Origin: Calditrichaceae bacterium
Lineage (GTDB): Bacteria; Calditrichota; Calditrichia; Calditrichales; JBFXGD01
Assembly (NCBI GenBank): GCA_050173015.1
Contig: JBFXLE010000004.1
Span: 128,001 to 192,000 of the forward strand
Direction: 5' to 3'
Length of the DNA: 64,000 nucleotides
This document shows, piece by piece, positions 1 through 64,000 of the stretch; the first letter of the stretch is position 1, and each line of letters starts with the position of its first letter. Made by a program: the position numbers and the translations under genes. The notes beneath the pieces were generated by a model. That model worked only from the letters and a program-made list of their open reading frames with translations, had not been told where the DNA came from and made no database searches.

Positions 1-1
1 C

Positions 2-1069
2 TTCAATCCGATTATAACACCGCAGGGATCATTTACTCCGCTGCAGATTGCCGGGGAATTTGCCGATAAATGGGCCGGTTATCCTGAAAGCATCATCCGG
101 CTGCTCAATCATATCATTACAAATAAAATTGAAAATGTCATTTTTCTCAGCGGGGATACTCATACATCGGGCATTGATGACGGGGCCAATTCAATCATCC
201 CCGAACTCATGGCCGGACCGCTTGACAGAACTAACAGCCGGATTGTCGCGCTGCTGGAGCAGTTTGGGGTGTTTATCTTCAATAAAGGCGGACAGACGAG
301 CACGCAGACAGATTTTGGAAACGCGTACGGTCGTGTCAGCGTATCAGGTACCGAATTGGTCACCCTGGAAGTTGTGAGCGAAAGTGGAAATGTCATTGCA
401 AGTCATGTTGTCAAATCAGGATTTCTCCCATCCCGTGTGGGGGGGCTTGTGGTTCCGGCCGGTCTGGCTTTTGGAGAATTGAATACAGGGACTATTGGAA
501 CGCAGGCTATAGTGATTGTCAATACCAGTGTTGACCCGCTTGTTGTGTCAAATATTACAAGCAGCGATCCGCTCCATTTCAGGGTTTTTCCAAAATCCTT
601 TACTGTTCTGCCCGGTACAGTCCGGCGCGCTGTAGTGACCTACTTTCCATTTGGTGCAGGAAAAACCCATCAGGCTCTTCTTACTGTACATACAAATGAC
701 CCCGACGGACCGGGTTATGTTCAGGTGTCCGGATCCGCGGCGGCTGCTTTCGCAATGGTAGAGGAACAGAGCGCTGTATCCGGAATGCCATATCAGTTTA
801 AACTGCATCAGAATCATCCAAATCCGTTTAATCCCCGGACAGATATTCAGTATAGCATACCGGAAATGAGCCAGGTTTCGATTACGGTGTTTAATGTTCT
901 GGGTGAAAGGATAAAAACTCTGATTAACGAGGAAAAACAATCTGGAAATTATTTTGTTTCCTGGGATGGGACTAATGAACAGCAAATTCCGGTTCAAAGT
1001 GGTATATATTTTTATACGATAACAGCCGGAAAATTTAAAGAAACCCGAAAGATGATGCTCTTAAAATAG
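2..1069 (+). CDS. 5'-truncated PhoD-like (alkaline phosphatase D family) secreted protein with Ig-like domain and C-terminal FlgD/T9SS-type sorting domain
   Basis: The frame of the 209..1069 ORF is open back to base 2 and reads ...ADKWAGYPES...VIFLSGDTHTSG..., matching the PhoD motifs D-x-W-x-G-Y and S-G-D-x-H. Then an Ig-like segment (LAFGELN...TNDPD) and a CTD (LHQNHPNPFNPRT...RKMMLLK). Confidence 0.75.
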   Translation, partial: FNPIITPQGSFTPLQIAGEFADKWAGYPESIIRLLNHIITNKIENVIFLSGDTHTSGIDDGANSIIPELMAGPLDRTNSRIVALLEQFGVFIFNKGGQTSTQTDFGNAYGRVSVSGTELVTLEVVSESGNVIASHVVKSGFLPSRVGGLVVPAGLAFGELNTGTIGTQAIVIVNTSVDPLVVSNITSSDPLHFRVFPKSFTVLPGTVRRAVVTYFPFGAGKTHQALLTVHTNDPDGPGYVQVSGSAAAAFAMVEEQSAVSGMPYQFKLHQNHPNPFNPRTDIQYSIPEMSQVSITVFNVLGERIKTLINEEKQSGNYFVSWDGTNEQQIPVQSGIYFYTITAGKFKETRKMMLLK

Positions 1070-1132
1070 TGTAAACCCGGAAAAATTTTAAACATGGTAC
1101 ATCAGAAAATGAAAAAGCCCGGATTAAATTTT

Positions 1133-1633
1133 ATGATGAAAAAGTTTCTAGTGATGAGCATAATAATTATGACGGGGGTAATGGCTTGTTCGCAGAAGTC
1201 GAAGCATTCGGAAAGGTCAAATGTGAAGTACAAAATCCAGAAATCGGACGAAGAATGGCGCAAAATTCTGACAAATGAACAATATATCATCACCAGAAAA
1301 AAAGGAACGGAATCGCCTTTTTCGGGAAAATATAACAACTTCAAAGAGCAGGGGATATTTGAGTGCGTATGTTGCGGAAATGAGTTGTTTAGTTCGGAAA
1401 CAAAATATAATTCGGGAAGCGGATGGCCGAGTTTCTGGGCTCCTTTCTCCAATGAAAAAATAAATAAGGATGAAGACCGAACTCTTTTCATGACGAGAAC
1501 GGAAGTGACATGCAGTCAGTGCGGGGCGCATCTCGGACATGTTTTTGAAGATGGTCCCGAACCGACCGGTCTCCGTTATTGCATAAATTCTGCCGCGCTA
1601 AAGTTTGTGGGGAATGAAGACGATAAAGAGTAA
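1133..1633 (+). CDS. msrB: Peptide-methionine (R)-S-oxide reductase MsrB, with lipoprotein-type signal peptide
   Basis: Motifs GTESPFSG, CVCCG and CSQCG (Zn), SGSGWPSF, HLGHVFEDGP, GLRYCINS. N-terminus MMKKFLV...VMAC looks like a lipobox. Alternative start at 1094. Confidence 0.93.
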   Translation: MMKKFLVMSIIIMTGVMACSQKSKHSERSNVKYKIQKSDEEWRKILTNEQYIITRKKGTESPFSGKYNNFKEQGIFECVCCGNELFSSETKYNSGSGWPSFWAPFSNEKINKDEDRTLFMTRTEVTCSQCGAHLGHVFEDGPEPTGLRYCINSAALKFVGNEDDKE

Positions 1634-1663
1634 ATGACATACAAACCGTCATTGAAAATTTAA

Positions 1664-1693
1664 TTGAACTTATCGGGATACGGTTTGTAAAAT
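1664..1693 (+). promoter_or_regulatory. Putative sigma70 promoter (TTGAAC-N18-TAAAAT) for the downstream structured RNA
   Basis: TTGAAC 1664-1669 and TAAAAT 1688-1693. Overlaps a 10-bp inverted repeat TACAAACCGT (1640-1649)/ACGGTTTGTA (1680-1689). Confidence 0.4.
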
Positions 1694-1699
1694 AAAATA

Positions 1700-1880
1700 A
1701 TTTACGCTGCGCGGGAAATTTAACAGGGAAATTTTCTGCGCGATGATTGATGCCCTGAAGCAAGGAGGTGATCCTATTAGTAGTCGAAGTATGAAAGGAG
1801 CCTCCGTCGAGATCTGCTAGCACCAGATCCGCGGGCTCCATAAGTAAAAGCCCCCGTTTGTTTACGGGGGCTTTTTTTTT
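1700..1880 (+). ncRNA. Candidate structured small RNA (two hairpins plus terminator; contains AAGGAGGTGATCC)
   Basis: Hairpin 1709-1721/1729-1741 (13 bp, 2 GU). Nested hairpin GGAGCC 1797-1802/GGCTCC 1834-1839 with GATCTG 1811-1816/CAGATC 1824-1829. Ends in an intrinsic terminator. No convincing protein ORF. Confidence 0.5.
1846..1880. terminator. Intrinsic terminator, probably bidirectional
   Basis: AAAAGCCCCCGT-ttgttt-ACGGGGGCTTTT followed by a T run; lies between convergent transcripts. Confidence 0.85.
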
Positions 1881-1931
1881 ATTGAAGATGCCAGATGTAT
1901 TCAATTTATATCTATCGAGAAGGATGTATAC

Positions 1932-3746
1932 CTAGGAAAAAACCGTACTAAGCAGATTTTCTTTCTGCAAATACTTTTCGAACGCGCTGAGAGTCAATGG
2001 AGGACTGAATAAAAAGCCCTGAAACTTTGCGCAATTTTGGGACTCAAGAAGATAAAGATCTTCCAACTGTTCAATACCTTCTGCAATGACGTCCTTGTTC
2101 AAATCCATCCCCAGTTTGATAATTGAATTTACAAGTTCCATATGTTTGGGATTTGTGCTGATGTGTTTGATAAATGATTTGTCTATTTTAATGGTCTGGG
2201 CGGTGAATTTCTGAAGATAAACAAGTGAAGCATAACCGGTTCCAAAGTCATCGATCGCGAGCCTGAAGCCGAGTGTTGATAATTCATTTAGATTTCTAAG
2301 AACCTCAATATGATTATCCATATAACTCGTTTCGGTTAATTCAATTTGTACCATACCCGGATCCACATCCAGAATCCGCATCATTTTCTCGATTTTTCGT
2401 ATCATATTTGTCGCCTGAAGCTGCTTTGCCGAAAAATTGACGGAGACGTACAGGCGATCACTATGGCGCGAGATTATCTCTTTAAAATCCCGGCAAGCCT
2501 TATATAAAATCCATTCCCCGATAGTCGATATGAGATTGGATTGTTCGGCGATTGGAATAAATAGATCCGGATGAACAACACCAAGTTCAGGATGCTTCCA
2601 GCGTACCAATGCTTCCGAACCAATCGTTTTATATGAATTTTTTGAAATTTTTTCTACAATCGGCTGAAATAAGATTTCAAACTGACTTGAAAAATCGGCT
2701 TCATTTGAAACCCTTCTAAGCGCTTTTTCAATGTTTAATTTCCTGAGCAGTTGTTCCGTCATATTTCTTGAAAAGAACTGAAAATTGTTTTTGCCTTTCT
2801 TTTTTGCGTTATACATGGCTGTGTCAGCATTCTGGATGAGCAGTTCATTTACCATACCATCCATTGGAAATAATACAATCCCGATACTTATACTCAGGAA
2901 TGTAATTTTATGACCGGATATATAATAAGGATCGGCGACGTATTGTATGATTTTCTCAGCAATTTTTCCCGCATCATAATCCTGATGGATATTTTTGAGG
3001 ATAATGGAGAACTCATCACCGCCAACTCTGAATACAGAATCTGATTTACGAACACAAATGTTGATTCTTGATGCGACCTCTTTCAATACTTTATCGCCGA
3101 TATCATGACCAAACGAGTCGTTTATCACCTTGAAATTGTCCAGGTCACAATATAGAACAGCCGTTATATTTTCGTCGGTGTCTCTTTCCGCGTCCAGAAT
3201 GATCTGATTAACAACTTCGTAGAACGCGTACCGGTTTTTGAGTCCGGTGAGCATATCGTGATAGGCCTGATATTTTAGTTCTTTTTGCCCAAGGATTGTA
3301 GAGCTGAGATTGGTTCCAAACAGACAAATAGATGAAATTTTTTTCTGATCTTTATCAGCGAAAATGGGTTGATAATATCTTTTGTAATATAAGGTCTTTT
3401 TTTTATCAGGGATGTAAAGTTTTTCAGTGAATTTTACTGTTGTTTTTTCGGTTAGCGCGCGTTCAAAATGTGTTTTTCGTTTATTCCCCGATTCTGGTGA
3501 AATACCCATCATGGCAAAGTACACGCTGTCGTCTTTACCAATAAGCGCATCCCGGCCGAATTCATTAGGGCAATAATTTTCATTAATGAATTTATAACGG
3601 CCTTCAAGATCATAGACAGCGATCTCCATGGGAACATTTTTAAATATTTCGTACGCTTCGAGTAATTCTACACGACCGTTTTTAGAATGATTACTGCCGG
3701 AACTTTTCTGAGGGACCGCAATTTTTTTGAATAGAGACTGCATCAT
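1932..3746 (-). CDS. PAS-GGDEF-EAL diguanylate cyclase/phosphodiesterase
   Basis: HDMLTGLKNR, DLDNFK, RKSD...RVGGDEF (intact active site plus RxxD I-site), EALVRW, IELTE, IDDFGTGYASL, IAEGIE; N-terminal PAS-like segment. Confidence 0.92.
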   Translation of the reverse strand: MMQSLFKKIAVPQKSSGSNHSKNGRVELLEAYEIFKNVPMEIAVYDLEGRYKFINENYCPNEFGRDALIGKDDSVYFAMMGISPESGNKRKTHFERALTEKTTVKFTEKLYIPDKKKTLYYKRYYQPIFADKDQKKISSICLFGTNLSSTILGQKELKYQAYHDMLTGLKNRYAFYEVVNQIILDAERDTDENITAVLYCDLDNFKVINDSFGHDIGDKVLKEVASRINICVRKSDSVFRVGGDEFSIILKNIHQDYDAGKIAEKIIQYVADPYYISGHKITFLSISIGIVLFPMDGMVNELLIQNADTAMYNAKKKGKNNFQFFSRNMTEQLLRKLNIEKALRRVSNEADFSSQFEILFQPIVEKISKNSYKTIGSEALVRWKHPELGVVHPDLFIPIAEQSNLISTIGEWILYKACRDFKEIISRHSDRLYVSVNFSAKQLQATNMIRKIEKMMRILDVDPGMVQIELTETSYMDNHIEVLRNLNELSTLGFRLAIDDFGTGYASLVYLQKFTAQTIKIDKSFIKHISTNPKHMELVNSIIKLGMDLNKDVIAEGIEQLEDLYLLESQNCAKFQGFLFSPPLTLSAFEKYLQKENLLSTVFS

Positions 3747-4033
3747 ATGACCTACAATTCAAGAACCGTACAAATAAATATGATTTTTTTTTTCAGCGTG
3801 AATGTTTATATTAGAGATAACTCTACTATCGAATTGTTTCTTATGTTCTTTAAGGAATTTTTACCAATGAGCGTATTTTGACTATAAAAATGATAATAAA
3901 TATACCAAAAAAGTGCAAATTGTAAATAAAAAATGTACAAATTGAAAATGTAATGCATTTAGCGCTCCCGTTCCCGATGTTCCTTCTATCCCAATACACA
4001 TGCTTGTAGAGATAAGAAATAAGGGAATTTTGT

Positions 4034-4834
4034 ATGATATACCGTAGCCGCAAAATCATCCTGCCCTATCTGGTTTTCATTGTCTTGCTGTTGGGTAATT
4101 CGATCGTTTATGGACAGAAATTCCAATGGAAGGTTGGGGAAGAACTGGTTTACAAAGTGAAGTGGTCATTCATAAGACTCGGAACGGTCAAACTGCAAGT
4201 AGTGGATACAACAAAAATAGATAATGTGCCTGTTTATCATTTAAGATTTTTTATTGATTCCAATCCATTATTGTTTTTCGTCAATAATCACAGCGTGTAT
4301 AACAGCTTTTTTGATGAGAATTTTAGAATTCAGAAAACCTATTCACATGAAAAAATTGATAATGTGAATTACCGTTCCGAATACCTGTTCGATTACGCGG
4401 ACAGCATCATTCGTGTAATAATGACCGATATAAAGGATACGTCAAATACGATTCATAGAGAAATGGAGATGGAAAAACAGCTTTATGACGGTATTGGGAT
4501 GATCTTTTACGCCAGGGCAAACGCGGGCAAGACGAAGAATGATACATTAACATCTTTTTTTGAAACACAAAAAGGTCATGTCGTTATAAATTTTAAAGGA
4601 AAAAAAGAAGATATTAAAGTTGGTGTGTTTGATAAACCATATCAAACATACCCGCTGGATGGCAATATCAATATTAAGGGAATTGCCGGTGTAACCGGGC
4701 CTTTCGAAGGTTGGTTTGCCACTGACGGACAAAGACCACCTGTCAAAGCGAAGCTAAAAGTATTTATCGGAAACGTAATCGTTGAACTGGAAGAATGGAA
4801 GAACTGGGACCCCGGTGTAACGCGGAAGGAATGA
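4034..4834 (+). CDS. DUF3108-like exported protein
   Basis: Signal peptide; GEELVYKVKWSFIRLG at the N-terminus and W..TDGQRPPVKAKLKVFIG at the C-terminus are typical of this family. Confidence 0.65.
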   Translation: MIYRSRKIILPYLVFIVLLLGNSIVYGQKFQWKVGEELVYKVKWSFIRLGTVKLQVVDTTKIDNVPVYHLRFFIDSNPLLFFVNNHSVYNSFFDENFRIQKTYSHEKIDNVNYRSEYLFDYADSIIRVIMTDIKDTSNTIHREMEMEKQLYDGIGMIFYARANAGKTKNDTLTSFFETQKGHVVINFKGKKEDIKVGVFDKPYQTYPLDGNINIKGIAGVTGPFEGWFATDGQRPPVKAKLKVFIGNVIVELEEWKNWDPGVTRKE

Positions 4835-5003
4835 ATTACACGCTAAACTGAATTTAACAGATGAATTCAATTTTATTTTGAACGTGATGAAGAATTTTGC
4901 CTTGTGATATTTAGTTGTCATTATTAGCTTTCTTTGCGATTTTATTGTAATATTTAAACGTATCAGATTCTGAATTGTTAGTAAACACTGAGGAGAAATA
5001 AAA

Positions 5004-5486
5004 ATGCCGTCATTTGATGTCGTTTCAGAAGTAAATATGCACGAGGTTCATAACGCGGTCGATCAGGCGAACAGGGAAGTCACTACCCGTTTCGATTTCA
5101 AGGGCAGCGGAGCGAATTTCAGCCTCAATGAGGATGTAATAACGATGTATGGCGAGAGTGATTTCCATCTCAAACAAATGCTTGATATCCTGTACGCGAA
5201 ATTAAGCAAACGAGGGGTGGATCTGGCGTGTATGGAAATAAACACCCCGGAAGTATCAGGAAAAGGCGCGCGCCAGGAGGTCAAAATCAGACAGGGAATT
5301 GACGCGCCACTTGCAAAAAAAATTGTAAAAATAATAAAAGACACAAAGCAAAAAGTTCAGGCCTCTATTCAGGGCGATAAAGTTAGGGTAACCGGCAAAA
5401 AAAGGGATGATCTTCAGAATGTCATCGCGCTGTTAAAAAATACCGAGCTGGAAATGCCGCTGCAATATGAAAATTTTCGTGAATAA
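5004..5486 (+). CDS. yajQ: YajQ family nucleotide/c-di-GMP-binding protein
   Basis: MPSFDVVSEV...RFDFKGS...QASIQGDKVRVTGKKRDDLQ...LPLQYENFR-like C-terminus; RBS GAGGAG. Confidence 0.96.
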   Translation: MPSFDVVSEVNMHEVHNAVDQANREVTTRFDFKGSGANFSLNEDVITMYGESDFHLKQMLDILYAKLSKRGVDLACMEINTPEVSGKGARQEVKIRQGIDAPLAKKIVKIIKDTKQKVQASIQGDKVRVTGKKRDDLQNVIALLKNTELEMPLQYENFRE

Positions 5487-5520
5487 CCGGGTTGTATGTC
5501 CATTGTAAAAAATCGGAGAT

Positions 5521-5955
5521 ATGATGAAGAATATGTTAATAAATACCATGCTTCTGCTCGCATCTGTCATCTTTCTTTCCTGGGTTAATACCGGTGGAAA
5601 TACAAATAAGAATGGCGCCAAAATTATTTTTGATGAGGAAATTTATGATTTTGGTGAGGTGGTTTCAGGATCTGTTGTGGAACACGTCTTTATATTCCGC
5701 AATGCGGGCGAGGATACATTAATAATAAAACGAATAGACGGTGGCTGAGGTTGCACGACCGCACTTCTGAGTTCAGAAGCCATCGCGCCCGGAGAATCCG
5801 GCCAGCTAAAAGCGATGCTGGAAACAAAAAACAGGATCGGAAAAACCAAAAAAACGATAGAAATATTTTCGAATGACCCATCGTCTAATTTAAAGGAAAT
5901 ATTCTTAATTGGTAATGTTGTACCCGACAGCAGCCTTTTTTTAAAAACAGAGTAA
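5521..5955 (+). CDS. DUF1573-type exported Ig-like protein, probable selenoprotein (in-frame UGA 5746-5748 = Sec; 144 aa)
   Basis: YDFGEV...HVFIFRNAGEDTLIIKRIDGG-UGA-GCTTALLSSEAIAPGESGQLKAML...KTIEIFSNDP...IGNVV...KTE-TAA(5953-5955). Family pattern continues on both sides of the UGA, which sits at the first C of the CGC motif. Confidence 0.8.
5761..5780 (+). promoter_or_regulatory. Putative bacterial SECIS hairpin
   Basis: Stem CTTCTG (5764-5769)/CAGAAG (5774-5779) with apical loop AGTT (G in second position), separated from the UGA by 21 nt. Confidence 0.65.
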
Positions 5956-5996
5956 ATATTGAACAGAATAAATTCTGAAGAAGAGATTGTTTTTTA

Positions 5997-6443
5997 ATGC
6001 AGTATTCGGATTCTGAAAACCTGATAATCAATGATGAATTGGCAATCGCGAATGCTGAAATAATCTATACCGCATCACGAAGCGGGGGACCCGGCGGACA
6101 ACATGTAAATAAGGTGAGCAGCAGGGTCACTTTGAGTTTTGACGTATTAAATTCTCATTCACTGAGTGAATATCAACGAAGCAAAATCGCGGGGAAGCTT
6201 TCAACCCGTATTAATAAGCTGGGCATATTGAAAGTTTCATCAGGGAAACACCGAAGTCAGTACGAAAACAGGCGCGCCGCAACTGAAAGGTTTAGAGAAT
6301 TATTGCGAAAGGCTCTGACAGACGATCCGCCGAGGCAAAAAACAAGGGTTCCCACGGCGGAAAAAAAACGCCGGCTTGAAGAAAAAAGGTTAAAAGCTAT
6401 TAAAAAAAGATCAAGATTCAGGAATATCGATCCGGATGATTGA
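5997..6443 (+). CDS. arfB: Alternative ribosome rescue peptidyl-tRNA hydrolase ArfB
   Basis: SRSGGPGGQHVNK (GGQ motif), RSQYENR, basic C-terminal tail (RRLEEKRLKAIKKRSR). Confidence 0.93.
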   Translation: MQYSDSENLIINDELAIANAEIIYTASRSGGPGGQHVNKVSSRVTLSFDVLNSHSLSEYQRSKIAGKLSTRINKLGILKVSSGKHRSQYENRRAATERFRELLRKALTDDPPRQKTRVPTAEKKRRLEEKRLKAIKKRSRFRNIDPDD

Positions 6444-6473
6444 TACTTCCTCTTATTTTAAAACTAAAATTTT

Positions 6474-6947
6474 TCACTTCCAGAATTCAGGATTCCAGCC
6501 CTTGTCCCCGTGGGTGTGAGCCGCATGCAGTTCCTTGCCGACAGAATCCAAAATAGTTTCATCAATATTTTCTTCGATAAATGTAAAATACTCCTTCTCT
6601 TCAAAACGAATATGCTCAATTAATCTAACCGAAAATTCTCTTAGATATTCAGGCAAACGTTTATTTCCTTTTTTTATTGCATGTATAGTTTTATCAAAAA
6701 ACGAGTGATCTTCCAAAACTTTTTCAATCAGCGCGGATGAAGATTCATTTTTCACAAGCACCGGATTGAGAATATCTTCCTCCTGTCTGAAATGGGCTTT
6801 AAGATGTTTCTCCCACATATCCACAATGTACTCAGAAATTATCTTCCAGTCGGTTTTATTCGACAATCCTCTTTGAATACGTGAAGCGATAACAAGCCCG
6901 TCGTGATGTTCCCAGGAGAGTGTTTCCAAATTGTGATTTCTTTTCAT
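6474..6947 (-). CDS. Hemerythrin/HHE cation-binding domain protein
   Basis: LSWEHHDGL, HFRQEE, EDH, HIRFEEK motifs. Start set at ATG 6947 behind a GAGG RBS. Confidence 0.8.
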   Translation of the reverse strand: MKRNHNLETLSWEHHDGLVIASRIQRGLSNKTDWKIISEYIVDMWEKHLKAHFRQEEDILNPVLVKNESSSALIEKVLEDHSFFDKTIHAIKKGNKRLPEYLREFSVRLIEHIRFEEKEYFTFIEENIDETILDSVGKELHAAHTHGDKGWNPEFWK

Positions 6948-7103
6948 GTTCTTTTCCTCGATGAATAAATTAGTTTTAAAACATCCCGGTTCACCATAAG
7001 GTCTCCTATAGCCAGCCGGGATGTTGGAGGAGTTTATCTGTTTCAATCAAAAAGTTACGGGATCAGTATTTACGGTCCAGAGTGGCGGATAACTAATGCA
7101 AGT

Positions 7104-7616
7104 TTACCTCGTGATAAACGTCAGGTATGAAGTATCTGAATCATCCGCTTTTTTAATATGCACTTTGTAGTTCTGCTTCTCCATCGCGTCAATCAGCGGT
7201 AACGGTTCAAAATTTGTAGTCAGCAATATAACCTGCCCATTTTTAAAATCTTTCATCAGTTTGTTAATCAGACCAACCGGATGTTCCCCTCTGTCCAGCA
7301 TCTCAGAACCGTCGATCTCCACCTCAGGATTTTTCTTTATCCAATCCGGTTCATCGGTGTGAAAACTGATTTTTGTCTTTGTCGCCTCTTCAAGAGGAGG
7401 AAGTCCGACCCGCTGGCGGAGTGTATTTACAAAATCATCGGTATTCAGACCGCCGATCTGGGCCACTCTTTCCAGAGTTGCCAGTTTTCCGACTGTCCGC
7501 CTCAAAACGGGATTTTTTAAATTTTTAAACGGCGGAGCTATATTGATAATCTGACTCTCCAGGTCGGGATACTCCTCAAGGAGGTCAAATAATTTAGTAA
7601 GCGCGTTAAATTCCAT
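7104..7616 (-). CDS. DUF1858 + DUF2249 (SirA-like) domain protein
   Basis: LLEEYPDL...FKNLKNPVLRRTVGKLATL (DUF1858-like); GEHPV...NFEPLPLID (DUF2249-like). Confidence 0.75.
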   Translation of the reverse strand: MEFNALTKLFDLLEEYPDLESQIINIAPPFKNLKNPVLRRTVGKLATLERVAQIGGLNTDDFVNTLRQRVGLPPLEEATKTKISFHTDEPDWIKKNPEVEIDGSEMLDRGEHPVGLINKLMKDFKNGQVILLTTNFEPLPLIDAMEKQNYKVHIKKADDSDTSYLTFITR

Positions 7617-7628
7617 AGTTGTTCTCCT

Positions 7629-8885
7629 TTATTTATCACCGGAGGGTGACTCATCATAATTCAAAAGGCGGCGTTCACCTTCGAGCTGACGGATCTCGCT
7701 AATTTCCTGGGTGACTTCCAGCGTACCCAGATAATTGTTTTTTTCATCGCGAACCGCGTAATAAACGATATAAACAAATTTTCCCTTAACATTTATCCAA
7801 AATCTCGCCTGATCCTGCCTGCCGGATTTGAAATCTTCGAGTATCTCAGTGACGATATGCATACTTGATGGTGGATGACAATATTGAACTTTTCGACCCA
7901 GGATCGCTTTTGTGCGGTCAAAGATGCGTTCCTTACCGAGACTGAAGTAACGGACGTTGTCATCCTTATCCACAAAAGTAAGGTCAAATGGCATGGTGTT
8001 GAGAATACCTGTTAATTCCTCCTGTGAAAGCGAGCCGGTGGGAAGCTGAATCCGGTCTTTTGAATCAAATGTTTTTGCTGTTTCTGAATTTCCCTGAAGT
8101 TCAGGTTTCCATTCTTTTTCCGGAACATAAAGACAATACCCGATTTCATCACTCTGAGTATATATTTCATACCATTCAATTTCTGTCAAAAGATCGATGG
8201 CTGTGGGGAACATGATTTTTTCCTCTTTATAGATCATCTCCTCCAGGGCCTCAAGTGCCGGAAAAACGGCTAAATTTATAAATGCCACCGCTTCATCTCT
8301 TTCAATGGCTTGAATACTGTGCAATCCCTCCTGGAGGACTTTCAGCATTTCTCTTGCCTCGTCATGTTTACCCCACATTACGGAAGGCGGGCCGGGCATA
8401 TTTTTCTTTTCAAAGTAAGGGAATAATAAGTTCTCCTTTCGCCTGTAATGTTTTTCCACATCCATGACATTATTCATTTGAAACTGGATAGCCCTGAATT
8501 TTGGCATAACGCTGATTTCTGCCGGAGAATTTTCAATTTCCTTTCCGAGATGGCGGATTAATTCGATCGTACGGTACAGGGCGATATTTTCCTGCACAAA
8601 GGTATCAATGGGATGCCCGGGTTCAGTTTGCGGTGTCTCCTGATCATTCAAATGTTTGCGCAGAACATTAGTATGGGTATCACATAGCTGCAAAATACTC
8701 TGTTCCGGAATTCCTTCCTCTATCAATTGCAGTTCCATTTTAAATACATCTGAATAATCCGCTTCATCCAAAAGCGATTCGAGCTGTTTTTTTACCGTTG
8801 ATGCGGCTTTTCCATCATGAAGCTGCCGGATTAAACCTTTCATTGTTTCAATCCGCTGATCACGGTTATTAATGAGCTCACTCAT
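7629..8885 (-). CDS. DUF438-hemerythrin-PAS domain protein
   Basis: LCDTH, PGHP, HYRRKENLLFP, VMWGKHDE, EMIYKEE, PFDLTFVDKDD, GRKVQYCHPP. Confidence 0.85.
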   Translation of the reverse strand: MSELINNRDQRIETMKGLIRQLHDGKAASTVKKQLESLLDEADYSDVFKMELQLIEEGIPEQSILQLCDTHTNVLRKHLNDQETPQTEPGHPIDTFVQENIALYRTIELIRHLGKEIENSPAEISVMPKFRAIQFQMNNVMDVEKHYRRKENLLFPYFEKKNMPGPPSVMWGKHDEAREMLKVLQEGLHSIQAIERDEAVAFINLAVFPALEALEEMIYKEEKIMFPTAIDLLTEIEWYEIYTQSDEIGYCLYVPEKEWKPELQGNSETAKTFDSKDRIQLPTGSLSQEELTGILNTMPFDLTFVDKDDNVRYFSLGKERIFDRTKAILGRKVQYCHPPSSMHIVTEILEDFKSGRQDQARFWINVKGKFVYIVYYAVRDEKNNYLGTLEVTQEISEIRQLEGERRLLNYDESPSGDK

Positions 8886-10587
8886 AATATATCCTTTCGT
8901 TGGGAATTATAATCTTATCTATACTTTCTTTTGGGTTGGCGCTTCCTGGAGTTTCCATTGTTTTTTTATTCTGAGTCGGTATTTTTCTTAATCTTCTTTT
9001 TATCATTTTTCGTTTTTGATATACTTTCAGATAAAACCAGTCAAATACGCCTGTTAAAATGATAAGAACAAAAAGCAAAGACCCGATGGGAGCTATAAGA
9101 ATGTACCATCCGCCGATAAAATCTTTAAAAATCCTGCCATTGTGCAATTCAAACATGTAATTCCACAAAGACATTCTGAAAGATTGGTTTATTTCGTCCG
9201 GCATCATGAACCGGCCTTCTGAAGTTGCTTTTACGATCGGCATTAACCCCTGTTCGTGAGCCGTAACAAACTCTTCACCCGCGGGGGTCCTGAAATACCC
9301 CGTAATCATTTGCTCAGCGGGACGGACAGAAGTGACATCACCCGGGCCCTTACCCGTCATTAAATCGATTATTTCTCCTGTTTTGCGATTCATTTTGTAA
9401 ATACCATTAAACGAACCTACAAGAAAATCTCCTTCATTGGTGACTTCAAAGACCGTCGCGCCCATTACAAAAACCGGGAAAGGAAAATCCTTTCTCACAA
9501 AGGGTTCACTAAAATCAGATTTTGCAATCCATAATCCGTCGGAACACTGCACAATGATTTGATCATCAACACGGTCATAAAGGGCATTTTGAATTTTTTC
9601 ATCCCAGGGGTTTTCTGAAAGCAAACCCGGATAAAGTTCAGCCGCTATGGTTCCCTCAGCGATTGCCGCGATAAACGGCGGGCGCATAAAGAAAGCAGTG
9701 ATGCCAATCATCAGAAGAAATACCGCTGACCAGATACCGAGTTTTAAATGATATTTGAATAAGAAACGATAAATTGAAAGTAGTTTCTTGTTCGCCGTTG
9801 TCTGCATGCCTGTTCGATGATATTTTTGTCTAAGCTTAAAATACCATGTATAGAGTGAAGACAAGCTCAGAAAGAAGAGCAGCAGGCCTATCAGATCGAA
9901 AAAGATTTTTCCGGGTAATCCCCATACATTGCCGTCATGAAGATCAAAAAATAGCTTGACGAGTGAAACCTGATGATCATCATCGAGCCGATCCATATGC
10001 ACATTTTTAAAGTTGAATTTCTGATTTACAGGGGAAATATAGACTTCTGAATCAGTAAATACGATCAGATTAAGATCCTTTTCGATAATCTTAAGAACAC
10101 GTTCTGTTCTTCCGCCCAGTTTGATGTTTTTCCATTTCCCATCAGACGTATTGGCGGCGTACAGACCGTTATCGGTTCCTGCCAACAAGACGGGTGGATT
10201 TGAATCCGACTCAAGTAAGAGAATATGATTTGTTTTACGATAGTATTGGGATTCCGGAAACCCATCGTTTAAGGCGTAGAAGCTCAAGCCGCCGTCATCT
10301 GTTTTCCATACACCCTGTTTACCGGCGGCAAAACCAATTGAAGGGTTTTGTTCCGAAAATATAAGCTGCCTCAGTGAACTGCGGTTCCAATTTTGAAGCC
10401 GGTATTGGGCCGGAACAAATTCACGAGGTACCGAAATTCCACTGATCAGTTCGGGATGATTCAAAAAAATTCCGGACAAACTCATCCAGGCAAGGAATAA
10501 TACCAGAATGATGCCGATATATTTATGAAGCCACTTTGACTTTTTGAATATCCGCTTCATCATATTTTTTTGAGTATCTTTATTCAT
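8878..10587 (-). CDS. PepSY-associated TM-helix membrane protein with periplasmic Asp-box/propeller-like region
   Basis: WLHKYIG...SGIFLNH, DLHDG, YHLKLG, ELHNGR His motifs in TM regions; WKTDDGGLSF Asp-box. Overlaps the next gene by 8 nt. Confidence 0.75.
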   Translation of the reverse strand: MNKDTQKNMMKRIFKKSKWLHKYIGIILVLFLAWMSLSGIFLNHPELISGISVPREFVPAQYRLQNWNRSSLRQLIFSEQNPSIGFAAGKQGVWKTDDGGLSFYALNDGFPESQYYRKTNHILLLESDSNPPVLLAGTDNGLYAANTSDGKWKNIKLGGRTERVLKIIEKDLNLIVFTDSEVYISPVNQKFNFKNVHMDRLDDDHQVSLVKLFFDLHDGNVWGLPGKIFFDLIGLLLFFLSLSSLYTWYFKLRQKYHRTGMQTTANKKLLSIYRFLFKYHLKLGIWSAVFLLMIGITAFFMRPPFIAAIAEGTIAAELYPGLLSENPWDEKIQNALYDRVDDQIIVQCSDGLWIAKSDFSEPFVRKDFPFPVFVMGATVFEVTNEGDFLVGSFNGIYKMNRKTGEIIDLMTGKGPGDVTSVRPAEQMITGYFRTPAGEEFVTAHEQGLMPIVKATSEGRFMMPDEINQSFRMSLWNYMFELHNGRIFKDFIGGWYILIAPIGSLLFVLIILTGVFDWFYLKVYQKRKMIKRRLRKIPTQNKKTMETPGSANPKESIDKIIIPNERIYYE

Positions 10588-10656
10588 ATTCTATTTATAA
10601 GTTGTTTTAAATTTCATTATTTTATAGCAGTTAACTAAAATTTTTTTTGCCCCGAA

Positions 10657-11391
10657 TCAGATTTTTAATACCGCCAGTAAATTGTCGCTTTTTTCGGGAA
10701 TATAGGGATCCAGATTTAGCGAGCCATATAGCTGGACAGTTCCGAATCCAGCCTGTCGGGCGAGTGACATTATTTCTTCTGACCGTATCGGGTACAATAG
10801 ATTGATGATTTCCTTTTTGTTTTTAGGGTTAGAATGCTCCGTAACCCGTATCTTAAACTCAATGAACGGTTCTTTCGAATTATAAATTCGTTCAATCAAA
10901 TGAAGATCAGTGCTTTTAGTCGAAAGAACATAGTTGTCAAAGCTTTTTATCCGGGCATAATTGACCATCTGGAGAAATATATATCCATCTTTCTTGATAA
11001 GTTGTTTCATATTAACAACGGCCTGAAACTGTTCATCGGCACTCAGGAAATGAGGAAAAGTATTGCCAACCATAAAAACAGAATCGAATCTGCCGGAATA
11101 ATTTTCAGCGGCGGAATCGATTCCTGATGTCTCGAATTTTACTTTTTCCGGATATGGGTTGTTTTTTTGAGCCAGATCAATCATGGCTTTTTCGGGATCA
11201 ATCCCAACCATTTCATTAACTTTATCCGCCAGAACGTAGGCAAGGAAACCGCTTCCGCATCCCGCATCCAATATGGTTTTAGCGGGATATTTAGAGAGAA
11301 TGTTTAACCAGAGGGGTTTTTCTCTTACCATTCGTTTTTTTAATTCAGTCATCTCATCATAAAAAACCGCTGTTTCAGAATAAAAACTCAT
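10657..11391 (-). CDS. Class I SAM-dependent methyltransferase
   Basis: ILDAGCGSG motif I; FDSVFMVGNTFPHF. Confidence 0.85.
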   Translation of the reverse strand: MSFYSETAVFYDEMTELKKRMVREKPLWLNILSKYPAKTILDAGCGSGFLAYVLADKVNEMVGIDPEKAMIDLAQKNNPYPEKVKFETSGIDSAAENYSGRFDSVFMVGNTFPHFLSADEQFQAVVNMKQLIKKDGYIFLQMVNYARIKSFDNYVLSTKSTDLHLIERIYNSKEPFIEFKIRVTEHSNPKNKKEIINLLYPIRSEEIMSLARQAGFGTVQLYGSLNLDPYIPEKSDNLLAVLKI

Positions 11392-11452
11392 AAAATTCCG
11401 CTTTATTTTATATATATTCTACTAATTGGTAGTATATTAACCCAAAAAATTT

Positions 11453-11866
11453 TTAATATCTGATATTCGGGTCATTTGCTAAATCAGCCAATGACACGTT
11501 GTAATACATCCCGTTGATATTGTCACGCAGAGGCGCCCAGTATTTATGAAGGGAACAGGGATTTGAGTCAGAACAGGAATCGAATCCCAGAATACAGCGA
11601 TCTGCGGTTTCCATACCTTCAACAATATCGACTATCTGGTAAAGGTAAATGGTTTTTTCATCCAGAATAAGCCGGTAACCGCCAACTTTTCCCTGTACAG
11701 ATTCAATAAAGCCGGCCGCGGCTAATTTCGACATTAGTCTTCCCAGGTATTTGTAGGGAATATTCAAAATCTTGTGCAGCTTATTTGTCGAATGTAAACC
11801 ATCTTTATGATTTGCCAGGTAAACCAGCACTCTGATGGCGTATTCTGATGTTTTATAAAGTCTCAT
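11453..11866 (-). CDS. Rrf2 family transcriptional regulator (three-Cys, probably Fe-S binding)
   Basis: EYAIRVL, G-K-V-G-G-Y wing, CILGFDSCSDSNPCSLH. Confidence 0.92.
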   Translation of the reverse strand: MRLYKTSEYAIRVLVYLANHKDGLHSTNKLHKILNIPYKYLGRLMSKLAAAGFIESVQGKVGGYRLILDEKTIYLYQIVDIVEGMETADRCILGFDSCSDSNPCSLHKYWAPLRDNINGMYYNVSLADLANDPNIRY

Positions 11867-12093
11867 ATTCTATCTCCTGGTAGAATATAATATGTATTTT
11901 TCATGGTTGCAAATAAATTTGAATAAAAGTTGATATATAAATAACTTATGACTAATGTTATACGTAAAATTGTTTATAGGTTTTATGGGGGAAGTTGGAT
12001 TATTATAAGTAAACATTTTCTATAACAGGCTCCCGCAATTTAAATAATCAACAATGCCGATATCATAAAATTACATACTTCAGAGATAAATAT

Positions 12094-14070
12094 ATGAATT
12101 ATTCTGAATTATCCAAAGAGCATTTGATTGCAGAACTTATAAAAATGCAAAATCGTCTCGATGATTTGGAGGAACTCGAACTGGAATACAGATCCAGTTT
12201 TGAATCATTGAAAAGCGGAGAAGCGCGATATAGAAACATTGTTGAAGATCAGACTGAATTAATTTGCAGGTTTCAGCATGATGGGACAATTACGTTTGCT
12301 AACGATACATATTGTAAAACATTTAACAGAACCAGAGCCGAAATGATTGGTTCTAAATTTTTTCCGGACATTCCGGAAGAAGAAAGAAGAATGGTTAAAA
12401 ATGTTTTTAAAAAACTCAACCCTGAAAATCCCATAGTATCATATGTTCACCGGGTTGTTTTGGATAGCGGCGAAATCCGCTGGCACCATTGGACGCTTCG
12501 TTTGATTCTCGGGGCCAACAATCAGGTGAAAGAATATCAGGCGGTCGGCCTGGATATTACAACTCTGAAGAAAACCGAGAAAGAATTACAGTTTGCACGA
12601 GATCAGCTGAGAGCGGTTATCGACGCTGTTCCCGGACTGATAACCTGGGTTGATAAAGATTTAAAGTATATTGGAGCGAATCAATTTTTTGCCAATATTT
12701 TTAACATAAAACCGGAAGATATTGTGGGAAGAAGTGTCGGATTTTCGGGTGCCGATTCAGAGTACATAACGTTCGTTATTGAATTTTTTAAAAATTTCGA
12801 AAATACAGGCTCAAAAGAAACGGTTTCTGTTTTAAATGGACGGAAATATATCCATTTGATCGAAGCTCAGAAATATAATAATGGGAATGGGGCAGTCTTT
12901 GTCGGTATAGATATTACGGAAATTCGATCCACTCAAAAAGAACTCGATCACAGGATCAGGTTTGAAAAACTAATCACATCAATATCAACCCGATTTATCA
13001 ATCTGCCTCCTGAAAAAATTGACAGAACTATTGAAGATTCATTGAGAGAAATCGGTGAATTTGCCGGGATTGACCGTAGTTATGTGTTCCTTTTTACAGA
13101 TGACGGTAAATATATGGAGAATACGCACGAGTGGTGCGCTGATGGGATAGAACCGGAAATTGGTAATCTTCAAAAAATACCGGTCAAAAATTATAAATGG
13201 TGGATGCGAAAACTAAACAAATTTCAACACATACATATCCCCGATGTTGACAAACTCCCTCCTGAAGCGGAGGAAGAGAAAAAGATTCTACAGGCGCAGA
13301 ATATTCAATCGCTGATTGTTCTTCCAATGCGTTCCGGTTCTGCCGGGGCAGATAATCCTCTTGTCGGATTTTTGGGATTTGATCATGTAAAATCCATAAA
13401 CCCCTGGTCTGAGGAGAGCATTGCTCTGTTAACTGTTCTGGGTGAACTTATCGTTAACGTGATAGAGAGAAATAAGATGACCGTGGCCCTGGCACAGGCA
13501 AGGAAAGAAAATGAAATTTTGCAGAGGGAATTACATCAAAGCCATTCAGAGATAAAACTGCTAAACGATCTATCCGGTTTGCTGGAGACGTGCACTGAGA
13601 GTGAAGATGTCTTTTTATTGCTTCGAAATTTTCTGATCAAAATTATTCCTGACACCACCGGTGCCCTTTATCTGCTCAGCGATTCTGAAACGATATTTTA
13701 CATGGCTGTTGAATGGGGTGATGACATTAAATATGAGAATAAAATGATTATGAAAAAGGACTGTTGGGCGCTTAAACGATTACAACCGCATAAATTCAGC
13801 AATCCTGAATCAGATCTTGCATGTAAGCATGTGACCGGTGACAATGGCCATCATTATTTTTGTATCCCTATGATCGTGCAGGGAGAATTAATGGGGCTTT
13901 TTCATCTAAGAAGATCCTTTCCGAAAACAGGTCACATTAAAGGAACCAATAATCTGTTGAATGAATCCGACCTTCAGCTCGCCCGCGCTTTGGCGGGGCA
14001 TATCAGCGTCATTTTAAACAATTTGAGTCTCAAGAAAATGTTTGACGGTAAATTAGGTAAGAATAAGTAA
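12094..14070 (+). CDS. PAS-PAS-GAF-GAF sensory protein with no recognisable output domain
   Basis: RYRNIVEDQTELICRF (PAS), VIDAVPGLITWVD (PAS), DRSYVF...NTHEWCADG...GFLGFD (GAF), CWALKR...CKH...CIPMIVQGELMG (GAF). Stops immediately after the last GAF. Confidence 0.8.
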   Translation: MNYSELSKEHLIAELIKMQNRLDDLEELELEYRSSFESLKSGEARYRNIVEDQTELICRFQHDGTITFANDTYCKTFNRTRAEMIGSKFFPDIPEEERRMVKNVFKKLNPENPIVSYVHRVVLDSGEIRWHHWTLRLILGANNQVKEYQAVGLDITTLKKTEKELQFARDQLRAVIDAVPGLITWVDKDLKYIGANQFFANIFNIKPEDIVGRSVGFSGADSEYITFVIEFFKNFENTGSKETVSVLNGRKYIHLIEAQKYNNGNGAVFVGIDITEIRSTQKELDHRIRFEKLITSISTRFINLPPEKIDRTIEDSLREIGEFAGIDRSYVFLFTDDGKYMENTHEWCADGIEPEIGNLQKIPVKNYKWWMRKLNKFQHIHIPDVDKLPPEAEEEKKILQAQNIQSLIVLPMRSGSAGADNPLVGFLGFDHVKSINPWSEESIALLTVLGELIVNVIERNKMTVALAQARKENEILQRELHQSHSEIKLLNDLSGLLETCTESEDVFLLLRNFLIKIIPDTTGALYLLSDSETIFYMAVEWGDDIKYENKMIMKKDCWALKRLQPHKFSNPESDLACKHVTGDNGHHYFCIPMIVQGELMGLFHLRRSFPKTGHIKGTNNLLNESDLQLARALAGHISVILNNLSLKKMFDGKLGKNK

Positions 14071-14395
14071 TCCGGATGACTATAAAAATAAAAGATAATA
14101 CTGATTCTACAGAGAAATATTACCCGCTATTTTCATAAATTGCATGCCTTTTCCGGGATAGAAATTTACGATTTAAAAAAATATTCACATTCTAAAAGGC
14201 CATAATTGAATTCCGGTCAGATTTGTGTCCGACAAGGATAATGTCTTTTGTATTTCACGGAGAGTAAATTAATCAACAAATGAAGTTGAGTGAATCGAGC
14301 TAATTTCTAATATGAATTTTTGCTTTAAAGCCGGCGGGAATATATATTCATCATTTACTTAAAGTAATCTTTTTGAATTTTTAAAGGAATCTGAA

Positions 14396-15103
14396 ATGAG
14401 CAGCGGAGATATTCAGGGTCTGGTCCTGACGTACGCGAGTGTATTCTTAGTCTTGTTGACTGTCGAGAAATTCAGAAAAAAATTTAACTGGCCGCAGTAT
14501 CTGACCAGAAAAATTGTTCATATTGCGGGGGGCATGTGGATTTGGGTCATTTTGTATTTTTTTGATCACTGGTATATGGGACTTATTCCGTTTGGATCTT
14601 TTATCTTTTTGAACTATATCTTTCACAAAAAACATACTTTCAAGTCTATTGATGACAAGGGGTCAACGCCGGGAACAATATATTTTTCGTTTTCTATCAC
14701 GCTTTTGCTTCTTGTGTTTTGGAGAACGGACGGGAGCCCTGACCGGGTTCCGATCGCGGTAGCGGCGATCATGGCTATGACCTGGGGTGATGCGTTAGCC
14801 TGTCTGGTTGGTGAAAGATGGGGAACCAGAAGAATAGAGGTTTTCGGAAATGGTTTTACACCGGAAGGTTCGATAGCGATGTTCATCTTCAGTTTTATCA
14901 GTATGACCCTGACCCTGTTTTTGCTGTCAAATTCAATATTGAGTCCATACAGCGATACGATGACTCTGACGCGGGCGACCGCTCATTCGTTAATTGGCGC
15001 GTCTGTCGCCCTTACCGCAGAAATGTTTTCGGCCGGTGGAACTGACAATCTTTCCGTTCCTCTGTTCACGGGACTTACACTTTGGATCCTAAGTGTGTTA
15101 TAG
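14396..15103 (+). CDS. SEC59/DGK1/VTE5 family CTP-dependent polyprenol (phytol/dolichol) kinase
   Basis: RKIVHI, WGDALACLVGERWG, PEGS, GTDNLSVP; multiple TM helices. Confidence 0.8.
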   Translation: MSSGDIQGLVLTYASVFLVLLTVEKFRKKFNWPQYLTRKIVHIAGGMWIWVILYFFDHWYMGLIPFGSFIFLNYIFHKKHTFKSIDDKGSTPGTIYFSFSITLLLLVFWRTDGSPDRVPIAVAAIMAMTWGDALACLVGERWGTRRIEVFGNGFTPEGSIAMFIFSFISMTLTLFLLSNSILSPYSDTMTLTRATAHSLIGASVALTAEMFSAGGTDNLSVPLFTGLTLWILSVL

Positions 15104-15145
15104 AAAAATTCTTGGAATAATGAAAAATATATCCGGAAAGGCTGA

Positions 15146-15604
15146 ATGAAACTAGCAACATTATGTTATATCCGTGACAAAGATAAGACTCTCATGCTTC
15201 ATCGAATAAAAAAAGACAACGACATACATGAGGGGAAGTGGAATGGTCTTGGAGGCAAACTGGAACCCGGAGAAACTCCGGAGGAATGCGTGATACGGGA
15301 AGTAAAGGAAGAATCGGGTTTAGACATCATCAGCCCGGTCCTAAAAGGCGTACTAACTTTCCCGGAGTTCAGCAAAAGTGAAGACTGGTATGTGTTTCTA
15401 TTCGTGGCGGACAAATTTACCGGTAAGTTAATGGAGTCAAATGAGGGTCATTTGCAGTGGATTGACAATAAAATGATTAAGGACTTACCCTTGTGGGAAG
15501 GGGATCACCTGTTCCTTGATTGGCTTGAGCGGGACCGCTTTTTTTCCGCGAAATTTGTTTATCGTGATGATCAGTTGGTCGGGCACGGTGTAACATTTTA
15601 CTAA
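15146..15604 (+). CDS. Nudix hydrolase, 8-oxo-dGTP diphosphatase (MutT/MutX type)
   Basis: Nudix box GGKLEPGETPEECVIREVKEESG; MKLATLCYI start and LWEGD motif. Confidence 0.88.
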   Translation: MKLATLCYIRDKDKTLMLHRIKKDNDIHEGKWNGLGGKLEPGETPEECVIREVKEESGLDIISPVLKGVLTFPEFSKSEDWYVFLFVADKFTGKLMESNEGHLQWIDNKMIKDLPLWEGDHLFLDWLERDRFFSAKFVYRDDQLVGHGVTFY

Positions 15605-18012
15605 AATTTATAACCTGCTGTAAAGTAAGCGTTTGTTCTATACTGATCCGGATAGTAAACGCTTTTTGATCCGCGGCTGATGATAAATTCAAGCGGACCG
15701 ATAAGCGATAAAAATTTTACTCCGATTCCATACCCAAGAAGTAATTCTGTCTGAGATAATCCTATGTTTTCATCTTCACGGAACATGGCGGCATTTGAAA
15801 TTATCGTAAAAAAGATATCTTTTTTGAATTGATAACGATAGTCAAACCTGAGAAATCCGTACTTTGTGCCGGTAAGCTGTTTATAATCCACGCCGACAAA
15901 TGAATCGGGACCGCCCTGATAACTGTATTTATAAATGGGTATGTCATCAATTCCCCAGCATTGAAATCCTTTTACTCGTAATGTATGTCTGTTAAAGATT
16001 GTATGATAGATATCCATGGAAACATCAACACGGTTATAGTTGAGATCGGAATATAGATCCGTCATACTTAATTCATAATTTGCTTTTAAGGAAAATCCGT
16101 TTTTTGGCAATAACACATCATCGAGTAAATCCATTGTTAATGATGCCTGTATCATCCGTAGTTTATCTTTCCAACTGGGGAATAAATCAGGATCCGGATA
16201 AGAGATATTGGGATCTATATCCATATACTCATGCCTATATTCCGCTTCAGCTACTAAAATATTACTCAATAATATCCCGATACCGATCCCAAACGCATGG
16301 GAGCGGTCGTTATATGTAGCTATTTTTTTACCGTCTTGTTCATAAATATCGACAGGAATATCTTTGAAATCGTAACGAATATATGGGTAAACCGGGAAGT
16401 CAAGAGTTCGCGAAGGGTACAATGTTTTAGACTGAATTCGGGTTAAACCGGCAAATTGCAATGTCAGCTCGTTTCTCAAGCCGGGGATAAAAACATTTGT
16501 CGCCTGTAATCCGACGATACCGACGGCGTTGTAGAAATTATCATACCGGAAACCGATTCTAATCTTGCGTAAAGGCTTTTCTTTGACTCTGATTACCAGC
16601 CGGATCCGTTTTTCCGAATACGGTTCAACCTCGTAAGTGATGGTTTCAAAATAACCCAGACTGTAAAGTTGAGTCACTCGTTCCTTCAATTTCTCCTGGT
16701 CGAAAGACTCACCAGGAATAATGCCAATCACCCGGTAGATAAAAGTGAATGGAAGCGATTCATTGCCCTCGATTGAGATCCCTTGTATGAGCGGTGTTTG
16801 ATGTTCTCTGATATTGACCGTAATTTTTACATTGTTTTCAGTAACTTTTTCGGCATCGCAGTCAATATACTCATATCGGCCGGAGGATTTTAATTGCTCG
16901 ATGTTCCTTCTGAGTTCGTCAGGTTTAAACGTTTTTTCCGGATGAATATCAAGTAAATCGGATATATACTTGAAGGGTAATGATGATTGACCCACATAAC
17001 TGATACTTTGAATGTACAATTCTTCTTTCGAGTGAGTAAAAGGATCAATATTCATTTCATCCTGGGCGAAATGTTTTTTCTTTAGTTCAATTAACTGTGA
17101 TTTTAGATCACTTGCCGCTTCGTCTCCGATTTTAATAATCTTCTTAACTCTTTCAGATTCAAAATCAGCTGAAGTAAAACCTTCCAGGTCTGGGGTAATC
17201 AGAATATCGGTCTTCGCGATATTTTCCTTTTCTTTTTGAAATCCGGGGATATTGATCGACTGATCCAATATCTGTAAGAGAGATTTCAGGTCTTCCCTTT
17301 TTTTCAGCGGGGTGCCCACATTGACCGCGATGACTAATTCGGCCCCCATATCGCGGACTACATCCACGGGTAGGTTGTTGAGCAATCCCCCGTCAATTAA
17401 CAAAGAGTCGCCCCAGGTGACCGGACTAAATACACTTGGGATAGACATGGTTGCCCTCATGGCCCTTGAGAGTGATCCTTTTTTTAAAATAACCTCATTA
17501 CCCGTAATCAGGTCAACAGTCATACACCTGAATGGTATGGGCAGCTCGTCAAAGTCATTGATAGATTCCACAGGCACCGTCAAACTTGAAAAAAACAGGG
17601 AGATCTTTTGTCCGTTAATCACGCCGCTGGGAACGACAGGCGTAAATCCTTTCAGTCCGAATTCAATTTGGTAAATGCCGTCGTCTTTTTTTTGCAGATA
17701 TGGGAGGTTCTGCCGCGAAGGCTTATCGCTTAAATACTCCAACCAGTCCGATTCCAAGGCTAGTTTTTCAATTTCTTTCCCTGAATAACCGGTGGAATAC
17801 AAGGCTCCCATAATCCCGCCCATGCTTGTCCCGGCAATATAATCGATCGGAATTTGCAAAGAATCAAGCATTTTTAATGTGCCGATATGGGCAAAGCCCC
17901 TCGCCCCGCCTCCCGCGAGAACGAGTCCGATTTTCGGACGATCAATTTCTGCGCCGATAACATTGGTTATGACCAAAGAGGTGAGAAGCCATATCAGGAA
18001 AATTTTTTTCAT
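15601..18012 (-). CDS. Patatin-like phospholipase with POTRA domains and C-terminal Omp85-type barrel (PlpD-like)
   Basis: GGGARG, GTSMG, DGG patatin motifs; two POTRA-like segments; C-terminal AYFTAGYKF. Confidence 0.88.
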   Translation of the reverse strand: MKKIFLIWLLTSLVITNVIGAEIDRPKIGLVLAGGGARGFAHIGTLKMLDSLQIPIDYIAGTSMGGIMGALYSTGYSGKEIEKLALESDWLEYLSDKPSRQNLPYLQKKDDGIYQIEFGLKGFTPVVPSGVINGQKISLFFSSLTVPVESINDFDELPIPFRCMTVDLITGNEVILKKGSLSRAMRATMSIPSVFSPVTWGDSLLIDGGLLNNLPVDVVRDMGAELVIAVNVGTPLKKREDLKSLLQILDQSINIPGFQKEKENIAKTDILITPDLEGFTSADFESERVKKIIKIGDEAASDLKSQLIELKKKHFAQDEMNIDPFTHSKEELYIQSISYVGQSSLPFKYISDLLDIHPEKTFKPDELRRNIEQLKSSGRYEYIDCDAEKVTENNVKITVNIREHQTPLIQGISIEGNESLPFTFIYRVIGIIPGESFDQEKLKERVTQLYSLGYFETITYEVEPYSEKRIRLVIRVKEKPLRKIRIGFRYDNFYNAVGIVGLQATNVFIPGLRNELTLQFAGLTRIQSKTLYPSRTLDFPVYPYIRYDFKDIPVDIYEQDGKKIATYNDRSHAFGIGIGILLSNILVAEAEYRHEYMDIDPNISYPDPDLFPSWKDKLRMIQASLTMDLLDDVLLPKNGFSLKANYELSMTDLYSDLNYNRVDVSMDIYHTIFNRHTLRVKGFQCWGIDDIPIYKYSYQGGPDSFVGVDYKQLTGTKYGFLRFDYRYQFKKDIFFTIISNAAMFREDENIGLSQTELLLGYGIGVKFLSLIGPLEFIISRGSKSVYYPDQYRTNAYFTAGYKF

Positions 18013-18290
18013 TTTAGTTGACCATATAAAGGATTTTTTGGATAATTTTTTAATTCAGCAAAATAAACTTAATCTTAATTTAGATTTTGGCATAAATCCA
18101 AATAAAAAACAAGATTTATTAAAAAATTCGTTCTAAATCGTTCAAAATTGTTTTTTTGTTGTATTCTATGGATAAATTTTTATATATTTTTTTGTCTTTG
18201 AGATATTCATTATTCCAATTTATCCATTTTTAAACAATATTTATTATTCTGACAAATTATATGTTACCGGAATTTATCGCGGGAGAGACC

Positions 18291-20495
18291 ATGAAAAAAA
18301 GTTTTATTCTCATGGTGACGCTAAATTTTGTCACCTTAACCTTTTCCAGTGGCATCGCTCAGATACTCCTGACATCAATGGATACGCCGATAAATATAGA
18401 TTTCACAAGTTACGATGGCAGCGGATTTACTTCGACACCGGCCGCAGGCCAGCTTGACTCCGATAATTGGGCCGCGACAGGAATGTCAGATGGTAACCTT
18501 GATTTTGGGGGTACAATGACCACGGGGGATTACGCCCGGGGCGTAACGACAGGAGCGGTTTCAACAGGAGGATTTTATGCTCTGAACGATAATGCTGATA
18601 TAAGATTTATGATACAGCCGGCCGGATCTGACTGGACCCCGGGAACAATCATTTTGAAAATACAAAATGTAACCGGTGAAACGCTGACTAAGATTGATGT
18701 ATCATACGATCTTTTTATAAATAATGATCAGGACCGGTCAAATTCATTAAATTTTTCCTGGTCTGTCGATAATTTGAGTTACCATAATGAATCCTCCGCG
18801 GATTATTCTTCTCCTGAACTTTTTGATTTAAACGGATTTGTATCTGCGGGCACTATGAGTATCAGTGTGACCGGAATTAATATCGTAGATGGTGATTATT
18901 TTTACCTGAAATGGACGGGTAATGACATAGGCGGAAGCGGCAGCCGGGATGAATTCGCGCTGGATAATATTCAAATAACCGCGGTGAGTCCGCCATCAAA
19001 CACCACTGTTCGATTTTTATTGGCGTCAGATATAGCGAGTGAAGGGGATGGAATTTATGATATCACCGTTTCAATCACCAATCCTGATCCATTAAATGAC
19101 ACATACGCGGATGTGGTCTTAATCAGCGGGGATGCGGCGGATATTAATAATTTTATATCTCAAACTGTTACATTCCCCGCCGGAAGTTCCGCTGACCAGA
19201 CCGTTTCAATAACCATAACAGATGATATGGTCTATGAAAAAACGGATACATTGATATTTGATCTGCAAAATGTTTCCGGAGGGGATGCCGCCTCTGTTTA
19301 TTTTCCGGATCAGTTTGAGCTGGATATTTATGATGATGACATACCGCGGATTATGGTGAGTGAAATTATGCAAAACCCGGCTGCGGTTGCGGATACGGAT
19401 GGGGAATGGTTCGAATTATATAACCATGAAGATTACGCGGTGGATCTCAATGGATGGGTGATTAAGGATGACGGCACAGATTATCATGTTATCAATAGTC
19501 CGGGGCAGGCGGTGATACCGGCGAAAGGCATATTTGTCCTTGGCATCAACGGTGACACCGGACTCAATGGTAACTATACAACCGATTACGTATATAGCGG
19601 TATTACCTTAGCAAACGGCGCAGATGAGGTCGTTATTTTATTGAGTGACGGAATCACTGAGGTGGACCGGGTGGCCTATGACGGAGGGCCGGTTTGGCCG
19701 GACCCAACCGGAGCGTCAATGGTATTCACAGGGCTTCCAATCGATAATAACAATAATGGCGCCTTCTGGTCCATTGCCACATCCCGCGAGTATTCTTATG
19801 TGGGAGTCACAGGTGATTTTGGATCTCCGGGATCAATCGGTGTCGATCAGTCACTGCCGGTGGAATTATCATCATTTACGGTTGCAGAGGTCGATGAGAC
19901 CGCTGTATTGCGCTGGGAAACTCAATCGGAAATTGAAAATCTGGGATTTGATGTTCTGCGTTCGATGATAAAAGATGGAGAATATGAAGAGATTAGCTCA
20001 TATTTATATGACAGTTCTCTAAAAGGAGCAGGCACGACATCAACAAAATCAACATACTCATATACGGATCGATTTCTATCCAACGGCGTAACATATTGGT
20101 ATAAACTGGTTGATGTTGACATAAACGGTATTCGAACAGAACACGGCCCTGTTTCGGCAACCCCTCATCAGTCCGTACTTATGTCCGGGACAGGCAGTAT
20201 CCCCCTGAGTTTCGCGCTTCACCAGAATTATCCGAATCCTTTCAATCCATCAACTCGGATCAGTTTTGATATTCCATCCAATGGAAAAGGTGCTGTTAAT
20301 GCTGAACTTATGGTTTATGATGTCCTCGGAAGAAAGGTAAGAACCATTGTTTCAGATTCCTTTATGCCGGGAACATATGAGATGGAATGGGATGGAAAAA
20401 ATGATCAGGCGATTCCGATGTCATCAGGAGTGTATTTTCTTACTCTAAAATCAGATTCCTATGCTTCAACACGCAGAATGATTTTGGCAAGATGA
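18291..20495 (+). CDS. Secreted multidomain surface protein (Calx-beta-like, lamin-tail domain, LPVELSSF module, FlgD/T9SS-type CTD)
   Basis: Signal peptide; QTVTFPAGSS...ITDD (Calx-beta-like); SEIMQNP...GEWFELYN (LTD); LPVELSSF; QNYPNPFNPST...RRMILAR. Confidence 0.75.
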   Translation: MKKSFILMVTLNFVTLTFSSGIAQILLTSMDTPINIDFTSYDGSGFTSTPAAGQLDSDNWAATGMSDGNLDFGGTMTTGDYARGVTTGAVSTGGFYALNDNADIRFMIQPAGSDWTPGTIILKIQNVTGETLTKIDVSYDLFINNDQDRSNSLNFSWSVDNLSYHNESSADYSSPELFDLNGFVSAGTMSISVTGINIVDGDYFYLKWTGNDIGGSGSRDEFALDNIQITAVSPPSNTTVRFLLASDIASEGDGIYDITVSITNPDPLNDTYADVVLISGDAADINNFISQTVTFPAGSSADQTVSITITDDMVYEKTDTLIFDLQNVSGGDAASVYFPDQFELDIYDDDIPRIMVSEIMQNPAAVADTDGEWFELYNHEDYAVDLNGWVIKDDGTDYHVINSPGQAVIPAKGIFVLGINGDTGLNGNYTTDYVYSGITLANGADEVVILLSDGITEVDRVAYDGGPVWPDPTGASMVFTGLPIDNNNNGAFWSIATSREYSYVGVTGDFGSPGSIGVDQSLPVELSSFTVAEVDETAVLRWETQSEIENLGFDVLRSMIKDGEYEEISSYLYDSSLKGAGTTSTKSTYSYTDRFLSNGVTYWYKLVDVDINGIRTEHGPVSATPHQSVLMSGTGSIPLSFALHQNYPNPFNPSTRISFDIPSNGKGAVNAELMVYDVLGRKVRTIVSDSFMPGTYEMEWDGKNDQAIPMSSGVYFLTLKSDSYASTRRMILAR

Positions 20496-20505
20496 TATGC
20501 AACAC

Positions 20506-20535
20506 AAAAAAAACCCGCTACTGGCGGGTTTTTTT
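20506..20535. terminator. Bidirectional intrinsic terminator
   Basis: A-run-CCCGC-tactg-GCGGG-T-run between convergent genes. Confidence 0.85.
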
Positions 20536-20545
20536 ATATTTATAG

Positions 20546-21478
20546 CTAAAGTATAATTGAAATCCCAATCCCAACACAGAACAGAACGAAGAAAAGCAGA
20601 TGGATTTGCACATTCATTTTTGCCGCCACTTTGAGAACGTCAGGATTTGAATGATTGGCCTGGACAATAAGCCAGGTTTTTGGAAAAATCACAATATATG
20701 GTATAAGCGCCAGAAGAATTAACCAGCTTCCGGAAGTGAAGAAGATAGTTAAAACTATAATATCAACAACTAAAGCCGTTTGAATTATCAAGTACAATTT
20801 TGCCGCAAATCCTGTGCCCATTCTCGCGGCGACACCCAATTTTCCCGTTGCCTGATCGGCCGGCAGATCAATCATCTGACCCAGGAGCAAAATCGACAGA
20901 GTGCTGATACCTGTGGCCGGCATCGCCGCCAGGATGACCGGATGAAATCCGATATTCTGACTGACGGCGGCAACCATGATTGCCATTGGTCCAAACGCGA
21001 ACCAGACCGAAACTTCCCCAAGGCCGCGGCTCGCCAGTTTTACGGGAGCCGCGCTGTAATATTTACTAAACCATGCGGAAAGAATGTACAATCCCCATAA
21101 AAGAGGCCAGAGATTCCTATCAATCACAAAAGTGAGACCGACTGCCGCAAAAAACGCGATGATTAGGCTGATTCTGGCGATGAAGAACATTTTCCCCTGC
21201 AATTCCGGGTGATCCAGAAGGACACCGGAGCCGCCGCTGAATTCATTACGGTGAACATTTATTTTGTCTGTCCCCTGTAGTGTATCGTAAATATCGTTAT
21301 ATACGTTGGTGGCTGAATGAAGCCCCAGACCCATGATCAGGACAAGAAAAAATCCGGCAGGACTAAATGTATCGCTTATTAATACGCTTAACAACGTCCC
21401 CGCGATAAGGGGTGATAATATGGATGAAAAAAACGGAGCGCGGATCATCTGCAAAATACCCGGTTGTTCTTTTGTCAT
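20546..21478 (-). CDS. UbiA-superfamily prenyltransferase, MenA (DHNA polyprenyltransferase) type
   Basis: IRAPFF, NVYNDIYDTLQGTD, FSGGSG, YSAAPVKLASRGLGE, DLPADQATGK. Start at ATG 21478 behind GGAGG. Confidence 0.82.
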   Translation of the reverse strand: MTKEQPGILQMIRAPFFSSILSPLIAGTLLSVLISDTFSPAGFFLVLIMGLGLHSATNVYNDIYDTLQGTDKINVHRNEFSGGSGVLLDHPELQGKMFFIARISLIIAFFAAVGLTFVIDRNLWPLLWGLYILSAWFSKYYSAAPVKLASRGLGEVSVWFAFGPMAIMVAAVSQNIGFHPVILAAMPATGISTLSILLLGQMIDLPADQATGKLGVAARMGTGFAAKLYLIIQTALVVDIIVLTIFFTSGSWLILLALIPYIVIFPKTWLIVQANHSNPDVLKVAAKMNVQIHLLFFVLFCVGIGISIIL

Positions 21479-21683
21479 TAAGTCCTCCCTTTCTCTCGGT
21501 TTTAAATTGTTGTCAAACAAACATGAATACACCGGCGCTTGAACATTATAGTTGAAATAATCATTACCGCCAAGCAATTAATATTATTGGGTATGAGGAA
21601 TAAAATATAAACTATTGCCATTTTGATCGCATATAACTTAATTTTTACAAGAATTATTTTACCGAACCTAAAAGGCGGAAAAA

Positions 21684-22661
21684 TTGAGTATCTGGAAACC
21701 TGAAGTTTATCATGGAACCGGGAAAAAGAGGAAGTTTTTTGAAGGTTGGTTTTATAAATTTGTCGATAAAACAGCGGAATACGTTTACGCTGTGATTCCG
21801 GGAATTTTTATTGCCGACAATCCGCAAGATTCGCATTCTTTCATCCAGGTACTCGACGGGCAATCTCATCAGGCGACCTATCATCGTTTTTCGGTTGAGT
21901 CTTTTAGCGCCTCCGCGGACAGGTTGGTTATCAATATTGGAAAAAATCATTTTTCTGATACATCAGTAAAATTAGATATCGCGGATGATCTTCGACCGAT
22001 AAAGGGTAAAATAAAGATGGATAAGCTCAATCCCTGGCCGGTCAGTTTTTTTTCTCCGGGTGCGATGGGATGGTACGCGTTTGCGCCATTTATGGAATGT
22101 TACCACGGTGTTGTGAGTCTGGACCATAAAATAGACGGAAATCTCCTCGTGAATGGCAATCAAATTTCATTTAATAAAGGCAAGGGGTATATTGAAAAGG
22201 ACTGGGGGAAGTCATTTCCTTCTGCTTATGTCTGGATTCAGTCAAACCATTTTCAAAGACCGGGTACAAGCCTGATGGTTTCAGTGGCAAGAATACCATG
22301 GCTCACCGGTGATTTTCGTGGTTTTATCATCGGATTTAAGTTAAACGGTGTTTTGTATCGGTTTACAACATACACCGGAGCCCGACTAAGCCACCTGAGG
22401 CTCACGGATACACACGTAAGTCTTGAAGTAACTAACCGGAGGTTCAGATTGCAGGTTGAAGCTGTTCGCGCGGAAGGAGGGCTGTTACACGCTCCGTACG
22501 AAATGTCAATGATCATGAGAGTCGCGGAGACGCTCAGATCACAGGTGCATGTCAGATTGGAGAGATTGGAGAATGGGGGAGGCGGGATAATTTTTGATGG
22601 ATCCGGAGATCCCGCAGGGCTGGATGTGAACGGAAAATTGGAAGAAATTGTGTATGGTTAA
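21684..22661 (+). CDS. Tocopherol cyclase (VTE1) family protein
   Basis: FFEGWFYK, MGWYAFAPFMECYHGVVSLDH, GYIEKDWGKSFPSAYVWIQSNHF; TTG start. Confidence 0.85.
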   Translation: MSIWKPEVYHGTGKKRKFFEGWFYKFVDKTAEYVYAVIPGIFIADNPQDSHSFIQVLDGQSHQATYHRFSVESFSASADRLVINIGKNHFSDTSVKLDIADDLRPIKGKIKMDKLNPWPVSFFSPGAMGWYAFAPFMECYHGVVSLDHKIDGNLLVNGNQISFNKGKGYIEKDWGKSFPSAYVWIQSNHFQRPGTSLMVSVARIPWLTGDFRGFIIGFKLNGVLYRFTTYTGARLSHLRLTDTHVSLEVTNRRFRLQVEAVRAEGGLLHAPYEMSMIMRVAETLRSQVHVRLERLENGGGGIIFDGSGDPAGLDVNGKLEEIVYG

Positions 22662-22700
22662 ATAACAGCCTTAGATTTCATTACATCTCACTCATCCGCA

Positions 22701-23414
22701 TCAATTTGTCCGCGTGAGCCAATCAACGACATCCATAACCGAATCAATTATTTCGTCGGCATAAACAATTAAGTCAGCTGAACGGTGAAAAATATTTTTT
22801 AACGCCAGACATTTTATTCCTGCCGCCTTCGCGCTTCGGACGCCCGCTATCGAATCTTCAATCGCCAAACAATTCTCCGCCCGCATATTCAAAGCCTTTA
22901 ATGCATTAATATAAATATCCGGCCCGGGTTTCTTATTTTGCACATCATCCCCGGCAATAATCGTGGTGAAAAAGTCGCTTAACCTAAAGGCGTGGTCAGG
23001 ATGATGTGAAAGATTTTCCAGCACCGCGTCAATTTGTGACCGTACGGATGATGATGCCAGCGCCATCCTGATGCCGTAATTATAACAATAGTCGATCAGC
23101 TCCGGTATCCCGGGGATTGTGGATAACTGTATTTTATTGATAAGCTGAAGATAGATCTCATCACGACGATTTATGCCCTGGTTGACCGATATTTCACTTC
23201 CCTGAAGATACACACGATTAATTGTCTTTATATTTTCATCAACCGAATAACCAATCAGCGACCTTAGAAATTCTTCCGTATAGTCAACGCCGAGTTCATC
23301 CAGAAACAAGCGGAAGGATTCCATGTGAATCGGTTCCGTGTTTACCAGAACACCGTCCATATCAAGAATAATCGCATCCGGCACCGAAAAATTTATCACA
23401 AAAGATTTCCTCAT
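22701..23414 (-). CDS. HAD family phosphatase (beta-phosphoglucomutase-like)
   Basis: DMDGVLVNTE, LASSS, KKPGPDIY, IEDSIAG. Start uncertain (up to 23489). Confidence 0.85.
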   Translation of the reverse strand: MRKSFVINFSVPDAIILDMDGVLVNTEPIHMESFRLFLDELGVDYTEEFLRSLIGYSVDENIKTINRVYLQGSEISVNQGINRRDEIYLQLINKIQLSTIPGIPELIDYCYNYGIRMALASSSVRSQIDAVLENLSHHPDHAFRLSDFFTTIIAGDDVQNKKPGPDIYINALKALNMRAENCLAIEDSIAGVRSAKAAGIKCLALKNIFHRSADLIVYADEIIDSVMDVVDWLTRTN

Positions 23415-23504
23415 TTTAAATACAGGCTCATCCAAAAATTTATCGGAGTTTGAGTCAAAAATCAATTCGCGTGGCATGTTAATTTTCAATTAATAATTGG
23501 ATTT

Positions 23505-23873
23505 CTAAAACATGAGTTTCATAAAAGAAAGAATAATAAGTCCTGTGGCGCTGACCCATGCCATAAATATTAAAAGCAGTACTATCTGCGGAAAATTGGG
23601 AGTACGGATAACATGACTGAATCCATAGTAATTATAAAGAAATTCAATAATTCCGTAAACCAGCATTGACTGATCGGTAAATTTAATTCTCAGCATCACC
23701 ATGATGATCAATGCGCTGGGCAGACCGTAATAATAAATTTTCCGAATCAAAAAATACCTGGATCTGAAATTCGGGGGGAGAAATGATATGCCCTGTTTTC
23801 TGCGTTTATGATGTGAAAAAATAATGAGAAGCAGGAAACATAAAGTGAGCAACTGACTATATTGAATATTCAT
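23505..23873 (-). CDS. Hypothetical small membrane protein
   Basis: 122-aa ORF with several hydrophobic segments that fills the gap; no family recognised. Confidence 0.5.
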   Translation of the reverse strand: MNIQYSQLLTLCFLLLIIFSHHKRRKQGISFLPPNFRSRYFLIRKIYYYGLPSALIIMVMLRIKFTDQSMLVYGIIEFLYNYYGFSHVIRTPNFPQIVLLLIFMAWVSATGLIILSFMKLMF

Positions 23874-24123
23874 TTCCGGTCCAACATGACAGTTTAAACG
23901 CGTTAAAGATTGACATGGGAATACGGAAATAATATATCTAAAATCAGATGAATGACAAAGTGTTTTTTAAAAAGCGGGCCTTCTGGCGTTATAAATGAGA
24001 ACGCGCGGTTGATAGTTTGATCCTTAAGTATATTGTCATGATAAAGGTTGATTCGAGAAAATATTTGTATTGCGGGCGGTTCTTTTTAAATTAATTCCAT
24101 AAAACGCTTGTTGGAGAAAACAG

Positions 24124-24906
24124 ATGTTTTCCTATGTGAATACAGGGATTGCCAATATTTACAAAAACCCCGATTTCCGCAGTGAGTTGGTTTCTCAGGC
24201 GGTGCTATGGGAACAACTACGCTGCTCGGAGCGTGAAAATCATTTTATACGCGTTATCTCAGAAGACGGATACAGCGGCTGGATCAATGAATTTCAGTTG
24301 ACGGAACGGGTTCAAAATCCGGACTTCGAATTTAAGGTGATTACAGCGCCGGTAGTTTATTTTTATTCAAAGCCAGGGGATGACTGTGCCATCGTCCGGG
24401 ATGCGACTTCAGGAGTACGTATTCCGGTTCTTGGGGAAAACAACCATTGGTATCAAACTGTTTTTCCGGATGGGCAGACCGGATGGATCAAAAAATCGTT
24501 TTTTGAAGATGTGCCGTTAAATGAACGAGGCGATTTAGTGAAGACAGCAAAAAATTTGATTGGAATACCATATTTTTGGGGTGGGAAAACACCAAAAGGA
24601 TTTGATTGTTCCGGCTTTACCCAATTTGTTCACAAAATGTCCGGAATTAATCTGCGCAGGGATGCATGGATGCAATTTGATGATGCGTGTACAGTTTCGA
24701 CTGATCCGCAGAATGGAAAACCCGGGGATCTTTGCTTTTTTTCAGAAAAAGAGAATCATATTTCTCACGTGGGAATCTGCGTGGCTCCGGGTAACATTAT
24801 CCATGCAAGAGGTATGGTGCGAATCAATTCCTTAAATGCGGATGACCCGCTTTTCGACCGGTCTCTGTTGGATGCATTCACTGAAATTCGCAGTTATTTT
24901 GATTAA
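24124..24906 (+). CDS. SH3-NlpC/P60 (C40) peptidoglycan peptidase, YkfC-like
   Basis: PYFWGG...GFDCSG, RDA, HVG, HA catalytic motifs; two SH3b-like N-terminal repeats (DGYSGWI, DGQTGWI). Confidence 0.88.
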   Translation: MFSYVNTGIANIYKNPDFRSELVSQAVLWEQLRCSERENHFIRVISEDGYSGWINEFQLTERVQNPDFEFKVITAPVVYFYSKPGDDCAIVRDATSGVRIPVLGENNHWYQTVFPDGQTGWIKKSFFEDVPLNERGDLVKTAKNLIGIPYFWGGKTPKGFDCSGFTQFVHKMSGINLRRDAWMQFDDACTVSTDPQNGKPGDLCFFSEKENHISHVGICVAPGNIIHARGMVRINSLNADDPLFDRSLLDAFTEIRSYFD

Positions 24907-24939
24907 AAAGTATATCAGGAAATTATCCCGGGGTAAAGG

Positions 24940-25446
24940 ATGACATTAAACAGACATGTTCTGGTACTCAATCAGAATTTTGAACCGCTTCTCGTGTGTA
25001 ACGCAAAAAAAGCGATTGTATTGATTTATCTCTCCAAGGCGCAGTTGCTTGAACATTATAATATGGCTGTTCATTCGGTTTCAATGAGCATACCGTATCC
25101 GAGTGTAATTCGACTCAATCATTATGTGCGTAAACCTTACAAACGTATTGTTATGAACAGAAAAAATATTCTGCGAAGGGATCACAATACTTGCCAGTAT
25201 TGCGGTAAGAACAGTCAGCCGATGACAATTGATCATGTCATTCCGAAAAGTTACCAGGGTGATGATACCTGGGAAAATCTTGTATGCGCCTGTCTGAAGT
25301 GCAATACAAAAAAGGGCAACCGTACGCCGGAGCAGGCCGGAATGAGTCTTCTGAAGGTTCCCGGCAAGCCGAGCCATCTGTTTTTTCTGCAATATTTAAC
25401 AGGAAAAATTCCTCCCGCCTGGAAACCATATATGTTTTTAAATTAA
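24940..25446 (+). CDS. HNH endonuclease family protein
   Basis: [51 protein letters not shown]. Confidence 0.9.
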
Positions 25447-25597
25447 AACCAAAGTTTGAAAACTTTGTTTGATAGACTAATCTTGTTTTTGTAAATTAGT
25501 TTCTCAGTTAACGTCTTGCTTTATCCCGGTAATAATTGAGATTTCCCGATACCGGAGAAATTTAATTTGAACGGATAAATAAATAAGTATAAATGTT

Positions 25598-25624
25598 ACC
25601 GATTCACATCTGAATCGGTTTCTT
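25598..25624 (+). promoter_or_regulatory. Terminator-like hairpin in the trpS leader
   Basis: ACCGATTCA-catc-TGAATCGGT followed by TTCTT, about 24 nt before the trpS ATG. Confidence 0.35.
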
Positions 25625-25643
25625 CAATGAACAGGGAATCCGA

Positions 25644-26657
25644 ATGAATAAAGAAACCATCCTGACCGGTATTACCACCACAGGAACGCCGCATCTTGGG
25701 AATTATGTAGGAGCCATCAGGCCGGCGATTATGGCGAGCCGCAATCCGAATGTGTCGTCATTTTATTTTCTTGCTGACTATCACGCTCTGATAAAAAATC
25801 GTGAACCCGAACGTTTGAAACAATCAAGTCTGGAAATAGCGGCTACCTGGCTCGCGCTGGGCCTGGACACAAATACATCCATATTTTACAGACAATCGGA
25901 CATTCCGGAAATTCTGGAACTTACATGGATTTTGACGTGCATGACCGCCAAAGGGTTAATGAACAGGGCGCATGCTTATAAGGCTGCCGTCGCGGATAAT
26001 GAGTCAAACGGTTCAAAGGATCCGGATCACGGTATAACGATGGGACTGTTCAATTACCCGATACTCATGGCGGCTGATATTCTCATGTTTAAAGCGGCAA
26101 AGGTACCCGTGGGCAAAGATCAGATACAGCATATTGAAATGACCCGGGATATCGCGGCCAGATTCAACCATTATTACGGCGATCATTTTGTGCTTCCAAA
26201 CGCGGTAACGGATGAAAACACCGCAATATTGTCCGGACTCGATGGCAGAAAGATGAGTAAAAGTTATGATAATACGATCCCCCTGTTTGAGCCGGAGAAA
26301 AAGCTTCGGAAGCTGATTATGAAAATCAAAACAAACTCTCAGGAACCGGGTGAACCAAAAGACCCTGAAACTTCAACTCTTTTTGAGATTTACCGCGCAT
26401 TCGCGACAAAAGAAGAGACGGAAGCCATGCGAAAACAGTATGAAGATGGTATCGCATGGGGTGAAATGAAACAGTTGCTTTTTGAATACATCAACGCTCA
26501 GCTTTCAGAACCGAGAGAACGTTATAACGAACTGATAAAGACACCGGAGTTCATAGAAAAAGTATTACAGGAAGGAGCGGAAAAAGCGCGGGAAGTTAGT
26601 ACGCCATTCCTGGGGGAAATACGAAAAGCAATTGGTTTTCAGGCGATTGGATCATGA
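25644..26657 (+). CDS. trpS: Tryptophan--tRNA ligase
   Basis: PHLGNY (HIGH), [22 protein letters not shown]. Confidence 0.96.
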
Positions 26658-26709
26658 TGATTATGCTCCGGATAAAAACTATAGACAATGTTTACTCAGG
26701 TTAATAACA

Positions 26710-27438
26710 ATGGGATATCGTGTAAAAATAGATGTGTTTGAGGGACCCTTCGATCTTCTGCTTTTTCTGATTCGGAAGAATGAGGTGGATATCTATGACA
26801 TACCAATTGCTTCTATCACCGATCAGTTTCTGGAATATCTGGATGTGATGAATGTGATGGATCTTGATATTGCCGGTGATTTTATCGAGATGGTGGCCAT
26901 TTTGATGCATATAAAAGCGCGGATGCTTCTTCCACAGCAATACGGTGTTCCTGAAGATGAAATGGAAGATCCCCGCACCGAACTCGTCGAAAAACTTATC
27001 GAATACAAAAAGTTTAAAGAAGCAGCCCTGGATATGGAAGAGCTTGAAGATAAACGCCGCCTTCTGTACAGCCGCCAGTATTTCAAGTATCTTCCGAGAA
27101 CAGAAGAAATTACAGATGAACAGTATCTTGAGAATGTAACATTGTTTGATCTGATACTTGCCTTTAAAAAGGCCATGGACAGTATGCCTAAAGTCCAGTA
27201 TCATGAGGTCAGAAAAATCGAAGTCACCGTAGAACAGCAATCGGAATATATTCTTGAGAGAGCTGGGAAAGTTAAGGTATTGCTTTTCCAGGATTTGATG
27301 AAGGAAATACGCGAAAAAATTGTCCTGATAGTCACCTTTATGGCTATGCTGGATTTAATTCGAAGCGGAAAAATATACGTACGGCAGTCCGATGTGTTCG
27401 ATGATATCAGAATTCAGACAAAATCAGAAGCAGCATAA
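26710..27438 (+). CDS. scpA: Segregation and condensation protein A
   Basis: FEGPFDLLL, DIYDIPIASIT, EDPRTELV; upstream of scpB. Confidence 0.93.
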   Translation: MGYRVKIDVFEGPFDLLLFLIRKNEVDIYDIPIASITDQFLEYLDVMNVMDLDIAGDFIEMVAILMHIKARMLLPQQYGVPEDEMEDPRTELVEKLIEYKKFKEAALDMEELEDKRRLLYSRQYFKYLPRTEEITDEQYLENVTLFDLILAFKKAMDSMPKVQYHEVRKIEVTVEQQSEYILERAGKVKVLLFQDLMKEIREKIVLIVTFMAMLDLIRSGKIYVRQSDVFDDIRIQTKSEAA

Positions 27439-27453
27439 AGCAGCAGGGAAAAA

Positions 27454-28233
27454 ATGGTCATAGAAGACAAACAAATTATTGAAGCGCTGATTTTTGCAAG
27501 TGATCAGCCGATACCCGCCCGGAAGATCAAAGAAATCCTTCCGGATTATGGTGAAAAGGATATCAAGAAATTAATCGGGGAAATTAATCAGAAACATGAA
27601 GATTCCCGTTCTCCATTGCAAATTATTGAAGTTGCCGAAGGATTCCAGATTGTAACAAGAGGGGAATACGCAACCTGGATCGCGCAGCTTTATAAAAGCC
27701 GTTCAGCTTCCAGACTCACTCAAAAAGGTCTCGAAACGCTTGCGATTATTGCTTACAAACAGCCCATTACGAAACAAGAAATGGAGAGCATCAGAGGCGT
27801 TAATGTGGATGGTGTTGTCCGCACACTCGTTGAGAGAAATCTGATTACTGTTAAGGGCAGGCAAAAAGCTCCGGGAAATCCTTTGTTGTACGGGACCACA
27901 AAATATTTCCTTGAATATCTGGGATTAAAAAATTTAACGGATCTTCCTAAATTAAAAGAAATTGATGAGCTCCTGAAAAGTGATGATAAATTCCTTGAGA
28001 GCCTGGACCAGGTGGCGCTCGAACAAATGCTGCCTGAAATGTTAGGCATAAGAAGTATGGCTGAAGGAAATTCTGATGAGCAGGAAACCATTGATCAGAA
28101 TGGCAGTGACAAAGATGATAAGCAGGAGCGTATAAAATTTACGGATGATCCTGAATTAAAAAAAACGGAAACACATACGCGTCTTCCCGGGGATGATGCG
28201 GAAACTGAAGTGGAAAATGATGAGACTGAATAA
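27454..28233 (+). CDS. scpB: SMC-Scp complex subunit ScpB
   Basis: IEALIFAS, LETLAIIAYKQPIT, IRGVN, PGNPLLYGTT; acidic C-terminal extension. Confidence 0.95.
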   Translation: MVIEDKQIIEALIFASDQPIPARKIKEILPDYGEKDIKKLIGEINQKHEDSRSPLQIIEVAEGFQIVTRGEYATWIAQLYKSRSASRLTQKGLETLAIIAYKQPITKQEMESIRGVNVDGVVRTLVERNLITVKGRQKAPGNPLLYGTTKYFLEYLGLKNLTDLPKLKEIDELLKSDDKFLESLDQVALEQMLPEMLGIRSMAEGNSDEQETIDQNGSDKDDKQERIKFTDDPELKKTETHTRLPGDDAETEVENDETE

Positions 28234-28939
28234 ATATTTATCAAATGCAGGAGTAGCATCACGCCGCAAATGTGATGATCTCATAAAAGCCGGTCAGATT
28301 AGGGTTAACGGTCAGGTCGTTAACACTTTGGGCGCGGTAATCGATGAAAATAAAGATGTGATTGAATACAATGGTAAAACAATAAAGCCAAAAGTTAAAT
28401 ATGTTTACATTTTACTAAATAAACCCACCGGTGTTGTTGCTTCCGCTGATGATGAATTTGACCGGCAGACGGTTGTGGATCTGGTACCGGTGGAAGAACG
28501 GATTTACCCGGTCGGACGCCTGGATTATGATACGACAGGGGTGCTGCTACTTACCGATGACGGAGAACTGACAAACCGACTGATTCACCCGAATTACAAA
28601 GTCATTAAGGTGTACCGTGTTCTTCTAAACAAAAAAATCAAACCGATTGATCTGCACCATCTTAGAAACGGAGTGATGCTGGAAGAAAAGATGACCCAGG
28701 CATGTGTTATCAATGAACTTCGTATAATGGATAATCAAAGCTATCTTGAAATAGAATTAAAAGAAGGGCGCAACCGCCAGATTCGAAAGATGTTTGCGCT
28801 TTTTGGTTATTCTGTAGAACAATTAGATCGTGTTTCATTTGCCGGATTTACCTCAAAAGGCTTGCGGCAAGGGGAATGGCGCTATCTGGACGAAATGGAA
28901 ATCAGACTTCTAAAAGAAGGAGTGGATTATGGAGATTAA
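28220..28939 (+). CDS. rluB: rRNA pseudouridine synthase, RluB/RsuA family
   Basis: S4 domain RLNKYLSNAGVASRR, PVGRLDYDTTG, EGRNRQIRKM; canonical position after scpB. Confidence 0.88.
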   Translation: MRLNKYLSNAGVASRRKCDDLIKAGQIRVNGQVVNTLGAVIDENKDVIEYNGKTIKPKVKYVYILLNKPTGVVASADDEFDRQTVVDLVPVEERIYPVGRLDYDTTGVLLLTDDGELTNRLIHPNYKVIKVYRVLLNKKIKPIDLHHLRNGVMLEEKMTQACVINELRIMDNQSYLEIELKEGRNRQIRKMFALFGYSVEQLDRVSFAGFTSKGLRQGEWRYLDEMEIRLLKEGVDYGD

Positions 28940-30632
28940 GGGTAAGAAGGTTCTCGTATTAGGCGGTTGGGGACTCGTCGGTCTCGCTGTCTGTAAGAGA
29001 CTTATTCAACAGGAAGCGGGGGAGATTGTTATTCTATCTCTGGAGAAATGGCAGGCGGAAGACGCGGTTAACACGGTTAAGGAACTTGATCCGAAAATTA
29101 AAGCCATCGCGGAATGGGGTAACATCTTTGTCCGCAAAAGCATCAAGGACCTTAACAGAGATCAAATATTGGAAGATGCGAAAAATCGTGAAATTGTTAT
29201 GAATGACGTACTCTCCGATTTAACAGATGAGACATTGAATGAATCCTTTTTGTATCAGGTTATCTCAAAACATAAACCCGATATTGTGATTGATTGTGTT
29301 AATTCCGCAACGGCTCTAGCGTATCAGGATATTTTCAGGAGCGGGATAGAAGTGCGTAAGGCCATTAATAATTTTAAAATCAATTCTAAACAGGATGGTA
29401 TGGTTCCAACCATTGAGAAATTATTGATTACGCAGTATGTTCCTCAATTAATCCGCCATATCCAGATTATTTATGAAGCAATGAGAAAAGCAAAAACGAA
29501 GGTATATGTCAAAATCGGAACAAGCGGTACAGGTGGTATGGGTTTGAATATTCCTTATACCCATAGTGAAGAAAAACCTTCCCGAATGCTGTTAAGTAAA
29601 TCAGCCATCGCCGGAGCCCACACCCTGTTATTATGGCTGATGGCGCGCACACCGGATGGGCCCATCACTAAGGAGATCAAGCCAACGGCGGCGATCGCCT
29701 GGAAAAAAATTCAGTACGGAGAGATAAAAAAACGTGGAAAATCGGTAAGATTGTATGATTGCAAACCTGAAGAAGGACTTAAACTTACCGACAAGATTTC
29801 CATCTGTATGGATGAAGGCCCGTGGCAGGATATGGGTGATAACCTAAAAAAAGTGTTTATAGACACGGGTGAAAACGGTATATTCAGTTTTGAGGAATTC
29901 ACGGCAATTACTTCGAGAGGACAAATGGAATTTGTCACGCCGGAAGAAATCGCCAACAATGTAATCTATGAAATTATTGGCGGAAACACGGGACACGATA
30001 TAATCAACGCGCTGGACAATGCGACAATGGGACCAACTTACCGTGCCGGCTATCTGCGGAGCAGCGCCCTGCAGAAGATGGAGCGTTTGCAAAAAGAGCA
30101 TAAATCAGACAGTGTGGCGTTTGAATTGCTCGGTCCGCCCAAACTCAGCAAATTGTTATACGAAGCATATCTTTTAAAACGTTGTAAAGGTACGATGGAA
30201 GCTGCCATACAAGCATCTCCCAAAGATCTTGCGGCAAGTGTAGAAAAGCTGATCAAAGAAGATCAGGCCCTCCGGTCAGAGATTCTCTCCATCGGCATTC
30301 CCATGCTGATGAGCGACGGAAAGACCTTTTTACGAGGTCCGGACATGAAAATTCCGGCCTACAGAGGCAGCAACGAGCTTGATGTTACTGAAGAAAATAT
30401 TGAAAAATGGACAAATGAAGGCTGGATTGATCTGCGCGAAAAGAATTTTCAAACCTGGATCGAACGATTTAAGAAAATTAATGAGGAGATCCAGTCGGTT
30501 CCCATGGATGATACCAGCTCTGAGTATGATCGTGACCGTGAATACTGGATGGAATCAGAAAAAATTGAACCCGGAAAAATAATTGGCTGGCTGTTCCTCG
30601 ATGAAGAATTAGGCCACAGAATGAAGGAATAG
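28929..30632 (+). CDS. Uncharacterised Rossmann-fold (SDR/epimerase-like) protein, 567 aa
   Basis: N-terminal VLVLGGWGLVG dinucleotide-binding motif; internal KIGTSGTGGMG. Overlaps rluB and abuts cmk. Confidence 0.7.
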   Translation: MEIKGKKVLVLGGWGLVGLAVCKRLIQQEAGEIVILSLEKWQAEDAVNTVKELDPKIKAIAEWGNIFVRKSIKDLNRDQILEDAKNREIVMNDVLSDLTDETLNESFLYQVISKHKPDIVIDCVNSATALAYQDIFRSGIEVRKAINNFKINSKQDGMVPTIEKLLITQYVPQLIRHIQIIYEAMRKAKTKVYVKIGTSGTGGMGLNIPYTHSEEKPSRMLLSKSAIAGAHTLLLWLMARTPDGPITKEIKPTAAIAWKKIQYGEIKKRGKSVRLYDCKPEEGLKLTDKISICMDEGPWQDMGDNLKKVFIDTGENGIFSFEEFTAITSRGQMEFVTPEEIANNVIYEIIGGNTGHDIINALDNATMGPTYRAGYLRSSALQKMERLQKEHKSDSVAFELLGPPKLSKLLYEAYLLKRCKGTMEAAIQASPKDLAASVEKLIKEDQALRSEILSIGIPMLMSDGKTFLRGPDMKIPAYRGSNELDVTEENIEKWTNEGWIDLREKNFQTWIERFKKINEEIQSVPMDDTSSEYDRDREYWMESEKIEPGKIIGWLFLDEELGHRMKE

Positions 30633-31316
30633 ATGGATAAGCGGATTACGATTGCGATTGACGGGCCGGCCGCGTCCGGTAAAAGCACAACAGCCCGGCT
30701 TCTGGCAAAGAAGCTGGGCTATATTTATATCGATACCGGCGCGATGTACCGCGCGGCGACATTAGCTGTTCTCGAACAGAATGTTGATATCGACGACGAA
30801 AGCGCGGTTGAACAGGTTGTAAGGATGAGCCGAGTAACCATTGCCCTGGCCGATGATGGTCAGCGTACTTTTTTAGATGATAAGGATGTTACACATTTGC
30901 TGAGATCTCCGAAGATTGATAAAGCAATCAGCGCTGTTTCATCATATGCCGGCGTGAGGCGGGTTATGGTTGAACAGCAGCGTGAACTTGCCGGAGAGGG
31001 CGGCGTTATTATGGACGGCAGGGATATTGGTACGGTAGTCCTGCCGGATGCTGATCTCAAAGTTTTTATGATGGCTTCGATTGAAGCGCGCGCAAACCGC
31101 AGAGTAAAAGAACTTATGAAAAAAGGCGTTCCGGTAGATGCGGATGAAGTCAGGAATGATATATCACGCCGTGACAGGCTTGACAGTACAAGAGATCAGT
31201 CACCGCTAAAAAGAGCTGATGATGCCAGAGATTTGGATAACTCGGGTTTATCAATTGATCAGCAGGTTAATATCATTTTGGAATGGGCGATGGAACTTCT
31301 AAAACCGGTAGCCTGA
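30633..31316 (+). CDS. cmk: (d)CMP kinase
   Basis: IAIDGPAASGKST, DTGAMYRA, MDGRDIGTVV. Confidence 0.96.
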   Translation: MDKRITIAIDGPAASGKSTTARLLAKKLGYIYIDTGAMYRAATLAVLEQNVDIDDESAVEQVVRMSRVTIALADDGQRTFLDDKDVTHLLRSPKIDKAISAVSSYAGVRRVMVEQQRELAGEGGVIMDGRDIGTVVLPDADLKVFMMASIEARANRRVKELMKKGVPVDADEVRNDISRRDRLDSTRDQSPLKRADDARDLDNSGLSIDQQVNIILEWAMELLKPVA

Positions 31317-31640
31317 CAGTTTTTTACAGTAATGATTGGATTTGGCGTCATATCGATCATTAATTTTCTGAGATTCAAACACGAAGTGCCGCATATTTTT
31401 CTGCAGATTCTCACTATAAAAAATTCTTAGGATCAATAAAAAATATAATATTGAATATTTTTTAAAAATGTTACGTTTATAAATTAAAGGAACTACCTAA
31501 TACCCGCGAAATAATTCTGATTTACGGAAGTCATGGAACATGATTCTCTACCGGTAAATCATCCTTCACTACGATTCAGGGACTGATGTGACAGCTTGAT
31601 GACGGGAATAAGTGTTTTTCGTCACTGAATTTATCATACA

Positions 31641-33923
31641 GTGAGAAGTGTTATGACGCAATTTAATCGTCAGTTCCAGATAGCTCTGCTATTGTCAATA
31701 TGCTCCATTTTAATCGCCGGTGAATCAATCCTTAAGGGCAAGGTTCGTCACGCTAACACCTACAATGAAATCCCGGATGTAAATATCTATATCGAAAACT
31801 CCGGCATCGGCACGGTCTCTGATTTCGGAGGTGAGTTTCTTCTCGAAACAGCTAAGATTCCGGGTGACGCGCTCATTGTATTTAAGCATGTCGCATTCGA
31901 TTCCCTAAAGATATCACTCTCAGAAGCATTGAAAGTATCAAATTTTTATCTTGAGCCGCGCATCATTCAGGCGCGTAATATTCTCGTTGAAGCGGAAAAA
32001 TACCAGATCGGTATCATGAAAGACCTGCCTCAGCCATATTCCGTTATTGAAGCAAAAAGATTCGATGTACAGGGATACACAGACGCGGGTGACCTGCTTC
32101 GAACCGAACAGAATATGCAGGTTGAGGAAGAGTTGAATGGTAAAAAAACAGTAGCGATACGGGGTGGGAATGCCGATGATGTCATTATCCTGTATAACGG
32201 TATCAAAATGAACAATAACTATGATAATGTATTTGATTTATCACTTATAAATCTGGAAGATATTGAACATTTTGAAATCATAAGGGGAAGCAATACGGCC
32301 ATCTATGGACCGGAGGCATTTTCCGGAGTAATTAATATCGTTCCTAAAACATATAGAAACTATACCGTACGATTTCAACAAAAGTTTGGCACTTATGCCT
32401 CCGGAGACTGGAGTTTATTGCTTAATCATAATTTCTTTAAAAAACTGAATTTATCCTACAGCTATAAGCAGGGAGCCTCTAAAAGGGAGTATGCCGACTC
32501 ATCTCTTACCGGTGAATATCTGCAGAATAGCCTGTTTTATCATTCCGCCAATGCTGTTTATGATTTCAACGGCGGCACTAAAACAAATTCCGAACAGAAT
32601 TTGAGCATCATGTATTTTCGTACCAATCAGGATTATGATAATACCAGATACGAAGAATCATTGTCAAATCTGAACCAGCTTATCACTATGAGATATACCG
32701 GTCATATCGGTGTGGTGCATGATTTAAATCTGACCGGCTCGTATCAATGGTATGATATCAGTCAGATCATTGCCGCTCAGAGAGGATTTCTTGACCGTCA
32801 GTTCAAAAACAGGTCATTAAATCTGGGTATTGAAAAATCAAAAAAGATTGATCGATTTCAGGTGCTTGCGGCTTATCAGTATGAGTCTAATGAATTGGAT
32901 TATCTGGACGGCAGATATGATTTTGATGAATTTCAGCTCGGCCTGGAATCAGCCCTGCTGAAGAACCATAAACACGGCTTTGTTTCCGTCATAAAATTTC
33001 AATCGCCAACCGGATCGGATTTTATGGACAGGGCGGATATTGATCTGAGTTACCGCTATGATTATGTGAAAAATGAGAGGGGTAACGAAGAATACAGAGG
33101 CATTTCCCGCAGGGATGATGAACAGTTCAGATCCGGTCTGAGTCCCGAAAATATATGGTCGGAATCAATGGTAAAGATATCAACTCATTTATCCGGGCAT
33201 AACAAATTTTTTATCATTGATGCTTATCTTAATGCGGGGAAAAATATAAAATTTCCGACATTATTTCAGCAAATGAGCACACCGCTTGCAGTTGGCCCGA
33301 ATTCGCTGGCAAACTCGCCTGAACTCAGTCCGGAAAAAAACCGGACCATTGAGATAGGTATGAAATTTCTGAGAGAAACAGACGACAAGAGCGGACTCAA
33401 TGGTTGGGAATTTAGCGCGAATTATTTCAAAAATTACTATGAAAATAAGTTCAGGATGTACTACCTGCCGTCCATACCCGTTGCGTTCTATGATAATGTT
33501 CAAAACGCGGACATTTCCGGTCTTGAGGGTAAATGGAGTTTGTTTATCTGGAAGAAGAAACTGACACTTGAAGCCGGCGCGTCAAGGTATTTCATTTCTG
33601 AGAAAGCGGCATTTCCATTTAAACATGAGCAGAAATATATAGCGAATGTTTTTATCGATCATGCCGGCTATTCTTTTCAGGTGCACTGGTTTCATGAGAG
33701 CGAACAGCTTGGATGGGTGCGGACGATCGATGGAAATATGTTTGAGGTGATGCTTGAAGGATATTCCAATATGGATATCCATTTGAGCAAGAGTTTTGAA
33801 ATAAAAGAGTTTAAGTTATTTGCAAATATCAGCGGAAGAAATATTCTGAATGTGAACAGGGAGCTCGAGGGAATTGCGCTGAATGACCGTCGATTTTATA
33901 TAACTTTAGGCGTGGAGTATTAA
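31641..33923 (+). CDS. TonB-dependent receptor-like outer membrane protein with N-terminal CarboxypepD-like domain
   Basis: GIGTVSDFGGEF; plug IRGG...EIIRGSNTAIYGPEAFSGVINI; C-terminal ITLGVEY. Confidence 0.8.
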   Translation: MRSVMTQFNRQFQIALLLSICSILIAGESILKGKVRHANTYNEIPDVNIYIENSGIGTVSDFGGEFLLETAKIPGDALIVFKHVAFDSLKISLSEALKVSNFYLEPRIIQARNILVEAEKYQIGIMKDLPQPYSVIEAKRFDVQGYTDAGDLLRTEQNMQVEEELNGKKTVAIRGGNADDVIILYNGIKMNNNYDNVFDLSLINLEDIEHFEIIRGSNTAIYGPEAFSGVINIVPKTYRNYTVRFQQKFGTYASGDWSLLLNHNFFKKLNLSYSYKQGASKREYADSSLTGEYLQNSLFYHSANAVYDFNGGTKTNSEQNLSIMYFRTNQDYDNTRYEESLSNLNQLITMRYTGHIGVVHDLNLTGSYQWYDISQIIAAQRGFLDRQFKNRSLNLGIEKSKKIDRFQVLAAYQYESNELDYLDGRYDFDEFQLGLESALLKNHKHGFVSVIKFQSPTGSDFMDRADIDLSYRYDYVKNERGNEEYRGISRRDDEQFRSGLSPENIWSESMVKISTHLSGHNKFFIIDAYLNAGKNIKFPTLFQQMSTPLAVGPNSLANSPELSPEKNRTIEIGMKFLRETDDKSGLNGWEFSANYFKNYYENKFRMYYLPSIPVAFYDNVQNADISGLEGKWSLFIWKKKLTLEAGASRYFISEKAAFPFKHEQKYIANVFIDHAGYSFQVHWFHESEQLGWVRTIDGNMFEVMLEGYSNMDIHLSKSFEIKEFKLFANISGRNILNVNRELEGIALNDRRFYITLGVEY

Positions 33924-33927
33924 AATC

Positions 33928-34818
33928 GTGGGAAATCAGAAGATTAAAACAGACTTCAGGGCAAAACAGACTATAATGATTTTGCTTCTTACTATTTCGG
34001 TTTTTGTGATTTCTTGTGTGGAGAATCCATTTTGGGATGACAATATTTCATCAAACGACAGGCAGGTTGTTGAAGGGGTCATTGGGTTAAACGATGATTC
34101 CCGGCCTGACAGCGTTTTGGTGTGGCTTGAGGGATTTGATCTTGCTCAAAAAACAAATAAGCTGGGTGAATTTAAACATGAAATTCCTTTGGCTTCTGAA
34201 CAGCCGGGTGGAGGATTAAACGGAGTATACTATTTATATTCTTATCTCGGCAATTACCGGCTGGAGTCACGACCGCTCCTGGTTTTGGATGGTCAGTTTG
34301 ACTATGGTCAGTCAGGGATTGACGATAGAGGAAAAATAAGCGAAGAAATTATCCTGAAAAAACTGCTCCATATAAAAACAAGTATAGTTCCGGCGGAGAT
34401 TTCCACAAATATCTATGTAAAATTTGAGATTACTATCGAACTTGAAAATGCGGTGGATTCCGTTCAGATAATGACATATTTGGATGCAAATAATTATTTT
34501 GGAAGCATCATATTCAGACACATGTCGGTTGATGGAGATGCTATTTTTATCAGAGATCCGGGCGCCGGTTATGTGAGCCTCATGATAACCGAATTAAACA
34601 GGTGGACCATATCATTCAGTATGGACGGGGGATTTTTTACACCCGGTCAATACGAAGTTATTCCCTTTCTGAATGTTGTTCAGGATGAAGATTCGATTCC
34701 ACCCGGGTTGATGAAAAATTTCGGATTCAATGCCGATGGTTTTGAACCGGATTATCTGAATGTTCCTTTTAAGCGTGAAGCAGCGATTCTTACCGTCAAA
34801 AATCCCACTCAGTTTTAA
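33928..34818 (+). CDS. Hypothetical lipoprotein
   Basis: Hydrophobic stretch ending VISC (lipobox-like); 4 nt downstream of the TBDR gene. Confidence 0.65.
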   Translation: MGNQKIKTDFRAKQTIMILLLTISVFVISCVENPFWDDNISSNDRQVVEGVIGLNDDSRPDSVLVWLEGFDLAQKTNKLGEFKHEIPLASEQPGGGLNGVYYLYSYLGNYRLESRPLLVLDGQFDYGQSGIDDRGKISEEIILKKLLHIKTSIVPAEISTNIYVKFEITIELENAVDSVQIMTYLDANNYFGSIIFRHMSVDGDAIFIRDPGAGYVSLMITELNRWTISFSMDGGFFTPGQYEVIPFLNVVQDEDSIPPGLMKNFGFNADGFEPDYLNVPFKREAAILTVKNPTQF

Positions 34819-34956
34819 TCTGGGACTGATTTTAAACGATAAATTTTGAGAATCAGACCCTTGTAATCACACGTAATTTAGATTATATTAAAAATCTTTA
34901 CTAAAATATTAACCATTAAATGTTTTCTTAATTTACGGAAGGGAGAAATTTAACTT

Positions 34957-36900
34957 ATGTCAGATGAATTAAAGGAAGTTACTAACCCACAAACCCCTGC
35001 AGATGAAATTACATCCGCGGAAGAAAAACCAAAATCAAAAAAGAAGGCTGATGCCGATTCTACCGCGGTTTTAGAAGAAGTCGTCATTAAACTTGAAGAC
35101 TTGCAGGAAGAAAATGAGTATCCCCAGGAAGAAATGGAATTCCTGACAAATATGTACGACCGTACTATGAATGCCATTACGGAAGGGGAAATAGTCGAAG
35201 GCCGAATATTAGATATCACAGATTCTGATGTAATTATAGATATCGGTTTTAAGTCAGAAGGTATAGTTCCGCTTGATGAATTTGTAAATCTGGAAGATTT
35301 AAAGCCTGGCGATGCAGTTGAAGTGTTTTTGGAAACACTTGAAAGCTCTGACGGTCAATTGGTTCTTTCCCGCAAACGTGCGGATTTTCTGCGTGTTTGG
35401 GAAAGAGTTGTCCGTATGCATGAGGATGATGAAATTGTTCCGGGTACAATCACACGCAGAATCAAAGGCGGTATGGTTGTTAATCTGCTTGGTATTGATG
35501 CGTTCCTGCCGGGTTCTCAGATTGATGTCAAACCGATACGGGATTTTGACAGCTATCTCGGCAGAACAATGAATTATAAAATTGTAAAAGTAAATCATGC
35601 CCGCAAGAACATTGTCGTTTCATCAAGAGTGTTGATCGAAAAAGAAATGGAAAGTCAGCGCGGCGAGATCCTCAAGACTCTCGAGAAAGGTCAGAAACGA
35701 ATCGGGTCGGTTAAAAATATTACTGATTTCGGTGTGTTTATTGATCTTGGCGGCGTCGACGGATTACTGCATATAACCGATTTAAGCTGGGGTCGCGTAA
35801 ATCACCCCTCAGAATTGGTTAAGCTTGATCAGCAATTAGAAGTTATGATCCTGGATTTTAATGAAAACAAAGATCGTATTTCTCTCGGCTTGAAGCAGCT
35901 TCAGCCCCATCCATGGGAAAACGTTGAGAAGAAATATCCGGTTGGTAGTGTAATTAAAGGCAAAGTTGTAAGCATCACGGATTATGGCGCATTTATCGAG
36001 TTGGAAAAAGGCATTGAAGGATTGATTCATATTTCTGAAATGTCCTGGTCACAGCATATTAAACACCCGAGCCAGTTATTGTCCGTAGGTCAGGAAATTG
36101 AAGCTGTTGTGCTCAATATCGCGGCAACAGATAAGAAGATTTCGCTTGGTCTTAAACAGTTGGAACCGGATCCATGGGAGCATGTTGAAGGTAAGTATCC
36201 TGTCGGTACTATTCATAAAGGTGTTGTCCGGAACATTACACAGTTTGGCGCCTTTGTCGAACTCGAAGAAGGAATTGACGGACTGGTTCATATTTCCGAT
36301 CTGTCCTGGACCAAAAAGGTTCGCCACCCTAGTGAAATAGTAAAAAAAGCCGATGAAATTGAAGTTGTTGTCCTCGGAATTAACCGGGAAGAAAGAAGAA
36401 TCGCTCTTGGCCATAAACAGGTGGATGCCAATCCCTGGGATGCTTTTGAAGAGAATTACAGTGTTGAAACAGAAACCACAGGCAAGATTACACGACTGAT
36501 TGAAAAAGGCGCAATCATCACTTTACCAATGGGTGTTGATGGTTTTGTACCAAATCAGCATATGGGTCTGCCAAAGGGTAAAAAAGCATCTGATGTTTAT
36601 AATGTCGGTGATGATATTCCCGCGAAGGTGATCGAATTCGATAAGGATAACAAAAAAATCGTTCTTTCTGTTAATGCTTATTTTAAAGACAAGGAAAGAG
36701 AAGAATGGGAGAAATATCTGAATTCTCATGGTATTTCAAAAACGACTCTTGAAGATATCGCAAAAACAGATGGTACTGATCTGGCTGATATTGCTGATGA
36801 CAGCGAAACAGAAACACCAAAAACTTCAGAAACCAAAACTGAAGAGGTAAGTGAATCTGCCGATGATCAGGAAAGCGAAGAGACTAAAGAAGACAAGTAA
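34957..36900 (+). CDS. rpsA: 30S ribosomal protein S1
   Basis: Six S1 repeats (DIGFKSEG, AFLPGSQ, DGLLHITDLSW, EGLIHISEMSW, DGLVHISDLSW, VDGFVP). Confidence 0.97.
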   Translation: MSDELKEVTNPQTPADEITSAEEKPKSKKKADADSTAVLEEVVIKLEDLQEENEYPQEEMEFLTNMYDRTMNAITEGEIVEGRILDITDSDVIIDIGFKSEGIVPLDEFVNLEDLKPGDAVEVFLETLESSDGQLVLSRKRADFLRVWERVVRMHEDDEIVPGTITRRIKGGMVVNLLGIDAFLPGSQIDVKPIRDFDSYLGRTMNYKIVKVNHARKNIVVSSRVLIEKEMESQRGEILKTLEKGQKRIGSVKNITDFGVFIDLGGVDGLLHITDLSWGRVNHPSELVKLDQQLEVMILDFNENKDRISLGLKQLQPHPWENVEKKYPVGSVIKGKVVSITDYGAFIELEKGIEGLIHISEMSWSQHIKHPSQLLSVGQEIEAVVLNIAATDKKISLGLKQLEPDPWEHVEGKYPVGTIHKGVVRNITQFGAFVELEEGIDGLVHISDLSWTKKVRHPSEIVKKADEIEVVVLGINREERRIALGHKQVDANPWDAFEENYSVETETTGKITRLIEKGAIITLPMGVDGFVPNQHMGLPKGKKASDVYNVGDDIPAKVIEFDKDNKKIVLSVNAYFKDKEREEWEKYLNSHGISKTTLEDIAKTDGTDLADIADDSETETPKTSETKTEEVSESADDQESEETKEDK

Positions 36901-36921
36901 TAAATATAGTTGAGTTTACAG

Positions 36922-36954
36922 AAAAAAAACCGTCTCGAGCAGACGGTTTTTTTT
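36922..36954 (+). terminator. Intrinsic terminator after rpsA
   Basis: A-run-CCGTCT-cgagc-AGACGG-T-run. Confidence 0.88.
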
Positions 36955-37067
36955 ATTTTTGCTTATTAATTTTATTTTTAAGTCGATTTACCTACATATA
37001 AATTTTTATATTGTATCCGGAATTCAGACATTCATCGCAAAACCGAGCCTGAGAACACTATTCACCC

Positions 37068-38105
37068 ATGTATTATCAAAAACGGGCTGATATGTTATCT
37101 TTTCAAAATCGGGTATTTTACAACATTGGCATAGATCTGGGCACCGCCAATACCATTGTTTATGTAAATAAAAAAGGGTACATCATTAATGAACCCTCCG
37201 TCATTGCTTTTAAAAGCAGTTCCGATATTATTGCCATCGGAACGGAAGCAAAAAAAATGCTCGGTAAAACCCACAAAGATATTAAAGTCATACGTCCGCT
37301 GGCTGACGGGGTTATAGCAGATTTTGTCGCGGGTGAAGCAATGATAAAGCGATTTATTAAATTGGCTCAGATTCCGCGATTCCTTATTCATAAAATAGTG
37401 ATTGGTGTTCCGACAGGAATTACATCTGTGGAAAAACGGGCTGTCATAGAAAGCGCGCAGGTTGCAGGAGCGAAGAAGGTTTTTCTGGTCACCGAACCAA
37501 TGGCGGCTGCCATAGGTGTCGGGCTGGATGTACTCGGATCAAATGCCTGTATGATCGTCGATATTGGAGGTGGAACCGCCGATATTGCAGTAATAAATTA
37601 CGGGGGCATTGTGGTGGATAATACGCTCCGCATTGCCGGTGATGAAATGAACGAGGCTATCGTTCGATATTTTAAGAATAATTATCATATCCGTATCGGA
37701 GAAATGACCGCTGAAACATTAAAAATTGACTATGGCACAGCCTTCAGCAATAATCATTCAAAAATGTTTGAAATCAAAGGAATTGATTACCAGACATCCA
37801 TTCCAAGACAACTTCTGCTTTCAAATGATATCTTCGCCGATGCCCTTCATGAAGTGTTAAATACGATCACTAATGCCATATTATCCACTCTTGATCAGCT
37901 GCCTCCGGAACTGGCAAGTGATATCATAGACCGCGGTCTGATTCTCACCGGAGGCGGAGCATTGCTCAGCGGTCTCGATGACTATCTCAGAGAAAGGATC
38001 AATATCCCGGTAAGCCGTCCGGAAAATGCCCTTTATTGCGTTGCGGAAGGGACGAGAAAAATTCTGGAGTCATTTGATTACTATAAGCCGGTACTATTTT
38101 GCTAA
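37068..38105 (+). CDS. mreB: MreB/Mbl family actin-like protein (stand-alone)
   Basis: IGIDLGTANT, NEPSV, RPLADGVIADF, EPMAAAIG, DIGGGT, LTGGGALL. Confidence 0.88.
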   Translation: MYYQKRADMLSFQNRVFYNIGIDLGTANTIVYVNKKGYIINEPSVIAFKSSSDIIAIGTEAKKMLGKTHKDIKVIRPLADGVIADFVAGEAMIKRFIKLAQIPRFLIHKIVIGVPTGITSVEKRAVIESAQVAGAKKVFLVTEPMAAAIGVGLDVLGSNACMIVDIGGGTADIAVINYGGIVVDNTLRIAGDEMNEAIVRYFKNNYHIRIGEMTAETLKIDYGTAFSNNHSKMFEIKGIDYQTSIPRQLLLSNDIFADALHEVLNTITNAILSTLDQLPPELASDIIDRGLILTGGGALLSGLDDYLRERINIPVSRPENALYCVAEGTRKILESFDYYKPVLFC

Positions 38106-38675
38106 TTCGGGATTTCCTAGAAAAAAGTGTTGAAGTGTAAGCATGGTTTTTCCGTCAACGAGTTCACCCCTCATCAATTTTTGATACAGTTCTGCGCGAT
38201 TGATTTTAATAATTTCAATGTCTTCATGTTCATCTATAACACCGCCTCCCGCGAATTTTTTATCTTCTGAATTACAGTAACCTATATATAAATGCATTTT
38301 TTCTGTACTCGCGCCGGGGCTGACAAAAACGGTACAAATGTATTCAAAATCTGTAATCACATATCCGGATTCTTCAATACATTCTCTGTAAGCGCAATCA
38401 AGCGGGCTCTCATTGTCCAGCATTCCTGCGACTATTTCATCAAGCCATCCGGATAATCCCGAATCATATACGGCAAACCTGAATTGTCTCACAAGAATAA
38501 AAACATCTTCATCCCTGACATATATAAGGACGCCGACCGAATTACCACGTTCAAAATTTAACCTCCTTATGGTCTCTGACCAGTCACCGGAAAATTTTTT
38601 GTGTTGAAGTCTTATATCATCCACTTTAAAAAGATCATCAAGCAGACGTTTTCTTCCCAGGATTTTTACTTCCAT
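38094..38675 (-). CDS. Nudix hydrolase, ADP-ribose/NDP-sugar pyrophosphatase type
   Basis: RQFR, EIVAGMLD...AYRECIEESG, SPGASTE, EHEDI, DGKT. Confidence 0.85.
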   Translation of the reverse strand: MEVKILGRKRLLDDLFKVDDIRLQHKKFSGDWSETIRRLNFERGNSVGVLIYVRDEDVFILVRQFRFAVYDSGLSGWLDEIVAGMLDNESPLDCAYRECIEESGYVITDFEYICTVFVSPGASTEKMHLYIGYCNSEDKKFAGGGVIDEHEDIEIIKINRAELYQKLMRGELVDGKTMLTLQHFFLGNPELAK

Positions 38676-38874
38676 TACCACCTCATAAATGAAAATTTTT
38701 CAAAAGTACCTTTAGCGCAGGCATGATGCAAATCTTAATTTTATTACCCCGATGTTCGTATCAATTGACATGGCCTCTTTTACCCTGAATGTAAAATCTC
38801 AATGAAATAAAATGAGCGATATGAGCGTTATTTAAAGAGAAACCAATTACATATATATTTATTTCGGAATAGTA

Positions 38875-39852
38875 ATGAATAATAATATCATTGATGGAAA
38901 TAATTTTAAAAAAATACGGGTCGGGATCAGCAGTTGTTTACTCGGCTTAAATGTCAGGTTTGACGGTGGGCATAAAAAAGATCCATATATCACGAGTACA
39001 CTTGGAGAATACTTTGAATGGGTTCCGGTATGCCCTGAAGTTGAAACAGGTATGGGAATTCCGAGAGAGAGCATAAGACTGAAGGGAGAGAGTGATCAGC
39101 CGAGATTAATAGCACAAAAAAGCGGAAAAGATCATACTAACCAAATGAATGAATATGCCAGAAATAAAATTACTGAGCTGTCAGAACCCGGGATATCGGG
39201 TTATATAGTTAAAAAAGGGTCCCCAACCTGCGGGATGTGGAGGGTTCGTGTTTATAATGATAAAAATATGCCGTCAAACAGCGGCACCGGTTTGTATGCA
39301 AAAATTTTGATGGAATCCTATCCGCTGCTGCCGGTTGAAGAAGAAGGGCGTCTGAATGATATTCGGCTTCGTGAAAACTTTGTGGAAAGGGTCTTCACAT
39401 TTAACCGTTTGCTGGATTTTTTAGGCCATGATCCGGGGCCTTCCGAGTTTATCCGGTTTCACTCGAGACATAAATTGATGCTTCTCGCTCACAGTCCCGC
39501 GGGTTTAAGCAAATTAGGAAAAATTGTATCTCAGGCCGGCAATGAGGGCGCAAGCGTGAGAATTAAACAATATTTGCACCTGTTTATGTCAGTTATGAAT
39601 ACAATCGCCAGTGTAAAAAATCATACAAATGTGCTCCACCACATGGCAGGATATTTCAAAAAATTACTCTCTTCTCAAGACAAAAGGGAGCTGGCGTCCC
39701 TGATTGACGAATATCGCAATAAATATGTACCCCTGGTCGTTCCACTGACGCTGATCAATCATCACTTACGGAATTACCCGGTACCATGGATTCAGGATCA
39801 GATTTATTTGAATCCTTATCCCAGAGAATTATTGCTAAGAAATTCAATCTGA
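38875..39852 (+). CDS. DUF523/DUF1722 (YbgA-like; thiouracil desulfidase-like N-domain) protein
   Basis: VGISSCLLG...RFDGGHK, PVCPEV, KGSPTCG, EEEGRL, FHSRHKL, GYFK, QIYLNPYP. Confidence 0.9.
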   Translation: MNNNIIDGNNFKKIRVGISSCLLGLNVRFDGGHKKDPYITSTLGEYFEWVPVCPEVETGMGIPRESIRLKGESDQPRLIAQKSGKDHTNQMNEYARNKITELSEPGISGYIVKKGSPTCGMWRVRVYNDKNMPSNSGTGLYAKILMESYPLLPVEEEGRLNDIRLRENFVERVFTFNRLLDFLGHDPGPSEFIRFHSRHKLMLLAHSPAGLSKLGKIVSQAGNEGASVRIKQYLHLFMSVMNTIASVKNHTNVLHHMAGYFKKLLSSQDKRELASLIDEYRNKYVPLVVPLTLINHHLRNYPVPWIQDQIYLNPYPRELLLRNSI

Positions 39853-39920
39853 ATCAAATTTTGCTTATACAGAGCAAATGGATTTATAAATGGTGAAAGT
39901 AGAGGCGGGAATACTTATCA

Positions 39921-40370
39921 ATGAAATATCATAAATTTACAACCCAAACCATCATCGAAAAACCCCTGGAAACGGTTTTTTCCTATTTTGGCGACGCGGC
40001 GAATTTGCAGGATCTGACGCCTCCATGGTTACATTTCAAAATTATCACTAAACTTCCGATAGATATGAAAAAAGACGCTCTGATTGACTATCAGTTAAAA
40101 TTGTACGGAATACCATTTCATTGGCAAACAAAAATTTTAGGATGGAGCCCTCCGGATCATTTTGTAGATATCCAACTCAAAGGTCCTTACAAAGAGTGGA
40201 TTCATATTCATCGCTTTGAAAAACAGGGTAAAAATACGATTATGAATGACCAAGTTTATTATTCTCTGCCTTTTGGCTGGTTAAGTATTCCGGCGCGGTA
40301 TTTACTTGTCAGAAAAAATATTGAAAAAATTTTTGATTACAGAAGAAAACAATTGATAAATTTACTCTGA
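39921..40370 (+). CDS. SRPBCC family protein
   Basis: NLQDLTPPWLHF, FVDIQLKGPY, WIHIHRF, IFDYR. Confidence 0.85.
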   Translation: MKYHKFTTQTIIEKPLETVFSYFGDAANLQDLTPPWLHFKIITKLPIDMKKDALIDYQLKLYGIPFHWQTKILGWSPPDHFVDIQLKGPYKEWIHIHRFEKQGKNTIMNDQVYYSLPFGWLSIPARYLLVRKNIEKIFDYRRKQLINLL

Positions 40371-40419
40371 TCCGAGTTGAAAAATAAGGTTATCTATTCA
40401 AATACACTTATTCGTTGAG

Positions 40420-41760
40420 GTGCCGACTATCAATTATCAGAAGAAAAATACAGAACAAGAAGAAATTGTAAATGTTTTTTGGTTCCGCCGGGATTTAAGA
40501 TTGAACGACAACGCGGGATTGTACCATTGTCTGCGGTCCGGTTTGCCCGTTATCCCTGTTTTTATTTTTGACACCGAAATTCTTGATAAGCTTAATGACA
40601 GGAATGACCGGCGTGTGGAATTTATACACAGGTCACTCATGGATATCCAGTCAAAACTGACGTCAAAAAACAGAAGTCTGATGGTCTTACACGGAAGCCC
40701 TAAATCCGTATGGCAAAAACTGATAAAAGATTTCAGGATAAAATCAGTTTATATCAATCACGATTATGAACCTTACGCAATCAGCCGTGATAAAGAAATA
40801 AGTACCCTTCTCCGGAAAAACGGCATTGAATTCCATAGTTATAAAGATCAGGTTATTTTTGAAGAGAAAGAAATTGTTCGTGAAAATGGTCATCCATACT
40901 CCGTTTATACACCATATCGAAAAAAATGGGAGCACTTATTAAGTATCAAAGATCTTACCGGATATACATCGGAACGACTTATTGACCATTTCCGTGTAAT
41001 GAAATCCGAAAAAATTCCTGATCTGGACCGGTTAGGTTTTGTAAAATCAGGATTTATTTATCCGGAAAAGATCATTCATGATAATATTATAGCGGATTAC
41101 GAGAGTAAAAGAGATTTTCCCGGTATCAGAGGAACATCAGGACTAAGCGTGCATTTGAGATTTGGTACCATAAGTATCCGGTATCTGGTAAAAAGGGCGC
41201 TTGAGCTCAATGAAACCTGGTTAAGTGAACTTATCTGGCGAGAATTTTTTATGATGATTTTATGGCACTTTCCGAGAGTGATCAATGAGCCTTTCAGAAG
41301 AAAATATAAAAATATTCCGTGGCGGGATGATCCGGAAGGTTTTGAACGCTGGAGCGCCGGAACAACCGGTTACCCGATTGTCGATGCCGGGATGCGGGAA
41401 CTGAATCAGACCGGTTTGATGCATAATCGCGTTCGAATGATCACGGCGGGCTTTCTCACAAAACATTTACTGATTGACTGGAGAAAAGGGGAGAGATATT
41501 TTGCTGAAAAATTGCTGGACTTTGATCTGGCGGCCAATAACGGCAATTGGCAGTGGGCTGCAGGCTGTGGATGTGACGCGGCGCCATATTTCAGAATATT
41601 TAATCCGCTAATCCAGGCAAAAAAGTATGATGCCGATCTTATGTATATTAAAAAATGGGTTCCTGAAGTTGAAACTTCAGATTACCCGTCACCGGTTGTT
41701 GAACATTCTTATGCGCGGAACAGAGCCCTGGATGTATATAAATCAGCTGTGATAGAATAA
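40420..41760 (+). CDS. phr: Deoxyribodipyrimidine photolyase (class I)
   Basis: WFRRDLRLNDN, TSGLSVHLRFG, WREFF, TGYPIVDAGMREL, MHNRVRM, NNGNWQW, PYFRIFNP. Confidence 0.93.
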   Translation: MPTINYQKKNTEQEEIVNVFWFRRDLRLNDNAGLYHCLRSGLPVIPVFIFDTEILDKLNDRNDRRVEFIHRSLMDIQSKLTSKNRSLMVLHGSPKSVWQKLIKDFRIKSVYINHDYEPYAISRDKEISTLLRKNGIEFHSYKDQVIFEEKEIVRENGHPYSVYTPYRKKWEHLLSIKDLTGYTSERLIDHFRVMKSEKIPDLDRLGFVKSGFIYPEKIIHDNIIADYESKRDFPGIRGTSGLSVHLRFGTISIRYLVKRALELNETWLSELIWREFFMMILWHFPRVINEPFRRKYKNIPWRDDPEGFERWSAGTTGYPIVDAGMRELNQTGLMHNRVRMITAGFLTKHLLIDWRKGERYFAEKLLDFDLAANNGNWQWAAGCGCDAAPYFRIFNPLIQAKKYDADLMYIKKWVPEVETSDYPSPVVEHSYARNRALDVYKSAVIE

Positions 41761-41816
41761 AAAATCGCCAGAAAGACGGGTAATAAGTTAATTATGAAGA
41801 GTATATGGATTAAAAA

Positions 41817-44177
41817 TCAATATCTGACTGTGAAGCCGGCAATCAGATTTCTTCCAGGGCCGTTAATCCCGGATCCATGTTCCCTGTAATTTACATCGGT
41901 GATATTTTCCAGAGCCAGGCGTATTTCGTACTTTTTTGAATAGGTGAGACCCACTCTCAGGTTATACGTTTTCCATCCCGGAGTGCCTCTGGCAGGAATG
42001 CGTGGATCATCTTTGTCATCTGAAGAAAGCCGGTTTTGTGTTCCGGCGAAACGGAAATAAAAATCAGCATACCTGTTTTCATTGGTCCACTTCAAACCCA
42101 ATAAACCAAAGACGGGTGGAATTCCGCCCACAGGCTCATCCAACGATTTGTTCTGTCCCCGGGTGGCGGTAATATTCCCCCGCAGATTTAAATTATGAGC
42201 GAGAAAAAATTCCCCGTTTGCTTCAATACCCAGAATTTTAGCTTTACCGATATTTTGTTTTGATTTGACCTTATATTCGATATCGTTTTTCACAATATAA
42301 GGCATACCATTATAATTTGCGTCCGCGCTTGCAATCAGGTCAGTGATATCAGAATAATAGGCATCTAATCCGGCCACCAGTCTCTCCGTGTGAATTCTCA
42401 AACCCAGATCATAGCTCCAGATTTTTTCAGCATCCAAATCCGGATTTGGCACCTCATACGTGTTTCCTTTTGATTCGCCTAGTTTTGAAAGATCACTTAA
42501 ATTCGGCGCGCGAAAAGCCTGACCGGCGTGGGCGGTGACATTAATAAAATCCGTGAGCCTGTAAACTCCTCCAAAGCTGCCTGTGACAGAATGAAAATCC
42601 TGTGAAAATCTATTAGAACCGGTCTGTTCAGATGAATCCCGTATCATTAAAAAATTTGTAAGCGCGAGGTTGTATCTGAGACCAAAAGTCGCGCTAAATC
42701 GTTTAGAAACAGTTATTTCATCTTGCACAAACAATCCATAGCTGTTATAAATCGCTCCGTCAGGGTAGCGCCCTGTTTGATCCTCCTCCGAAATGCCGTT
42801 CACCTCATCGAAAACGCTCCTTCGGCTGTTAACATAATCATGATACATATCGGTACCGGCGGTAAGCAAATGTCGTGATTGGGCTGAATTTATCTGAAGG
42901 TTTAGTCCGAGTGTTTCTACATCATCGGTTTCAATGGTTAAAAAAGTTGATCCGTCTTTTTGTGTTTTACGCCCTTCTTCCTGTTTTTGAAATGAAACGG
43001 TTGTTTTAATCTCGTTAATATACTTTCCGTGCGGTTTGTTCTCATGCAATAGGTAAATAAGACTGCGCCTTTGCGGTTCATAGAGCCATTTTGAATAGTC
43101 ATCATTTTCATATTTGTCATAGCGCGGTACATCATCCTGATTTGATACTTGATAGGATAGAATAAACCGTCCCGCGGGACTCGGGGAGAATATCAGTTTT
43201 GCGTCTATATCCTGAGCCTTGAAACCGCTGGGCGACTGCAGCAGGCCATTGGTGGAATTCTCAAGTTCGGTATGACTGCTGTTTTTGCCCCTGCGCAGAT
43301 CATTATAGTCCTTTAACGTAAAGCCGCCGCTGAAGGCGATCCTCTTATTCCGGTATGAGATGCCGCCTCTGAGCAGACGTTCATCATCCGCTGATGCATA
43401 TCGCCCGGTCAGCAAATAATTCAAAGATTTGTCATTGTCGGTGAATCCCGGTTCTTTTGTGAGGAGATTGATTGTTCCTCCGAGAGCATCGCTTCCATAC
43501 AGAACGGATGAGGGACCGCGAACAACTTCAATTCGCTCCAGATTCTGATTGTCAACCGTCGTCAGATACTGATGGTTGCCAAGCCGGTAAGTGGAATTAT
43601 TCAGCCTGATACCGTCCACCAGAATGAGAATCTGATTTGACCCAAATCCCCGGATTATCGCTGAACCACCGCCATGATTTGTCTTTTGAACAAAAATACC
43701 ATTTTCTTCACGTAAAGCCTCAGCGGTTGTTTTGGAATTTCTTTCAAGTATTTTCAGCGCGCTGACCGAATTAACCGCGGTAGAAAGTTCATAGGATTCC
43801 TGTCGGGTTCTGGTAGCGGTTATCACGGCCGCGTCAGTTTCAAACAACTGTTCCGTCAGTTGAATGGGGTCAAGTGAAATACTGGAATTTTCATTTACTA
43901 AAATATTCTTAATAATTTTTATCTTATATCCGATATGTGAGATTTTTAAATCATACTTTCCAGGATTCAGAGCATCAAAAGTGAATTTCCCTTCCTTGTC
44001 CGAAATAGCGGTTTTTTCTGATTCTAAAATCTTGATATACGCGTTCTGTACCGGCGCATTTTCACTGTCAATGATAACGCCGGTTACAACCCTAATGCCA
44101 TTCTGCGCGTTAAGGGACAATGGGAGCAGTAATAAAATCGAAGCGATCAGGAATTTTCTCTGAATTACAATACGCAC
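41817..44177 (-). CDS. TonB-dependent receptor (hemin/siderophore-like clade, substrate unknown)
   Basis: CarboxypepD-like N-domain; QKTNHGGGSAIIRG, RIEVVRGPSSVLYGSDALGG, FRAPN, ENITDVNYREHGSG; C-terminal FTVRY. Confidence 0.88.
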   Translation of the reverse strand: MRIVIQRKFLIASILLLLPLSLNAQNGIRVVTGVIIDSENAPVQNAYIKILESEKTAISDKEGKFTFDALNPGKYDLKISHIGYKIKIIKNILVNENSSISLDPIQLTEQLFETDAAVITATRTRQESYELSTAVNSVSALKILERNSKTTAEALREENGIFVQKTNHGGGSAIIRGFGSNQILILVDGIRLNNSTYRLGNHQYLTTVDNQNLERIEVVRGPSSVLYGSDALGGTINLLTKEPGFTDNDKSLNYLLTGRYASADDERLLRGGISYRNKRIAFSGGFTLKDYNDLRRGKNSSHTELENSTNGLLQSPSGFKAQDIDAKLIFSPSPAGRFILSYQVSNQDDVPRYDKYENDDYSKWLYEPQRRSLIYLLHENKPHGKYINEIKTTVSFQKQEEGRKTQKDGSTFLTIETDDVETLGLNLQINSAQSRHLLTAGTDMYHDYVNSRRSVFDEVNGISEEDQTGRYPDGAIYNSYGLFVQDEITVSKRFSATFGLRYNLALTNFLMIRDSSEQTGSNRFSQDFHSVTGSFGGVYRLTDFINVTAHAGQAFRAPNLSDLSKLGESKGNTYEVPNPDLDAEKIWSYDLGLRIHTERLVAGLDAYYSDITDLIASADANYNGMPYIVKNDIEYKVKSKQNIGKAKILGIEANGEFFLAHNLNLRGNITATRGQNKSLDEPVGGIPPVFGLLGLKWTNENRYADFYFRFAGTQNRLSSDDKDDPRIPARGTPGWKTYNLRVGLTYSKKYEIRLALENITDVNYREHGSGINGPGRNLIAGFTVRY

Positions 44178-44356
44178 TATCTCAACTTCTCAAGTTTAAA
44201 TTTCAGAAAATTTGTCTGAAATTAGTCAACAATCTTTTTATTTAAATGATGAATCATCAGAGTGATCCTAATTTAATCAAATGATAATTTATATATGTGA
44301 TAAAGATAACTGAAACAAAAGTAGAGTGATTATTATTTTAATCTGTCTCATTTATA

Positions 44357-44398
44357 AAAAAAAAATCCGCCACATCGATTGAAGCAGCGGATTTTTTG
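44357..44398. terminator. Intrinsic terminator downstream of csp
   Basis: A-run-TCCGC...GCGGA-T-run. Confidence 0.7.
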
Positions 44399-44420
44399 TG
44401 GTTTTCAGTAACGCTTGCTT

Positions 44421-44633
44421 TTAGCTTATAAGTACCAAATCGCTGGCGACCGGTCCTTTATTTCCATCAACAACGGTAAATTCGACTTTTTGCGATTCCT
44501 CCAGCGTTTTAAATCCTTCCGTCTGAATTGCGGTATAATGGACAAAGATATCTTCACCATTATCGGTACTAATGAAGCCATACCCTTTTTTGGCATCAAA
44601 CCATTTTACGGTGCCTGTTTGACGATCAGCCAT
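44421..44633 (-). CDS. Cold-shock protein (CspA family)
   Basis: [15 protein letters not shown] (RNP1), DIFVHY (RNP2); ATG 44633 behind GGAGG. Confidence 0.95.
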
Positions 44634-44875
44634 TTGAAAAAAACCTCCCAATAAAACTTATACTTAAAGATATTAAATAATAACAGCGCATCTTTGTTTT
44701 CGATTGATCAAAGAATATCTGTCATCAAAAAAACAAAAATAATTAACATTATATTTTAAAGCAATGAGAAAAATCAATGATTATTTTGTGGTTTGGTGGT
44801 TAAAAAAAGCGAATGTGTTGTAATAAGTTGCTCGGTTTCGGGGCCGGAATCATATCGGCGCGGTGTTTGACGAAT

Positions 44876-45706
44876 CTAAACAGTACGGTATACTACCTTG
44901 TTTTTCCCATTATTTTTGGCGTTGTACATCAGATTATCGGCTTCTTTAATGGCTGTATTTACCGAAGAAGGCGGAATATTATAAGTGACAAGACCAATGC
45001 TGAATGTAACCGGCCAGCCATTTGTTCTCATGTAATTTAAAAGTGTCTTTTGAATTCTGTCAATGGATTTACGCGCTTCATCATGATAGATCTCCGGAAA
45101 CATAATGATGAATTCATCGCCTCCCAGACGCGCTACTATATCAATGGCCCGGATATTTTTTTGTAGGATTTGAGCGGTCGATCTTATGAGCAGATCACCG
45201 GTGTCATGTCCCAGATTGTCATTTACCCACTTAAAATTATCAAGATCGATATAAGCGAATGACAGGGGATGGTTGAAACGTTCAGCGCGAAGGATTTCAA
45301 GCGCCGCAAATTCGTCAAAATTACGCGGATTGGAAACACCTGTCATCGAATCGGTTCGGGATAATTTTTGTTCTATCTGCAGTAATTCCTTTAATTTCGC
45401 AATCATGAATACGATAATGAGAAAAAAGGCCAGGCGGACGATCATATTCCAATAGGCGATAATGATAGTGGAATAGGTGTGTCCCCCGATTAAATCGGCA
45501 GCAAGCCATTCAATGGCGGCGATAAAAGCCAGAACAAGACCGCAATTTTTGTTCCCGTACCAGACGGACATCATGATAGGAAACAGATAAAAAATGGAAA
45601 AACTGATTTCTTGTCCGGTAATGAGATCTATTAATCCGATTAACAGGACTAAAAGAAGAGAAATAATAAGAGTCAACCAAAGGGGAGAGTTTTTTAATGA
45701 AAACAT
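44876..45706 (-). CDS. Membrane-anchored diguanylate cyclase (GGDEF)
   Basis: N-terminal TM helices; DSMTG, DLDNFK, RAID...RLGGDEF, ADNLMYNAK. Confidence 0.92.
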   Translation of the reverse strand: MFSLKNSPLWLTLIISLLLVLLIGLIDLITGQEISFSIFYLFPIMMSVWYGNKNCGLVLAFIAAIEWLAADLIGGHTYSTIIIAYWNMIVRLAFFLIIVFMIAKLKELLQIEQKLSRTDSMTGVSNPRNFDEFAALEILRAERFNHPLSFAYIDLDNFKWVNDNLGHDTGDLLIRSTAQILQKNIRAIDIVARLGGDEFIIMFPEIYHDEARKSIDRIQKTLLNYMRTNGWPVTFSIGLVTYNIPPSSVNTAIKEADNLMYNAKNNGKNKVVYRTV

Positions 45707-45798
45707 ACATTATCCCGGTCAGTATATTCCTTTTGAATCCAGATTTTGCCCAAATTTCATATATCCATAAAAAAACAAACTAAAAAGCAGCAAAAAAT

Positions 45799-45831
45799 GA
45801 AAATGCCGGTCAGAATGTCTCCGGCATTTTC
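45799..45831 (-). terminator. Intrinsic terminator after slyD
   Basis: GAAAATGCCGG...CCGGCATTTTC, with a T-rich tail on the minus strand. Confidence 0.7.
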
Positions 45832-45848
45832 TCAATCGTCTTTAAAGT

Positions 45849-46334
45849 TTAATGATGATGCCCACCTGCTCCGTGTACATGTCCGTGAGCCAGTTCTTCG
45901 GGAGAAGCATCCCGTACATCTACCAACTCAAGATCGAATGTCAAACTTTTACCTGCCAACGGATGGTTGAAATCTATTGTTATTTCATCATTATCAATTT
46001 CTTTGATAAAAAACGGAAGTTGTTTTCCGTCGCCCATATCTGCCATAAAATTCATGCCCTCTTGCAGTTCTATATCCTCTGGAAAATCTGAACGGCTTGC
46101 TTTCTGAATGGCATTTTCTTCAAATTCACCGTAGGCGTCTTCGGGAAGTAATTCAACAGTTCCTTTGGAATTGATCAGCATGGTACTGATTTTTTCCTCA
46201 AGTTTCGGGAGAATCTGATCACGTCCGCTTAAGAAAGAATATGGTTGATTTTTATCTGCTACTTCAAGGGTTGTTCCGTTTTCATCCTTTAATGTAAAAT
46301 GTACGGTCACAACCTGATCAGGTTTGATTGCCAT
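45849..46334 (-). CDS. slyD: FKBP-type peptidyl-prolyl isomerase SlyD
   Basis: PEDAYGE, DFNHPLAGKSL, His-rich tail EELAHGHVHGAGGHHH. Confidence 0.95.
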   Translation of the reverse strand: MAIKPDQVVTVHFTLKDENGTTLEVADKNQPYSFLSGRDQILPKLEEKISTMLINSKGTVELLPEDAYGEFEENAIQKASRSDFPEDIELQEGMNFMADMGDGKQLPFFIKEIDNDEITIDFNHPLAGKSLTFDLELVDVRDASPEELAHGHVHGAGGHHH

Positions 46335-46435
46335 GCAAAACCCCTTTAAATTAATACGCAATTAACATTTAATTATTTTGAATATTGATGATTGACATGC
46401 AAAATACGAAAAGAAGCCTGTTTTTCCAAAACTGT

Positions 46436-48814
46436 TTAAAGCCAGCGCAATAATCCAAAACCTACATAATAGTTCCTGCTATCAATTCTTTTTGTCAAAT
46501 CTAAACGAAAAAATCCGAGTAAGCCGTTAACTGAAATTCCAAGTTCATGATGAGTGCCTTCGGTTTCATTATAATGATAATCGGTTGACCTTTTTCTGTG
46601 ATCTGAAATACGGGTCGATCCATGCGCGCCATGCAAAAGAATACCGATGTTTCTATCCACCAGAAAACGAAGTCCGACCAGTTCGAATGGAACTGTTCTA
46701 AAATTGTGTTCCCAGAATAGCCCAAAGTAATCTTCTCCCTCATAGGGAATATTCCTGAGGGACCGAAATGCCGCGAATGGGCTGAATATACTCATACCGG
46801 CGTCAAGAATTCCAAACCGTTGAACAGGTAGTTCACCATCAGAAATACCACCTGTAATGTGGATATTCAATGTGTTTGGAAACAGCCTTCTGGTCAGAAA
46901 TGTATTGATGTGGAAGTCGATACTGCCTGTAACTCTGGTGAAAGAAAAGTCACTGTTCAGTATATCCGGTGAACTGTATTCGATCGCCATATTCGCGCCA
47001 TTTTGCCCAATCAGGCCGAACGGAATAAACTCTTCACCATAGTGTAAAGAAAGGGTAAAAGATCTTAATTCTCCTTCATCAATTTCCGGATTTATTCTCT
47101 GGGTAAAATCATATCCAAACAGGTTATAGTCATTGTTTTTTGAAAGGGAAGAGTGTTCTTCGCTCGCGAAGGCGGCCGAGATAATTGAATTGATTTTTTC
47201 AAACCGGTAACCGGTTTCTAATTTCACAGATTCCTTCCAGTAATAGTCAAAATAATCGCTTTTGGCTAAAAGGGGAAGGATACTGGCGACCGTTCTTGAG
47301 TATGTTTGCGATTCATATCTCGTTGAAGATCCTAACGTGTAGTCCAGGCCTATCCAGGCTACTTTTTTCCTGCCAACGGAATATTTTAAACCTGCTTCGA
47401 AACTTCCCTTATTCAGGTCAGTGTTGTAGGCTCCGACCAGAGAATATTTCCAATTGTCCATAAAATTACGTTTTAATGCAACCCCCGCGTGAAGACCGTC
47501 AACACGATTAAACCAAAATTGCGGGCTCAGACCGCTGAACAGATTTTTTTGACCGTTCTGTTCTCCGTTATCCTCATTTCCAAACGAGATACTCGCCATT
47601 TTGGCAAGAAAACCGGTGGGTTTGAATGCTTTCTCGAGTGTTTCTGTACTGTCGATCGTTTCATAGGCGTTCACTTCGGAAGTTGATAAGGGAACAATTT
47701 CCGTGGATAGGGCGAACAATGAATCATTTTTGATGGATAGCGTGTCGATTGTAAGTATGTCATTTTTCCTGTAAAGTGAATCCGGTAATTCAACATTGAT
47801 CTGATAATCGGTAAGACGGCCTATCTGTCTGTATTTGATTCTTGGAAAATCAAGCCCGGTCATTCCGAATTTTATATTTCCGTTAATGCGAATATCAACC
47901 GGAAGCCAGAATTCTTTTCCAAAATTACTAAACTGCTGTTTGTAGTATAGATTCCATTCCTGTATTGGTGGAGGAAAGAATGTCGTGCGGCTGTAAGGTT
48001 TCAGATTCGCCTCAATCATACAGAAAATACTGTCAAGAATCGATATGTTTCCGACAAAAACCGGTTGTAATTTTGTAATAGGTATGACTTCAATATCAAA
48101 AACTATCGTCGAATCAAGATACCGTTTACCCGTCAATTTAAATTCATAATACTTAAACGCGTTACTATGGGTGGGACCAATCAGGTTGGAGCCCTGAAGT
48201 TTTATATCATCGTTGTAAAAATTCGGAAAATAACTGCTGAAGGCGAAATTCTCGGCAGATTCTAGATTTACCGTTTGCCTGCGAGATTTAATGATTTCCC
48301 GGGCGCCCTTTTTTTTGTCCCAGAACGTCTCCGAAATGCTCTCGGCGATGGACACAATGCCTGAATCATTCTCCAGAATCACGCGTGTATAGGCATCGGC
48401 TTTATAGGTATTCATTTTTTGATGCCATTCCTGTTTGCGTTTGATGACCTCCCTCATTATTCCCATGGCAGGATCTTCTGCAATTACAATAATCGGATCG
48501 GATTCAAGAACTACGGGTCTCAGCATTATATGAAGTTCCCGGTCCGATTCGGTCTGCACAAGAACTTTTTTTGTCTCATATCCGATATAAGTTATAATGA
48601 GTGTCACTCGCGGTTGAGATGTTTCAATACGAAATTTTCCATCCTCATTGGTAATTGTGCCCCGGTAGGTGCCTTCAATTTGAAGATTTGCCGCCGGTAA
48701 GAACTGCCCCGTTTCTGAGTCTCTGACTGATCCGGATATGATTACCTGCGCGGATGCCGGAAGACTAAAATAAAAGAAAAACAATATAATACATAACAGA
48801 TGCGAACGCGGCAT
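46436..48814 (-). CDS. CarboxypepD-like domain outer membrane protein (DUF5686-like)
   Basis: ISGSVRDSETG...GTITNEDGKF...YIGYET; EDPAMGIMREVI; C-terminal beta-strand region. Confidence 0.75.
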   Translation of the reverse strand: MPRSHLLCIILFFFYFSLPASAQVIISGSVRDSETGQFLPAANLQIEGTYRGTITNEDGKFRIETSQPRVTLIITYIGYETKKVLVQTESDRELHIMLRPVVLESDPIIVIAEDPAMGIMREVIKRKQEWHQKMNTYKADAYTRVILENDSGIVSIAESISETFWDKKKGAREIIKSRRQTVNLESAENFAFSSYFPNFYNDDIKLQGSNLIGPTHSNAFKYYEFKLTGKRYLDSTIVFDIEVIPITKLQPVFVGNISILDSIFCMIEANLKPYSRTTFFPPPIQEWNLYYKQQFSNFGKEFWLPVDIRINGNIKFGMTGLDFPRIKYRQIGRLTDYQINVELPDSLYRKNDILTIDTLSIKNDSLFALSTEIVPLSTSEVNAYETIDSTETLEKAFKPTGFLAKMASISFGNEDNGEQNGQKNLFSGLSPQFWFNRVDGLHAGVALKRNFMDNWKYSLVGAYNTDLNKGSFEAGLKYSVGRKKVAWIGLDYTLGSSTRYESQTYSRTVASILPLLAKSDYFDYYWKESVKLETGYRFEKINSIISAAFASEEHSSLSKNNDYNLFGYDFTQRINPEIDEGELRSFTLSLHYGEEFIPFGLIGQNGANMAIEYSSPDILNSDFSFTRVTGSIDFHINTFLTRRLFPNTLNIHITGGISDGELPVQRFGILDAGMSIFSPFAAFRSLRNIPYEGEDYFGLFWEHNFRTVPFELVGLRFLVDRNIGILLHGAHGSTRISDHRKRSTDYHYNETEGTHHELGISVNGLLGFFRLDLTKRIDSRNYYVGFGLLRWL

Positions 48815-48957
48815 AAAGAAAAACCTCTTGGTCAACCGGTAAATACCTGCGGAATAAACGAAAAATTGACAGTTTGTCAAATCATATTAGTTAAATTTAC
48901 GCCGGAAGGCGGGAAAAGTTTTAAACAATAAAATATACCGGCTGTCCGGATAATATT

Positions 48958-49803
48958 TTATTGATAAAGGTTATTTAAAATATACTCGTCATAAAAATCA
49001 AATGTGCCTATGATCTCTGAGTTTTCATTCATCAATGCCAGTTCTTTTATCAGTATCGTTCTTTTTATCAAGCCGGATTCTCCGATATAGTCAAAGTATT
49101 CCACGTCATTATCCCAAACACTGTCATAATCGAAATCGAACAACCACTGTACAACAAAACAGTCAAAAGACCCGACAATCACCTGAATAACTTTCTTCCC
49201 GGTAACTTCCTTGTCAATAACCCAGGAACTATTTTCTGTTCTGAAATTCCAGTGCGCGCCAACTGTCATGGGGAATTGTAGTGTTTTTACAGGCGGATCT
49301 TCAATATAAATTGTATCAGCAACTGTTCCTGAAAACGGGACTAAATCAGTTATCGATCCTGTCAGTTCCTTAATCCCTGTAAAAATTTTACCCTTGAATA
49401 AAACAGGTATCGATGAGCCGGGTTTTGGGAAAACAACCGGGCCTGCCGTCGCTGAATATGCGTAAAGATACATTCCGTCATTTTGTATTTGATAGTAATT
49501 GGTGGATTTTGATACTCCAAAGTCAAATACCTCCTCACCATAGAAGGCGTATGTTTCAATCGAATTATCAAACATCATTTTTCCAATAATTTCGATCGAG
49601 ACCTCGGATGAATCCCTTAGATTTAATTGATCATTTAAAGAATCTGGTTGGAAATTCCGGAATTCCGAGAATCTAGAATAGGTCCAGCGGGTTCCTGTTT
49701 TATTGGGAAAATCGGAAAGGGAATCCGAATTGTCTTCATCGCAGCTGGCTGCCAAAAACATAGTTAAAAATAAGTAAATAAGGGAAAATAAAATACGCAT
49801 CAT
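48958..49803 (-). CDS. Hypothetical lipoprotein
   Basis: MMRILF...LAASC lipobox; FPNKTGTRWTY and VIVGSFDC patterns; RBS AAGGAG. Confidence 0.7.
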   Translation of the reverse strand: MMRILFSLIYLFLTMFLAASCDEDNSDSLSDFPNKTGTRWTYSRFSEFRNFQPDSLNDQLNLRDSSEVSIEIIGKMMFDNSIETYAFYGEEVFDFGVSKSTNYYQIQNDGMYLYAYSATAGPVVFPKPGSSIPVLFKGKIFTGIKELTGSITDLVPFSGTVADTIYIEDPPVKTLQFPMTVGAHWNFRTENSSWVIDKEVTGKKVIQVIVGSFDCFVVQWLFDFDYDSVWDNDVEYFDYIGESGLIKRTILIKELALMNENSEIIGTFDFYDEYILNNLYQ

Positions 49804-50215
49804 TTTTCTCCTTTTTTTGGCTACCGGTAGCATAATATAAATGAAAGGATTCAGCAATAAAAGCGATAAAAATCATGGTGAAAAGGAGGGCTAAATTTAG
49901 TACCGATGATGTTTTCAGGAACAATTTAATTGTTCTTGCCATACCAATTTGGATCATATAAATTCCGTTTAATGTTGTGTTTGAAATCAATGATACTTTC
50001 AAAATGATTTAATAATATTGCTTACCTTCTGTTGTGGAAACCCGAGGCGTTTTCCAGGTCTCATAAATTCGGATATTTTAATCATGATGATAAAATTCGG
50101 TATATGACTAAACTATAGATCAAAGCAGTCTAACGGCGATTTTAAGAGTTTTATTTTATACCGGTTATAAGTGAAGGATTTTAAGCCAATTTAAACATGT
50201 GGAATGGAGGCAGCC

Positions 50216-51865
50216 ATGAAAATGTTTCATTACTTTTTCCGCTTTTCTGTTTTAATGGTTTTTTTGGTTTTAGCCTGTTCTGAGAGTGATGACGGTCCGA
50301 CAGGTAATGACTCGGAAGGCGCCAAAGCAATCGTGCAGCAGGCCAATGAAGCTCTGGGAAATGTACTCTACAATCTGATAAACAGTGACGGATTGAGCGG
50401 CCCGGGTGAAATTAATTTCAGTGAGCCCTTCGGCTTGTATAACGAAGCCTATTCAAAAGATAATTCAAATCTTGACGCGAATTTCGGACTGGGATTATGT
50501 GGAATATTGATGATGACGCAGGATCAGATGGTGATTGATGCGTTTGATGACTGGTCTGCTTATCTCGGTGAAAACAGTCCGTTTGAAGCGCCATTGGCAA
50601 AAAAGTCAAAGTCCGACATTAAAATTGGTTTTCCCACGGGAATAGAATATTTTAATATTCCGGTTAAAACTTTAGCCAAAACGATGGTCGGAACTCAGAA
50701 AATGGTGCTTGCGGAAGCCCCTAAAATAAGCGCTATTCAGAATATCCTTAAAAGTAAAATGCTGCCGGTTCTTAATTTTGCGATCTCAGCTCTGGAACGG
50801 ATCGATGATAATCCCGACTATGTCTTTAAGATTACTCCGAAAATGCAGGGTGATATGCTCGAAGACACCCTTGAAGTGGATCTTACAGAAATTTACGCCT
50901 TCGAAGTCAGCCTGAATGTTCTGAAAGCAATGGTCGATATGGCCATATCCTACAATGTTGATTTTAGCAGTTATGACAGTATAGGGGTTAAGGAAACTTT
51001 TTCCCAGGGAAGCACATTCCTTACTGTGAGGGACGGCGGGGTTTACCTTTCGGACGCAAAATCCGCCATATTGTTATCCGTTGATAAACTGGAAGACGGC
51101 ATCAATTTTCTGCGAAATGAAACCGATCCTCAGGGGAATGATATTATCAAAGTTGGACCGGATAATATAACCGCCGCTGATTTGGATTCAATCCTTGCTC
51201 ATACCGATGATGTCCGTGAAATACTGACCGCGGATATGACCTTCAGCGATGACTGGGATGATGATTTCTCCACACCCGATGAAAATCTGACCTTCAATTT
51301 TGGAAAGTTTTTTGATAATCCCGTTAGTGATTTCAAATCCAAATTCCCTGGTTATACCGTTTCCGTGGGCAGAGACACGGTGGATTGGGATTATTACTGG
51401 AGTGATTATCTGACTTCAGCGCTCACTGCAAATATCGATGTTTCAAGTCCGGGGGGCTATCAATATTCACATTCATATTCATGGGATAAATGGGGATATG
51501 AATACGATTATTTAGATGCCAATGTGGAAATCCAGTCATTTGACGCTGCATTTGCGGCAAAGATTGATGAGCTTTTAAATATGGATAATATTGAATCTTT
51601 CTATGTGCATATCTATTTCTATCAATATTTCAATGAAGCCGGACAATATCAGATTATTACGGACCTCGAATGGTATTACAGCCGTGAAGTGCCATCACAA
51701 GCCATATATGTGCCGATTATAACCTGGAACGCTTCCACATATTCTGAATGGATATTACCGGATGCGACATTTAATGGTATTCTACCCGGGATGACAGATT
51801 CGGAATTTAAACGAATTTTTGGATTAACGGCCGATGACTGGGAAAAAACGATCAGATTATATTAA
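50216..51865 (+). CDS. Large acidic hypothetical lipoprotein
   Basis: GGAGG RBS; VLAC lipobox; long open frame. Confidence 0.75.
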   Translation: MKMFHYFFRFSVLMVFLVLACSESDDGPTGNDSEGAKAIVQQANEALGNVLYNLINSDGLSGPGEINFSEPFGLYNEAYSKDNSNLDANFGLGLCGILMMTQDQMVIDAFDDWSAYLGENSPFEAPLAKKSKSDIKIGFPTGIEYFNIPVKTLAKTMVGTQKMVLAEAPKISAIQNILKSKMLPVLNFAISALERIDDNPDYVFKITPKMQGDMLEDTLEVDLTEIYAFEVSLNVLKAMVDMAISYNVDFSSYDSIGVKETFSQGSTFLTVRDGGVYLSDAKSAILLSVDKLEDGINFLRNETDPQGNDIIKVGPDNITAADLDSILAHTDDVREILTADMTFSDDWDDDFSTPDENLTFNFGKFFDNPVSDFKSKFPGYTVSVGRDTVDWDYYWSDYLTSALTANIDVSSPGGYQYSHSYSWDKWGYEYDYLDANVEIQSFDAAFAAKIDELLNMDNIESFYVHIYFYQYFNEAGQYQIITDLEWYYSREVPSQAIYVPIITWNASTYSEWILPDATFNGILPGMTDSEFKRIFGLTADDWEKTIRLY

Positions 51866-51881
51866 CTGAGAAACCAACGCT

Positions 51882-51934
51882 AAGGCTGTCCGGCAAAATA
51901 TATCAAATGAATTTAGACATATCCGGGCAGCCTT
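51882..51934 (+). terminator. Intercistronic inverted repeat (terminator or mRNA stabiliser)
   Basis: AAGGCTGTCCGG (51882-51893) pairs with CCGGGCAGCCTT (51923-51934). Confidence 0.5.
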
Positions 51935-51972
51935 TATTAATTTTTCCGTTTAACAAACCGGGTAATTGATTA

Positions 51973-53418
51973 TTGCGCAATCTCCAGCTTTTTTTTGTTT
52001 GTCTGATTGTCTCGGCAGGTTTTTGTCAATCGGAATTTGAGTCCATTCTGGATATGCCGGAAATGTTTATCGCCGGTAAACATATGAGGTCAAATCCTTC
52101 ATCTGTATTTAATGATAATTCAACACCGGACAGAATTCAATTTCGCTCGTATCTCACCTATAATGATTATTACAGGGAAAGAAGAAACAATTTAATTGAC
52201 AGAGATATTTACACAATCACTCAGCAGAATGAGTTGAGCATCCCATTGCGTGTAAAAAATATTACTGTCACTACGAGAGCGTATTTCAATCTCGACCGCA
52301 GAAGTATCAGTTATGATGTCACCGATTTTGAAAATTTGAGAATGGAATCGGTTTCTAATGAATACGGCATGTCTCTATCTATTCCGCTATGGCGTGAAGT
52401 GTTGAGTCTTTCAGGAAGCGCCGGGGAGAAAAGATATGAGTCGGAATCATATTATCCTTACTCCCTGGGAGCTTTTGTTAAATTCGGTTGGTTTTTACAG
52501 TTCGGCTATACAATATATAAAGATTATATGAGCTGGAAATTTGATTTCATTTATGAAGACTCACCGCTTGAATTTGAATGGATGGAAGAGGAACGAATCC
52601 ATGAAATAAGGTTTAGGATAATGTTTACCGAAGAGCTGGGTATTGATGCCTTAATCCTGGAAAATTCTGTAAACCGGCCTTATGATCTAAATAAAATGGA
52701 GACAATCTATATTCCCGTTGGGGATCATGAGACCGGAGAATATAAGGCATCCTATAGCCTATCCGGGCGGGTCGGTCTGGGATTTACTTATTCAGTCAGG
52801 AATCTCGATTATTCAGGGCGTTTTTATGAACAAAAAATTTCGTTTGGGAAAATTACTCAATTCAGCCAATTTTATGAATCCTTTTCACCGGAAATTACGG
52901 TCAGAAAGGACAGATCTGAATTTTTGGCAAATTTTTCATGGGGAAAGGGACTTCTAAAGGGCAGGGGGCATATAGAAACATGGCCGTTCAGTGATACATG
53001 GACAGACCTGCTCGGATTGCGTTATTATTCAAATTCTCAGGCCGGTTACCGGTTTAAAAGAGTCGGTTTGGGATATCAGTATTCAATATCCGGATTTGAC
53101 GCGGGAGGAAGGGCTGTTTTTGAACATTTGGCAACACAGGGAAATCTAAGGACGTGGGAGCCTGAATTTCTGGTGTTTGGTCAAAAAAATCTGAAAAAAT
53201 ATTTACTGGATATTAGTGAACAGGACGGTTTTTATCTCCGGCTAAATCTTTCTAAATCCATACAGAAATTCAGAATTTCGTACGGATTTTCGCAGTATAT
53301 CCCATTAAGATCTGAATACCGGCCTGATGAAGATACTGAAACCACAGGCGGTTCTTCAGCAGACCGGAGTGTTTATGGCGGCGGCCGGCACAATCTTCAA
53401 TTAACCATCGATTTTTAA
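51973..53418 (+). CDS. Hypothetical outer membrane beta-barrel protein
   Basis: Signal peptide, aromatic-rich amphipathic strands, C-terminal QLTIDF. Confidence 0.6.
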   Translation: MRNLQLFFVCLIVSAGFCQSEFESILDMPEMFIAGKHMRSNPSSVFNDNSTPDRIQFRSYLTYNDYYRERRNNLIDRDIYTITQQNELSIPLRVKNITVTTRAYFNLDRRSISYDVTDFENLRMESVSNEYGMSLSIPLWREVLSLSGSAGEKRYESESYYPYSLGAFVKFGWFLQFGYTIYKDYMSWKFDFIYEDSPLEFEWMEEERIHEIRFRIMFTEELGIDALILENSVNRPYDLNKMETIYIPVGDHETGEYKASYSLSGRVGLGFTYSVRNLDYSGRFYEQKISFGKITQFSQFYESFSPEITVRKDRSEFLANFSWGKGLLKGRGHIETWPFSDTWTDLLGLRYYSNSQAGYRFKRVGLGYQYSISGFDAGGRAVFEHLATQGNLRTWEPEFLVFGQKNLKKYLLDISEQDGFYLRLNLSKSIQKFRISYGFSQYIPLRSEYRPDEDTETTGGSSADRSVYGGGRHNLQLTIDF

Positions 53419-53604
53419 ACCATTTCCGCTTTATGGTAATTATTTGCATTGACGGGACGGGCATCCTAAATTCGACATCAATTCAGGAAAGAACGCCCAA
53501 TTTGAAGAACCTGAACAGTCCGGATTAAAGAAAACAGAGTAATTCAGGATTATTATGACGGATATCCGGAGTTTTATAAACGATAAAATAAACGGTTAAA
53601 GCGC

Positions 53605-55479
53605 ATGGAATATAATTTGACAGACTGGCTTCCGATAACACTGAAGGAAGTACGGTTACGCGGCTGGGAAGAACTGGATGTGATCATCATTTCGGGTGAT
53701 GCCTATATAGATCATCCGGCATTCGGGGCGGCGGTTATCGGAAGGATTATTGAACGGGAAGGACTCCGCGTGGCGATCGTTCCGCAGCCAAACTGGCGCG
53801 ATGATTTGAGAGATTTTAAAAAACTCGGCAAGCCCAGGTTATTCTTTGCGGTGACATCCGGAAACATGGATTCTATGGTTAACCACTACACCGCGAACAA
53901 ACGTCTGCGTTCGACCGATGCTTACACTCCGGGAGGGCAGTCGGGTTTCCGGCCGGATTACGCCACAACAGTCTATACAAAAATCCTGAAGGAGATCTTT
54001 CCCGATGTGCCGGTGTTGATCGGTGGCATTGAGGCTTCTCTCAGAAGAGTCACTCATTATGATTACTGGTCGGACCGGCTAAAGCCAGGCATACTGGCCG
54101 ACAGCGGAGCCGATTTGCTGATTTATGGCATGGGTGAACTGCCCTTAAGAGAAATAATAAGACTTTTAAACAGGAATGTTCCGGTCTCCCGGCTTGACAC
54201 CATTCCGCAGACGGCGCTTCTGCTGGATGAGAATCAGCCTGTTCCCAAAAACAAGCACTGGGAGTCATTTGAATTGACATCTCACGAAGAATGTCTAAAG
54301 GATAAAAAAGCATTTGCCGCGAATTTTAAACATATCGAGCAGGAATCGAATAAACAATATGCCCGTCGGCTTATACAGAAAATAGGTGAGCGGACACTGG
54401 TTATCAATCCGCCGTATAAAACGATGACGGAACAAGAAATAGACGCCTCCTTTGATCTTCCTTTTACACGTCTCCCGCATCCGAAATATAAAAATCGCGG
54501 TCCCATTCCCGCTTATGAGATGATAAAATTTTCGATGAATTTACACCGGGGCTGTTTTGGAGGCTGTAGTTTCTGTACGATCTCAGCCCACCAGGGCAAA
54601 ATGATCGCGAGCCGTTCAAAGGAATCAATCCTAAAAGAAATGGATGCCATCATCAAAATGCCCGATTTTAAGGGATATATCAGTGATCTTGGCGGGCCGT
54701 CCGCTAACATGTACAAAATGAAAGGGATTGATCAGGATATTTGTGATAAATGTATAAAGCCCTCTTGTATCTACCCGAAAGTTTGTTTTAATCTGGATAC
54801 TGACCATCACCCGCTGACTGAGATTTATCAGGCCGTCGCGTCAAAACCAGGGATAAAAAAGGCGTTCGTTTCAAGCGGAATCCGATATGATTTACTTATC
54901 GGGAAAGATGAAAAAGATGATAAAAAGAACGGATACAATGAATATATAGAACAGGTTGTTTCCAGCCATACTTCCGGAAGGCTAAAAATCGCCCCGGAGC
55001 ATACGTCGGATAATGTTTTGAAGATTATGCGGAAACCTTCCTTTAAGCTGTTTTATGAATTTAAAAAGAAGTTTGACGCGATAAATCAAAAACTGGGTTT
55101 AAAGCAGTACCTGATTCCATATTTTATCTCAAGCCATCCCGGCAGCAATCTTGAAGATATGGCGCAATTGTCAGTGGAAACGAAAGAGATCGGATTCGAA
55201 CTGGAACAGGTTCAGGATTTTACACCGACTCCGATGACGGTCGCTACGGTCATATATTATTCAGGTTATCACCCCTATACACTTAAACCCGTGCCGACAG
55301 CCAGGAATAAAAATGAAAAACTCGATCAAAGAAAATTTTTCTTCTGGTATAAACGGGAAAATAAAGAGTGGATTCGAAAAACATTGAACGCGCTGAACAG
55401 ATCGGATCTTATAGAAAAATTACTAAAAAAACCGGGCAAAGAAGCGGGTGTGAATCAACGCTATAAATCAGGAAAATGA
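53605..55479 (+). CDS. ygiQ: YgiQ family radical SAM protein
   Basis: GDAYIDHP, GNMDSMVNHYT, RGCFGGCSFC (CxxxCxxC), DLGGPSANMY, PYFISSHPG, EQVQDFTPTPMT. Confidence 0.94.
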   Translation: MEYNLTDWLPITLKEVRLRGWEELDVIIISGDAYIDHPAFGAAVIGRIIEREGLRVAIVPQPNWRDDLRDFKKLGKPRLFFAVTSGNMDSMVNHYTANKRLRSTDAYTPGGQSGFRPDYATTVYTKILKEIFPDVPVLIGGIEASLRRVTHYDYWSDRLKPGILADSGADLLIYGMGELPLREIIRLLNRNVPVSRLDTIPQTALLLDENQPVPKNKHWESFELTSHEECLKDKKAFAANFKHIEQESNKQYARRLIQKIGERTLVINPPYKTMTEQEIDASFDLPFTRLPHPKYKNRGPIPAYEMIKFSMNLHRGCFGGCSFCTISAHQGKMIASRSKESILKEMDAIIKMPDFKGYISDLGGPSANMYKMKGIDQDICDKCIKPSCIYPKVCFNLDTDHHPLTEIYQAVASKPGIKKAFVSSGIRYDLLIGKDEKDDKKNGYNEYIEQVVSSHTSGRLKIAPEHTSDNVLKIMRKPSFKLFYEFKKKFDAINQKLGLKQYLIPYFISSHPGSNLEDMAQLSVETKEIGFELEQVQDFTPTPMTVATVIYYSGYHPYTLKPVPTARNKNEKLDQRKFFFWYKRENKEWIRKTLNALNRSDLIEKLLKKPGKEAGVNQRYKSGK

Positions 55480-55526
55480 TGATCTGACGGTTAATTTAAT
55501 TTGCAATAAAGAGCCGTCCGTTGCGG

Positions 55527-56879
55527 TTAGAGTTCATCCTTGTCCGAAATCAGCTTTCCGCTTAATTTTAACAGATTAATTTCATTCTGTTTTGCTTCGA
55601 AGGCCGCGTTGATGTAACGGCTTTTTGCCTGAATATAATTCTTTTGAACCTCCCGAAGTTCCAATGGTGTCATCAGGCCCAACCTGAAATTCTCTAATGC
55701 AATATCGACATTTTCCTTTGCCGCGGAAATATTTTCATCTTCCAATTTAAGACGGGTCAGGCTGTTATCGTAAATGACATATCCTGTTCTTATATCCGCC
55801 AATATACTGTTTTTTAATTCCTCTAATTCAATCGCGATATTCCTTTGCAGGAGCTTTGCCGTTTGCTGCCGGCGTCTTGTGTTGAAGCCGTCATAAAGAT
55901 TCATGGTTAGTGAAAGACCGTAAAAAAGGCCATCTGTTTCACTGGATATGAAAAATCCCGCGTCTGATTCTGATTTGGCATAGTTGTAACGGGCAATTAC
56001 ATCAATTTCAGGATATTTTCCGGAAATGATTTCACCGATTTCCTTCCCGGAAACCTCGTATTCCGTCTTTTTTATAACAAGGGCGCTGTTATTTATAAGC
56101 GCCGATTCTTCAAGTTCGTTGATGTCTAATTTTTTCAGGATGTTGATTGAGTCACTAACCTGAAATTGTGTGTCCACCGGCCGCGCAAGCAGATGATTTA
56201 GGGTGATCTTGGCGGCGGTAAGGTCGGCGGATTGCTCTAAAAGCGCTGAACGGTCAGCATTCAGATCCACTTTCGCCTGAAGAATATCAAGTCTGGAAGA
56301 CGCGCCGAGCGCAAAATTCTGCTCTGCTATATGGAGCCTTTCTGTGGAAATGTCAACCGCTTCCCGGAGCACATTATGATTTAATTTCTGACGTACAATA
56401 TCATAATAAGCGTCACTTACTTCAGCTACCGAATTCTCGACCTGTTGTTTTAATTCATTTTGTCCGATATTATTCTGCATGGCGAGGCGTGAGTAGGAAT
56501 GAAACATTTTAAAACCATCAAATACCGTCCAGTTTAATTCCAGGCTGGCGGTTTTGTTTTCAGATTCAGCTCCGCTGCGGTCGATAGATGTGCCGCTGGC
56601 ATAATTCTGCTTGCTGTTTGTTTTGCTCTTGTTGTAACCGGCATCAACATCAAGTTCGGGAAGCATGCCCGCGTTTCCGGCCGTATAATTTTTTTCAGCG
56701 ATCAGAGCGTCGTTTTTTGATATTTGTATCGAATAATTTTTTTCCAAAGATATTTGAAGCGCTTCATCGATGGTGAGGAGCTCCTGAGATTTGCTTGAAG
56801 AAAACAGGGAGAAAAAGAAAAGAAATCCAAAAACAGCAGTAATATTCTTTGATGAACCAAATATAATAAGATGCTTCAT
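55527..56879 (-). CDS. TolC family outer membrane efflux protein
   Basis: LTIDEALQISLEKNY, GNAGMLP, WTVFDGF, LYDGF; last gene of the RND operon. Confidence 0.9.
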   Translation of the reverse strand: MKHLIIFGSSKNITAVFGFLFFFSLFSSSKSQELLTIDEALQISLEKNYSIQISKNDALIAEKNYTAGNAGMLPELDVDAGYNKSKTNSKQNYASGTSIDRSGAESENKTASLELNWTVFDGFKMFHSYSRLAMQNNIGQNELKQQVENSVAEVSDAYYDIVRQKLNHNVLREAVDISTERLHIAEQNFALGASSRLDILQAKVDLNADRSALLEQSADLTAAKITLNHLLARPVDTQFQVSDSINILKKLDINELEESALINNSALVIKKTEYEVSGKEIGEIISGKYPEIDVIARYNYAKSESDAGFFISSETDGLFYGLSLTMNLYDGFNTRRRQQTAKLLQRNIAIELEELKNSILADIRTGYVIYDNSLTRLKLEDENISAAKENVDIALENFRLGLMTPLELREVQKNYIQAKSRYINAAFEAKQNEINLLKLSGKLISDKDEL

Positions 56880-56931
56880 ATTCCTTCGATCCTTTGTAAT
56901 TCTATCTCTTTGCGTATGTGAATCGTTCAAA

Positions 56932-59900
56932 TCAGTTGGATTCTGTAATCAATTCCAATTCCTTTTCATCCATCTCCATCAACGGGGGAGCGCCTTCCTT
57001 TGAAATCATCAGATATATGGCGGGAATAATGAACAGACTTAAAACGGTACCGATGATGAGCCCGCCGATCACGGCGATTCCCATGGGTATTCTGCTTTCA
57101 GAACCGGCGCCTAACGCCAGGGCAATGGGCAGAATTCCGAGAATTGTCGAGAGACTGGTCATCAATATCGGCCGGAACCGGGCCGCGGCGGCATCACGGA
57201 TGGCTTCGCTGACCGTTAATCCGTTCGCTTTTCGCTGATTTGCAAATTCTACAATCAGGATACCGTTTTTTGTCACAAGTCCGATAAGCATTATCTGTCC
57301 TATCTGGCTAAAAATATTTAGTGTCTGGCCAAAATACCAGAGTGAAAAGAGAGCGCCTCCAAGAGCAAGCGGAACGCTAAACATGATGATCAGCGGATCC
57401 CGGAAACTCTCAAACTGGGCGGCAAGAACAAGATATATAATCAGCAGCGCCAGAACAAAGGCAAACTCCAGACTTGACGCGCTTTCAATAAAATCACGGG
57501 AAGGTCCGGCGAGATCTGTTCGGAATGATTCATCCAAAACCTGCTTTGCCACCCGATCCATGGCAGCTATGCCTTCCCCGATTGTCTTTCCGGGGGCCAG
57601 GCCCGCCGATACGGTGGCTGAAACATAACGGTTAAAATGGTAAAGCTGTGGTGGGCTGCTTTGTTCATAAATGTGAACCAGATTATCCAGCTGGACCATT
57701 TCTCCTCGCTTGTTGCGCACATACAATGACCGCAGATCCAGCGGTTCATCCCGGCTTTCGCGCGCGAGCTGACCAATGACCTGATACTGTTTCCCGTTCA
57801 TGATAAAGTAATCAAACCGTTGCCCGCTCAAAGCCAGCTGCAGCACCTGGGCGATATCGATAACGGATACGCCTAATGACTGAGCGCGCTCACGCTCAAT
57901 TTCAATTCTCAGTTCCGGTTTATTAAATTTTAAGTTGGCATCAACATATTGAAAATTAGGATCCTGCCGGGCCTGATCCAGAAAGTTCGGCAGTATTTCC
58001 CGGAGCCGTTCAAAATTTGGCGCCTCGATCACATATTGAACGGGCAGGGCGCCCCGGCTGGAACCAATGGACTGTTCCTGGGAAACAAATGTTCTGGCAG
58101 CGGATAATTGTTTAACTTGCGATGAGAGCTGATTGGCTATCTCCATTTGGGATCGTTTACGATCGTCCGGATTTTTTAATATTAAACGAATAAAGCCGGA
58201 ATTGACTGAACTGCTTGATCCGAAACCGGGCGAAGTCACTGAAATGATGGCCTCTTTCTCCGGGACGTTTTCATCGATCAGATTTATAACCTGATCCATA
58301 AAATGATCCATATACTCGTATGTCGCTCCTTCCGGCGCGACAGAAAAGAGCCGCACACCGCTGCGGTCTTCGAGAGGCGCTAATTCCCTGGGCAGGATCA
58401 TGCCAAAAGCCACAATGACGATAAAAGAAACCAGAACAAAGATGATAGCCCATTTCTTTCTGCTCAAAAATTTATTTAGCATGCCGCGGTAGGATTTGTT
58501 CAGTTGCAGGAAAAAATCTTCGGTCCTTTTATAAAATCTGCTATGATCGGTTTTTCCTTTAAGCAGTTTGGTCGTCAGCATCGGTGTTAGTGTGAGTGCT
58601 ACAAAAGACGAGATGGAAACAGCGCCCGCGACAACAATGCCGAATTCTCTGAACAACCTGCCTGTCAGCCCCTGCAGAAATATCACAGGCAGAAACACGG
58701 CAATGAGAGCGAGTGTGGTCGCAATAATAGCTAAAAATACTTCGCGTGATCCTTTAATCCCTGCCGCTACAGGCGGCATGCCCTGTTCAATTTTGGCATA
58801 AATATTTTCCAGCATCACGATGGCGTCATCAACAACCATTCCTATGGCCAGAACAAGTCCCAGCAGGGTGAGCACATTAATTGAAAATTCTGCGATGTAC
58901 ATGATAAAAAATGCGCCAATGATGGAAATCGGTACCGTAATCATGGGGATCACGGTCGTTCTCCAATCCCTCAGGAAAAGAAATATGATCAATATTACCA
59001 GTAAGAACGCCAGCATAAATGTTTGTCCGACTTCGCTGATGGATTCGCGGATATATTTCGATGTATCAAAGCCAATACCGAGAGTAATATCCTTTGGAAG
59101 ATCTTTTTCAATCTGTCTGAGCCGGTTTTCAAATTCATCCACTATCGAGATATAGTTTGCGCCGGGTTGTGGAATCAGAACCAGTCCTACCATGGGTACA
59201 GCGTCCCGCTTCAGAACAGTTCTTAGATTTTCCGGACCCAGCTCGGCAAATCCGATATCTTTGAACCGGATAATTTTTCCGTCATCTTCTTTGATAATCA
59301 GGTTGTTAAACGCCTGTACATCTTCGAGTCTGCTGATGGTTCGGACCGTTAATTCGGTCGCTGATCCTTCGACGGATCCGGAGGGCAGTTCCACATTCTG
59401 GCGCAGCAGCTCATTACGTATATCCAGCGGCGTCAGCCCATAGGCGGATAATTTGGCGGGATCCATCCAGAGGCGCATCGCGTAAGTTTTTGAACCCCAG
59501 ATTTGAACTTCGCTGACACCGGGAATGGTCTGGACACGCTCTTTAAAAGTATTGGTGGCGATATCAGTCAGTTCAAGAAGATTTCGTTTATCGCTTTTTA
59601 TATTAAGAAACACGATCGGACTCGCGTTCGCGTCTGCTTTTTGCACAATAGGATTATCCGCGTCCGGAGGCAGGCGGCGTATGGCGCGGGATACGCGGTC
59701 GCGAACATCGTTCGCGGCGGCCTCGAGATCAATTCCCAGATCAAATTCAACCGTCACGGTCGCTCGGCCGTCGCGGCTGACCGAGGAGATCGTCCGGATA
59801 CCGGCAATTCCGCTGATCGATTCTTCAAGCGGTTCAGTAATCTGTGATTCAATAACATCGGCGTTGGCTCCCGTATAATTTGCGGTTACGGTGATGATGG

Positions 59901-60027
59901 GAGGGTCCACATTCGGGTACTCACGCACACCGAGAAAATTATATCCGATTATCCCGAACAGGACAATGACAATTGACATGACCATTGCCAGAACGGGGCG
60001 TCTTATGCTAATTGATGATAAACTCAT
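56932..60027 (-). CDS. RND efflux permease (HAE1/AcrB family)
   Basis: SIRRPVLA, GMVVDDAIVMLENI, QFESFRDP, GLVTKNGILIVEFANQ, RFRPILMTS. Confidence 0.96.
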   Translation of the reverse strand: MSLSSISIRRPVLAMVMSIVIVLFGIIGYNFLGVREYPNVDPPIITVTANYTGANADVIESQITEPLEESISGIAGIRTISSVSRDGRATVTVEFDLGIDLEAAANDVRDRVSRAIRRLPPDADNPIVQKADANASPIVFLNIKSDKRNLLELTDIATNTFKERVQTIPGVSEVQIWGSKTYAMRLWMDPAKLSAYGLTPLDIRNELLRQNVELPSGSVEGSATELTVRTISRLEDVQAFNNLIIKEDDGKIIRFKDIGFAELGPENLRTVLKRDAVPMVGLVLIPQPGANYISIVDEFENRLRQIEKDLPKDITLGIGFDTSKYIRESISEVGQTFMLAFLLVILIIFLFLRDWRTTVIPMITVPISIIGAFFIMYIAEFSINVLTLLGLVLAIGMVVDDAIVMLENIYAKIEQGMPPVAAGIKGSREVFLAIIATTLALIAVFLPVIFLQGLTGRLFREFGIVVAGAVSISSFVALTLTPMLTTKLLKGKTDHSRFYKRTEDFFLQLNKSYRGMLNKFLSRKKWAIIFVLVSFIVIVAFGMILPRELAPLEDRSGVRLFSVAPEGATYEYMDHFMDQVINLIDENVPEKEAIISVTSPGFGSSSSVNSGFIRLILKNPDDRKRSQMEIANQLSSQVKQLSAARTFVSQEQSIGSSRGALPVQYVIEAPNFERLREILPNFLDQARQDPNFQYVDANLKFNKPELRIEIERERAQSLGVSVIDIAQVLQLALSGQRFDYFIMNGKQYQVIGQLARESRDEPLDLRSLYVRNKRGEMVQLDNLVHIYEQSSPPQLYHFNRYVSATVSAGLAPGKTIGEGIAAMDRVAKQVLDESFRTDLAGPSRDFIESASSLEFAFVLALLIIYLVLAAQFESFRDPLIIMFSVPLALGGALFSLWYFGQTLNIFSQIGQIMLIGLVTKNGILIVEFANQRKANGLTVSEAIRDAAAARFRPILMTSLSTILGILPIALALGAGSESRIPMGIAVIGGLIIGTVLSLFIIPAIYLMISKEGAPPLMEMDEKELELITESN

Positions 60028-60104
60028 CTGAAATTCCTGATATTAAATGTATTGTAATGGGTCGAACCTGACCCCGCTTAAATATGAATCCGGTGTTGCC
60101 CGCG

Positions 60105-61178
60105 TCAATTATTGCCCGAAATTTTTACCGCTATTCCGGGCCGGAGTTCGAGTAAGCCGCTGGTGATGAGTGTATCACCGGGACTCAGTCCTTCCTTAAT
60201 TTCAATACTCTGGCTGGTCCGCAAGCCTGTTTTTACCGGAACCGGCTGCGCCATACCGTTTTTATATAGAAAGACAATGCTGCCATTCAGTTCCGGGATC
60301 AAAGCTTTAGTAGGGATTAACAAAGCATTCTCATTGCTGGATACGGTCAGTTCAATATTCGCGAATGATCCGGAAAGTAATTCTTGCTCAGAATTATTGT
60401 ACAGCGCGCGCATGGTTAGTGTGCGTGTGGCCGGATCAATTTTGGGTTCGATGGCATAAATCAACGCGTTCAGTTTTTTTTCAATCCCCTGAACATAAAA
60501 ATTTACCGAATCACCCGGGTGAACACGGCCCGCGTATTTTCCGGGAATGGAAAATTCAATTTTGAGCGGATTGTTATCCACGAGAGTGGCAATGCGGGTA
60601 CTGCTGTTTATATAACTCCCTTCACTCACAAATTTAAGCCCGATTCTGCCGGCAAAAGGTGATCGAATTTCTGTTTTCGAAATCTGGGCCATGATCAGAT
60701 CAATCTCACTTTTGAATATATTGAGGTTGTTTAGAGTCTGATCATAGGCTTCGCGGCTCACCGCCTGAATATCAAGCTGTTTCCGCTGACGCTGTTCATT
60801 CTCCTCAGCCAGGACTTTCTGAAACTCCGCGCTTTTTAACTTCGCCTGCAATTCGGCATCATTAATTTTTATAAGCAGCTGGCCTTTTTTAGTAAAACTT
60901 CCTTCTTTGAAGTATATACCGGTGATCTTACCCGCTGTTTCGCTCTGAAGGGTGATTTCTTCATTTGGTAATATATTTCCTGTGGTGCGAATGGTTTCAT
61001 CCAATTTTTGCGGTTTGATGATATTCACGTCGATATTGACGGATTGAGCATCTGAACCGGCTGATAATTCAGCGGAAGCGTTTTTATTGAGTGAAAGTAA
61101 TTTTGGGATGATTATGACCAGTGCAATGACGACTATGGCAGCTATGACGCGAATGTTTTTTTTCATTGAGGTATCCAT
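60105..61178 (-). CDS. RND periplasmic adaptor (membrane fusion protein)
   Basis: N-terminal TM; FKEGSFTKKGQLL, IRSPFAGRIG, IDPATRT, VKTGLR. Confidence 0.93.
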   Translation of the reverse strand: MDTSMKKNIRVIAAIVVIALVIIIPKLLSLNKNASAELSAGSDAQSVNIDVNIIKPQKLDETIRTTGNILPNEEITLQSETAGKITGIYFKEGSFTKKGQLLIKINDAELQAKLKSAEFQKVLAEENEQRQRKQLDIQAVSREAYDQTLNNLNIFKSEIDLIMAQISKTEIRSPFAGRIGLKFVSEGSYINSSTRIATLVDNNPLKIEFSIPGKYAGRVHPGDSVNFYVQGIEKKLNALIYAIEPKIDPATRTLTMRALYNNSEQELLSGSFANIELTVSSNENALLIPTKALIPELNGSIVFLYKNGMAQPVPVKTGLRTSQSIEIKEGLSPGDTLITSGLLELRPGIAVKISGNN

Positions 61179-61381
61179 AAATGATTTATACAGTATGTTT
61201 GAAGTTAACGATTAAACTGCCTGTAATTATTTCGCTCTCCCGATTGCCATTGATTGACCAGCGATTCTTATCCGGTTAATAAGACCGGGAAGGTACGTTT
61301 GTATTTATTTAATGTCTAAGTTAACCACAATTTCTGAAGACCAGATATACTGTCTGTGTTATGATAAAGCGGGATCCCGGT

Positions 61382-63202
61382 TTACCCGGCCCCGCCAGAC
61401 GCGCCGCCCGCGCCCCCGCCACCGCCTGCAGATGCTCCGCCTCCGGCTCCGGCAGCGGATGTAACGGTACCCGACGCAATGCTGACAAGTGAGACCAATG
61501 AATCAGCAATATTCGGCGTACCTTGCGCGTAAAGAAACCAGGGAAAGCAGACTCCGTATTGTTCTTCCGGAACAATTTTGATCAGTCTTTTGATTGTTTT
61601 TGTACCTGCTCCCAGAGCAATGGCATAAACCAGATAAATACCTACCTGATTATATAAAGATGATTCATAATCCATTGTGTGAAATTTAATCAGGTATCTT
61701 CTAAAGGCTTTCCATTTCTTTTTTTTGAGTTTCATCTCAGGTGTATAACGCAAAATAAGAAATGAAAGTCCCAGACACACGGCGCCGGCGCCTGTGGCAA
61801 TCAATCCGGGAATTCCAAGGAAAACCGCCAGCAATATACCCCCGGATATGACAAGAGAAGAAAAGATAGCTGAATAAATGGTTCCACGGATACTTGATTT
61901 ATCCCATATAATCACGGGATCCAGGTGTTTTTTTATGAGTTTCGTCCATTGTCTGAACCATTTTCTCATAGCGCGGGATGATTTTTTTAATGTAGCGGAT
62001 TCAATCGTGTTCGCTCCTTTACCGATTTCATCAAACATAAACCGTATAAGATTGTCTTCGAAATCAGCTAATTGATGCGCTTTATCACGGTTTATCGTAA
62101 GTGTAAAATTGCGTCTTTTGAACCAGCCGGTATCCGATATCTGCCCGATGGCAAGAACCCCTTTTTCCGCAAGGCTAAACAACGCTGTGGAAAGAGCGGA
62201 ACCCGATACCTGTTTGTTGAGATTTAGGCAATTAATTATTACGGGGTGATATGAATCAGGAATTTGTGTATCTATTTCCTGATGATAGGGAATATCAAAT
62301 CCGCGGCCGTATTTCAGGTACATCAATGCAAAAAAAACAATACCCGCCAGTGATAAAATGACGGCGATTCTCAGCGCCGCGGCATCATTTTCACGTTTCA
62401 AAAGTAAGTCCTGCTCCGCGCGAGCCCGTCTTTGATTCGCTTGTCGCGCCCATTCATATTCTTCGGACAAAACGCTAGATAATCGCTCAGAGTTGACGCG
62501 GTTTCGCGCGTCCGGCGCCCACTTTCCGGGGAACAATATTCGCGTTTCCCAAAACCGGTTAGCGGGCATGGGGCTGACATGCATTTGCAATATACCCTTT
62601 TGAAACCGGATTTTCCCGGTGAGCGGTCCGTGCACCCAGGCGCGGACTTCCGGATAAACGGCTGAATCAGGGAGACTCACCCGGACATTGACCCTGGCGA
62701 TCTGACTGGTATTATCGGCTCCAATGAACTGATAATACAGTTCGGCAACATCATCATAAACCGTAATGGCATCATCTATTTTGTATCTCAGTACAAAAGT
62801 GCGGGATTCGTTCCGCGCCTCATAGTACCAGCGGGCATAAAGTTTGTCACCGGAAATTTCCAATTTATAGGTTCCGGGGCTTTCATCCTGAGATTTTATA
62901 TATTCTGTCCCTTCTTCAGAAATACTGAAATCATGCGCTGTCCCGAGATTTTCCAACGGCAGGGAATAGTCCGCCCACGAGAATTTTCCTTTGAATGAAT
63001 ATGTTCGGGATTCTTCAATGTTTATTCCGCCATCCGGGAGAATCTCTGCCTGAATAAAGACTTCATCAATAGAATATGATTTTGCTTCGATGGAAGCAAA
63101 GGATAAAAGTATGATTGTAGTAAGGAGGACAAGAAAACTGCAACGGTATTTCAGAAACTGAAAAGAAAATAATCTCATTGCTAACCGGCAGATATTAGTC
63201 AT
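61382..63202 (-). CDS. DUF2207 family membrane protein
   Basis: DGGINIEESRTYSF, ELYYQFIG, RAWVHGP, WKAFRRYL, YLVYAIALG, Gly/Ala-rich tail. Confidence 0.88.
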   Translation of the reverse strand: MTNICRLAMRLFSFQFLKYRCSFLVLLTTIILLSFASIEAKSYSIDEVFIQAEILPDGGINIEESRTYSFKGKFSWADYSLPLENLGTAHDFSISEEGTEYIKSQDESPGTYKLEISGDKLYARWYYEARNESRTFVLRYKIDDAITVYDDVAELYYQFIGADNTSQIARVNVRVSLPDSAVYPEVRAWVHGPLTGKIRFQKGILQMHVSPMPANRFWETRILFPGKWAPDARNRVNSERLSSVLSEEYEWARQANQRRARAEQDLLLKRENDAAALRIAVILSLAGIVFFALMYLKYGRGFDIPYHQEIDTQIPDSYHPVIINCLNLNKQVSGSALSTALFSLAEKGVLAIGQISDTGWFKRRNFTLTINRDKAHQLADFEDNLIRFMFDEIGKGANTIESATLKKSSRAMRKWFRQWTKLIKKHLDPVIIWDKSSIRGTIYSAIFSSLVISGGILLAVFLGIPGLIATGAGAVCLGLSFLILRYTPEMKLKKKKWKAFRRYLIKFHTMDYESSLYNQVGIYLVYAIALGAGTKTIKRLIKIVPEEQYGVCFPWFLYAQGTPNIADSLVSLVSIASGTVTSAAGAGGGASAGGGGGAGGASGGAG

Positions 63203-63232
63203 AGAATTCCCCTCGGTGTGGAAAATTAAAGA

Positions 63233-64000
63233 TTAAAAGCAAAGCTTTCCCTGCATATATTTCACGGCATTACCGCTAATCAGGACACGTGTTCCGGAAA
63301 GTTCGCATTTTAAATCGCCTCCGCGTTTTGAAATCTGCCTCGCCTGAAACACTTTTTTTCCCATTCTGGCGGCCCAGTAAGGAGTCAGTGTGCTGTGAGC
63401 CGATCCGGTGACGGGGTCTTCATTGATTTCCTCTTTTGGAGCGAAGAATCTTGAAACGAAATCGACATCATTTCCCGGCGCGGTAACGATGATACCATGC
63501 AGTTCCAGACGTTTCAGAATTTCAAAATCCGGTTGTATGTTTCTTATGTCATCTTCGGTCTCATAAACAGCGAGATAATTGGAAGCGCAATGGACTTCTA
63601 AAGGGGACTGCCCGAGACCTTCGATGAGTAAATCCGGGGTTGGACATTCTGTCGCCGGGATCGCCGGCAGACTCATTTTGAGAGAATCTGTTTCTTTGGT
63701 GACAAACAAATCTCCGCTTTTCGTTTTAAACGTCACTTTGGAGAGAGATGGATCAAGTTCCGTAAAAATAACAAAAGCGGATGCCATCGTAGCGTGTCCG
63801 CATAAATCAACCTCGGTGACAGGTGTAAACCAGCGGAGTTGGAAATATTCTTTTTCCGGAACAAAAAAGGCCGTTTCGGAAAGGTTGTTTTCCGCGGCAA
63901 TTGCCTGGAGCAGCGCGTCATCAGGCCAGTGATCAAGTGGACACACCGCCGCCGGGTTTCCCCCAAATATCTTCTTTGTAAATACATCAATCTGGAAAAT
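63233..64000 (-). CDS. PhzF family isomerase (5' end outside the window)
   Basis: Frame open to 64000: IFQIDVFT...GGNPAAVC; NLSETAF, LRWFTP..EVDLCGHAT, EDPVTGSAH. Confidence 0.92.
   Translation of the reverse strand: MFQIDVFTKKIFGGNPAAVCPLDHWPDDALLQAIAAENNLSETAFFVPEKEYFQLRWFTPVTEVDLCGHATMASAFVIFTELDPSLSKVTFKTKSGDLFVTKETDSLKMSLPAIPATECPTPDLLIEGLGQSPLEVHCASNYLAVYETEDDIRNIQPDFEILKRLELHGIIVTAPGNDVDFVSRFFAPKEEINEDPVTGSAHSTLTPYWAARMGKKVFQARQISKRGGDLKCELSGTRVLISGNAVKYMQGKLCF

Follow-up and report, generated by a model that had tools for sequence, protein, structure and literature searches.

The locus at positions 5521–5955 of the 64,000-nucleotide stretch of DNA analyzed here (the window) raises the question of whether an in-frame TGA ends a short gene or encodes selenocysteine (Sec) within a longer one. 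An ATG at 5521 opens a 75-codon open reading frame on the forward strand (5521–5748) that is closed by TGA at 5746–5748, and the same frame continues without a stop for 68 more codons to a TAA at 5953–5955, giving a read-through product of 144 residues with U at position 76. The original prediction, made from the nucleotide sequence, proposed a hidden DUF1573-type selenoprotein with a SECIS-like hairpin, and its description of the frame (a stop after 75 amino acids, 68 stop-free codons beyond it, and a 144-residue product) was exact on re-reading. A second ATG of the same gene lies at 5524, and the spacing of the GGAG at 5515–5518 suits this start better than the ATG at 5521. A genome of the same genus (G001) carries a read-through orthologue that is 81% identical. 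A scan for promoters and terminators between 4800 and 6600 returned none on the forward strand, and the number of sites was not above that in shuffled sequences. We hold with high confidence that 5521–5955 is a real gene in which UGA is read as Sec, and that it is a member of the DUF1573 selenoproteins with a UGC motif, a kind that is already known. The features discussed below are collected in Table 1.

Table 1. Coordinates of the candidate selenoprotein gene, its parts and a possible associate, counted from the first nucleotide of the window.
Feature	Position	Strand	Basis
Selenoprotein gene (highly probable), 144 codons and TAA	5521–5955	+	Frame; PF07610 match; read-through orthologue in G001
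N-terminal hydrophobic segment, residues 1–22	5521–5586	+	AF2 helix; similar segments in relatives
DUF1573 Ig-like (PapD/ASH-like) domain, residues 36–129, across the UGA	5626–5907	+	PF07610; AF2; Foldseek
UGA most likely read as Sec (U76), first position of U-G-C	5746–5748	+	TGA in 28/31 loci, Cys in 3/31; CGC in 115/115 Cys-form domains
Probable SECIS hairpin, stem 5764–5769/5774–5779, loop AGUU 5770–5773	5764–5779	+	Comparative evidence; bSECIS fit
Only SelR/MsrB gene of the genome, 179 aa, lipoprotein-like signal (..GVMAC..), tentative associate	1094–1633	+	3.9 kb upstream

The UGA is most likely read as Sec because a protein domain extends across the stop, the genome encodes the machinery for Sec insertion, Sec and Cys replace each other at this position among relatives, and the hairpin that follows appears to be under selection. 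When the read-through protein is aligned to the DUF1573 model, a check that the original prediction had put forward, a single PF07610 domain spans the UGA with 85.9 bits (E 2e-24; profile positions 2–94 of 98), which passes the gathering cut-off of 26.1 bits; PF22544 also matches in Pfam. The 68 codons downstream of the UGA are conserved at the protein level across 28 loci, with overall identities of 31–82%, and the downstream half is thus not degenerate.

Read-through searching covered 41 genomes, that of the window and those of 40 relatives, and gave matches in 30. After one locus was dropped (L024, a 23-bit match in a 1622-residue frame), 31 homologous loci remained, of which 28 carry TGA and three carry TGC or TGT (L036, L052, and L053) in the column that corresponds to the first Cys of CGC, although the compared genomes are kin, so that these counts are not independent events and overstate the independent support. 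All 115 Cys-form domains read CGC at the matching site. The UGA therefore falls on the first Cys of CGC, as proposed, and the alternation of TGA with Cys codons among relatives shows that the TGA is no peculiarity of this one assembly. When contigs were scanned with the family alignment, all matches were Cys forms, since Cys codons had been used to back-translate the peptide pattern, and these 80 loci were kept as a control set. One locus (L165, a short frame outside the family) was dropped from the metagenome set, and the two alignments (A1 and A2) were built without L051, a Sec form with another downstream structure, and without L053, a Cys form of 243 residues.

The genome that contains the window has a paralogue with TGA at the same column that is 42% identical (G000:C2:4046-4396; L023:1474-1935) and lies close to transposase-like ORFs and a Cys-rich ORF of 327 residues. 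L051 (G040:C100:7418-7780 with flanks) encodes a 350-residue multi-domain DUF1573 protein with U-G-C in another family of the class; it does not have the hairpin of the window clade, and a different stem (GGAUG...CAUCC) follows its UGA. Many records labelled as Ignavibacteria (L081, L065, L076, and about 30 more of L054–L133) encode a DUF1573 protein of some 240 residues that has two domains and two CGC motifs in the Cys form, in conserved housekeeping surroundings with ORFs that resemble TsaB, AccD, and TsaE, as named by eye.

The genome encodes the components of Sec insertion that the original prediction had advised looking for, and its failing for want of this machinery did not come to pass. 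These include a tRNA-Sec (69.2 bits; called tRNA-SeC(tca) by ARAGORN), selA (516 bits), selB (362 bits), and two selD genes; selC, selA, selB, and selD all score over curated cut-offs. The tRNA-Sec forms a series with tRNA-Tyr and tRNA-Val, all encoded on one strand (L001:1139-1591). The selD genes are located at G000:C2:247845-248780 (L020) and G000:C27:38679-39602 (L019). One selD is a selenoprotein itself, with an in-frame TGA (CAGUASKL) and a SECIS loop of GGU, and the other lies inside a 738-residue open frame that suggests a fusion protein. In the Sec-containing selD the SECIS loop begins 20 nt after the UGA, compared to 21 nt in the DUF1573 gene.

Across the class, the signature of UGA plus hairpin was found in 33 of 86 genomes, and a reversed-pattern control gave 0. 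By family, the signature occurs in f1 (1/1), f4 (1/1), f3 (23/26), and f6 (7/10), and it was found in none of the genomes of f2 (0/10), f5 (0/17), f7 (0/4), and f8 (0/16). The gene selA was detected in 71 of the 86 genomes, including 32 of the 33 with the signature. In the remaining signature-bearing genome (G028), selA was not found, and gaps in the assembly, which is 87% complete, are the likely reason. Family f2 has neither selA (0/10) nor the signature and has a Cys form (L036 in G002); a Cys form without selA would be the pattern expected on loss of the Sec trait, and the switch from Sec to Cys is seen in the one family of the class that is without selA.

The sequence that follows the UGA, CTTCTG-AGTT-CAGAAG, occurs once in the window and forms a hairpin with a 6-bp stem and a 15-nt spacer after the UGA; the perfect stem and the loop beginning 21 nt past the UGA agree exactly with the earlier description. 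Taken alone, in a single sequence, this hairpin is not remarkable, and its stem is short. The 45-nt UGA region folds with −10.9 kcal/mol, which is equaled by 55 of 200 shuffled sequences (z −0.60), and the window as a whole contains 148 perfect 6-bp hairpins with loops of 3–8 nt, or about 0.04 expected per 16-nt start range. Rfam at its gathering thresholds gave no match in the window. Since the single-sequence fold is no better than the shuffles, the case for a SECIS element rests on the comparison across genomes.

In an alignment of 27 Sec forms, from which L051 was left out because its downstream structure differs, the stem lies in identical columns and 98.8% of the cells are paired, versus 33–51% with a slid partner. 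One stem pair varies on both sides, being U-A in 21 forms and C-G in six, and this compensatory change, which answers the proposed check for covariation in a conserved hairpin, alters the protein from LLSSE to LLSSG (Glu to Gly). Of 41 further copies from metagenomes, 34 have U-A at this pair and seven have C-G, and C with A, the one combination unable to pair, occurs in 0. This is the single covarying pair within the 16-nt stem-loop in 26 orthologous genome copies and the 41 metagenome copies, and only the paralogue in the window's genome departs from the stem-loop of the clade, with a hairpin (GTCCTG-AGTT-CAGGCG) that keeps four of the six stem pairs.

Codon usage in the stem points in the same direction. 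The codons CTG, AGT, and TCA are each invariant in the Sec forms (27/27), with synonymous sites flanking the stem varying freely, and the 80 Cys-form domains with the same L-L-S residues draw on the full sets of six Leu and six Ser codons; the protein level accounts for some of the LLS conservation, as the Cys forms read LLS too. The hairpin occurs in 0 of 115 Cys-form domains, and the mean fold energy is −7.48 kcal/mol in the Sec forms versus −1.63 kcal/mol in the Cys forms, which are an imperfect control as they were chosen by peptide pattern and come from other phyla. The hairpin thus behaves as a selected RNA element. It is an unusually clean example of a SECIS element within a coding sequence, with frozen L-L-S-S codons and a compensatory base pair that comes at the cost of a Glu-to-Gly change.

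The dimensions of the hairpin are also those of a bacterial SECIS element. The bSECIS model has a loop of 3–9 nt, a stem of 4–16 bp, a G at loop position 1 or 2 with a U after it, a distance of 16–37 nt from the UGA to the loop, and an energy of −7.5 or lower (PMC13188914, Fig. 2 legend). The hairpin agrees with this consensus in its 4-nt loop, 6-bp stem, G at loop position 2 followed by U, UGA-to-loop distance, and fold energy (PMC13188914). The original prediction had the SECIS loop opening with a G; the G is instead the second base of the AGUU loop, which nevertheless satisfies the published bacterial model. The stem-loop of the clade differs from the consensus in being far more invariant in sequence than the model requires. 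By analogy with the standard bacterial mechanism, the mRNA hairpin, located 15 nt past the UGA, would recruit SelB carrying Sec-tRNA(Sec), which would meet the ribosome paused at the UGA.

Insertion of Trp, Cys, or another residue at the UGA, by near-cognate decoding or a suppressor tRNA, is very improbable. The inserted residue is not distinguishable from sequence alone, but every Cys-form relative has Cys in this column, which makes a classic Sec/Cys pair, a dedicated hairpin that satisfies the bSECIS model follows the UGA, and the signature tracks selA in all but one of the genomes that carry it. Moreover, the genetic code is not reassigned, because TGA ends 12 of the 40 stop-to-stop frames of at least 200 codons in the window; the frames closed by TGA at 4834, 6443, 20495, and 31316 had been cited to this effect in the original prediction, and correctly so. 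It is even less probable that the TGA is a true stop, with a pseudogene or a 75-residue fragment before a decaying remnant, for although TGA serves as an ordinary stop at other places in the window and the public entries of two relatives end at it, the 68 downstream codons are conserved and complete a DUF1573 domain, the TGA is held at one column in more than a third of the genomes of the class, and Cys takes its place where selA is missing.

Exact sequence look-ups showed that the genes of two relatives are truncated at the TGA in public databases, as had been anticipated for automated pipelines. One is represented by a 75-residue [quoted passage not shown], and the other by a cluster with a 64-residue representative, [quoted passage not shown]. 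The 75-residue fragment of the window itself was absent from the same protein collection in an exact look-up.

Whether Sec forms of DUF1573 are already catalogued was a question raised with the original prediction, and they are, with a UGC motif and an NCBIfam model (NF041425). Published selenoprotein tables list "DUF1573, UGC" (PMC9312934; PMC13188914), and this listing traces to Zhang and Gladyshev 2007 (PMC1976440). In that paper OS_HP2 appears among six newly described selenoprotein families; it then comprised two genes, from deltaproteobacterial symbionts of worms, and had no Cys homologues (PMC1976440). Given the NCBIfam name and the order of the table rows, OS_HP2 would be the family that reviews list as DUF1573.

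The best NCBIfam match of the window protein is NF041425 ("OS_HP2 family (seleno)protein"), which aligns over 97 of 98 positions with 77.9 bits (E 5.9e-22) and does not reach its cut-off of 100. The same model matches all 29 clade members scanned, with a best E-value of 1.5e-25. The protein has both the PF07610 domain and the U-G-C motif by which the "DUF1573, UGC" kind is defined in the tables, and because the NF041425 cut-off is not reached, it is filed under this broader kind and not under NF041425. It resembles the OS_HP2/DUF1573 selenoproteins in its PF07610 domain, in a U-G-C whose Sec replaces the first Cys of CGC, and in the SECIS-like hairpin that follows. In contrast to OS_HP2 as reported in 2007, the window clade occurs in 33 of 86 genomes of one class and has Cys homologues, and in contrast to the proteins covered by NF041425, it falls below the cut-off and forms a separate branch. 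The kind is therefore already known, and the gene belongs, as judged from sequence comparison, to a large new branch of it below the reach of the curated model. This branch is apparently one of Calditrichia. A literature search, judged by titles and the opening parts of abstracts, returned no earlier link of Caldithrix to selenocysteine.

General knowledge of selenoproteins is unchanged by this gene. Its value lies in annotation, as a clade of exported selenoproteins that is present in over a third of the genomes of its class and in 41 metagenome copies falls below the cut-off of the only curated model, which as a consequence would not name the branch.

The protein itself is probably exported. 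An AF2 model computed on the family alignment (mean pLDDT 90.7) has an eight-strand beta sandwich, preceded by a helix at residues 2–22 and a low-confidence linker, and it places U76 in the turn between strands 67–74 and 78–82. Residues 1–22 probably serve as an export signal or signal anchor; relatives have similar hydrophobic N-termini, many of which end in AQ. The mature protein has just two Cys-type residues, U76 and C78.

Foldseek matches (E 3.8e-7 to 1e-5) include, among those listed, the PapD-like domains of HYDIN (2e6j and 2ys4), the ASH domain of OCRL (3qbt), CEP192, and the Ig-like domains of Vibrio VesB and VesC. These have the beta-sandwich fold in common with the window protein but differ in being protein-interaction modules without Sec or a CxC center, at identities of 10–19%. 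The closest solved bacterial fold among the matches listed is PDB 2qsv, an uncharacterized protein of Porphyromonas gingivalis W83 (rmsd 1.9 Å over 108 columns, 18% identity), which differs in that it is without CGC at the matching place in the HMMER alignment. A search of the PDB by sequence profile gave only weak matches, with 2qsv at E 0.059.

To our knowledge, DUF1573 has no known function, and the Sec/Cys pair therefore marks the CGC site as probably chemically active. A Sec/Cys pair is usually a sign of a redox-active site, and for this reason our best guess, which we give an even chance of being right, is that the gene product is a selenol/thiol exchange protein of the cell envelope. 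According to the structural model, the product would have U-G-C within a beta-turn of its Ig fold, at the place of the C-G-C in Cys-form relatives, and this site would cycle between a selenolate/thiol state and a Se-S bond. In DsbD, the N-terminal domain is periplasmic and Ig-like and hands electrons to partner proteins through a redox-active pair of Cys residues, and the window protein may work in a similar way, as an Ig-like redox carrier in the envelope, although the Cys spacing of DsbD differs. No DsbD chain was among the best 50 of at least 500 Foldseek matches.

A distinctly less probable alternative is that U-G-C is a binding site for a soft metal, for instance Cu(I) or Hg(II), and that the protein acts as a periplasmic chaperone or scavenger with no redox exchange. 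Periplasmic copper proteins use C-x-C sites and beta-sandwich folds; however, no copper or mercury gene is prominent among the listed conserved neighbor clusters of the 31 loci, which, going by clusters alone, argues weakly against a metal-binding role. At the top of these clusters stand MsrB, an acyl-CoA synthetase-like ORF, and a long membrane protein that may be a MATE-type efflux protein.

The presence of MsrB among these clusters suggests a more specific and rather doubtful role, in which the protein would be an envelope reductant that recycles an exported MsrB in the manner of the DsbD N-terminal domain. Of the 31 related loci, 10 have an exported MsrB of one domain immediately downstream and in the same orientation; when only the 28 loci with 690 nt or more of downstream sequence are considered, the count is still 10. 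Among the family metagenome loci, the arrangement is shared by 5 of the 28 that extend 700 nt or more downstream, a count that includes one locus (L161) in which the frames overlap by 4 nt. These downstream MsrBs have their own signal peptides and match PF01641 with 171–175 bits in the three that were scanned. In the window's genome the sole SelR match is the upstream gene given in Table 1, and a metagenome locus (L146) is arranged likewise. The downstream MsrBs read SGSGWPSF at the place where two-Cys MsrBs presumably have their resolving Cys, and they would consequently need an outside reductant. If the selenoprotein filled this need, the U-G-C selenol may attack the sulfenic acid of the exported one-Cys MsrB, a step that is proposed by analogy and considered as doubtful as the role itself.

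On the other hand, the adjacency to MsrB is confined to one subclade (genera g3, g7, g8, and g13 of family f3, together with metagenome copies reading RLKSG/S-U), MsrB is on another contig elsewhere in the class, and none was found within 3 kb of any of the 80 Cys-form loci, which come from other phyla; neighboring genes alone are also weak evidence. The look-ups point to Caldithrix abyssi DSM 13497 as a cultured relative with MsrB directly downstream, and this neighborhood offers one testable hypothesis of function. If true, recycling of MsrB would be the first function for DUF1573 and would mean selenium-dependent repair of methionine sulfoxide outside the cytoplasm. Among the papers listed by a literature search, there was no earlier link of DUF1573 to MsrB or to a periplasmic reductant role.

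The selenoprotein gene, for which envelope selenol/thiol exchange is our preferred function, is directly followed at 5997–6443 by a gene for a protein of 148 residues that combines an RF-1 domain with a GGQ motif and looks like an ArfB-type ribosome-rescue factor or peptidyl-tRNA hydrolase. This RF-1-domain neighbor was not seen among the conserved neighbor clusters of relatives. Upstream of the selenoprotein gene, the window encodes a DUF520 (YajQ-like) protein at 5004–5486 and, at 4034–4834, a DUF3108 protein whose N-terminus resembles a signal sequence. At the edge of the window (2–1069) is the 3′ part of a large gene with an Ig-like stretch of the DUF1573/choice-of-anchor type (..TVHTNDPDGP..) without CGC, and the C-terminal tail of its product has what we take to be a resemblance to a type IX secretion sorting domain.
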